Origin: Eledone cirrhosa
Taxonomy: Eukaryota
Length of the DNA: 64,000 bases
Direction of reading: 5' to 3'
Assembly: GCA_964016885.1 (NCBI GenBank)
Contig: OZ024744.1
Span: 67,518,001 to 67,582,000 of the forward strand
Both the position numbers and the translations under genes were made by a program. Below are positions 1 to 64,000 of this stretch, piece by piece. Within the stretch, counting starts at the first letter, position 1. Each line of letters opens with the position of its first letter. The notes under the pieces are model-generated. The model ran no database searches, was not told the DNA's origin, and saw only the letters and a list, made by a program, of their open reading frames with translations.

Positions 1-1031
1 GGCAGGCTTTCCCGCACCTCGTCTAGCTGACGGAGCTGCAGTCCTGGGTCAAGAGAAGACCGAAAACGATGGGCGCCTAGCACAATAAATGCGCTCAGGC
101 GCTCACAGTCCTCTGGCAAGCGGGTACAGCAATCAGTGGAGACTCCACTTCGACATTCTATAGAGGGATTGTACGTTATAAGGGCGACGACGTGCTCGGA
201 GAGATTCTGGGGGTCGAAGACGATGAGCTCTCCAGTCTGTTTGGTAGGACTTTCCGCCCGGGACCTATGGACAACTTCCAGAAGTCCCTGGACTGCCAGT
301 GCTACCGAGGAGCTCTACCGGTTCGTGACAAGATCTACGGGCACGGACGCCCCGGCAGAGATCCTTCCAAGAGGACGTGTCCAAGATGCGCGCAGGACAT
401 TGAAACAGTCCTGCACGCAATTGTACACTGCGCGGGCGTAACCGACCTGTGGAACTATGCAGAACAACTGCTGTCGCGTATGGGACAAATCCAGTTGACT
501 GCTGAGTCCATAGTAAGGATCAAACCACCAGACTCTTTCAAAAACGAAAGAGAGGCGGTTTTCCTCTGTACGGTGGCTATGGTGAAAGAAGTTATATGGT
601 GAGCGAGGTTGAGAGAACTGAGGACAGATGCCTTTCTCTCCGGACGACAATTGATTCCCTTCTTTAAGTATCACTCTAGAAGGAAAATCAGAGTGGAGAG
701 AGAGGCACTGCACCCCAGTGAATTTACTGAAAGGTGGGTTAATGTGGCAAAAATGGCCCGAGTGATTGGGCCTTCTCTGTTTATAAGCCTGTAGGTTAAA
801 GAAGAGAGCAAAAGGAAGAAAGGAGCACTTGCACAACACGCTCCTGAAGTTGAGGGTTGTTCTATCGACGGGGTATTAAACAACTCATTTGTGCCGCCTC
901 CCCCCTATTGGGTATTTCGATTGTTATAATTGTTTGTTTTATATTTTTTACACGACTGTATGTAAAATCCCTGGCATGTCTTTGTATTGTCCCCTTTTCT
1001 TGTGCGCCCTTGTGGCTAATAAAGAAATATA
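1..1031 (+). mobile_element. 3' part of an L1/Tx1-type LINE (ORF2 C-terminus with in-frame stops, plus 3' UTR); relative of the element at 41757-47580
   Basis: The translation (GRTFRPGPMDNFQKSL..CYRGALPVRDK..CPRC..ETVLHAIVHC) aligns with the ORF2 C-terminus in 45595..47304. Both copies end GTGGCTAATAAAGAAATATA followed by TCTA-type sequence. Confidence 0.9.
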
Positions 1032-1273
1032 TCTATCTGTTGGTCTATCTATTTATCGATATCTTCACCACACATTTGACATTGTTAATGTCAAATGTGT
1101 GGTGCTATTTATGTCCAACAGATATTACCCATTCGAATATCTATACCTTACTTTTAAAAATCTGATGGGGATTGATGCCAGGAAGGATATACAACTATAC
1201 AACTCTGTTTCAAATGGTATCTTGCAATTCCTGCCTGCATGGAAAAATTGACTCAAAAGTGAAGATAATATAT

Positions 1274-2721
<1,448 letters not shown>

Positions 2722-2737
2722 AAGAATCAAAGAACTG

Positions 2738-2783
<46 letters not shown>

Positions 2784-2960
2784 AAGGCGTGTGGCTGAGT
2801 GGTTAGAGAATTGGATTCACAATCGTGGGGTTGTGAGTTCTATTCCTGAACCTGGCGATGCGTTATGTCCTTGAGCAAGACACTTTATTTCACGTTGCTC
2901 CTTCTACCTGGAGTTGCGACCGATAGATAGTATTAGCAATTGGAAAGACCAACGGAAACA
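2784..2960 (+). mobile_element. tRNA-derived SINE, family B (GTCCTTGAGCAAGACACT central domain); other copies on - at ~15750-15927, ~58185-58295, ~60280-60452
   Basis: A-box-like TGGCTGAGTGG, B-box-like GTTCTATTCC, and a central domain shared with the other copies. Confidence 0.7.
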
Positions 2961-3000
2961 TACTTTCCTCGGTCCAATTTGACTAAAAGTCGATCGACTA

Positions 3001-3046
<46 letters not shown>

Positions 3047-3739
3047 GGGAACCACACAGCCCGCTTCGTTTCTTGTAATATTGTATTTATCGCTGTGACC
3101 CCCCCCCCCTCTATCGGTTTTGCTCAATTTGTCGTCCCACCACGCTTTCATATCGACTCTCTCTTTCTCTCTCTCATTCTCTCCTTCTCTTTCTCTCTAT
3201 CCATCCGCACGTTTTCGACCGTGCAGATGGACACATGTCGTAAAACCCTTTTGGATTATCTCCCTTTCCCTTCTCCCTCTCACTTCCGGTTTCTCCGTCT
3301 TTCTCTCTCTCACTCTCTCTACACTCACTTTGCTGAGATCGCACTGAAAAATATCGCTCCGTAGTTATTTGACCCCAGGACAATCGGTTCGTTGTAACTT
3401 ATTCTATTTTCTCCTCGGTTACTCACTTGCATGTGCCATTGTCCTGTGTCCCCCTCCACTCGGTTTGCTTACGGCGTTTTTTCCTCTTTCCTTTTTTCTC
3501 TTTCTTCCTCTCTTTCTTCACTATTTTTTTCTTTTCTTTCCGTCACGGCCTTTTGATCGATAATAGGCCTTGGGCATGTTGCTGATTGATTTCGATGTCC
3601 TCTTTTAAGCGCCGAAATATCTATGATCGCATTTAACAGCGATGAAGGGTTTCGTCTCTCGTTTACGTCCATATTACTATATATATATATAAACATTCGT
3701 TGTACTGCCTCTCTGTTTTGTCCCTGTTCAAATGTTTCC

Positions 3740-3828
<89 letters not shown>

Positions 3829-3834
<6 letters not shown>

Positions 3835-4180
3835 GAAAACAAAAAATCAGTGATGCATCTGATTTATTGTGTTACAATTGTTTCGCCAGCGGACAGCTCG
3901 AGACGCAATCATTGTGTGGATCTGTCTGATTCTGAACCCGCAGATTCGACGGACACGTCTAATGATTTCGGACCATATTCTCTCAGTGAGAGAATCAGAC
4001 AGATCCACACAATGATCGCGTCTCGAGCTGTCCGCCGGCGAAACAATTGTAACACACGATAAATTGAGTTCAGATGCATCACTGATTTTTCGTTTTCTAT
4101 TCTATCATACTCTGCTCTGTAAGAGCATAGAGTGCTCAACCGGCATACCGCCTATGGAAGCATCTTAGCTACCATCAGAC
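3829..4180 (+). mobile_element. Fold-back element: arms 3829-3933 and 3991-4103, tail 4104-4180 with ACTC...GAGTGCT hairpin, half-hammerhead GAAACAATTGTA at 4040-4051
   Basis: The inverted arms are directly visible. The element lies between a (TA)n(GA)n tract and a (TA)n tract, and its tail motif is shared with other fold-back elements. Confidence 0.75.
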
Positions 4181-4773
4181 ATATATATATATAGCAGAAT
4201 GGTCTGGCATTGCTCGGGATTCTAAACATAGATTGGCATGTTTATCCCTCCTTTCTGAAACAGTAGAGAGAAGAACGGAATACCTCGGCCTCGGGATGGT
4301 GTCTACATTTTGTGCTTATAAAAATAATTCGTCGCAGATTACCAGGGGTTTAACTTAATTGGGTGCCTGAAAGTAAAATGTTCAACCCACGAAAGCCAAG
4401 AGTTAAGTAAAAAGGCATTCAACAAACCGAACATGTATTTGTTGTGCTATGGTACAATGAAAGCAATAGTTACAGAGCAGTAAGCATGTGGGACTGCAGT
4501 GGTGGAGAGTGGTGTTTTCTTACTCCTTTCAATGTTCCGTCGTATCTTCACCAATTGATGCAGAAGTCCTAATAAAAAGTGAAGTCGCCTTGGGTGAATA
4601 GGCAAATAATTTTCCATTACGATTTTTCAAAAGCATGTAATTGCGTTCCCTCTCTTTTTTGTTGTTTTTGCTGTTGTTGGTCTGATAGCAGCCGTTGGTC
4701 GTACTAATAACACAGTCTCGTCCTTCTTCAGCCAATCGTGTATATCCCCTTCTGCCTCGTCTACCTAAAAAAT

Positions 4774-6563
4774 ACCTAAGGGAAATGAAACAGGACATGA
4801 ACTGTGCCATGCACAACTCTGACGAAGACTTTGAACCATTTAACATGGAAGAGCTGCATGTAGCTATGAAACACCTTAAACCCGAGAAGGCAGCCGGCCT
4901 GGATGGCATCATAGTGGAGGTGATACTGCAATTTGGAGAAATGGTGAAAACATGGCTCCTGTCGCTCTTTAACAACTGTGCATCAGCCTGTCAAATACCA
5001 AGGATATGGAGAAGAGCTAGAGTTGTGGCTCTTTTGAAACCAGGCAAAGACCCGGCATCTCCAAAGAGCTACCGACCAATATCCTTTATGTGCACCCTTT
5101 ACAAATTATACGAGCGCATGATCATGGCTCGCTTGTCCCCTACTGTAGAAGAACATCTATCTCCAGACCAGGCTGGCTTCCGACCCGGCCGATCATGCTG
5201 CGTCAAGTACTGAACTTGACTCAATACATCGAGGATGGATTTGAGGCCAAACAAATTACCGGAGCAGTCTTTGTCGACCTCACAGCTGCCTATGATACCG
5301 TGAGTCACGGAGCACTTACTTCTTTTAAAGGTGGCCCAAACAGTTCGGAACACCACTGCAGTCCACATAATTGTGTCACTGCTCATCAATCGGCGATTCT
5401 TTGTTGAGATGGATGGCAGGCGAAGTAGGTGGAGGGTCCAGACAACGGACTCCCACAGGGCTCTGTGCTGGCCCCTATGTTGTTCAACATTTACACAAAT
5501 GACCAGCCGCTGTTCCACAATATTCGTAGATTCATGTATGCGGATGATCTCTGCATCGCAACACAGTCAGGCTCTTTTGACACAATCGAGGAAATACTCT
5601 CGAATGCCCTGACAACTCTCTCTGCATACTACATAAAAATGGTACCTTAACGCTAATGCCAGCAAAACGCAGGTGTGTGCCTTCCATCTTAACAACCACC
5701 AAGCAAACAGGAAACTAAAAATCAGATGGGGCAACAATGAACTGGAAATCCACCCTCATCCAGTTTACCTCGGAGTTGCCCTTGATAGAACGCTCTTCTT
5801 CAAACAACACATAGACAAACTTAAAAGTCAACTGGCAACTAGAAATAATCTCCTCAGCAAACTAACCAACACCAGCTGGGGTGCAGATCCCATAACACTG
5901 AGGCAAACAGCACTGGCACTCTGCTACTCCACCACAGAATATTGTTCACCAGTATGGACAAGGCCGTTCCATGCAAACAGAGTTGAACAAATCATGCCGG
6001 ATGATCACCGGAACATTAAAAGCAACTCCCCTTCCAGCCGTATATACTCTTGCCGGCATTCCACCGCCCCACATACGACGAGAGGTCAACGCAAAAAACT
6101 GAACGGTACAAACAACACGATCCCAGGCATCCACTCTATGGCCACCAGGAAATCTGAAGATGATTAAAATCTCAAAAAAGCTTCTTAACCGTGGATAGCC
6201 TGGAGCATGCACAATCGGCGGCTTACAGGTTGGAAAAGTGGAGGGAGAGTGACCGCCGCCCACCCAACGCGGCCTTACCAAGCCCAAATGAAAGCTTCCC
6301 CAATGGAACATCTCTTAGCAGAAAGGACTGGGTAACCCTAAACCGGGCCAGAGCCAAAACGGGCAAAACTGGAGACAACCTCCACAAGTGGGGATTGGCC
6401 ACCTGCGCTGAGGACCCCCGCGGCGGGACCTCCCAGACCATAGCCCACATCCTACGTGGGTGCTCACTGGGCCCCACATGATCCGACCAAGACCTGATGG
6501 AAGCAAACGACGCTGCACTTCAATGGATACGACACTGGTGCGACAAGATATGATGATGATGAG
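4774..6563 (+). mobile_element. 5'-truncated, frameshifted non-LTR retrotransposon RT (Vingi/Ingi-like; clade tentative) nested in the Helitron
   Basis: RT motifs KAAGLDG, SYRPIS, QAGFRPGRS, FVDLTAAYDTV, GLPQGSVLAP and YADD, then ALALCYSTTEYCSPVW and a (GAT)n tail. A 9-bp TSD CTAAAAAAT lies at 4765-4773 and 6564-6572. Confidence 0.9.
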
Positions 6564-6574
6564 CTAAAAAATGA

Positions 6575-9330
6575 TTGTAACACCTCCTTGTACACAATGT
6601 TCTTTGTTCTTCCGTGTCAGGCATATGCAAAGAGATTTGTCTTGCTTCCCACTCTTGAGCAGCCAACTTATAGTTGCCCGTGTGAAAAACATGACTCTTC
6701 CAAAAGAAGACCAGCAACAGCCCTGGGATTTGTTGATAGACATTGCAAAGCTGATACGAATTGGAAATTGAAGTCTCCGAAAGGAAAATGGAATGGCCGC
6801 TCCTCTGGAATGAGAGGAACTCGTGGAATGAATACATCGCCCCCTTGTCCACTTCCTGAAAGAATAGTAGCCTCGATAAGATGGGGCAGCAATGTTTTTA
6901 CAACCAGTCGTGTGCCGTTGCATAGCTTTGGTGGCTCCAGATTCCGAAGCAGCATTATTGGAATTCCTTTCTTGAGTCGTAAGGTGGAGGAAGACCTGGA
7001 GGGTCCAATGAGTTCAGAAATTCGGTGGGATAGTTTACCGCCTCATTATGATCTATCATTGTGTCAATGGACTTGCATATGTGAAGATGCCCTGGCAGAG
7101 ACAGCGTTAGCTGGTCGTTCAGCTTGTTAACGGCGGTGTTCTTTGGAGCCAATATTGTCCTATCGCACAACCAGTTATGGTTACGGAAGTTTTCTTGCAA
7201 ATTTGAGCTCCTCGATAGACGAAACTACGGTACAAAGTGACCAGATCTCCATTTCCCCTGCCGCGTTAACAGGCACACTACCATCGCCAAGTGCCAAAAC
7301 ATCGTTAGCAAACTGGGAAGACAGTTGGTCACCGTGAAGTCGAGCTCTCATATTAGTGGAAAGAGTGAGAGTTGTAAAATATCGCCATAACGGTAAGGAC
7401 TTAAGGCACGCTTGTACTTCATCTGCCCTTGTGCCTTTAGGAATGACAGGAAGAGTCTGCCTGAAGTCACCAGGTAACAGAAGCGTTGCACCGCCCATTG
7501 GAGCCTGACAGTTTCTGATGTCCATCAGGGCTCTATCTAATTCCTCTAGGCCTCCTCTGTGAGCCATAGTGCACTCATCCAATACGATAAGAATACACCG
7601 TCGGAACTTGGTCGGAACTTTTACTGATGTTGCAGGAATGCGTCTCAGAGGACGCTAAATTCAAGGGTAGTTGGGTAGTTTAAATGTGGAGTGCGCTGTT
7701 CTATCGCCTGGCAGCAAAGTAGCAGCAATCCCAGATGAGGCTGCAGCTAACGTGATGTCTCCGTGTTGTCTAACTTTCGCGAGGAGGACTTTGGTTAAAC
7801 ATGTTTTCCCAGTACCACCAGATGCATCCAAGAAGAATATGCCGCCGGATCGACGGCGCACGTTGTCAACAATACTGTTGTAAGCATTGCGTTGGTCTGG
7901 GAGCAGTTGTGGTTCCATTTCATTGACGTATTGGGTAAGAGCAGCTATGTCGTAAGACGTTTCCCGGTAGAACAGCTGTGGGAAGTGTGTCTAATCCTGA
8001 CTGGAGTGTTTTGGGCAGACCGTATGTGGGCAAATCATTTCCACCAAGTGCAACAATCCTGTCCTCTAGGTCAATTAGTGTTCGATTGTAAACCTCTTTA
8101 TTGGTGCCTTCCATATCGGGGTACTGCAATAGTGCCTGATGTCTGTAGTCTTCCGAAAGGTCATCCCTATACTTAAGCCACAAAGAGTTTGGATTACCCA
8201 GTTCGCACGTTTGAAGTAATACGGCAAACAGAGCCCGTAGACGTTGAGGTGATTGCGAAGTAACAGCCTCGAATAATGTGTCATCCCACTGTGCACCATC
8301 TTCCAGCAGACCATTTTGAAGCAGGCTTCCCTGTATGTGCCGCATACACAATCGTTGGTTGTTCGAAGGTCCTGGAAAGACTGCGGTCTCCTTACTTCAT
8401 GGAGCAGCAGACGGAGGTAGAAGCATTTGTGGTGATTCGGGTGGACGGTGTAAACTCTTCCAAGACAACTGTCAAACTTTATGCCGGGATGCCCATCAAC
8501 AGGTTGGACTGCCCTTCTGCGCACCCATTTTCTTGTCTACGTGTAGTAGGACGGCACTTGAGCGTCCTGACAAAGCTTGAAAAAGACGGTGAGGGTGGTT
8601 TCCCGTGGTTCCACCACCATTTGACCATTTTCCAAGTGAACTGCAAGCTGCTAAATCGAAGGGTGCCTTTGGTGTATGGGAAAGCCGAAAATGCGCCAGG
8701 CCTCGTTGCTGCTGATGTAACGGCCGACTTGATATTGCGTAACCTCATCCTGGCCGTTGTCCTGTTGAAGGCCGAACATTGCAGCATCTGAACCCTTATT
8801 TACATACTTGCATATATATACTTAATCGACCTGACTGAATTGCAGAACTCCATATTGATGTGGGCATTGAAGGTCTTGGATATCAGTGGGCAGTACGGCA
8901 CTATCCATCTGTTGTCAACTTCATGCTTTCCAACTGCTGCATTAAAACCACAATCGCCGGGTTTACGTCACCTGTAAAGTGGATATCCGTCAATGCCAGT
9001 CTGGGTTTCTGGTAGAAACATCCTCGGAAACCGTTTGCTGCATATACTGTCTTTCAAGCAAGGTGAGTTTGAATTAAAACCACGTCCACGGGGGTCGTGC
9101 ACCATATTTGTATTACTATGTTGTGGAGGTATTTGTCGGTAGATGGATCAGGGATTTCGGCGGAGATGATTTTGTCAATGTCTTTGGAACTGATCTTAGT
9201 GAACAGCCAAATGAGGATATGAACATGGGGGTTTCGCCTGACCACTGTTTAGCAATACAAAAAGAGCACGATTTTGACATACTCCCCAGTATCATGTCTG
9301 AGTGGCCTCCATAGTGGAAGTCGGAGTTGT
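6575..9330 (-). pseudogene. Helitron Rep/PIF1 helicase (RepHel), multiply frameshifted
   Basis: HUH motif PHVHILIWL, GYPLYR, PIF1 motifs GGTGKT, DECTMAHR, GDFRQTLPV, ILAPKN, LCNGTRL, FAMSINKSQG and FSHGQL. Confidence 0.92.
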
Positions 9331-10341
9331 ACTCAAAGGCTTTGAAGGCCCATTGTGAGCTGCATGGCTTTGAAATGTCCTGCCTAAAGGCTCTTTGTTG
9401 AACATTACTTTCTAGTTGATTATCTCGTTCTTGCGAGATCTGTGTAGCTCACGCAGCAACAGTGTTCGCAGCATCATCACTCCGACGTCTACTACCCTGG
9501 TCTTCTGTCTCGGTAGCTCGTGCAGCAGATGTTGATGTAGCATCAGCGGTTCGACGAATGGTTCGTTGGTTGTCTGTTTCAAGTGCTCTTCTGGTGACAG
9601 TACGTTCAGCATTTTGCGACCGTTGAATAGCAGATTCCACCGACGAATTCGGTTGCCCGCCTTGTTCTTTTTCTTGTCGCTTTCGCAGGACGAAGTACAC
9701 TAAGACTAACTGGTAGAGTAAGTAATAAACTCGTCAGTGATGCATGTGATTTCAGAAGCGTTGACTATGTAATTGCTGGCCTTGTTTGTTTATATTTTGT
9801 TTTTGTGTATGCAAAAATATCTGTACACGAATATATATATTAAAATAACAGATTAAAGTTTAAGCAAAGAATCGCTGAGTTCACCCTTAACGGGATCTTC
9901 TGAAACTAAAAGAATCAATCTGTGAACGCAGAAGTAAATATTTCGAAAAACGTTGCAACCGAAGGAAAACAGGAAGACGATATTTTGGTTCGTGAAGACA
10001 ATGAACGGCAATGAACGGAAAAAAACGAAGATAATACGTCAGCAATGAGAATGATATTTGCTCAATGTTTTCATAATGTCGTAATGCAGACAGCCAGACA
10101 TACAGACAGATATTATAAGGGCGTGACGTTATAGCTATGTATCTATCTAAAAAAGATAGACTAAGAAAGAGAGAGATCGCTAACCGGTGCCTAATGCGGT
10201 ACCTAGGGCGTTGAAAATTTGAAATATTTTTTACTCAAAATTTTCACAGGGCCATACGTATTCCATGTGTAAAGTTTGAAAAGAATAGGTTGGGTAGTTC
10301 TCGAGTTTTAGGAAAACAGACAGACAGACATTCTCTGTTTT

Positions 10342-10417
<76 letters not shown>

Positions 10418-10529
10418 ATTATTATTAGATATGTAAGCTATCGCCGTATTTTGACTAAAGAATTTAAAGAAATTATTTAGCCTGATAGTGGGGTTAAGAA
10501 CCCTCGGAGAAATGGAAAAAGATGAGTAT

Positions 10530-10601
10530 TGACGTACATGGGAGTCGAACCCACATCTTTGGTTATCCGGACCACTGTGATACCATTTACACCAACACAT
10601 C
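10530..10601 (-). tRNA. Mirror copy of the tRNA-like cloverleaf
   Basis: Exact reverse complement of 10606-10677. Confidence 0.7.
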
Positions 10602-10605
10602 ATGT

Positions 10606-10677
10606 GATGTGTTGGTGTAAATGGTATCACAGTGGTCCGGATAACCAAAGATGTGGGTTCGACTCCCATGTACGTCA
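10606..10677 (+). tRNA. tRNA-like cloverleaf (pseudo-tRNA or SINE head; loop CC-GGA-TA lacks U33), followed by TTTTT at 10687-10691
   Basis: Acceptor GATGTGT/GTACGTC, D-arm GTG..CAC with A box TGGTGTAAATGG, anticodon stem TGGT/ACCA, T-arm GTGGG-TTCGACT-CCCAT (B box). Spacing is the canonical 72 nt. Confidence 0.7.
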
Positions 10678-10904
10678 ATACTCATCTTTTTCCATTTCTC
10701 CGAGGGTTCTTAACCCCACTATCAGGCTAAATAATTTCTTTAATTTCTTTAGTCAAAATACGGCGATAGCTTACATTTCTAATAATTTCAAACCCACTCG
10801 CTGTTTCGAAAATATTCCTATATATACATATAGTGCAAATTTATACGGGAACAAAACAGAGAGGCAGACAAAGAAAGGTTTATTAGTTTCACGATATATA
10901 TATA

Positions 10905-11527
10905 TACTAGCTAAACTACCCGTACTTTGGACGGTTCAAGTAGCTTTCGATGTAGCTCGTTAAACTAAACAAAGTAAATTTGAGAAAAACGTACTTTATG
11001 TAAACATGAAAACCTTAGGCACTATTCCAGCGAAATAATTTTAGATAAATTTAAGCATAATATTGTAAAAGTTATGACATCACTTAATGTATGAACATCA
11101 AGCTTGAAACGATAAATTATACAATGTCAAATCTATAACTTAACTTAGTAATCTGTTAGCAATTGCTGGTTGTGAAATATACAAAATGATATTGTTAGTC
11201 TCAATATTTAGTCTCTTTGTTTCAAGTACAAAGAGTAAATTAAAATCCGAATGAGCCGAATTACGAAAGATAACTCTTGTCTTACTTAATCACGAAAATT
11301 CACACAAATAACCAGAATTTGTTAATGTCTCCAAAGGCCCCAATATCGATTTTGAAAGCCTTTGTAGATCATGTACAGGTTTTGTGCAAGGAGAAGCTCT
11401 GTAAAAAATTTCAAAGAAATCGCATGAATGGTTTAGAATATATGAGCCCTCATTAAAAATTGTCCACACACATATACACATACATACAGAAAACTACAGA
11501 TTTATATATACAGAGATTTATATATAC

Positions 11528-11530
<3 letters not shown>
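10905..11530. mobile_element. Non-autonomous Helentron-associated (HINE-like) element in (TA)n
   Basis: Starts TACTAGCTAAACTACCCGTACTTTGGACGG, with a subterminal hairpin. Ends with AAATTTCAAAGAAATCG...(ACAT)n..GATTTATATATACAGA. Architecture matches the ends of 4190-10342. Confidence 0.55.
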
Positions 11531-11588
<58 letters not shown>

Positions 11589-11593
11589 TATAT

Positions 11594-12949
<1,356 letters not shown>

Positions 12950-13290
12950 ATACATATATATTTCTCAGATAGGCATTGGAGGAATAACATCAAAATCTGC
13001 CCAAGACATATTGCACATTAACAAAAGATTACACAATAGTTGTCTGGTGAGGTCATATCTATTACATAATAGATACCACTGAAATATACATAACAGTAAC
13101 AAAGTATTCAATAACCATTTTTCCATCTTTGTATGGGTTAGATGGGTCCTCCACCTTGGGAGACAAGTCTCTCCAGAATTGGCCATGCTGTACTTTGCTC
13201 CACCGAATTTGGCCAAGGATTTTACAGCTGGATGCCCTTCCTAAAACCAGCCACATATACAGCGAGTGTGGAACTATATATATATATATA

Positions 13291-14030
13291 AATGTAATCA
13301 GAGTTTTTCGAATATTAATAATTGTTTCTACTTTAGGCACAAGGCCAGCAATCACCCAGTGTATTACTGGTACTTTATTTTATCGACCCCGTAAGGATGA
13401 AAGGCAAAGTCAACCTCGGCGGGATTTGAACTCAGATCGTAAAGGGACGTAACTATGCTGGAAAGCATGGCGTGCGACCCTCTACCGATACTGCCATAAT
13501 AACATTCGATTCGTTTGCAATTATGCAAACAAGCCTCATTTTTAAAGCTATGTCAGTAGAATGAACCCTTCATTCTTTCTTGCTCTTGTGTTGGCATGTA
13601 AACATTTTTTTTATTTGAATGTGGCAAAGCCAGCCATTTGTCACTCGTATATAGGAAACTGACTGGCCAGTCTGCTGATATTCAAATCTGGCTGATCAGT
13701 GGATCTGCTAATATGCAGATTTGACTGATCAGCCAGTATGCTAATATGCAAATCAGGCCAATCAGTCACTGTATATTTTAGAAAATAGCAAATATTTTTA
13801 CTTGCTCTGATAGTTGGCAGGTGAACAGTGAGCTGTACTGATGAGCTGTACTGATGAAACATTAGTGTCTGCAGTTCTGTTTACATGCCAACACAAGAGC
13901 AAGAATGAAGGGTTCATTCTACTGATATGGCTTTAAAAATGAGGCTTGTTTTTATAATTGCAAATGAATCGAATGTTATTATTAATATTCGAAAAACTCA
14001 GATTACATTTATTGTATTCAGTCATATAGA

Positions 14031-14035
<5 letters not shown>
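13291..14035. mobile_element. Inverted-repeat element between (TA)n tracts: left arm 13291-13605 (interrupted by a SINE), right arm 13878-14009
   Basis: 13291-13320 pairs with 13978-14009, and 13497-13605 pairs with 13878-13983. Confidence 0.75.
13318..13497 (-). mobile_element. tRNA-derived SINE, family A (~190 bp)
   Basis: B box GAGTTCAAATCC, central GCCTTTCATCCTTACGGGGTCGATAAAATAAAGTACCAGT (resembles the Meta/Sauria-type domain), 3' end AGAAACAATTATTA. Confidence 0.85.
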
Positions 14036-14103
<68 letters not shown>

Positions 14104-14105
<2 letters not shown>

Positions 14106-14302
14106 CGAACGAAATGTGGTAAGGAACCAGGTGGACCATAACGCACCAAAGTACTCAAACTTAGGGTAGTAGAGTGGGTAATAGGAACGAGTAGGACCCC
14201 GACGGCTGAGCTCAAGCCGTTTCGACGGCTAATTCTGGACGAGTCCGGAATTAGCCGTCGAAACGGCTTGAGCTCAGCCGTCGGGGTCCTACTCGTTCCT
14301 AT
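14104..14302 (-). mobile_element. Small fold-back element: 60-bp arms 14181-14240 / 14243-14302, tail 14104-14180; carries the 3' half of a hammerhead (GAAACGGCT...AGCCGTC)
   Basis: Palindrome with a 2-bp spacer inside (TA)n. Related fragments lie at 28893-28975 and 39361-39455. Confidence 0.8.
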
Positions 14303-15166
14303 ATATATATATATATATATATATATAGATGTGTGAGACATAAATCATTGTTTTACACACACACTCAAATATATCTACCACAGATAATATAAAAATGAAT
14401 TGTGTTTTTTTTGTAATTCAATATTTTTCTCTTTAAATAGTGATAGGGGCCCTTGGTAAATACCTTGGTTGACACCCTCTCTAATTGGCAGTATTGCACA
14501 CTATACTACTCCTCACATACCTGAGATAGTGCTGGTATTACACACAAATATTCTAGAACTCATAAAAAAAAAGCCATCTGATTAATGGGAAATCCTCCTT
14601 CACCAACATGCTGGCCCACCAGTAAGCTGTATGGAGTATCTCACCTCTCCACCACCTATAATCTGCTCTCTACACCAGTTCCTGCTTCTCTGAACTAACA
14701 CACTATGAACACCCTTTCCCCAGATCCACACAATGCACCCACCCATCGTTCCTATCAACTCATCTCTTCCCCACAAACACAGAACATAAAAAATAAAAAT
14801 ATAAAAGTAGGTTGTTTGACTGTTTGGCTTGTTGGTTGGTTGGTTGGTTGGTTGGTTGGTTGGTTGGTAACTAAATATACCAAGAGGCATTTCGTCAAGT
14901 ACCCTACCAATTCTTCTAGTCCATTCCGTTTTCCCCCTTCCTTATATATTTATAAACACACGATTTAGAATAAACCATTCCAACCAAACTAAATTCTGTG
15001 AAAATTACTGTTATGTTGAACTAAATAATACTAAACATTTGAAATTGAAATAAACATTATGTAAATAGAACTAAACAACTATTATAAAATAAACAAAATT
15101 AATAGAAAAACAAAAATTGTTTCGCTCTTAACATGGTGGATACCTAAATATATTCATGAGTGAAGA

Positions 15167-17690
15167 ATAATGGTTTCTTATATAGGTACAAGGCCAGCAA
15201 TTTTGGGAGAGGAAAAAGTCGATTAAATCGACGCCAGTGTGTGACTGGTACTTTATTTTATTGACCCTGTAAGCAGTGGCCTCGTTTGCATGAAAATATG
15301 AGGGTGACAAACCAACATTTGTTGATTCTTAAATAAGCATAAATTGCTTATGGTGCCTTTCCTGGACCCTATCACATAAGTAAACTTTTACGCTAATTAA
15401 ATTTTATATATTCAAATGAAGTTCAGATATAAAAAAAATAAGCTTAAAAAGAATTAATTATATCAAATAAACAAAAAATAAAACATAGACGTTTGAAAAA
15501 GTGGGAGACTTGTCCCCTGGTACCCCCCCCCCCCTGAAACAAGGCCCTTGCTCGTAAGAATGAAAGGCAAAGTTAACCTCGGCGGGATTTGAACTCAGAT
15601 CATAAAGGGCCGTAACTTTATGCTGCAAAGCATGTTGTCCGACGCTCTACCGATTCTGCAATCAACAGACAACAGTTGATCAACAAGATTCCAGACCTCA
15701 TTCACTTAATGAATAGGGTGGAGCTCATTAAATCATAATGAGGAAACAATGTTTCCATTGGTCTTTCCAATTACTAATACTGTCTCTCAGCCGCAACTCC
15801 AGGTAGAAGGAGCAATGTGAAATAAAGTGTCTTGCTCAAGGACATAACACATCACCCAGTCCGAGAATCGAACTCACAACCTTACAATTTCAAATCCAAT
15901 TCTCTAACCACTAAGCCACATGCCTTCGCAATATTATAATAATTGTTTCTACTTTTGGCACAAGGCCAGCAATTATTCCAGTACATTACTGGTACTTTAT
16001 TTTATCGATCTCGTAAGGATGAAAGGTAAAGTTGAACTCAATAATATCATAACATTATTAATATTCACTTTAAAAGTACCAGTACCAGTAATGCACTGGG
16101 TAATTGCTGGCCTTGTGCCAAAAGTAGAAACAATTATTAATATTCACTTTGTTTACAAGTTGTCAATTGTCAATTGTTTTCTCTCAGCTGCTGCTGGAAC
16201 AAGGATGACGCTGTCATCTATTATGTGCTGTTTTATGAGGCTGTTTACTTGTAAACAAACCGAATATTATGATATGGCAGTATCGGTAAAGCGTCAGACA
16301 TCATGCTTTGCAGCATAGAGTTATGGCCCTTTGTGTTCTGAGTTCAAATCCGCCGACGTTAACTTTGCCTTTCATACTTATGGTGTCAATAAAATAAAGT
16401 ATCAGTAATGCACTGGGATAATTGCTGGCCTTGTGCCAAAAGTATAAACAATCATTATAATAAATGGTGGCGAATTGGCAGTATCAGTAGTGGGTCGGAC
16501 ACCATGCTTTACAGCATAGAGTTACGGCCTTTTACTGCCTGAGTTCAAATCCTGCCAAGGTTAACTTTGCCTTTCATCCTTACAGGGTCAATAAAATAGA
16601 GTACCAGTAATGTACTTGGATAATTTCTGGCCTTGTGCCAAAAGTAGAAACAATTATTAACTCCTTCCTAGGCTCAACATTGCTTAACTTCGATGACTGG
16701 ACGAGAACCAGTGTTTTCTCTTCGGCCAATCCCTCATCAACTTTTTTCAAATTTCATCCTTACGGGGGTCGATAAAATAAAGTACCAATCACGCACTGGG
16801 GTCAATTTAATCGACTTTCCCCTCCCAAAAAATTGCTGGCCTTGTGCCTATATAAGAACCCATGGCATTGAGTTACAGCCCTTTATGTTCTGAGTTCAAA
16901 TCCCACCGAGTTAACTTTGTCTTTTATCCTTGCGGGATTGATAAAATTAAAAAAAACCAGTAATGCACTGGGATAATTGCTGGCCTTGTGCCAAAAGTAG
17001 AAACAATTATTTTAAAATTACTATTATTCTCTCACGAATACAAAAGCAGTAGAGTTATTTAAAATAAACTTAGCACTTTTTTTGCCCATATTTCTAGGTG
17101 TTTTGTTTAATTTTGGAAATAATAAAAAAAAATTGAGACATTTACGTAAATATCTTTTATATAATTAAATTGGTGTTTGGAGAACATAACATAAAATAAT
17201 AATGTTATGATTAGAGATCTTAACTTAATAAATAACATTATGATGAAAGGCCTTATCTTGATACATAATATTTTGATACACAATGCTAGAAGAAATAATG
17301 ATAGGACATCTTAATTTAATAAGATTTCTGAACATAAAAATAAAATAAGCTCTCATAGTTTAATACGGAATATGACTGCATCTTAATATATTGTTAGTAG
17401 ACAACATTATGAGGCGAGGTATTATCTCAATACATAACATTATGATGGAAGGTCTTAATACATAAATATTATGAGGAGGGGGTCTTAACTAAATAAATGG
17501 CATTATGGCAGTATCGGTAGAGGGTCGGGCGCCATGTTTTGAAGCATAGAGTTACCTCCCTTTATGATCTGAGTTCAAATCCCGCCGAGGTTCACTTTGC
17601 CTTTCATCCTTACGGGGTCGATAAAATAAAGTACCAGTGATGTACTGGGATAATTGCTGGCCTTGTGCCAAAAGTAGAAACAATTATTAA
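15167..17690. mobile_element. Cluster of family A SINE copies and fragments (approx. 15167-15270-, 15552-15660-, 15938-16040-, 16274-16460+, 16465-16660+, 16750-16860+, 16862-17010+, 17506-17690+)
   Basis: The SINE A consensus blocks recur throughout. Confidence 0.8.
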
Positions 17691-19820
17691 CATGAAAAGA
17701 GGTCTTAACTTTATAAATAGCATTATGAGGGTAGGTCTTAACTTAAAATGTATCATTATGATGAGAGGTCTTAATCTAATATATAACATGTGGAGAGGTA
17801 ATTAGTACAATACCTTATTAAGAGAGGTCTTAACTTAATAGATAATATTATGATTGGAGGTCCTAACTTAATATATAACATTATAAGGAGATGTCTTAAC
17901 TTAATATGATTGGAAGTCTTAACTTAATAGACACTATGAGGAGAGGTCTTAACTTCATAAATACCATTATAGGAAAGGTCTTAATTTAGTACAAAACATG
18001 AGGAGAGGTTTTAACTTAATACATAACATTATGATGAGAGGTCTTAACTTAATACATAAGTAATACACTGGGTAATTGCTGGCCTTGTGCCAAAAAGTAG
18101 AAACAATTATGATGAGAGGCCTTAACTTAATACATAACATTATGATGAGAGGTCTTAACTTAATACATAACATTATGATGAGAGGTCTTAACTTAATACA
18201 TAACATTATGATGAGAGGCCTTAACGTAATACATAACATTATCAGGAGAGGACTTAACATAATACATAACATTATCAGGAGAGGTCTTAACTTAATACAT
18301 ACCATTATGATGAGAGGTCTTAACTTAATACATAACATTATCAGGAGAGGCCTTAACGTAATACATAACAATATGATGAGAGGTCTTAACTTAATACATA
18401 ACATTATGATGAGAGGCCTTAACGTAATACATAACATTATCAGGAGAGGTCTTAACGTAATACATAACATTATCAGGAGAGCACTTAACATAATACATAA
18501 CATTATCAGGAGAGGTCTTAACTTAATACATAACATTATCAGGAGAGGTCTTAACGTAATACATAACATTATCAGGAGAGGTCTTAACGTAATACATAAC
18601 ATTATGATGAGAGGCCTTAACTTAATACATAACATTATCAGGAGAGGGCGGTGGATTGGCAATATCGGTAGAGGGTCGGACGCCATGCTTTCCAGCATAG
18701 TTACGTCCCTTTACGATCTGAGTTCAAATCCCGCCGAGGTTGACTTTGACTTTCATCCTTACGGGGTCGATAAAATAAAGTACCAGTAATGCACTGGATA
18801 ATTGCTGGCCTTGTGCCTAAAGTAGAAACAATTATCAGGAGAGGTCTTAACTTAATACATAACATTATCAGGAGAGGTCTTAACTTAATACATAACATTA
18901 TGATGAGAGGCCTTAACTTAATACATAACATTATGGTGAGGTGGATTGGCAGTATCGGTAGAGGGTCGGACGCCATGCTTTGAAGCATAGAGTTACATCT
19001 CTTTATGATCTGAGTTTAAATCCCGCCGAGGTTAATTTTACCTTTCATCCTTACGGGGTCGATAAAATAAAGTACCAGTAATGTACTGGGTAATTGCTGG
19101 CTTGTGCCAAAAGTAGTAACAATTATGATGAGAGGTCTTAACTTAATACATAACATTATGATGAGAGGTCTTAACTAAATGCATATTATTATCTTAGTAC
19201 ATATTATTAGGAGAGATCTTAATACATGATATTAGGGTCTTAATACATAAATTACATTGTGATGCGAGGTCTTAACTTAATACATAACATTATGATGAGA
19301 GGTCTTAACTAAATGCATATTATTATCTTAGTACATATTATTAGGAGAGATCTTAATACATGATATTAGGGTCTTAATACATAAATTGCATTGTGATGAG
19401 AGGTCTTAACTTAATACATAACATTATGAAGGGCAGTGGATTGACAGTATCACTACAGTGTCAGACAACATGCTTTGTAGCATAGAATTTACGTTCTGCG
19501 TTCAAATCCCACCAAGATTAGCTTTGCTTTTCATCCTTACGGGGTCAATAAAATAAAATACCACTAACACACTGGGGTTGATTTAATTGACTTTCCTTAC
19601 CACAAAAATTGTTGGCCTTGTGCCTAAATCAGAAACCATCATGATGAGAGGTTTTAACTTAATACATAACATTATGTTGAGAAGTCCCTTTACGATCTGA
19701 GTTCAAATCCCGCCGAGGTTGACTTTGCCTTTCATCCTTACCGGGTCGATAAAATAAAGTACCAGTAATGCACTGGGTAATTGCTGGCCTTGTGCCTAAA
19801 GTAGAAACAATTATGTTGAG
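17690..19820. repeat. 33-bp minisatellite (ATTATGATGAGAGGTCTTAACTTAATACATAAC) interleaved with family A SINEs (18646-18833, 18939-19125, 19430-19640, 19685-19812)
   Basis: 11-codon periodicity (NIMMRGLNLIH) in the ORF track. Units are homogeneous at 18107-18645 and degenerate at the flanks. Confidence 0.9.
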
Positions 19821-21385
19821 AAGTCACCACAAAAACAATAGCTATTTAAAAGAAACTTAGAACTTTTGTGATCCTATTTTTAGACGTCTCAAATTAATAT
19901 ATAATATTATAATGAGAGATCTCAACTTAGGAATAAAAACTTTAAAAGAAGACAATGAATGTGTGAGAAACTGAGCCAGGTTGGCCTTCAATGCCTTAGC
20001 AAAATGAAACGGAGTCAAATCTTCTAGGATATAAATAAAAGCCTATGCTTTTGGGATTATCACACACACACATCATATCAACAGTAAGATGTATTTTTCT
20101 GTTGCGTGACCAGCATTTTAAAAGGGTACTCTCAATTAAATCGTGTGAAACTATTTTGCTTGTTTGAGAGCTGATTGGAGGGAAGATGTGTGTGTAAACT
20201 TGTCTTCTACATCACCTTTCTTTATTTCCTTTTTCCAATCACTTCTAAGTGCCAACACACTTCTCCTTGTCCTCCTCTCCTTTCAGTCATGTCTATATTT
20301 CCTCTGCCTGTTACCCACTGTGGATTGTCTCTCTGTTGACCACTGGTCGCTGGTCTCTGTCCTCTGAGGAATTTTTGCCCATCACCGTCTTTGACAGCAT
20401 TTAGCTATTTTAACGGCTGTTCTAGAGACGAGTTTTCTCATTTTTATATGTATAAAAATATAGACACTTTTTAGAGAATAAATATGGAACTATTATAATT
20501 TAATACAAGATATAGAAGAAAGTATTGAAAATTCCCCTTACTTCAGAAGTGAAAAATAAATACTTCATTCTAAAAATACTTTATCTCTGTTCCACAGAAG
20601 CCGGCCATTGTTAACTAAGCTGACTTCATAGAAGAAACTGTTTGAAAGCCACTCAGATGGATTGTACTTGTTGTTCAATGAGCAACGATGTCACACACTT
20701 TGTCATGGTGAATCTCTCAAAGAAATATGTTAAGGGTACATGTGTCTGCTCCATTGATCAAACAACTGGAACACTCAACATCGAAACAGACAGAGATCTA
20801 TTTGTTTGTATGAAGAATTAGCTGTAAATAGTTTATTTGCATTGCTTTCATTCCAATATTAATGTTAATAAAAATACGGCCCTTGTCATTCTGAGTTCAA
20901 ATCCCGCCGAGGTTAACTTTGCCTTTCATCCTTACACGGGAGTCGATAAAATAAAGTACCAGTAATGTACTGGGTAATTGCTGGCCTTGAGCCAAAAGTA
21001 GAAACAATTAATGTTAGTAAAAATACATGCATGCACACATACATGCATAACACATATATACATACAGATGCACATTCATATATGCATACATATATAAATG
21101 CACATATATACATATATACATACATATATATATATACATACATACATACATACATACACACATACATACATACAGATGCACATACATACATGCATTCATA
21201 CACACATACATACATGCATACATACTCACATACACACAGATGCACATACATACATGTATTCATACATACATACATATATACATACAGATGCACATACATA
21301 CATTCATACATACATACATACATACATACATACATACATACATACATACATACATACATACATACATACATACATACATACATAC

Positions 21386-24300
21386 AATGGCGATCGTTGT
21401 GGTCAGTGTCCGATAATCGGACGTGTGTAATTACGGCTTACATGAAGGCAACTTACCATATATTGGAAAAAGTTGAGCTACATTACGCGGTAAGATTACA
21501 TGCAATAATTCTACATAAGTGTTTGAACTGTAAGTGTGTTGTAAAACACCTATTTATATGAACGATACATACACTTATGATATATGAACGATACATACAC
21601 TTTAACATATAAATGCAACGTTGTTATATTACATTTATACAGAAATATGCAAGTAACGTTTTCGATTCAGAAACAAAAAGGTGTTTGAACTGTGAATATG
21701 TTGTGAATAAGTTGTAGAACACCTATTTATATGAATGATACATAAACTTTAACATATAAATACAGCGTTGTTATATTATATTACATTCATAAAGAAATAT
21801 ACTAATTAACGGTTCTTTTTGTTCTCGATTCAAACGATTCAAGAACAACGTTTAAAATACAGTTGTAGAATTAAAAACTAACTGACAAGAAATATTACCC
21901 AAGCTGTGAATAACTTTAAATCTGATTCTGACAGAACTTTGTCGAAACTTTTAAAGAAGATCATCGACTATTTTGAAAAATAAATACGAAATATTAGTGA
22001 ATAGACGAACTCATCATGGCAAAAAGTACAAGTCTCCTTCGTCCAAATCGCAACTACAACCGTTGTATACAGTGGAGCTACGAGCTTAACAAAGAATTAT
22101 ATGAAGCATACAAACAATCTGAACCCCAAAAGTTCGATTTTATGCAAAGGCTAAAAACTTTATGGAACTCCAAACACCCAGAATAAGACTTTTCTCCAAA
22201 GCATTTATATGAACAGGCAAAACGTATCATTAGATGTAAATTGATACATCTAACGGAATTGAGTGATACTACAAATACAGCCCTTGTAGACAACCACCCC
22301 ACCTCCACTGACAGACAAAGAGAATGGCCAGCTAAATCTAACAGTGAACAGCTCACCAACAATTTTGCTGAAATCCATCCCACTTCCACTGAAGACCAGC
22401 GAGAAAAGTCAGCTAACTCTAGTAGTAATTTTCACCACATCAACAACGAGGCTGAAATTCATAACTCTACTGTACAAACAGAACACCAAAAACTTGTGGA
22501 CACCTTACAAGTGATATGGGATGATATGTTTCAAGAGATAGACTGCCTTAATGTGGGTGACAGACCATACAACACCAGAATCAGTAAAGAACCCACTAAA
22601 TTGGAATTGGAAGCGGTGAACGAAATAGCTGGCAATTATCTGATGGCTATACGATCTAAAGGTGTAGAAACGACATTTGAAACGCTTAATATTTTGTTAT
22701 ATGTTTCAGCTGTCACATTGCTATCATATAACACACATCTAAAACCACGCAATCAAGATACAAACAGAAAGCCTGAACCAGCGTGGATGCGAAATTTAAA
22801 AAGCAAAATTTTGTCCCTGAGACGAAGTATCTCACACATCGCAGTCGTTATGAAATGCAACATAGAGAGCAACTTCACACGACACTAGGAAGACCTAAAA
22901 AAAAGTTAGAGAGACGATTTGGAGATACAAAATTTAAAACTTTGAACTCCAAATTACACCAGTTGAAACAACAACTCACAGCTACAACAGAAAGACTAAA
23001 ATATAAGTCAACAGCACATAAACGACAAGTGCTAAATAGATTGTTTGCCAGAGATCCTAAATCAGTTTATCGCAGCTTCGGTGGCAAAAGCTCAATCCCT
23101 GTAAATGACACCCCTTCAAAAGAACAGGTTGAGAGCTACTGGAGATCTGTATGGGAAACGGATGACGGATTCAACAGACAAACTAATTGGCTAAAAGAAC
23201 TGGAACAGGATTACTGCCATGTCCAGACAAAACAATATGACATAGACCGGTCAATACTGGAAACAGCTCTACAGAAAATGTCGAATAGGAAATCACCAGG
23301 CCCAGACATCATTACAGGATACTGGTTGAAGAATTTCACTTTCTATCGGCAAGATCTCATACGGCTATTTACAGAAACCATTAAAGGCACACAAGAACTG
23401 CCCAGATGGTTATCAACTGCCACTACTCTCCTCATTCCCCAAAATAGCCAAACCACCCTTGCTAAAAATTACCGCCCAATAGCCTGCCAAAACATCATGT
23501 ATAAATTATATACTGGGTGCCTTAACTTGTTCTTACAGGATCACTGTGCTACCAACAACATCATAACACCTGAACAAGCTGGTGGAAAAATGGAGGTGTG
23601 GGGTTGCATAGATCACCTACTAACTAATAATATGATTCAGGAAAAAAAAAACAAAGAATCGCAGAAACATGACTGTGGTGTGGCTGGACTATCAAAAATC
23701 ATTTGATAGTGTACCTCATGGGTGGATTATTAAGGCTTTACAGTTAGCCAGAGTCCCACAACCATTGGTAGCTGCTGTTGAATGCCTGACCAAGAACTGG
23801 TACACCAATTTGATCCTTAGAGGTGAGAAGGAGCAAGTTAAGACTGATAAGATACATTACCAGAAGGGCATCTTTCTGGGTGATAGCTTGTCAGTGCTAC
23901 TCTTCGTTCTCTCACTGAATCCACTATCTTACCTACTCAGGAAACAAGGTGGACAAAGAATTAGGTCCAGAAGTATCTCCCATCTTTTCTTTGTTGATGA
24001 CCTGAAGTTGTCTGGGCCAAATATCAATGCCATCAAGAAACAATTGGACTTCATTACACAATTTTCAACAGACATCAAAATGAAATTTGGTGAGTCCAAG
24101 TGTGCATATTTGGCAGTAAAACGTGGAAAAGCTGTGCCCTCCTCTAGAAATCTAGAGATGAACGGCCTGACAATACAACCTCTACAGATATCTTGGACAG
24201 GATGAGAATGTCAGATATGATGGACCCATAAATAAGGAGAGAACCAGAACTAAATACCTCAGAAGAGAAAAAGAAAATATGGTCATCAGAACTGTCAGCG

Positions 24301-25587
24301 TACAACAAATACATTGCCCACAATACTTATGCTGTGCCAATTCTAACGCCAACATTTGGGCTGCTGAACTGGTCATTGCAAGAACTAAGTGAGATGGATG
24401 TTAGAACTCGCAAACTTCTCAGTGTTACTGGGAACTTTAACATCAATGGTGATGTGGATAGGCTATACTTCTCACGCAAGGAAGGTGGCCGGGGTCTAAA
24501 ATCAATATTAACAACATATGATACCCGGATAGTAACACTGAAGCAACACCTTCAACAGAGGAAAAAGGTTGGCAACCATCTTGCCCAGGTTTATGAGCAT
24601 AAAAAAAAATATCATTAGAATAGCGACTGATCTGGAGGAGAGATATGGAATAAAGCCTGATATAAATCTCTCACCCAGAGAAATCGGAAGATCCTATTCA
24701 ATGTTAAAACAAGATGAAAAAATTGACCAATTTACAGAAAAAGTTGTGCATGGATACTTTAGGCGTAAAACACAGACCATAGAGGGGATAAACCACTCAA
24801 AAAGCCTGGCATGGAGTTCCGACAAGTTTATGACATCACACCTTGAGGGATATCTCTATGCAATACAGGAACAAGAACTCCCTACCAAATATCTGTTGCA
24901 CAAAAGGGGAGGGCCAGCAGCTGACAATAAATGTAGGCTATGTAAAACAAAGATCGAGGATGTAAGCCACATTGTTGCCAGCTGCGAAAGAATGTCGTCT
25001 CGCTACTACCTCCCCATGAGACACGATGGGATAGCTAGAACCATCTGGAACGCACTTCGGAAAACAAAATTAACAACAAACGAGGAAGAATATATTGAGA
25101 CAGATGGCACTAAGGAATACTGGTGGAACCTGAAAATAAAAACTGCCACCAAATTAAAGCACAACCGGCCTGATATTGTTGTTTGGGACCACACATTGAA
25201 AACGTGTTCTGTTGTGGAGATCAGCTGCCCACTTGATGTAAACGTTGTCAGAAAAATACAGGAAAAGGAGGACATCTACGGACCATTGATGAGGAGTTTA
25301 CAAATCCAGTATCCTAGATACACCTTTAGCTTCATACCCATCATTATTGGAGCTACGGGTTATATACCAACCCGCTTGGACAAAAGTATGACTGAACTTG
25401 GATTTGCGGACAAAAAGCGCAGCTCCCTAATTCATAGCCTACAAATGGCTGCGATAGCTGGCACCTTCAAAATTTGCAAAACATTCTTGCGATTCAAGGG
25501 ATGACAATTTCTTTTCTTTTACAACCTTGCCACCAGGAAGGTGGCCGGTCAAAAAAAATATACTCGAAATTAAGAGAAAGAGATAAC
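21386..25587 (+). mobile_element. R4/Dong-type (RLE) non-LTR retrotransposon, probably near full length and disrupted; ORF from ~22016 to 25504
   Basis: RT motifs KSPGPD, NYRPIAC, WLDYQKSFDSVPH, GDSLS and FVDDLKL; CCHC CRLCKTKIEDVSHIVASC; RHD; RLE RPDIVV..VEISCP. Flanked on both sides by (CATA)n. Confidence 0.9.
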
Positions 25588-26156
25588 ATACATACATACA
25601 TATATACATACATGTGTTTATAGTTTGAGTGTATGTTATCTTAAAGATCCCACTGTTGTGTAATACTCTATAAGATTTGTACCTACTTCTTTGCTGCATA
25701 TCAATCACAGTAATGTCTTTGATAACAGCAGCGTTTTATCTCCTTTCCTGCTCATTAAAACTGCAGTCTTTTCTAGGTTTACTCTGAGCCCATTTCAGTT
25801 CTTGCAGTTATCTCACTCTGAAGAGTGCATCAGAGGTAGCCGGTCAAATCTGAACATTTTACACCTGCTTTTTCATGATGACATGGATTGGTCAAGACAT
25901 TTTGAGGCAGTATTCTCAAGTCCGAAGATCTCTCTAATGCTAAACCTTTCTTTTTTTTAAGACACACATTTTTTGTTTTGAGTCACTGGAAATATTGCTA
26001 GAAATAGTAGTCAATTATCTCTCTCAGTTAGAAGACATTGGACAGTGTAGTCTTAGATACATTGTGTATGAATTAAAAACAGGATAAAACATATTTGATC
26101 ATAGTCTGTGAGATGAGAACTGATCTAAAGCATAAATTACTGGTGCCTGCACTTTC

Positions 26157-26344
26157 CGAGAGTCAGCTGAAAAGTTCATAGACTGACTATGAAGAGCTGT
26201 GAAATCTTGCATGCATTAATTTCAACTCTTCTGATTAATAACTGCATTGTTTCTTTCCAGGTACACTGTTGAAAAATAAACCTCATTTGGTCATTCCATG
26301 AGAGTATCTTGGTCAGCCAATGAATTTTTCAACTGACCCTCATA
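26157..26344. mobile_element. Tc1/mariner-type MITE; second partial copy at ~52367-52543
   Basis: Imperfect TIRs CGAGAGTCAGCTGAAAAGTTCAT / ATGAATTTTTCAACTGACCCTCATA, and an internal sequence shared with the second copy. Confidence 0.6.
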
Positions 26345-26448
26345 TGTGGATCCCTGGAAAAATCCAATGCTTGTCTAAAACAATGTATTCATGACAATGG
26401 TTGCAACTGTAGTGGACTGCTGTCTGATTCATGTCAATTCTTGCTTTA

Positions 26449-26977
26449 TTAACCCTTTATCATTTACATTACTCTATATTTACTATTGTATTTTCATGTT
26501 AAAGGCTTTATCTTACATATTTATCTCACATAATAACAAATCTATGAGATTTTGATATTATTTATTTTAGGAACAATACCTTAGCGTTAGTATGAGTGGC
26601 CAGTAATGGCCAGTTTGAACAGAAAGTGAGAGAATTTTGGCTGGCTATGGCCTTTTTAAATGCTACAGGGTTAAGGTCAATATTTTGCTAATTTTCATCA
26701 ACTTCAACATCTACATAAAAAAGGTGCCAAAATATCTGAAGTGACTCTTTTACAATGAAACAGTGTTGACCAAGTTTTTTAAGGCATTACTCTATATTTA
26801 CTATTGTATTTTCACAGTAAAGGCTTTACCTCACATAATATCAAATCTATGAGATTTTGATATTATTTATTTTGAGAACAATACCTTAACATCAGTATGA
26901 CTAGTTACAGCCAGTTTGAACATAAACAGGTGCAGGAATCTAACCGGATACGGTCGGTTTAACTGTTAACGGGTTAA
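26449..26977. mobile_element. piggyBac-type (TTAA-CCC...GGG-TTAA) MITE copies, ~210-230 bp; further copies at ~51114-51327, 51490-51716, 61999-62230, 62245-62437
   Basis: Ends TTAACCCTTT and AGGGTTAA, with a shared internal sequence (ATCTATGAGATTTTGATATTATTTATTTT). Confidence 0.7.
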
Positions 26978-27467
26978 ACTAATTCAAAACAACTGTATAT
27001 ATTTGTGTGTATATTCATATATATGTCAAAAAATTATGTGACAAAACAATTGCTGAAAAAAAATGAGGGGAGGGGTTTAGGCTTACATTTAAGGTCAATA
27101 TTTTTCTAATTTTCATCAACTTCAACATCTACATAAAAAAAAGGTGCCAAAATATCTGAAATGATTGTTTTACAATGAAACAGTGTTTACCAAGTTCTTT
27201 AAGGCACATGTTTCATTCAATTTGTATGTTATAGTCAGAATATAGTGCTATTGTTGTCTGCTAAAAAGAAATAAACATACATTTGAGAAATTTGTTGAAA
27301 GTTTATAAAATGGATGAAATGATAAAAAATCATTTATGTAATGGAGATGTGAAACAAAAACTATATTTTAAACAACACTTAAAAACATTTTAGTTATCAA
27401 AATATTAGAACTTCATCAACAATATTCTCCACTCTTGGGAATTTGCAAACATTGTACCAGCTAAACA

Positions 27468-28168
27468 TAATTATTTCTACTTTAGGCACAAGGCCAGTAA
27501 TTTTGGGGTAGGAGAAAGTCGATTAAATCAACTCCAGTGTATTACTGGTACTTTATTGTATCGACCCTGTAAGGATGAAAGTTAAAGCTAACCTTAGCAG
27601 GATTTGGACTCAGATCATAAAGGGCCATAACTCTATGCCATTCAACATGTTGTCTGACGCTCTACCAATTACTGAACATATTGATTAGCTGCCTTAACTT
27701 ATAAGGCATACAATAGAGTTGGGGTGATTATATTTAGATCAGCTTACACATGAGTATATATGGTGTATTATAATTGTTTCTACTTTTGACACAAGGCCAG
27801 CAATTACCCAGTACATTACTGGTACTTTATTTTATCGACTCCATAAGGATGAAAGGCAAAGTTAACCTTGGCGGGATTTGAACTCAGATCATAAAGGGCC
27901 ATAACTCTATGCTTTAAAGCAGGGTGTCCGACTCCCTACCGATACTGCCAATCCACCGCCTTTTACGGTGTATTATAATTGTTTCTACTTTTGGTACAAG
28001 GCCAGCAATTATCCCAGTGTATTACTGGTACTTTATTTTATCGACCCCGTAAGGATGAAAGGCAAAGTTGACCTCGGCGGGATTTGAACTCAGATCATAA
28101 AGGGCCATAACTCTATGCTTCAAAGCATGGTGTCCGACTCTCTACCAATACTGCCAATCCACCGCCCT
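27468..28168 (-). mobile_element. Three family A SINE copies in the same orientation (27468-27668, 27770-27960, 27977-28168)
   Basis: SINE A consensus on the - strand. Confidence 0.85.
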
Positions 28169-30016
28169 ATATGGTGTATTTTAATGTTGAGTAAAATGCC
28201 TTGCAGTATTTGTTCTGGCTCTCTGTGTTCTGAGCTTAAATCCTGTTGAGGTCAACTCTACTTTTCATCCTTTCAAGATAAAAAAAAAATAATAAATACT
28301 AGTCCAGTACTGGGGTGAATTCTTTCTCTATATATATCTTTCTCTCTTCCTCTTTTTCTCTCTCTTTCTCTCCTTCTCTGGAAGAGCAGATGGGCTCTAC
28401 CAGATTTAATGTACTCGAGACACACTGCATGCCTCGGTGGTTCCGTATGACTCCATTAGGAGTTACAAGTCTAAAGAAAAGCATGTCACTGAAATAATAT
28501 TGGTAGTCTCCATTGACTTACATAAGCTCATCATTTGGAAGCATCTATCAGAGCAACATATATCAAATATGAAGCAATACCTTAGCTCAAAAAATCTCTT
28601 GCTGTCTTTAAACTATTCCTAAATGTAACAAACTACAAGAAGAGCCCAACCTCAGAGAACTATATATATATATATTGCCGTACATCGGGCAGAATCCAGT
28701 CAGCTCATATACACTTCTGTTCTCAACAGCCATACACAAGTTGAAAATCAGTTAGGTGAAACACATGTCCTCGGGTATGGTTTGTTAACTTATTGTGGAA
28801 CTAACTCTATACGGAACTCGTTGTCTGAACTGAGTGTTCCACTTATTTCAGATATAACCTCCCGTTTTTTTTACCACAATATATATATATATATGAAAAG
28901 ATTCAGGACCCCGACGGCTGAGCTCCAGCCATTTCGACAGCTAGATACGGGCATACAGTCAAAGCAAATATATCTTTAAAGTGTGTTTTTTTGTTTGTTT
29001 TTTTCCAGGAGTGGTCAGTGATGTGGGGAGCAGCGTATACCTTAGATCAAAGGTTCTGAACGGAGGGGGGGGGGGGCATTTCGGAGCTCATGGGGGAGGG
29101 GACGTTTGTGAGCAAGGAGGCGTTAGAGGGGCGTTTGAAGCTTTGAGCGGCGCTAGGCTATTTACTTAGGCAAGTTTTATAAGCCATATGTGTACGTCTC
29201 TGAGACAGCCAGTGTGAATGCATTTGAATGAAGACAACGAAGAAAATAAATAAAAGAAGCTCTCAACGAATTCCCTAGAGAGATAAAAGAAAAACAAAAG
29301 AAATAAAAGAAAATGAAAATAAGGACAACGTCAACTTTTACAGCAGTTACAAGAACAACAGAAACAACAAGAAAAAGAAGCAATGGTGATGAAAGGTGTG
29401 GGTGTATACATATACATACATACAATCATACACACATATGCATACGTACATACATATATGATGGCTGCCTCCTCCTTTAACGAATACGGCCATTGCATGA
29501 TATCCCATTATTAATAATTATTAATTAATTCTATCATGCAATGCCTGTACGTGAAGATATTTTTTTAAAGTGAGGAAAGACTGAGCACTGAGCCAATCCC
29601 ACTCTCTGAGCGACAGTAGCTATAACCCGAAAAGAAGAAAAGATCAACATCTTCGGTAACTACTGAGCCGCAGGTTTTATGTCGGAGTTATCCCAGTTTC
29701 TTGAGTTGCCTTCTTCTAGAAAAATACCCTAGCATAGGCTAGGGGTCCTTCACTCCCAGTGGTTTAACCGCGCGATCGGGTGTTCAGCCCGACTATTTCT
29801 ATGTCCCCGCGTATATATACACACATACACCCATGTATATACACATATACATACATATGTACATGTGTATATACATATTTACACACCTTTGGATGGCCGT
29901 TGACTCTTCTAAGTTCTTCCGCCCTTATACATACATACATACATACATACATACATACATACATACATACATACATACATACATACATACTTTCATACAT
30001 ACATACATACATACAT

Positions 30017-30622
30017 GGTGGCTGCCAACTCGTTTTCGAGTACGGCCACTACTTTATATCCATGTAGGAGAACCCCTACCGATGCGCTGAACGAGTGTGA
30101 CTTTTTAGTCCAGCCAGCGACTTGAAAACTGGCACAATCACTACACTTGTGACAATTATTGACACATAGTGTTGGGCCCATGGTACCACGTGATGACAAA
30201 TGCAGAGAGATCTCCAGATATAAAGCAATGCCTGTGCTGTGAAGCTTTTATAGTGAGCAAAGGCACTGCACAAAGCCAGTCCCACTCTCTTAACCAAGAT
30301 GATATTTACCAAAAAGAAGAACTAGTCAACATCATTGGATACCATCAGGGTTGCAGGTGTTATATCAGAGTTTTCCTTCTCCTAGAATTCTGCCTTGACA
30401 AAGGCTAAGGGGTCATCTCTCCCGGTGATTTTAGATGGCCATTGACTCTTAAGAGCTCCTTTGCCCTTTTGACAGGTTTTGTTTTTAGTCCTGTAGGATG
30501 TCCAAAGTCACCCTCCTCACCAAGAAACCTTGGTGGGGTTGCCAGTTTAGTCGCCAACGACCCGACCATGAGACAGGTTGTACTGGGATACATGTTACCA
30601 GTAGCACCAACTGGTGACCTGA
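30017..30622 (-). mobile_element. ~600-bp non-coding interspersed element; second copy on + at 36413-37013, partial relatives at ~29457-29925 and 55250-55430
   Basis: The two copies are highly similar with matching ends (GTCAGGTCACCAGTTGG ... TTGGCAGCCACCA), and both are embedded in (TA)n/(CATA)n. Confidence 0.75.
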
Positions 30623-30674
30623 CATATATACATACATACATACATACATACATACATACATACATACATACATA

Positions 30675-33600
30675 ATACGAGCTTAACAAAGTATTATATG
30701 AAGCATACAAATAATCTGAACCCCAAAAGTTCGGTTTTATGCAAAGGCTAAAAACTTTATGGAAATCCAAACACCCAGAATTAGACTTTTCTCCAAAGCA
30801 TTTATATGAACAGGCAAAACGTATCATTAGATGTAAATTGATACATCTAACGGAATTGAGTGATACTACAAATACAGCCCTTGTAGACAACCACGCCACC
30901 TCCCCTGACAGACAAAGAGAATGGCCAGCTAAATCTAACAGTGAACAGCTCACCAACAATTTTGCTGAAATCCATCCCACTTCCACTGAAGAACAGCGAG
31001 AAAGGTCAGCTAACTCTAGTAGTAATTGTCACCACATCAACAACTAGGCTGAAATTCATGACTCTACTGTACAAACAGAACACCAAAAACTTGTGGGCAC
31101 CCTACAAGTGATATGGAACGATATGTTTCAAGAGATACACAGCCTTAATGTGAGTGACAGACCATACAACACCAGAATCAGTAAAGAACCCACTAAATTG
31201 GAATTGGAAGCAGTGAACGAAATAGCTGGCAATTATCTGAAGGCTATACGATCTAAAGGTGTAGAAACGCCATTTGAAACGCTTAATGTTTTGTTATATG
31301 TTTCAGCTGTCACATTGCTATCATATAACACACATCTAAAACCACGCAAACAAGATACAAACAGAAAGCCTGAACCAGCGTGGATGCGAAATTTAAAAAG
31401 CAAAATTTTGTCCCTGAGACGAAGTATCTCACACAACGCAGTGGTTATGAAATGCAACATAGAGAGCAACTTCACACGACACCAGGAATTCCTAAAAATA
31501 AAAGTTAGAGACGATTTGGAGATACAAAATTTAAAACTTTGAACTCCAAATTACACCAGTTGAAACAACAACTCACAGCTACAACAGAAAGACTAAAATA
31601 TAAGTCAACAGCACATAAACGACAAGTGCTAAATAGATTGTTTGCCAGAGATCCTAAATCAGTTTATCGCAGCTTCGGTGGCAAAAGCTCAATCCCTGTA
31701 AATGACACCCCTTTAAAAGAACAGGTTGAGAGCTACTGGAGATCTGTATGGGAAACGGATGACGGATTCAACAGACAAACTAATTGGCTAAAAGAACTGG
31801 AACAGGACTACTGCCAACATGTCCAGACAAAACAATATGACATAGATGGATCAATACTGGAAACAGCTCTACAGAAAATGTCGAATAGGAAATCGCCAGG
31901 CCCAGACCTCATTAAAGGATACTGGTTGAAGAATTTCACTTTCTATCGGCAAGATCTCATACGGCTGTTTACAGAAACCATTAAAGGCACACAAGAACTG
32001 CCCAGATGGTTATCAACTGCCACTACTCTCCTCATTCCCAAAAATAGCCAAACCACCCTTGCTAAAAATTACCGCCCAATAGCCTGCCAAAACATCATGT
32101 ATAAATTATATACTGGGTGCCTTAACCTGTTCTTACAGGATCACTGTGCTACCAATAACATCATAACACCTGAGCAAGCTGGTGGAAAGAGGGAGGTGTG
32201 GGGTTGCATAGATCACCTACTAACTAACAAAATGATTCAGGAAAAAACAACAAAGAATCGCAGAAACATGACTGTGGTGTGGCTGGACTATCAAAAAGCA
32301 TTTGATAGTGTACCTCATGGGTGGATTATTAAGGCTTTACAGTTAGCCAGAGTCCCACAACCATTGGTAGCTGCTGTTGAACGCCTGACCAAGAACTGGT
32401 ACACCAATTTGATCCTGAGAGGTGAGAAGGAGCAAGTTAAGACTGATAAGATACATTACCAGAAGGGTATCTTTCAGGGTGATAGCTTGTCAGTGCTACT
32501 CTTCGTTCTCTCACTGAATCCACTATCTTACCTACTCAGGAAACAAGGTGGACAAAGAAGTGGGCCCAGAAGTATCTCCCATCTTTTCTTTGTTGACGAC
32601 CTGAAGTTGTATGGGCCAAATATCAATGACATCAAGAAATAATTGGACCTCATTACACAATTTTCAACAGACATCAAAATGAAATTTGGTGAGTCCAAGT
32701 GTGCATATTTGGCAGTAAAACGTGGAAGAGCTGTGCCCTCCTCTAGAAATCTAGAGATGAACGGCCTGACAATACAACCTCTACAGTCAGGTGACAACTA
32801 CAGATATCTTGGACAGGATGAGAATGTCAGATATGATGGACCCATAAATAAGGAGAGAACCAGAACTGAATACCTCACAAGAGTAAAGAAAATATGGTCA
32901 TCAGAACTGTCAGCGTACAACAAATACATTGCCCACAATACTTATGCTGTGCCAATTCTAACGCCAACATTTGGCCTGCTGAACTGGTCATTGCAAGAAC
33001 TAAGTGAGATGGATGTTAGAACTCGCAAACTTCTCAGTGTTACTGGGAACTTTAACATCAATGGTGATGTAGATAGGCTATACTTCTCACGCAAGGAAGG
33101 TGGCCGGGGTCTAAAATCAATATTAACAACATATGATACCCGGATAGTAACACTGAAGCAACACCTTCAACAGAGGAAAAAGGTTGGCAACCATCTTGCC
33201 CAGGTTTATGAGCATAAAAAAAAATATCATTAGAATAGCGACTGATCTGGAGGAGAGATATGGAATAAAGCCTGATATAAATCTCTCACCCAGAGAAATC
33301 GGAAGATCCTATTCAATGTTCAAACAAGATGAAAAAATTGACCAATTTACAGAAAAAGTTGTGCATGGATACTTGAGACGTACCATAGAGGGGATAAACT
33401 ACTCAAAAAGCCTGGCATGGAGTTCCGACAAGTTTATGACATCACACCTTGAGGGATATCTCTATGCAGTACAGGAACAAGAACTCCCTACCAAATATCT
33501 GGTGCACAAAAGGGGAGGCCAGCAGCTGACAATAAATGTAGGCTATGTAAAACAAAGATCGAGGATGTAAGCCACATTGTTGCCAGCTGCGAAAGAATGT

Positions 33601-34190
33601 CATCTCGCTACTACCTCCCCATGATACACGATGGGATAGCTAGAACCATCTGGAACGCACTTCGGAAAACAAAATTAACAACAAACGAGGAAGAATATAT
33701 TGAGACAGATGGTACTAAGGAATACTGGTGGAACCTGAAAATAAAAACTGCCACCAAATTAAAACACAACCGGCCTGATATTGTTGTTTGGACCACACAT
33801 TGAAAACGTGTTCTGTTGTGGAGATCAGCTGCCCACTTGATGTAAACGTTGTCAGAAAAATACAGGAGAAGGAGGACATCTACGGACCATTGATGAGGAG
33901 TTTACAAATCCAGTATCCAAGATACACCTTTAGCTTCATACCCATCATTATTGGAGCTACGGGTTATACACCAACCCGCTTGGACCAAAGTATGACTGAA
34001 CTTGGATTTGCGGACAAAAAGCGCAGCTCCCTAATTCATAGTCTGCAAATGGCTGCGATAGCTGGCACCTTCAAAATTTGCAAAACATTCTTGCGATTCA
34101 AGGGATGACAATTTCTTTTCATTTACAACCTTGCCATCAGGAAGGTGGCCGGTCAAAAAAATATACTCAAAATTAAGAGAAAGAGATAAC
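30675..34190 (+). mobile_element. Second R4/Dong-type RLE LINE copy, 5'-truncated
   Basis: Colinear and highly similar to 22078-25587, with GIFQGDSLS and FVDDLKLY. Flanked by (CATA)n at both ends. Confidence 0.92.
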
Positions 34191-34740
34191 ATACATACAT
34201 ACACACACACATATACACACACAAGCCGGCGTTGGTGTTTAATGAGGTTGAGAACTGGTCAGCTCTCAGCCAGAGCTGTGGTATTAAATCTCTCTAGGAA
34301 ATAAAATCTGGAAATAAAATTCTCTCCTTACCAAAGAAAAAAACATAAATCATGTCAACATCCTTACACACTTAAATAAAAATGCCTGTATATATACAAA
34401 TGTATAAATGCATAGCTATATACATAGGTAAATGTATGTATGTATATATGTATATATGTATGTAAATTTATATATATATATTATACACACACACACACAC
34501 ATATATATATATATTTTTTTTTTTTCAGTCTGGTCTACCTCTGGTGGTAGGGTCCATACCGTAGATAGGACTCAATGTAATCTTGTAAAATCTAAAGAGA
34601 AGTTCTGTGTTTCGCTGAATTAATTCTTTAGATACTGAGTCAGATATTAGGTATTAAATTAACAATAAAAATAAAAACAACAAAATAAAAACAAAGTTAT
34701 AAAGTAACTTGTCTTTGTTCTTTTTATTTTCATTGTTAAC

Positions 34741-34822
<82 letters not shown>

Positions 34823-35124
34823 TATATATATATGCGCAGTGTGACAAGAAGCTTGCTTCCCAACCACATGTTTCCAGGTTCAGTCCCACTGCCCGGGCCG
34901 ACCAAAGCCCTGTGAGTGGATTTGATAGACCGAAACTAAAAGAAGCGCGTCGTATATATGTATTTATGTGTGTGTGTGTCTTTGCGTTTGTGTTTGCCCT
35001 CCCACCAATGCTTGTTGGTTTGTTGACGTCCCCATAACTTACCAAGGTGATGCTCCAGCATGGGCGTAGTCCAGAGAGAGAAAAAAGTAAAGTGTATATA
35101 TATATGTGTGTGTGTGTGTAGAAG

Positions 35125-35526
35125 AGGGGTCTCAAACTCAAGGACATAAAAGGGCCATTACGTCCCGGAGGAGAGGCACTGGGCCAAACGTGGTGGTGGG
35201 TGATGATTTTCACTAGTTATAATCATTTCTACTATAGGCACAAGGCATGAAATTTAGGGTTTAGGGTTCCGTCGATAACATCGATCCTAGTTCACAACTG
35301 GTACTTAATTTATCGACCCCAAAAGGATGAAAGGCAAAATTGAGATCGGCAGAATTTGAATTCAGAACGTAAGAACGGAAGAAGTACCGCTAAGTATTTC
35401 GGCAGATGTGCTAACGATTTCACCAGCTTACTGCCTTATTTTCACCAGTTATAATGGAATATGAAATATTGGTTTTACCGCGGGCCATAGAAAAGTAGTT
35501 CGCGGGCCGCATGTTTGAGTCCCCTG
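35125..35526. mobile_element. hAT-like MITE with a nested SINE (35224-35437, - strand)
   Basis: TIRs AGGGGTCTCAAAC / GTTTGAGTCCCCT. The SINE is bounded by an 18-bp TSD ATTTTCAC[T/C]AGTTATAAT at 35206-35223 and 35438-35455. Confidence 0.65.
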
Positions 35527-35529
35527 TTG

Positions 35530-35603
<74 letters not shown>

Positions 35604-35680
35604 CGTGTACCAAACACACACACACACACACATTTCTTACTCTCTCTGTCTCGCCCTCTTTGTCTCTCTCTCTCTTTCTT

Positions 35681-35760
<80 letters not shown>

Positions 35761-35761
<1 letters not shown>

Positions 35762-36135
35762 GATATTAAATAAATGGAAACTATATTTATAAAACCATAT
35801 TTATTTCATTATATATATTTCAGGGATATCATATTAAAAATATGGTATGCCTTCTTCAGACAAAATACAATATAAACAGTCTTATAAATAGATAGATTTG
35901 ACAGGTATGTCAAATCTATCTATTTATAAGACTGTTTATATTGTATTTTGTCTGAAGAAGGCATACCATATTTTTAATATGATATCCCTGAAATATATAT
36001 AATGAAATAAATATGGTTTTATAAATATAGTTTCCATTTATTTAATATCGTAAATATACTCCAAATACTTGTTGAGTGCTTTTATATCAGTTATAAATAT
36101 TTACTCGTTGTAACCCAACAATTTAAATAAAACTT

Positions 36136-36138
<3 letters not shown>
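35761..36138 (+). mobile_element. Fold-back hammerhead element: arms 35761-35903 / 35908-36050, tail 36051-36138, in (TA)n
   Basis: 143-bp arms with a 4-bp spacer. Same family as 38759-39272. Confidence 0.88.
35944..36009 (+). ncRNA. Type I hammerhead motif (CTGAAGA core); mirror on - at 35802-35867
   Basis: TATTTTGT-CTGAAGA-[helix II with CATATT/AATATG]-GAAA-TATATA-TA-ATGAAATA. Helix I is 8 bp including 2 G-U pairs. Confidence 0.75.
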
Positions 36139-36170
<32 letters not shown>

Positions 36171-36276
36171 CGTTATTATTTGACGTTGTTGAAAAGAGCA
36201 GTGGCCGGCAATAAAAACTGGAGTCAAAATTCTTTCTGTACCAAAAACAAGGCACACACAGACACACACACACACA

Positions 36277-36381
<105 letters not shown>

Positions 36382-37771
36382 CTATCTATGTATATATATA
36401 TATATATATATATGTCAGGTCACCAGTTGGTGCTACTGGTAACATGTATCCCAGTACAACCTGACCCATGGTCGGGCCGTTGGCGACTAAACTGGCAACC
36501 CCACCAATGTTTCTTGGTGAGGAGGGTGACTTTGGACATCCTGCAGGACTAAAAACAAAACCTGTCAAAGGGCAAAGGAGCTCTTAAGAGTCAATGGCCA
36601 TCCAAAATCACCGGGAGAGATGACCCCTTAGCCTTTGTCAAGGCAGAATTCTAGGAGAAGTAAAACTCTGATATAACACCTGCAACCCTGATGGTATCCA
36701 ATGATGTTGACTTGTTCTTTTTGGTAAATATCATCTTGGTTAAGAGAGTGGGACTGGCTTTGTGCAGTGCCTTTGATCACTATAAAAGCTTCATGGCACA
36801 GGCATTGCTTTATATCTGGAGATCTCTCTGCACTTGTCATCACATGGTACCATGGGCCCAGCATTATGTGTCAGTAATTGTCACAAGTGTAGTGTTTGTA
36901 CCAGAGTTTTCATGTCGCAGGCTGGACTAAAAAGTCACACTCGTTCAGCGCATCGGTAGGGGTTCTCCTACATAAAGTAGTGGCCGTACTCGAAAACGAG
37001 TTGGCAGCCACCATATATATATATATATATATATATAAGGGATACAGATATTGTTTGCTCACTGTCACTAAGCATCTCAATTCATTCGTTGCAACTAAGT
37101 TTGTGATCGAGGCACTTTATTTTGCAAGGTACTATTTTCCCCTTGAGTTTGTGATTCAAGAGAAAGGTAAGAAATTCTTCATATTTTGTATCTTTTGTAT
37201 TTTGACTTTACAGTTTGAATTGTAGAATTGTCTATCCACTCAAAATATTACAACAGCTAACAGTGAAATATAGAATTTTTAAACAAAGCTTTTTCGACCT
37301 AGATCAAATCTTTGAGAACATTCACGTCTATTTTTCAAGAATATATAATTTGAAATAGCTTGCTTTTGTTTTGGACTGAAACTTTTTTGTATTTAATTCG
37401 TACGAGTAAGTTTTAAAGATTCTAACATAACTTGAATTGGCCCAGTAATCTACTGATATCAAAGCAGTAGTATATTGAAACATTGAAAAATAGGGTAGGG
37501 GAGGCGTTTCGTGATTTTGAGGGGCAAAGGGGGGCATTTGGCCGAAATGGGTTGAGAATCTTTGCCTTAGATCAAATGGCTTCTTTTGTCCTGCTAAATG
37601 TCGTGTATTTTATTTATTACATTCTTGGCGGTGAGAGGTTAGACCCGCCTAACTGATCCGAAAGTGCCAAGCCACTCAGGCGCGCAAACATGCTATTAAG
37701 AAAGGTTTTGTCCTTATCAACTATTTCCAATCTGTAGAAATATTATTGTACTAAACTTCAATTCAAGAGGG

Positions 37772-37850
<79 letters not shown>

Positions 37851-37854
<4 letters not shown>

Positions 37855-38086
37855 TTCAAAATATTAACAAAAATAGAATTTGTGATCTGATGAGGACGTA
37901 CTGTTGAAGTTAGCTCGGTACCTCTGAAATATGTATAATAAAATATACTTGATCACAAGAATATCTATTTTTGTTAATATTTTGAATTAATATTAATAAC
38001 TCCTAAAAACCATAACTGTTGAGTGCTTCCAATCTATTGTAAAACTAATTCTTTGATTTATTCATTGAACCTTGTTTAACCTTTAA
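37851..38086 (+). mobile_element. Short fold-back element whose inversion point abuts a hammerhead core (CTGATGA 37887-37893, GAAATATGTATA 37926-37937); tail with ACTC...GAGTGCTT
   Basis: 37851-37887 pairs with 37951-37990. Flanked by (TA)n. Confidence 0.75.
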
Positions 38087-38195
38087 ATATATATATATAT
38101 TTCGTTTCTGAATTTGTTTAGCAAGATTCTTTATCTGAAATCGTGTGTTAAAACCGATATTGTTATACTTTGGGAGGGTCGTGTTGCCAAAGTAT

Positions 38196-38758
<563 letters not shown>

Positions 38759-38759
<1 letters not shown>

Positions 38760-39270
38760 CAATATTAAATAAATGGAAAACTATATTTATAAAACCATAT
38801 TTATTTCATTATATATATTTCGGGGATATCATATTAACAATATGCTATGCCTTCATCAGACAAAATACAATATAAACAGTTTTATAGATAAATATATTCG
38901 ACATACCGTAATAAACATCGACTTCATTTGAAGAGGTTTACGCTAGCAGTGGTTGACTGCTAGCGTAAACCTCTTCAAATGAAGTCGATGTTGACTGCTA
39001 GCGTAAACCTCTTCAAATGAAGTCGATGTTTATTACGGTATGTCGAATATATTTATCTATAAAACTGTTTATATTGTATTTTGTCTGATGAAGGCATAGC
39101 ATATTGTTAATATGATATCCCCGAAATATATATAATGAAATAAATATGGTTTTATAAATATAGTTTTCCATTTATTTAATATTGTAAATATACTCCAAAT
39201 ATTTGTCGAGTGCTTTTATATCAGTTATAAATATTTACTAGTTGTAACCCAACAATTTTAAATATAACTT

Positions 39271-39272
<2 letters not shown>
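38759..39272 (+). mobile_element. Fold-back hammerhead element: left arm 38759-38950, right arm to 39185 with a 38-bp tandem duplication at the junction, tail to 39272
   Basis: Hammerheads at 39077-39142 (+, CTGATGA) and 38802-38867 (-). Same family as 35761-36138. Confidence 0.88.
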
Positions 39273-39355
<83 letters not shown>

Positions 39356-40078
39356 ATATCAGATAGGGTGTGATAAAAAGCAGGTAGACCATAACCCACC
39401 AGAGTACTGGATACTTGGGGTAGTAGAGCAGGTAATATGAAAAGATTCTCCAGCTGTTGTATTGATATGAATCACTTACTATAAAATTTCGCCAGGGATA
39501 GATTAGCAAAATTTAATAAGCGGTGGGGAAGGGTTGAAATAAAAACTAAGGGGTTTGGAAAAAATTCTGAAAAATTAATAAAGCAGAGGGGGACGATTAT
39601 TCAAGACCTGAGGGTACTTGAGTGATAGATCTAATCTGTCATCCAATTTAACACACTACCATGCCTCCAGGTATTTTTAGCAGGGTCCAATCTGATGCAA
39701 GCATTTAGGCCAGGTTTTCCAGTTTTGTACTTGTACTTATTTTATCGATCGTTTTTTTTTTATTATTTTGTTCTTATCTTTCTTAGCTTTCTATTGATCT
39801 AATTCTTAACCTCCCCCCCCCCCCTCTCTCTCTCTCTTTCTCCACTGTACAGAATGACAGGGAGAGTGGAAACCAGAGGAGAAAATGAGAAAAATAGTAG
39901 ACATAGACAGATAGGGAGGGGGGGGCGATACTGAAAGAGATGCAGTGAAAGAAAATACACTCCAGAGAGAGAGAGGGGGTGAGTGTGTGTGAGAGAGAGT
40001 GTGTGTGTATCTGTGTATGAGAGAGAGTGTGTGTCTGTGAGGGAGAGAATGAATGTGTGTGTGCGTGAGAGCGAGAGA

Positions 40079-40143
<65 letters not shown>

Positions 40144-40489
40144 AGATAGATAGATAAAGAGAGAGAATGTGTGTGTGAGAGAGAGTGTGCATGTGTGCGT
40201 GTGCGTATGTGAGAGATATATATATATAGAGAGAGATAGAGAGAGAGTGTGTGCGTGTGTGTGCGTGTGTGTGTGTGTGTAAAAGAGAGAATGTGAGAAA
40301 GGGAGAAAAAGTCAAAGAAAGGAGGAGAGCAAAAGTGAAGAGAGAAATAAGAGAACAAATTATTAGAAGAGAAACTTCAGCGCCCCTTGTGGCGTATGAT
40401 TAAGTGTATGGGTCTTCTCTACCCCTCTCCCCGCTTCTTTTTTTCCTTGTGGATTGAAAGTATAGAGCGTCAAAACAAAATACTTCGCG

Positions 40490-40667
40490 ACATAGAGTTA
40501 CAGCCCTTTACGCTCTGAGTTCAATTCCCGCCGATGTTAACTTTGTCTTTCATCCTTGCGGAGTCGATAAAGTCGATAAATAAAGTACCAGTAGTACACT
40601 GAGGTTGATTTAATCCCCTCCCCCATTCCCTTTAAATTGCTGGCATTGTGCCAAATGCAGAAACAAT
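40490..40667 (+). mobile_element. Family A SINE (also ~20875-21010+, 48575-48757-, 59207-59358-, 59590-59786-, 59815-60002+, 61765-61900-)
   Basis: SINE A consensus blocks. Confidence 0.8.
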
Positions 40668-41286
40668 TGGTTTGTTTTTCTCTTTGTTTAATATAAATTG
40701 TGTTTATATACTAATATATGAATTGTATACAGAGGCTGGGATATTGCAAAGAGCTTTGAATATATGTCTAATTGTCTGTTCTTCACTCTTTATATATATC
40801 GTTGTTCTTACCACGCTCTCTTCCTCTGTCGTTCGTTCGCTTCGTTAGTTATCACATCATCCTCTGGACAACGGGAAGTAACTCTTGTAAAACAAAACAA
40901 CACGAAACAAAACAATACAATACAATACAATACAATACAATACAAAACAATACAAAGCAAAACAAAATAAAACAAAACAAAAACAAAAACAAAAAAACAA
41001 AACGTTTTATTCATGATTGATTTTATATCTCAATTTGTGAACAATAGCATTAATTGGTTTGCCACGAACCAATCAGCAGTTCACTTTATTTGTGACATGA
41101 GGATGACTGTAACTTTGTGTAGACAACAAACATCTCAAGAGACTTTGTAAAGCAACGTTTTCTCAACCATCATTACAAGTTTACATCCTTTGGAGATAAT
41201 CACCCAACACACACGCACACACACACACACACATATATACACACACACACATACACACACACACACACACACACATTGTATTCTAC

Positions 41287-41541
41287 CAGAGCGGTGGAAT
41301 CATTTCTGAAATGATGAGGGCGGCTCCAAATTTGATCAATTTAGTTATTAACCAAGATATAATAAAAATTAAAAAAACTTCGATATACGATAAACATAAC
41401 ATGTACATAAATAAATTGTTGCGCATATACAAATAGCAAATAGATGAGTGTTTTGGTAGTTTGGGGTAAAAAATATAATTATTGGGAGGGCCAGGTACCC
41501 CCCCCCCCCTCATCCCTAGCGCCCCCAATTCTACCGCCCTT
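41287..41541. mobile_element. Putative MITE with short TIRs
   Basis: CAGAGCGGTGGAAT at the left end and ATTCTACCGCCCTTG at the right end. Confidence 0.45.
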
Positions 41542-41972
41542 GTCTACACAGTTCCGTCTACGAGATTCTACGAAATTCTATTCAAAATACATTAGTTAAC
41601 TCAGGAATTGTAGTAGACAGACCACACTTTCTCAGCGTGTTACGCAGTAGAAATGGTCTCTGTAACATGCGATTGTCAAACGAACTTCTTCACCACACAA
41701 CAAAGTTTTCTCTCTATTTCGCTTATCTCTCTCTCTATCTATCTATCTCTCTATCAGACGTGTGTAACTTCGCGGAGAAGTTTCCGTTAATTTATGTAAG
41801 AAAAAAACGTTAGTTTTTAGTTAAATTTTATATCATTGTGTAACTTGACCACCCGTCTGGACCTTCAGGTGGTGGGTCAACTCATTTTCGCCCCTACAGG
41901 GGCGGAATAACCATTTAAAAAATTTTTCTCCATCGAATCTTGGAAAAAATATTGTAAAATTTTGATTACGTT

Positions 41973-43633
41973 ATGAACGCTGCGTCCAACGATAATGGTG
42001 GTGGAGAGGCGGTAAGACTACAAAGCTCGCAGTCAACAACGTCTTCTTCACTAGATACTATAGAGATGGAAAGACCAAATGAAAATGTAAAAACGAATTC
42101 ATATCCAAACAGCACAAATGACACCAAACAGTTCAATGACAACAAAAATAACAGCAACACCAATAATGATGATAAAAGCAACAATGATAACAACAACAAA
42201 GAAAAAAATAAAGACAACACCAATAACACCAGCATCAAAGACAACAACAACACCAAGGAAAAGACGAATACTATCAACATCGGTGACAACAAGAATAACA
42301 ACAACAATAACAACAATAATGACAACACCACCAATACGGATTCCACAAAGAAACCAAAAATCTCCTTTGCAGAGAAAGTTCAAAAGAAGGAAGAATTGAT
42401 ATATCTCGACATAAAAAATGCTGAACAACTTTTAAAGGACGCTAGGAGATATGTTACTTTCGGAAAAAATGGTGCTTTCAGCATCAATTCTCCGGTAGAA
42501 ATTCGCAAGGAAACTGCTCTCAAAACGATAGTTTTTAGGACAGTTTCCAATTCTACCCGAAAACTAGTCCAATTGTCACAGAAAGAAATTGAACTGGTTT
42601 TCAAAAATTCAATGAATGATATTGCATTCATTCAAAGAAGTAAACTTTTTGGGAGTATTTCGGTACTCATGAAGGATCAATTGACGGCCCAAAATTACTC
42701 TGTGTCGCCAATTGTATCCAACCTGTACACCTTTTTCCCTACATACATGGGAAAAAGGACACAAAAGATCAGAATCACGAGTGTCACACCAAAGGTGAAC
42801 ATATGGTGGATACTGTGCGGCTTCATCAATTTTGATGAAGACAGAATACTGTCAGTAGGAAAGTCCCCCAGAGATGTATTCAATGGGACTAGCATTGAAG
42901 TTCTGGTGCAAATGAGCCCAGAGCGAATAGCTATGAGCCCACAGCGTGTACTCCTGGATGGACTCACCTACATAAACTTTTCGGTTGAGGGTAGGCGGCC
43001 TTCATGTTACCATTGCTTTAGCAGGGGGTCACCTGTCCTAAATTAATGAACCAAAAAAAGGCTCTTCTGCCGACACCCATCAAAACAACACAACCACCAA
43101 CACCACCACAACAACAACAACACCACCAACACACAAAAATAACCACAACAAACACAGTCCCACCCAACCCCACTCCACCTAAAACCACTGCAAAATCACA
43201 TACAGACACAACAGCTCCCCAAGACATACCCCTCCCCAATCACACAGACGATACAACAGATGAGGCTATCTCGCCATCACCCAGTGAAGACGAGGGAGAA
43301 CCCCATCGCTCGAAAAGAAAGAAAAGACATAACAAAAGCAAAAAAACAGCAAACACTACCACAAACATACAACCACCAACACAAACAACAAAAACATCAC
43401 AAACCAAACCCCCACCTCCTGAAAACAAAATACCTACAACAAAACGAAAGCACACACAAGAACTACAGACAAAAACAAACACAACACAAGAAAATTACAC
43501 TTACACTTACATAAACACTGAAAATAAAACACTAATGGAGACCATCACGAACGACCCTTCGGTTTTCACCGAAGGGAAAACTTTCGCCCACTCTATTAAA
43601 AATAGCAAAAAAACTGAACCTAAAACTGATTAG
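41973..43633 (+). pseudogene. LINE ORF1 (gag-like) with Asn-rich N-terminus, zinc knuckle and Pro/Thr-rich C-terminus; frameshifted at the G-run near 43024
   Basis: VEGRRPSCYHCFSRG(H) zinc knuckle is interrupted by a frameshift; the ORF lies upstream of ORF2. Confidence 0.75.
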
Positions 43634-43916
43634 GGTCCCTATACAAACTTATAGGTCCCTAAAAGAAACATTTGAGAAGGATGTGGGGAATTCCTGCGTG
43701 AAACCACTCAACCGCGTCCTTCTCAAATGCCTCCCCACCCCAGACACCCCCATCCCACCAGACCCCACCCCACCAAACATCTGCGTCCCCACCCCGCCGG
43801 AAACCACCACCCATCCAGACAACCCCTCCAACACCCCCATGGAAATCGTGCGGCCTGGTCCCCAGGAGGCGAAGGGTGAGTGATCTCTTTTCCTCTTTTA
43901 ACTTTTCAGCACCAAC

Positions 43917-46900
43917 ATGGCCAATATAAGAGTTGGATGTGTGAACGTACGCGGCCTGGGGATGCCCTGGAAACAGGGCAAACTCTTAAACGACCTCAGG
44001 TCGCACAGTATGGATGCGGTAGCCATTTGCGAGTCCAGGATCCACGGCGAGCGACAGCTGGCCCCCATCTTCGATGACTTTGAGATCTACGCATCTCTCT
44101 GTCAACCGGGGGGTGGGGGCGGAGTTGCCGTGTTGCTGCGGAAACACCTGGGCCTCGTAACACAGACGGTACATCTGGACCCGGAGGGTCGACTAGTGGT
44201 CCTAGACGTTGACGGTAGTGAAGGTGGAGCCTTCAGGCTGGTGGCCGCATATGCCCCATCCGGGACACTGCGGCCAGACTTCTTCAAACGTCTAGAGACT
44301 TTTCTGGGAACGTCCCGCTCCTTGCTTTTAGTGGGGGACTGGAAAGGAATCCTAGATGCACGTTGGGACTATGTGGGAGCATGTCCCGATAAAGGGGGGT
44401 ATAACAGCCTCAAACAGTTAATCGACCGATTTGACCTGGCCGATAGATATCGACTAGATTTTCCGACTGCGCCACTGTGGACGTGGAGTAATCGTAGCGG
44501 TACATCTAGATCGTACCTAGATAAGGTTCTAGTTAGAAATAAGGATAGGGACATGTTAAGCTGTCCACAAATGTTCATTGTTGCCTATTCAGATCACAAA
44601 CTAGTGACCTGCATGGCCAACCTTGATAGAACCCATAGACAAGGACCCGGCTACTGGAAGCTGAACTTGTCGTTACCGACAAGCAAAGCCTACAGTAGAC
44701 GGATTAGCACTTTAGTTAAACAGCACTTGACAGGGGCCATAGTCAACAACAGATGGTGATACTCTCTCAAGAGGGCAGTTAGATTAGACTCGATAGTTTT
44801 TAGTAAAGAATTAGCGTTAGATAGAAATAGAACCGAGAAGGAACTGGTAGATAAAGTAGAAGAGGCAATTAGAAGTGGCAACGTAGCCAGCGTGCTAGCA
44901 ACGATAACGGACTTGGACCAGTTCTTCGACGCAAAGCACGAGGGCTGCGTTGTCAGAAGCAAAATACGTGCTCTGGGAAACGAGGGAGCCAAAGCTGTTA
45001 GCTGGGCCCGAGTGACGGAGGCAAAAAGTGGCAACAAGTCCACGATTCGGTCTTTGAAGGACCAAAACGGATGCGTGATACGTGAGCCGAAGCAGATGTG
45101 TGCAGCTTTTCAGCGGCACTTTGCTCGGCTGTTCGGGGGGGGGGGGGGGAGGCTATGGATTTCGGTCCATATCTCGACGGCCTACCGCGACTCTCGGACA
45201 GCGAGGCAAAGTTCTGCGAAAAGCCGATTTCAGCCACTGAGATAGGGGACGCACTGAGCCAATGCGGCAAACGCAAATCTCCAGGTCTCGACGGTCTACC
45301 CTACGAATTTTACGTAGCAATGCCGGACTTATTCTCCGGTCTCCTGGAAGCGGTCTACTGCAACTGGCAACAGAACGGGAGAATTCCCAGTTCTGTAACC
45401 GGGGGCGTGGTCACACTAATCAGGAAGGACGAGAATAAGGGGGATGACATAGGCAACTTCCGGCCCATAACTCTGCTAAACACAGAGTTAGAGATTTTGG
45501 CCAAGGTGTTGGCAAAGATGCTGGCGCTTGTCATCGAGAACCTGGTGGGAGAAGCGCAGTCCCGACCAGGTCCATACACGACAACCTCCACCTCATGCGA
45601 TACATCATAGATAGGGTAGGGTGTAAACCCGGCTTCGGTGGGGCCCTGATCAACTTGGATCAGTCTAAGGCTTTCGATAGGGTTGACCATCATTACCTGG
45701 ATGCGGTGCTCGAGGCGACAGGCTTCGGACCCGTGTTCAGGGGCTGGATTGCTGCAATGCATAACAGCAACATCTGCTCAAGGGTCAAGGTGAACGGCTA
45801 CCTCTCGGAGCCGTTCCATATTACGCGATCCATTCGACAGGGATGCCCTCTCTCCTCGTTTCTGTACGTATTGACTCTCGAGCCACTACTGCGGAAGCTG
45901 AAGCTATTGCAGGGCATCCCTCTGGAACCGGGACTGCGGAAAGCGGCGTCGGCCTACGCCGACGACGTGACAGTAATGGTGTCGAGCGCCTCGCAAATCG
46001 AGGAAGTCGGCACCTTACTGAAGGAATACGAAAGTCTCACAGGAGCGAAGCTGAACCGGGACAAGTCCATCGGTTTGCAACTCGGATCGTGGAGAGGCAA
46101 ACCGATGCCTTCCGATGGCGTCGTCGGACGCTGGACGGAAGGACCGGTAAAGCTGCTCGGGGTCTGGTTTGGTCCGGACCTCCAGGTGGAGAAGAACTGG
46201 AACGAAGTGACGGCCAAGGTGTTTGCACTCACCCAGAAGTGGGCCGAGTGCAAACTATCCTTGAAAGGTCGAGCGGAGGTGGCGAACACTTTTATAGCGT
46301 CCGCCATCTACTACCGCTTGACCGTCGTGCCATGTCCAGCCAAAACGCTCGCCAAAATGGAGCGCGCGCTCTTCCGATTCTTTTGGAAGAGGCGGGCTCC
46401 TTTGGTGAGAAGATCCATCTGCTGCCAACACCCTTCTAACGGAGGGCTGGGGATGCCGTGGTTGACGATGCGCAAACACGCGCTCAGGCTGCGGCATCTC
46501 TACGTATTCCTCACCGGACAACCGGTGTGGGCCCCGTTCGTGAGGCGAGCCTTCCCACGACTCGTCTCGCTGACCGAGCTGCAGTCCTGGGTCAAGCAAA
46601 GACCGAGGAAAATGGGCGACTGGCATATCGAATGTGCTCAGGCGCTCACAGCCCTCTGGCAGGCGGACCCGGCGATCTGTGGAGACTCCACTTCGTCATT
46701 CTATAGAGGGTTGGTCCGCAGCAAGTGCGACGACGCGCTCGGTGAAACTCTAGGCGTAGAGGAAGATGAACTGGCCTGTCTGTTCGGTAGGACCTTCCGC
46801 CCGGGACCGATGGACAACTTCCAAATGTCCCTGGCCTGGCAGTGCTACCGAGGAGCTCTACCAGTTCGAGACAAGCTCTACAGACATGGGCGCCCGGGCA

Positions 46901-47304
46901 GAGACCCTGCAAAAAAGATCTGTCCGAGGTGCGTGCGAGACGAAGAAACCGTCGCGCACGCATTCATACACTGCCCGGGCGTCACTGATCTGTGGGGCTA
47001 TGTGGAACGACTATTGTCGCGGGTGGGACCAATCCAGTTGACCACCGAGTCCATTGTCATGATCAAACCGCCCCCCTCCTTCAAAAACGAAGGAGAGGCG
47101 GTTTTCCTTTGTGTGATAGCTATGGCGAAAGAGGTTGTATGGTGGACAAGGTTGAAAGGGCTGAGGTCAGACACCTTTCTCTCCGGCCAACAACTGATTC
47201 TTTTTTTCAAATACCACTTTGGAAGAAGAATCAGGATGGAGAGAGAGGTGCTGTACCCCAGCAAGTTTTATGAAAGGTGGGTGAAAGTGGCGAGAATGGC
47301 CTGA
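43917..47304 (+). pseudogene. LINE ORF2: APE endonuclease, reverse transcriptase and Cys-rich domain; stop at 44757, frameshifts near 45140 and 45560
   Basis: NVRGL, GGVAVLL, AYAP, VGDW, SYLD, SDHKLV, GPGYWKLN, KSPGLDGLP, NFRPITLLN, LDQSKAFDRVDH, RQGCPLS, YADD, CPRC..ETVAHAFIHC. Confidence 0.93.
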
Positions 47305-47779
47305 GTGAATGGGCCTTCTCTCTATATCAGCCTGTAGGTTGAGGAAAAGGAGGAGGAGAGGAAAGGAGTACAAACTCTTCGTACTCCTGGAGATGAGGGT
47401 TGCACATTTTTTTTCGGGGGTATGTGTTACCCATATAAACTGTCTCCCTCTATTGGGGAAAATCGACTAACTTTTTAAATTCCATTTGTGATAACATTTT
47501 ACACGTTTTTATTGTATGTAAACTTCCCCCTTTGTATTTGTCACCTTCTTTTGTGCCCCTGTGGCTAATAAAGAAATATATCTATATATCTATCTCTTTC
47601 TGTACCGTATAAATACTTAACTCTTTATGTAATTGTCATTTGTATTTCCAGGCACTTTCTTTCTTTCTCTTTCTCTCTCTCCTCTCTCTCACCCCTCTCT
47701 CTTTCTATCTCTCTTTCTGTACTGTATAGATACTTAACTCTATATGTAATTGTCATTTGTATTTCCAGACACTTTCTTT

Positions 47780-47830
<51 letters not shown>

Positions 47831-47986
47831 ACCCTCTCTCTCTTCTTTCATTGTCACTTTATTTCTCTTGTGGTGTTCTCTGCACTGTTTATCTGGAGAG
47901 AGAAAGAAAAAAATGTGAGAGAGAAAGAAAAAAATGTGAGAGAGAAAGAAAAAAATGTGAGAGAGAAAGTGTGTGTATGTGTGTCT

Positions 47987-48052
<66 letters not shown>

Positions 48053-48180
48053 AGAATATGTGGATGTGAGAGAGTGTGAGAAAGAAAAAGAGGGTGGAAA
48101 TCAAGAGAGAAGCTAAAAGCTATGATAAAACTTTTTCTCATTGTTCGGTCTTATTTCAAACTTAAATTGTTCTCTCTCTT

Positions 48181-48262
<82 letters not shown>

Positions 48263-48337
48263 CAATCTTTACTTGAGGCTTGTTTTGTTGTATGAATTTG
48301 TGACCTCCAACCCTTGTCTCTTCAGGAGAGCAGTGAG

Positions 48338-48385
<48 letters not shown>

Positions 48386-48819
48386 GGGAGTGAAAGTTCA
48401 GACAGTCATTGGGTATGACACCATTTTGTATTATTTGGTTTACAATATGGGTGGTTAAGGTGTGGTTCACCATCCCAGAAGTTTTCTGCAAAGCTGGGTG
48501 AAAAGCTCCTAAAATTCATGTTTGGCAGGCAGATGTTAAATTGTTTATATTTATCTAAAAGAACCTTCTATAATAATTATTTCTACTTTTTGGCACACAG
48601 CCAGCAATTACCCAATGCATTACTGGTACTTTATTTTATCGATCCCCGTATGGATGAAAGGCAAAGTTAACCTCAGCGGGATTTGAACTCAGATCATAAA
48701 GGGACGTAACTATGCTGGAAAGCATGGCGTCCGACGCTCTACCGATACTGCCAATCCATATAATAATGGGGAATATTGTTGGATAGTTATGAAATGATTT
48801 TCAAAATGTGGGTATGTGT

Positions 48820-49075
48820 ACATGAAACGTACATATACACCAGGTCCAAACACAAAAGAACCAAACACCCACTCTCACTGCCTCCATCTCTCCCACTCTC
48901 CCCATCTCACATCATGAGCAAATGGGGGCTCATGCGCTGGCCGCCCCTGGTGAAGGAGACGCTCTGGAAGAGCCATTCCAGCTCATGAGGCTTACACCTG
49001 CTGGTAGCCAACTCTGTGCTGATGGTGGTGAGTAGGGAGGGGAGGGGTTCCCCTAGGGCCAAGGGCACCAGATGT
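48820..49075 (+). repeat. ~250-bp interspersed repeat with an inverted relative at ~54000-54290
   Basis: Shared ACACCAGGTC[C/T][A/G]AACACAAA, CCATTCCAGCTCATGAGG and CCAACTCTGTGCTGATGGTGGTGAGTAGGGAG blocks. Confidence 0.6.
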
Positions 49076-49616
49076 CTCGACTGCTATGAATCATGGTATT
49101 GAGGTTATATTTTGCATTCTATATTTTACTGGTTTAAGTAATTGACTATGACCATACTGGAACACCACTTTGATTTAATCTATCATATCAACCTATCCCA
49201 GTACTTATACTTTTCAAAATTTGTACTTATTTTTTATCGATCTTTTCATTGTCAAACTATTAATTTATTAGACACAAGCATAAACATAGACAAATATTAA
49301 TATATATATATTTTTGTTTATATACTAAATTTTATTCACAGTTGTATAAATAACATTACAAATTGTTCACAATTCTTTCAGAATGAAAATATAAACACAA
49401 CTGTAAACACAGATAATAAATACAATTAACTGTTGCTTGGAACTTAACAAATATAACACACCAAAATATATGAACAGAGCAAGAGAAAGAAAAAAAACGG
49501 GATAAGGGAACAAAAACGAAAACAAGCATCGATTCACCACCAAGTGTTACAATTGGCCGCACATCACAAGGGTGAACAGAAATTTTGGAGGCAAGCCATA
49601 TATATATATATACTGT

Positions 49617-50950
49617 AAAAATGTGGTTGGTGCTAGGAAGGGCATCTAACCGTAGAAAACCTGCCAGATAGTCCTATACGAGCGAGACATGGTCACCTGA
49701 CCAATCTTGCCTCAAATTGGGGCAACTCCCGTCTAACCCATGTTAGCATGGAAGATAGACGTTAAACGAGATGATGATGATATATATATATAGATATATA
49801 TATATATATATGGGAAAATGGCAGAATGGGGTAAACAGAAAGCTAAGAGAGAAGCTAGACAACAAGTATACTTTGCAAGTAAGCAGAATAAAAGATTAAA
49901 AAAATTAAGCATGTTTTACGACATGAGGAACAAAGACGTGAGTTGTTCAGGATTGAGAGGTAGTGTGTCAGGGAAAATTGTGACATCGTTGGAGAGAAGT
50001 GTGTCAGAGATGATAATGGTGTGCTTACCCTCACTGACACTGAAAAGAAAGTAGGATGGAAGTGCCATTATGAAAGATTACTGAATGAGGAGAATGTATG
50101 GGAGGAAGACTGTCTGCCCTAAGTGAACCCAACAAAGGAACCAGCTGTACATGTCAGCAACAACATAGTAAGTAAGGCAATTAAGGATATAAAGACAGAC
50201 AAAGCAGCTGGACCATCAGGGATAGTTGCTGAGATGCTGAAAGCATCTGCTATGGTGGGACACACCTTAACCACTCACATTGTAAATCAGTACAAAGCGG
50301 TGTCAAACTCAATGACTGGCATAGCAGCAGCCTCATTGGCAACTGCTATAAGGGCAAAGGAGATGCACTAGATACAGAAAACTATAGAGGCATCAATGTA
50401 AAGGTCAGTCTAACCTGCCCCAATCTTCTCTCCACCCCTCCTCATTCTCTCTCCCTAGTCTTAATACCCCATTCTCACCTGCTAAATATCCCACACACCT
50501 ATTCAATGTCGAATTTCATTTCCTGTCCTCCCTGATACACCTTGCCTGCCCAACCCATACATACAAGCATGAAAGCTAGACACTCTATATCTGATCTCCA
50601 CAATGCTGTTGCCACAACAAAAAGCACAAAGTCCACTCTGTATGGTGTATATCTGGTGACACAACAACAAACACACCCAGTCCATCCTGTAAGGTGGTTG
50701 TATTAGTGACACGAGAAAAAGCACCCAGTCCACACTGTAAGGTGGAAATACTGGTGACACATCAAAAAGCACCCAGTCCACCCTATAAGGTGGTTGTGCT
50801 GGTGACATGACAACAAGTGCCCAGTCCACACATAAGGTAGTTATGTTGGTGATACAACAAAAGCACCCCACCTTGTAAGGTGGTCGTTTCAATGCATACT
50901 GTAATGTGGTTGGTGTTAGGAAGAGCATCCAGCTATAGAAACCGAGCCAA
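49617..50950 (+). mobile_element. Degenerate RTE LINE fragments (3' UTR tail, ORF fragment KAAGPSGIVAEMLK, ~46-bp repeat-containing UTR)
   Basis: Similarity to 55990-57385 and RT domain-0 motifs. Confidence 0.7.
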
Positions 50951-52156
50951 AATATAAATCCATATGAGCATAATGTTGTCTCTGGGCCTGAAAATTAATA
51001 CCAGCAGTAGCTGGGGGGTTTAACCCTGAGATGGACTGGTGTCACAGTACTGTTTCGTACTTTTCAAAAATGTCCTGTTAATGCAGTTTCATGCAGTACA
51101 AGACATTAACAGTTAACCCTTTAACATTCACATTACTCTATTTATACTATTGTATTTTCACAGTAAAGGCTTTATCTTACATAATATCAAAGCTATGAGA
51201 TTTTGACGCTTTTTTATTTTGAGAACAATACCTTAACATCATTTGAGCAGCAGGTTACAGCCGGTTTGAATAGAAAGAGGTGAGAAAATTGTGGCCGGAT
51301 AAGGCCGGTTTAAATATTAGAGAGTTAAACCAGCTACATGTGATCAAAAATCTCTGTTATAGCTCTAAAGGATATTGCACCTGATCAGCAGATTATCCCT
51401 GTTATGTTTTTCCAAAAACAATTGAAATGAGAACCTAAAAATGATGAGTAAGTGAATATATATTGAAACACGGACTTTTTGAAGGTGTATAACCCTTTAG
51501 CATTTAAACCAGCCGAATCCGGCCAGAATTCCCTCACCTCTTTCTATTCAAACCGACTATAACCATCGGTCATACTGATGTTAAGGTATTGTTCTTAGAA
51601 TAAATAACATCAAAATCTCATAGATTCAATATTATGTGAGATAATTATGTGAAGTAAAGCCTTTACCATGTAAATATAATAATAAATATAGAGTATTGTA
51701 AATGCTAAAGGGTTAAATGACCAAAAATTACAAAATGTCCTCTAAGTATACATACAGTTAAGACTTTAGAATATTCTGGAACATGCATGCTTGTCATATT
51801 CTGATTGGATAATAGTAGATTCATCCAATGAATGATACTTGTTGTCCTGGTTTCAACCAATCCATTTTTGCATGCCAAATATTCACACATCTGCCTACTT
51901 TCACACCTGCCTTTGAGTGTATTATGTTACCTTTGCAGAAAAGCAATGACTTGGTCTTCCTTGATAATTTGCAAGTCATGATTTCAATTCTCACCTATGG
52001 ATCTGCGAAAACCAATAGGTAGGAGACCCAGGAGTAGACCACGAGCAGGATGGTTGGATAACATCTATAAGCTTGGCTGGTCATGCTTGGGGATCTAGCT
52101 GGATCAGTTGGAGACTGTTGTTTCTGACATGATCCATTGGAGAGAGATAAGTGAGC

Positions 52157-52157
<1 letters not shown>

Positions 52158-52191
<34 letters not shown>

Positions 52192-52232
52192 AGAAGAAGA
52201 AGAAGAAGAAGAAGAAGAAGAAGAAGAAGAAG
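52158..52232. repeat. (GAA)n microsatellite
   Basis: Read directly. Confidence 0.95.
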
Positions 52233-53280
52233 ACCTATGGATCTTCCTAACAACCCCCAAATATTACCTTTCTCTGCTGCATGACCTCATCGCTAAAACA
52301 AGATACAGTACAACCCATGGGAAGATCTGTATGATGAATATCAAAAATACTTCTGATATTTTAACACAGGCTGACTATGAAGGAGTGGCACCAGAGCTGT
52401 GAAATCTTGTATGCATTAATTTCAACTCTTCTTATTAATAACTGCATTGTTTCTTTCCAGGGACTATGTTGAAAAATAAATCTCATTTGGTCATTGCATG
52501 AGAGTATCTTGGTCAGCCTATGAACTTTTCATCCAACCCTCATATTACCTGAAAATATAGTATGTTACTAAATACTTTCTTGAAATGTTATATTTTTCTG
52601 ACAACAGTGAAAAAAGATCATTTGACATCTATTTTAAAAATTTAATCTATTATTGGAATTGTAAGAATATGCAATACACTTATAAAATTTACATCTATCT
52701 GTAAATGTTTAAATTCCAAAAATAGAGTTCTGTTTCTTATTTGGAAGCCATCCACATCATTATAGGATAAGTTCAAAGAATTAAAGAGAGAGAGAGAGAA
52801 AGAGAGAGAGAGATTCTTTGGCTTACTACCTTGAATACTTTAGTGTCCAATTTACAAATATTATACAGGTAAATTGATAAATATGTAGGTAGATTTGATA
52901 AACAGTTTCACCAAAGAAGTAAACATCTTTTTGCTCTAGTATGATTTGTGTCTCCAGTAAAGATGTCACAGATTTTAATCAGATTATTTAACACTTATTT
53001 CTTGAGGCAAATCTCAACCATAATCCGTTTGGCTGTTGCTATTTGTTCAGATTATTCAAGTAGTTCCTTGCTATTTTGTTGATGTTATTTTTGTATGTTT
53101 ATAGAAGGCTTGAGGAAATAACAGGGAAGCAATGTTGTGCTGTTTAACTCTTGATATTCTGTAATAATTGTGTAGAGAAGTGGATTTGTTAATTCAAATG
53201 TTTATAGTATCTTTACTGGTGAACAGCTAGTTTTCAGAATTTGTAGTATAAGAATAAAGATTTTCATTTTTGATAAGATG

Positions 53281-53871
53281 TACCATATATATTCACATAT
53301 AAGCTGAGAAATATATGACAACAAAAATCAACATTCAAGGTCAATATTTTGCTGATTTTCACCAATTTTAAAATTCTACAAAAATGAGGGACTAAAATAT
53401 TTTTGCTTTGAAGGGGAATATTACACCAGTTTCACTTTGGAGGTGAATATTACACCAGTTTCACTTTGGAAATGAATATTACACTGGTTTCACTTTGGAG
53501 GTGAATATTACACCAGTTTCACTTTGGAGGTAAATATTACATCAGTTTCACTTTGGCAATGAATATTACACCGGTTTCACTTTTTATGTGAAATTTGTAT
53601 TTCCAATTGTTTTTTGATATGGTTTAAATGAATGTGGTCTTCAAAACAGTCGGAAATTGGTAAAAAAAGATTACTAAATGATTTTTATATCAAAATATTA
53701 AAAGTTCATAAATATACTCTCTACTCATGAGAATTTCAAAACTGCACCATTTAAACCTTATGTGTTGATTACCTACCTCAGTTTATAAAAGGGGGTTTGA
53801 AATTTTTGCCTGTTTCTCAGACATAAAATAGAGGCTTATATTCAGATTGGCTTATATTTGAGTATATACAG
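53281..53871. mobile_element. pogo/Tigger-like non-autonomous element containing about 6 copies of a 29-bp tandem repeat (53416-53582)
   Basis: Degenerate TIRs TACCATATATATTCACATATAAGCTGA / TTGGCTTATATTTGAGTATATACAGA. Repeat unit GAATATTACACCAGTTTCACTTTGGAGGT. Internal sequence also appears at ~26671-27470. Confidence 0.6.
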
Positions 53872-55989
53872 AAAGTCATAGTAGTGCATCATTTGTACTT
53901 TTCAAGAATGTCTGGTAATGTGGTTTTATGTGGTACAGGATGTAGAGAGTTGAACAACATATAGGTTGATTTATATCCTATCACTGGCAGTGGAGACTTC
54001 TGGTGTCCTTTGCCCTAGGACCACCACCTCCCTACTCACCACCATCAGCACAGAGTTGGCTAGCCACAGGTGTGAACCTCACGAGCTGGAATAGCTCTTC
54101 CAGTGAGCCTCCCTCATCATCCTATGGGGAAACGTCTTCTCTATTTGTCTGCTGAGGCCATGTGGTGGCCAGCATGTGGGCTCCCAATTGCTCATAATAG
54201 TAAGAGATGAGGAGAGAAGGAGGGACAGAGGCAGTGACAGTGGGAGTTTGGTACCTTTGTGTTCAGACCTGGTGTATATATGTGTATACAAGAAAGAATG
54301 AGTCTTTCCCATTAGTGTTTAGGTTCCCCATAGCTGGAGTAGAGTAGCTGGTGATGAGCTCCACTATCAAATGAAATGGCTACATATGATGCCAGTAAAC
54401 TAACTACAATGCCTTTACATCATGGCACTGGTTCCACTAAACTGGGAAAAGTGTGAATGTTAGTGTTTGGTGTGCTAGCTGTCAAAATTACCCACTCAAA
54501 GTCTGATATGGATCTGGTCAGGACTGTGGCAGTTAGTAGAAGCCATAGCCTCAGGTGTCTGAAAAAGACCTAGGGCAAACTGAAGTAAAGCCAGCCATTA
54601 TATTAATTCTTAAGTTTTGGCTGATGCTTTCAGTTTGTCAATATCCTGGTAATTACAAAATGTAATTTGATAGTACTGGTGAATTTTGGTAAACCCCCCC
54701 CCAAACTATGGTTATGCATGAAGATAGATGAAACCTTGGCAGTGGTAAAATATGCCAAATATGAGCTGAAACAGTTACAGTTACTGGCACAGAATATATT
54801 TGTTGCCATGTTACCTAACTTCAAACTCTCCAGACAAACCACCTAGTTCTGAATAAGCATCACAGTAGGTACCACAATGTGGGATAATTCCTCTAGATGT
54901 AAGTAGGTTATCTTTATCTCTTCCCATCCTCATTACTGAGAGTTGGAGAACACAGAAAATTGCACAAATACTCATCTATATGATACTATATGTCCATGAT
55001 TCTCATCTGGAAAAAAAGTAACATTGCTGGGTTCCAGATCCTCTTCCAGCCATTATTAGGAATCTGACTACTGAGACACAGTTCATCCACTTTCACCAAA
55101 ATCATGAAGTCATTGGCCACTTGGAAGGTTGTCTCCAAGAAGACTAAGAAGTCCTATGTACCCCAGTTTTGAAATCAGAATGATCCTTCTCTTAGACAGA
55201 CTACCAACCAATGTTAATGAGTTCTATCTACCTGGGTTTTTTTACTCACTATTGGATGGCCATTGACTCTTCTGAGTTCTTCTCTCTTTGACAAGTTTTC
55301 TTTCTCATTCTGCAGGGTGTCCAAAAATCACCCTCTTCACCATGAAGGAAGCTTGGTAGAGTTGCCAGTTTAGTCGTTGTTTAAGTAGTACTGAGCTACA
55401 TGTTACCATTAGCACTCAAGTGACCTGACATTGTAAATAGGTACCAAGAGAAAATTCAGTCCATCAAGTTACAAATAGGTGCTATTGTAAAATACAGTTA
55501 CTCTAGAAATTATTAACAACATATTTTAAATATTTAGTATAATGAAGAGATACAGCGTCATACCATTTAACTAATACTAGTTGATATCTGTAGGAAAAAA
55601 CATGGACAAATGGTTGTAATTCTAGCATGAGGAGGACAAGATGGTAAGATAATCATAGGGGTTTGAGTAAGTGTTGTATGCAGTTTAGTAATTCAGGAGC
55701 ATATGAACTATATTACAGTACAGTTGGGAAAAAAGTTTAGGAAATATATTTCATTGTTGTTATAGTTGTGATGTGAAGGTTTCTATATCAATAAACAAAC
55801 CAGGATTTTTTCATTCTGAGGATTGAAAGCAAAACCTTTTTCTTTTAAGAAACCACTGGTAAATGGAATAATTGCCTTATGTTGTTTATTACATAATAAT
55901 AATAATTAAGCTCTGTTGCCTACATAGAGCACTCTTTTTTCCTGGACTTTTCCGATGGAATTACTTCATTTATACATATATATATAGAT

Positions 55990-57385
55990 TAGAGATCGAA
56001 TTGATCTAGATGAACTGCAGTTTGGGTTTGTGCCAGGTAAAAGCACCACAGATGCTCTTTTCTTTGTATGGCAACTACAGGATAAGTATCTGGCTAAAAA
56101 TTAACCCCTCTACTTAGCTTTTGTTGACTTGGAAAAAGCCTTTGACAGAGTCCACCACTCCATTATCTGGTTGGCTCTTAGAAAACTAGGAGTAGGTGAG
56201 TGGCTTGTGAGAGCTACTCAAGCCATGTATAGAGAAACAGTCAGCAAGGTTAGAATTAACAATGAATATAGTGAAGAATTTAGCGTAAAAGTTGGTGTTC
56301 ATCAAATCTCTGTCCTTAGCCCCTCCAGTTTATTATTGTCCTACAGGCTAAAACAGAGGAGTTTAAGACTGGCTGCATATGGGAACTTCTATATGGAGAT
56401 GATCTAACTCTCATGGTTGAATCTATGGCTGAACTAGAGAAGAAGTTCCAAACATGGCAGCATGGCCTAGAATCAAAAGGCTTTAAAGTTAACTTGGTGG
56501 AGGGTGCTCTGAAAGTATAGTTGCCAGAGTTAGAACAGGATGGAAAAAGTTCAGAGAGCTAATACCGCTGTCGGCCACTAGGGGTTTTTCTCTAAAAATG
56601 AAAGGCAGATTGTATGATGCTTATATACGAATGGCAATATTACATGGTAGTGAGACCTGGGCATTGTGTGCTGAAGACCTGCGTAGATTAGAAAGAAATG
56701 AAGTTTGCATGTTCCAATGGATGTGTAATAGCAATGTGTGTGAACAGCAAAGCATAAAAGAATTGAGAGAGAGACTAAGCATAAGAGGTATCAAATGTTG
56801 TGTTCTGGAGAGGAGATTGCGTTGGTATGGCCATGTGATGTGTATGAAGGACAACAGCTGTATAAAAAAGTGCAGAGCAATCAAAATTGATGGAAGCTAC
56901 GGAGTGGATAGACCAAGAAAAACCTGGGATAAGGTGATAAAAACTGACCTTGCTCACTTACACCTCTCTAAGACAATGTCACTGGACCGAGGTCTTTGGC
57001 GCTATGCAGTTATACAGAAGACCCACCTTCCCGTGCATCAAACTTAAACCTACAGTCAGTAGGCTCCTCTTAACCCAATATACCCCCTCACCTCACACAT
57101 CCTACTCCATCCTCCCACTTCCTTCCACTGTAAAGTGGTCTGTCGGTGACACAACAAAAAGCACCCAGTCCACACTGTAGAGTGGTCATGTAGCAGACAT
57201 GAAAAAGGCTCCCAGTCCACACTGTAAATGTGGTTGGTGTTAGGAAGGGCATCAAGCCGTAGAAAACCTGCCCGGGACAGTTCTGTATGAGCGAGATACG
57301 GTCTCCCAACCAATCTTGCCTCAAGTGGAACAAAACCATCCAACACATGCTGGCATGGAAGTTGGATGTTAAACGATGATGATGA
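55990..57385 (+). mobile_element. RTE-clade LINE, 5'-truncated and degenerate
   Basis: QFGFVPGKSTTDA, FVDLEKAFDRV, LHGSETW, RRLRWYGHV, RPRKTW; 3' end GTTAAACGATGATGATG. Confidence 0.88.
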
Positions 57386-57457
57386 GGAGGCTATATATAT
57401 ATTTATAAAATTTTTTCAGGGTATGTCAATAATTATTTATAAAACTAATCTGTATTG

Positions 57458-57523
57458 TATTTTATCTGATGAAAGCACACCATAATTTGCCTTGGTGGCC
57501 CTTGAAATATGTATAATAAAATA
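57458..57523 (+). ncRNA. Solo type I hammerhead motif in a short TA-flanked remnant related to the 35.8/38.8 kb family
   Basis: TATTTTAT-CTGATGA-AAG..CACCA..TGGTG..CTT-GAAA-TATGTA-TA-ATAAAATA. Confidence 0.75.
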
Positions 57524-60500
57524 TACATATATATATATGTTTGTGTAAACATATATATCATCATCATCATCATCACCGTTTTACGTCCATTCTTCCATGC
57601 TAGCATGGGTTAGACGGGTTGTCCTGTTGTGGGCAATGTCCGGTCGGCTGACCATGTCTTGCTCATACGGGAACTGCTTCTGGCTTGATTTCTACAGCTG
57701 GATGCCCTTCCTAACACCAACCTCATTTACAGTGAGTGCTGGGTGCATGTATATATACATGTATATATGTTTGTGTAAACATATATATATACATATATTC
57801 ATGTATATATGTTTGTGTAAACAATCTATTTTTAAAGCCATTGAGTGATAGGAAGTTTTGAATTTGAAAGTTAGAAGAATCAATGTTGTTTGCCTGGGAA
57901 AAGTAGCCTAATAAATTTGGGCAAATAAACACTGGAGATGTTGAACAGATTTTTTTTCTTCTTAGGAGTTGATATGCCCAACTTCGTAGTCAAACAATCA
58001 GCAAGACTCTGGAAATCTGTGTTTTATATTATTTTGGTATTAATTTTTCTCTCAAAAATGTGCCAGGGCTTATTTTCAGGGTAGGGCTTATATTGGACAG
58101 CAACATCAAAATCATTCTGGGGCTTATTTTTGGAATAGGTCTTATAATAGGGGAAACATTCTAAATGATAAGTCTTCAGACCACTGGAGCAACATGAAAT
58201 AAAGTGTCTTGCTCAAGGACACAGTGCACCACCTAGTCCAGGAATGGAACTCATGATTTTTTTATGATACCACCCAATAAGCTACAGGCCCTCACAAAAA
58301 TAAATAGCAATTAAATCTCCCACAAATTACATTCTACTGTCTTTAGGAAAGAAAAATAACGTATTGGATAATGTAGTCTATGATATACTATCTTGTAGAG
58401 GTAAAGGACAAGTTTGTATATATTTACAATGTGTTTTATCATAGGTCAGTTTGATCTAGCTAATCAATCTGAATGTGTTCATTAATTGTCTCTTTTTTTC
58501 TTTTACTATTTAGTCAGGGAGGTAACACAGTGCCTTTGACTCAATATATATTTTTTCAGGTATTCTGAGAATAGTGGAAAGAATGGGAGAAAGTAACCAT
58601 CAAACCAGTGACCTCATCAGCCCATATGCTTAACTATGACATAGTGAACACTGCTAAATTCAACTAATGACTGCAAAATAATGCTAAACAGTGACAGTTT
58701 AAGTCTTACTTATTTAGACTTAGGCCATACTGAACTAGGTAGTGTCACTGAGCAGAAGTCTTCCAGTCTTCTTCCAAATGCACTTGATCCACTGCTGCTC
58801 TTTTACATCATCCGTTCCAGGTGATGTTGACAGCTTCCAGATATTCAGATTGTCTTGGAATGTTAGTTGCCAGGTGATCTTCAGTCAGACTCATTTCCCT
58901 TCTGCCTCCTGGACTCCAAGACATTGCCATGTTTTTTTGAATACCTGTAATTGAGAAGGTGGAGAATGTGGCTAGTCATTCAGAACCATCACTTACTCAT
59001 TATCTCTAGCAGTGGTTGTGACTATGTTCTCCCCATGATCTCTCATTTGTAATCTGGTCTCGCCAGATGACCTGCAAAACCTTTCTGCACCACATTTGAA
59101 TTCGGAACAAATGCAGCATGACATTCTGTTCAATGCTTAAAAAAATGTTTGCCAATCCACATTGTTGAACTGGTATTTTATTTTGTGAGTGAATAATAAT
59201 ATAATAATAATTGTTTCTACTATTGGCACAAGGCCAGCAATTACCCAGTGCATTACTGGTTCTTTATTTTATCGACCCCGTAAGGATGAAAGGCAAAGTT
59301 GACCACAGCGGGGTTTGAACTCAGAATGGCAAGGGCCGTAACTCTATGCGTCAAAGCATTATTATCATATTATCAATATCTAGGCTGTTTACAAGTAAAC
59401 AGCCTCATAAACACCACGTGGTAGATGACAACGTCATTCTTTTGTTCCAACAACAAATTGTATTTACAAAGGCCTTTTCTGTTTTAATTTTTAAGAATAT
59501 TTTTTTTTTTTGTATGTTATATTTTCTCCATTTTATTTATCTAACACGTGGTGTTTATGAGGCTGTTTACTTGTAAACAAACCGAATATTAATAATTGTT
59601 TCTATGTTCGGCACAAGACCAGCAATTATCCCAGTACATTACTGGTACTTTATTTTATCGACCCCCGTAAGGATGAAAGGCAAAGTTAACCTCGGCGGGA
59701 TTTGAACTCAGAATGGCAAGGGCCGTAACTCTATACGTCAAAGCATGGTATCTGACCCTCTACCGATACTACCAATCCACTGCCCTATTAATATTAATAA
59801 TATTGTATTATTGCTGGATTGGCAGTATCGGTAGAGAGTTGGACGCCATGCTTTGACGCATAGAGTTACGGCCCTTGCCATTCTGAGTTCAAATCCCGTC
59901 GAGGTTAACTTTGTCTTTCATCTTTACGGGGTCGATAAAATAAAGTACCAGTAATGTACTGGTTAATTGCTGGCCTTGTGCCAAAAGTAGAAACAATTAT
60001 TATAAAATTATTATTATTCACTCATGAATACATTTAAGAGTGAAAATAAATTTTATTTTATTTCATTTACCCCAAAAGGTTGAAAGACAAAATTGATACC
60101 AGTGAGATTTGAACTTAGTGTGCAAAACGCCATGATGAATATTGCAATGTCCTAAGCTTTAATGATTCTGCCAATTGTCCCAATGACTGTAACTTTCTCT
60201 GATCAATTGACAAAATCACAGACCTGATTCGCTTGCTGAGTGGAGTGGACTCCATCAAATTGGAGCAAGAAAATTTTTGTTTCCATTGGTCTTTCCGTTG
60301 CTGATACTATCTACCGGTGACAACTTCTGGCAGGAGCAACGCGAAATAAAGTGACTTGCTCAAGGACACAATGCATCACCTAGTCCGAGAATTGAACTCG
60401 CAACCTCACGATTGTGGATCCAAATTTCTAACCAACAAGCTATGCATCTTCACTGTAACAGTAGTCTATAATAGAAGCATATATAGAAATACGCGAACAG

Positions 60501-60917
60501 CAAAGCATAAACAAATTGAGAGAGAGACTGAACATAAGAGGAATCAAATGCTGCGTGCAGGAGAGGAGGTTGCATTGGTATGGATATGTGATGCGTATGA
60601 AGGATGACATATACAATATAAAACATACATAAGTCTCACTATGAATATTTTAAGATGTGATCATGTCATACCTACCTAAGTAGCCATGTGAGAATACCAG
60701 ACAACTCTAGTGTTTTATGATTTATATCCATCTTCAGTGATGTTTATTCACTCAGTACTGAGCCATTAATATAAGCCATTAATTATATATATTTTTGGCA
60801 ATATATGAAACAACTGCTGGCTCATTTGTACACAGTGTGAACTTGATGGGCTGGTATCAATTAACAGTAGCACTAACATAGCGAGGTTCATAATGGAGTT
60901 ATATATATGAAAGAATC

Positions 60918-61200
60918 TCATCATCATCATCATCATCACCGTTTTACGTCCGTTCTTCCACGCTAGCATGGGTTAGACGGGTTGTCCTGTTGTGGGCAGT
61001 GTCTGGTCGGCTGACCATGCCTTGCTCATACAGGAACTGATCTGGCTTGATTTCTACAGCTGGATGCCCTTCCTAACACCAACCTCATTTACAGTGAGTG
61101 CTGGGTGCTTTTTCGTGGCGCCTACACGTCCACTTTACAGTGTGGGCTGGGTGCTTTTTTGCCGTGGCACCTCCACGACCACCTTGCGGTGGGGGGGGGG
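60918..61200 (-). mobile_element. RTE 3'-UTR-derived repeat (also 57557-57745- and 62830-63258+), with ~46-bp CCCAGTCCACACTGTAA tandem units
   Basis: (GAT)n tail and blocks shared with 57050-57385. Confidence 0.75.
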
Positions 61201-63534
61201 GGCATATTGTTTATATGCTTCAGCATGTACCCATGGGAGGTCGGGTACCCTGTATTACTGCGTGACGCCAGAAGTCACGGTCGTGTATATAAATTTCTGC
61301 GATTCTATCATAACATGTAAAGAGGGAGAAGTAGTTTGACTACCTCATACTACTCCTCACTCTTTACATCTGCTGCTTACATGAATGTATGTGTGTGCAA
61401 AAGGAAGGAAGGGGATGGTGAAAAAACTAGGTTGTGTGTGAGTGTATGTGTATGTGTGTGTGTGTGTGTGTGTTTGTGTATATGTATGTGTATGTGTTTG
61501 TGTAAATGTATGTGTGTGTGTGTGTGTGTTTGTGTGAATGTGTGTGTGTGTGTGTGTTTGTGTGAATGTATGATTGTGTATTTTTGTAAGTGTGTCTTTA
61601 TATTTATGTACTCATACATATAAATGTATTGCATATGCATATACAAACACTTATACACATACGTCAGCGTACGGAAAAAAATTCTAGTACACAATATGTT
61701 TTCGATTGAATCATGCTATGGTAGTGCTAATAAATAGTCTATTATACAACTTTTTCTATATAGTATTCACACAAGGCCTGTATTTGTGGTGAGGAGAAAG
61801 TCAGCTATGTCAAACCAGTATTTGACTGCTACTTTATTTTATCCATGTCTGAAAGGATTAAAAGGAAAGTTGACCTAGCAATGTAAAGATTTAAACTCAG
61901 GACAAATGCCACAAAGCATAGAAAACGTAAACTATTACTCAATGTAGGAGCAGCTATATGGTCACTTGAACTGCATGAAATAGCAATAAAATCTCCCTTA
62001 ACCCTTTAGCTGTTTAGCATTTAAACCAGCCGTACCCAGCCAGAATTCTTTCACCTCTTTCTGTTCAAACCAGCTGTAACTAGCTACTCATACTGATGCT
62101 AAGGTATTGTTCTCAAAGTAAATAATATCAAAATCTCATAGATTCAATAGATTCAATATTATGTGAGATAAAGCCTTTACCATGAAAATACAATAGTATA
62201 TATAGAGTAATGTAAATGATAAAGGGTTAACATTTAAACAAGCCCTTTCTGGCCACAATTCTCTCATGTTTTTTCTTTTCAAACTGACCATAATTAGCCA
62301 CTCATACTTATGTTAAGGTATTGTTCTCAAAATAAATAATATCAAAATCTCATAGATTCGATATTATGTGCGATAATTGTGTGAGATAAAGCCTTTACAA
62401 TAAAAATACAATAGTATATATAGAGTAATGTAAATTCTAAATCTCCCTTAAATCACAACCACTTTCTTAAAAAAAATGTAGTCCTAGAAAAAGCATGTCT
62501 GGAAAAAAATTAAGGGGATGGTCATGGGTGTCTGTGTTTGCTTGTGACAATGCTCTAATGATTCTGCCAATCCACTGCCTTTCATATGGTCAAAATAAAA
62601 GACTTTCAGGTATATTAGATATTATAGCAGACATGGGACTAGGTGATAAAAGTTGATCTCACCCAATTGCACCTCTCAAAGACGATGGCACAGGACGGAA
62701 ATCTCTGGTGTTACGCAGAAATACAGATGACCCAAATTCGCACGTGTACAGGCCGTACCTGAAGCATATATATGGTATGCACCACCCCACCCACTCCCAT
62801 ACATTTCCCATGAGGACAGGCTGAAGTTACATCCAGTGAAGCCTCTAGCCCACACTGTAAAGTGATCGTGTTGGCGACACGACAAAAAGTGCTCTACTTA
62901 CACTGTAAAGTAGTTGTGTAGGTGTCATGGCAAAAAGCACCCAGTCCACACTGTAAAACGGCCATGTAGGTGATATGAGAAAAAGCACCCACAGTCCACA
63001 CTGTAAAGTGGTCGTGTATGGCAAAAGCACCCAGTCCACACTGTTAAGTGGTTGTGTAGGCGTCATGGCAAAAAGCACCCAGGGCTCACTGTAACTGAGG
63101 TTGGCGTTAGGAAGAGCATCCAGCTGTAGAAATCAAGCCAAAATCAGTTCTGTATGAGTAAGACATGGTCACCTGACCTGACATTGCTTACAATGGGATA
63201 ACTCGTGTAACCGATGCCAGCATGGAAGAATTGATGTTAAATGGTGATGATGATGATGCGAGTTGCATGCAAGTTGCATGCAGCCCGTTTGGCTTTCTGA
63301 TTGGCATGTCTTATTTCAAAATTGCCTTGAATTATTTAGTAATGCAACACGTCTTATGATTAACCACATCCTAAACAGCCCACTGTCAGAAAAGAACTGC
63401 CTATACCTGCTTTATAGTTTTAGTTGAGTAACAAGAGTGTGATGAGTTTCTGGTTTTGTGTCCTGAAATTATATCAGATTATTTCAGCCCAACAGAAAAA
63501 TATATTTTGTGGGGATTATATTTTTGTGTGTGCA

Positions 63535-63569
<35 letters not shown>

Positions 63570-64000
63570 ATCTGTGTGTGTGTGTGTGTGTGTGTTAGTG
63601 TGTATGTGTTATATCTCTGTCTGTGCGTCTGTGTACATGTGTGTATGTGTTAATGTGTCTGTCTGTGTGGGTGGGTGTTTGTGTGCATATGTGTCAGTGT
63701 GGTGTGTGTATGTGCTAGTGTGTGTGTATATATGTTTGTGTCTGCCTATTTGTGTGTAAGGCTGAAATCTAAGTGAGACAGGTATGTCCTTCCTGTTGCA
63801 TGTAGTTTAGAGGTGATTGCAAGTGTGCAAGTACTGTGTGAAAGAAAACAGGGCGGAAGCAAGAACTGTGCATTGTAGAACAACTAAATTGTTAGTATGA
63901 CAAGGATGACTTGATAGCATGCATCATCCTTTTGGCTAATGGTTAAAGGTGCTTGTATTGTCACAAGCAAACACAGACACCCATGACCACCCCCTTGTTT

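Follow-up and report, generated by a model that had tools for sequence, protein, structure and literature searches.

According to the accessible text of PMC8557442, insertions of Penelope-like elements (PLEs) often lie in (TA)n and combine partial tandems, an inverted copy truncated at its 5' end and a tail of 30-40 bp on one side only. Work with a purified PLE protein (PMC11167929, accessible sections) found nicking and extension on both strands of the target, in the absence of homology to it, with two internal start sites that lie on either side of the tail. Known or proposed parasites of these elements include the non-autonomous PLEs and the hammerhead retrozymes in the available portions of PMC8557442, PMC7229834 and bioRxiv 10.64898/2026.07.22.740005. 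The Chlamys MRC1-type non-autonomous PLEs (PMC8557442) and the animal non-LTR retrozymes (PMC7229834; bioRxiv 10.64898/2026.07.22.740005), as characterized in the same portions, share with the family described here a non-coding tandem unit of 170-400 nt, pLTR-like tandems, an inverted 5'-truncated arm, a one-sided tail and proposed PLE mobilisation. However, the present family is without a hammerhead and has a conserved tRNA-type promoter and a run of five T residues (T5). MRC1-type elements also generally show 3' homology to an autonomous family in the accessible text of PMC8557442, whereas none is detectable here. The words 'tRNA' and 'Pol III' are absent from the available part of bioRxiv 10.64898/2026.07.22.740005. 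The nearest precedent found is that of the schistosome hammerhead repeats, which include a full tRNA in a tandem unit of a few hundred bases; unlike the present family they contain a type I hammerhead and count as retrozymes, and the accessible text of PMC4918200 makes no mention of PLE-type staggered ends or T-arm stops.

The TRIMp3 elements Cassandra, Helenus and Ajax likewise have a small-RNA-derived Pol III promoter inside the repeated unit, and homology of their LTRs to a partner is not needed. In Cassandra, Pol III transcription begins within one repeat and terminates within the following one, so that the RNA is terminally redundant. These are nonetheless LTR elements: they have a PBS, a PPT and TSDs of 4-5 bp and depend on Copia/Gypsy for their movement (all after the accessible part of PMC10886601). 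The present family has none of these features and no separate internal domain, and it shows variable 5' ends, inverted arms and PLE ends in (TA)n. The tRNA-derived SINEs, including the octopus OK, OR1 and OR2 families reportedly described by Ohshima and Okada in 1994, are also short and non-decoding with A and B boxes; in the present family, by contrast, the tRNA is internal to a permuted unit, the 3' end is produced by internal priming and there is no LINE tail. No description of a hammerhead-free PLE parasite with a tRNA promoter was found in the literature searched outside Repbase and Dfam. The octopus annotation of PMC13282606 lists, in its accessible text, hundreds of unclassified SINE families, which may include the present one.

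The window analysed here is a 64,000-nt stretch of Eledone cirrhosa DNA. It contains an inverted repeat, 10421-10602 / 10605-10786, with arms of 182 nt, a 2-nt spacer and two mismatches (Table 1). Unit positions are numbered from the first tRNA base (u1), and u271 corresponds to -1. The palindrome, the cloverleaf, T5, the (TA)n tract and the one-sided tail with ACTC are all as the first-pass annotation described them. The tRNA-like segments at 10606-10677 (+) and 10530-10601 (-) match Rfam RF00005 with 41 bits, compared with a gathering score of 29, and ARAGORN calls the segment Ser(GGA). Rfam also returned miRNA matches to the palindrome; these fall below the gathering score, reflect the hairpin and were discarded. 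The palindrome belongs to a young family that is non-coding and dispersed, and represents one of its insertions. It is not a product of chance or of assembly, because hundreds of loci show the pattern and reversed-pattern controls gave 0, the arms differ mutually by several substitutions, and the family occurs in read-derived contigs, including those of a second organism. We assign a probability of about 0.6 to the reading that it is a tandem element of 271 nt, non-coding, probably transcribed by Pol III from its internal tRNA-type promoter and probably copied into (TA)n by the reverse transcriptase-endonuclease of a PLE.

Table 1 Features of the palindromic insertion in the window.
Feature	Position	Strand	Remarks
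Target tract (TA)n left of the insertion, plus a short TTA run	10345..10420		(TA)n itself 10345-10412
Inverted arm, from inner start site u181 back to u271 (-1), without tail	10421..10602	-	Outer ends at u177-183 in 35/64 loci
tRNA-like copy within the inverted arm	10530..10601	-	ARAGORN, Rfam
Arm junction	10603..10605		10604-10605 = unit u270-271 (5' leader); 10603 untemplated
Direct arm, u270 to u~214, single partial copy of the 271-nt unit	10604..10819	+	
tRNA-like cloverleaf, predicted Pol III promoter	10606..10677	+	A box ~10613-10624; B box ~10656-10666
Main family stop/centre zone u56-69, unused in the window copy	10661..10674	+	
T5 run, predicted Pol III terminator	10687..10691	+	10 nt past the discriminator
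PLE-type tail on one side only, from the inner (u181) to the outer (u~214-223) start site	10787..10819	+	ACTC 10796-10799
Short TA-rich target remnant, right side of the insertion	10820..10832		

Other repeats populate the window. Hammerhead-type non-autonomous elements with a palindrome and a one-sided tail in TA lie at 35753-36170, 38270-38743 and 38752-39340, and further ones of the same layout at 12340-12950, 14105-14302 and ~57400-57520; some of them sit inside one another's TA flanks. An additional palindromic element in TA with staggered ends occupies 1526-2561 and 2530-2741. Two RT-bearing LINE copies of 3.5 kb (22079-25610 and 30676-34213) are 96% identical, and an element at 41958-47585, with a partial second copy at 6-1036, is presumably L1/Tx1-like. 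A dispersed repeat of ~190 bp, found at 13305-13506 and in about 20 more places, is abundant and apparently an ordinary SINE.

Comparison of the flanks of family matches yielded a repeat unit of 271 nt in partial tandems. A second subfamily has a unit of about 260 nt that is ~80% identical and of the same layout. Mean divergence within a subfamily is 3-4%, and family members are also present in read-derived contigs of a second organism. A DNA search of the 3.0-Gb genome gave 1,451 candidates, 40 of which were scored, the best at 96-99%. The genome contains 819 exact matches to a 34-mer near the 3' end and 1,176 to an intact T-arm 28-mer. The family is present at some thousand or more sites within TA-repeat tracts. 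Detailed counts were made on 89 loci, drawn from the first 100 listed 34-mer matches, all on one contig (90 examined, one duplicate removed); this set was chosen without regard to the 5' end, yet it selects for the window's subfamily and for copies reaching u187. The direct arm ends at u214-223 in 80 of the 89 loci. An inverted arm is present in 64, and 35 of these arms start at u177-183, such that two fixed 3' start sites lie ~35-40 nt apart. Arms longer than 230 nt, i.e. tandems, occur in 16 of the 89 loci, and the longest seamless tandem has up to about 3 units (L077). TA-type flanks are found at 72/89 left ends and 82/89 right ends, compared with 180 of 1,200 random windows. The predicted multi-copy, TA-embedded nature of the element is thus borne out.

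Between the subfamilies, the tRNA without its anticodon loop together with a 20-nt trailer differs in 1/85 columns and the rest in 47/183 (Fisher p=7e-8, indel columns counted singly; 19 versus 6 natural units, 1 of the 19 probably misassigned, and ~12 of the 47 being indel columns). In the 76 copies that are in register, out of 88, the stems are paired in 68-76, pair 27-43 excepted, and the acceptor stem is intact. The anticodon loop, in contrast, has 12 variants in these copies, with a variation of 9% versus 1.4-3.3% elsewhere. A run of at least 5 T follows in 119/119 copies matched. The predicted promoter, fold and terminator are thus kept while decoding is lost, as the stems, boxes and T5 are conserved whereas the anticodon loop drifts. 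The initial suggestion that the tRNA does not decode agrees with this loop variation. Its premise, an anticodon loop without U33, applies to the window copy but not to the whole family, since T is present at u33 in 22/76 copies; loss of U33 is specific to the subfamily of the window. Neither a stable anticodon loop with U33 nor the long variable arm that a functional tRNA-Ser(GGA) would have was found among the 76 copies, in which the variable loop is 4 nt.

The 16 loci recovered by an Rfam genome search (63 scored of a very large list) are mostly Thr/Ile genes plus another repeat and offer no clear parent as source tRNA. A tRNA-Thr/Ile gene cluster lies at 243.65-243.68 Mb of one contig (L167, L169; G000:C1:243.65-243.68 Mb). 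A second, unrelated family of ~1.7 kb (L168, L170-L178; e.g. G000:C1:420766010-420766082) starts in TA and has subterminal inverted repeats of ~175 bp as well as a short palindrome at the terminus; it carries a high-scoring tRNA-like gene of 53-72 bits whose anticodon varies (GAC, AGC, GGC, GGT, GTC).

As the first-pass annotation had stated, there is no hammerhead. A relaxed core scan, which recovered two of three window controls, detected no sense-strand core in either subfamily, and Rfam reported none. An antisense look-alike in subfamily B (CTGATA, one mismatch) is the 3' side of a hairpin and was dismissed. The fold of the whole unit is no better than that of shuffled sequences (z=0.03), and the long-range pairing of leader and tail in the minimum-energy fold was set aside with it.

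The layout of the copies is that of non-autonomous PLEs: pLTR-like partial tandems, a fixed 3' end with 5' truncation, an inverted arm starting 35-40 nt inside the direct end, a one-sided tail and a (TA)n target. A search of the genome for GIY-YIG domains gave 10,597 candidates, of which 150 scored above the cut-off. Long ORFs with RT and with GIY-YIG at the C terminus span 844-1096 aa and are open in three loci (L182-L184: 938, 844 and 1,096 aa). These autonomous elements also have (TA)n targets, head-to-head palindromes and a one-sided tail of ~35-45 nt; they differ from the present family in encoding RT and EN and share nothing with it beyond 4-mers. By the cysteine motif ahead of GIY-YIG they appear Neptune-like (PMC8557442, accessible text); the same source catalogues octopus Naiad and Hydra families. 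One of them (L193:2460-5725) is a 3,266-bp palindrome of 99.7% identity with one tailed arm and TA flanks, the same layout as in the family, and is a very young two-armed insertion. The PLE-type anatomy proposed at the outset is supported, and there is no LINE-type tail. The proposed homology of the 3' half to a PLE pLTR or tail did not materialize: the best matches of the unit among 50 GIY-YIG loci, a small sample skewed to few families and composed without Naiad and Hydra copies, are only 12-20 nt long and AT-rich. Twenty larger stretches taken in the search for a partner likewise lacked homology. Three short motifs of the unit had no match in the PLE library in the accessible material of PMC8557442. 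ACTC occurs 5-10 nt into the tail in the present family, in two hammerhead non-autonomous families of the window and in two autonomous families, whereas two other families have AATC or ACTT at this place; as a link to PLEs this shared motif is post hoc and weak. In subfamily B (L212, L213, L229) ACTCGC occurs ~7 nt past the outer start site, echoing the ACTC after the inner one, and is possibly a positioning signal.

Two readings with other motors bear on this layout. An ordinary tRNA-headed SINE, moved by a LINE and inverted by L1-type twin priming, is largely refuted and has next to no probability left. The A/B boxes derived from tRNA, the size and the lack of coding capacity fit it; however, the copies have fixed internal 3' ends and no poly(A) or simple-repeat tail of their own, the inverted segments are duplicated rather than complementary, the staggered ends are of the same kind as in L193, and conserved sequence continues upstream of the tRNA in 664 junctions versus 45+57 copies that start near the tRNA. 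No LINE-derived tail was found, the copies ending at internal sites and then TA, and TSDs are undefinable inside TA tracts. Because the tRNA sits inside a circularly permuted tandem unit and the 664 junctions are seamless upstream, the family is not a simple tRNA-headed SINE, and this part of the first-pass annotation is not supported. Palindromes and tandems in TA tracts occur also in MITEs, Helitron/Helentron derivatives and satellites. A DNA-level element of such a type with a captured tRNA gene is nevertheless scarcely credible, as the 3' ends are fixed and the 5' ends ragged, the stops fall at RNA landmarks (T-arm, leader), re-priming jumps occur and fixed terminal inverted repeats are lacking. 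The PLE layout, the TA targets and the absence of a LINE-type tail uphold PLEs rather than LINEs as the likely motor.

The 5' ends are not distributed evenly. Over 121 single-segment arms, those from one locus not being independent, stops occur at a rate per nt of 0.049 at u56-69 (69/100 at risk), 0.028 at -8..+7 (11/25) and 0.002-0.006 elsewhere. Genome-wide, 840 palindromes are centred at u56-69, on the T-arm and acceptor 3' strand, versus 45 at the tRNA 5' end, which overturns the earlier claim of a shared fold-back point at tRNA position 1. In 2/3 cases the stop is again at a T-arm, that of the upstream unit. The u56-69 zone contains the self-complementary words CATG (10667-10670 in the window), GTAC and ACGT. 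The data point to a block near the T-loop, followed by trimming to CATG or ACGT, because no stops fall in u49-55, the deepest T-arm stops are at u56-59, copies without an inverted arm stop there too (11/25 at u59-66), and a T-arm stop is followed by renewed priming downstream in five copies (L038, L049, L061, L062, L095). Template jumps onto T5-terminated RNA were considered, but the three cases at u84, two of them with 5-nt microhomology, may represent one inherited deletion and are weak. The equivalent of tRNA A58 is u57 (10662 in the window copy), and m1A58 is a demonstrated reverse-transcriptase stop (PMC8599865, accessible text). The T-arm stop may be due to m1A58 or to structure. Read-through copies show no excess of an m1A misincorporation signature at u57 (1/71; 1/76), so that a G-C-rich T-stem alone, or a cut in the T-loop, could also be responsible.

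The second stop zone lies at the leader. In the 45 start-centred palindromes, identified by a pattern that permitted a reach to about u248, a hand tally of the furthest base gave u264/265 in 1, u266 in 15, u267, u268, u269 and u270 in 6 each, u271 in 5 and u1 in 0. The resulting wall at -6 is 13 nt ahead of the A box; the window copy reaches -2. A Pol III start is expected at about that distance before an A box, and the wall is consistent with the predicted start. An AT/CG micro-palindrome coincides with the wall and is a confounder, since it could favour joins there. The earlier proposal that a Pol III transcript was copied to its 5' end therefore holds in that a wall exists just upstream of the tRNA, although it lies at about -6 and never at +1. 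In 57 further copies TA is joined directly at the tRNA 5' end (control 1). As the 664 upstream passes, out of 1,176 intact T-arms, exceed the 45 palindromes plus these 57 copies, many templates do not begin at -6.

These stops also bear on a retrozyme-like circle, in which a read-through tandem RNA would be cut by host tRNA-processing nucleases, circularised and copied by the PLE enzyme, with the u56-62 stop as a cleavage site or a block on circular RNA. Seamless tandems of up to about 3 units (L077), the 664 pass-through junctions, the intact acceptor stem and a unit size inside the animal retrozyme range of 170-400 nt (PMC7229834, accessible text) favour such a circle. Against it, 0/45 junctions are at +1, the RNase P site, which also eliminates RNase P as the origin of the 5' wall; the main stop is 5' of the RNase Z site u72/73; the -6 wall needs a linear 5' end; and the whole-unit fold (z=0.03) is unlike that of retrozymes. 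We regard the circle as improbable.

How the two arms arise was assessed from their relative reach. Simple two-arm loci make up 44 of the 64: 22 are symmetric, 13 have a longer inverted arm and 9 a longer direct arm. In the asymmetric loci the end at a hot spot is on the shorter arm in 8/22 and on the longer in 10/22, and in L085 one arm extends to u65 and the other to u266, one hot spot being paired with the other. The u167A marker is common to both arms in 17/18 loci, and polymorphic letters are shared between arms in 93 versus 42 cases. The arms thus stem from the same source sequence, which equally fits fold-back, conversion or twin priming on one RNA; no case of different templates was seen in this marker comparison. 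The first-pass annotation favoured a simple fold-back by the same machinery, which fails because a fold-back arm cannot outreach its cDNA at the 5' side, yet the inverted arm does so in 13/44. A PLE-mobilised single-cDNA fold-back could be retained if later central deletions of unstable palindromes caused the asymmetry. The markers common to the arms, the 22/44 symmetric loci and the self-complementary words at the centres agree with it, whereas the 13 further-reaching inverted arms, the hot-spot ends on shorter and longer arms alike, L085, and the extension of both strands by PLE protein in vitro (PMC11167929, accessible sections) do not, and we consider it unlikely. A pair of target-primed cDNAs that met at micro-palindromes agrees better with the data: if they began at u~181 and u~216 and were joined at self-complementary words, both the loopless centres and the tail are explained.

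The best reading is a non-autonomous, PLE-mobilised element with a predicted Pol III promoter, the PLE counterpart of Cassandra/Helenus. Pol III would start about 6 nt ahead of the tRNA, and occasional read-through of T5 would give an RNA that spans the start sites. The PLE enzyme would cut both target strands and prime one cDNA per end, at u~216-220 and at u~181, with one RNA, or that and a sister RNA, as template. Either cDNA would extend toward the RNA 5' end and usually stall at the T-arm (u56-62), at m1A58 or a G-C hairpin; less often it would get to the RNA 5' end (-6) or continue into the upstream unit. Joining of the cDNA ends via CATG, ACGT, AT or CG would then create the palindrome and the one-sided tail. 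In the window copy, a rare case, neither cDNA would have halted at the T-arm and both would have run on to the start before stopping. Read-through transcripts, or else strand transfer over a ~90-nt terminal repeat, would account for the seamless tandems. Since T5 should end the majority of Pol III transcripts at u82-86, short of the start sites, read-through must be assumed. The position of T5 upstream of the priming sites is a puzzle for which Cassandra may offer a model: leaky termination would produce a terminally redundant RNA, from one tRNA to the T5 of the next unit. A stronger version is tentative and on balance doubtful. It holds that these are hammerhead-free, Pol III-driven PLE parasites whose RNA runs from -6 to the next T5, that the leaky terminator builds the pLTR, that host m1A58 halts the reverse transcriptase in ~70% of passes, and that the more than 800 palindromes record an RNA modification braking a retroelement.

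SINEs are by definition parasites of LINEs, and TRIMp3 elements are parasites of LTR elements, with Pol III promoters; the present family would fill the matching PLE slot and do so with no ribozyme. How PLEs make tandem, inverted and tailed insertions is an open question for which the family also offers a small natural substrate: for an RNA of 271 nt, both start sites and both stop zones are mapped, and roughly a thousand outcomes are on record. The asymmetry of the arms speaks for two-ended priming in vivo. Should m1A58 prove to be the T-arm stop, the products of retrotransposition would be shaped by tRNA methylation of the host.
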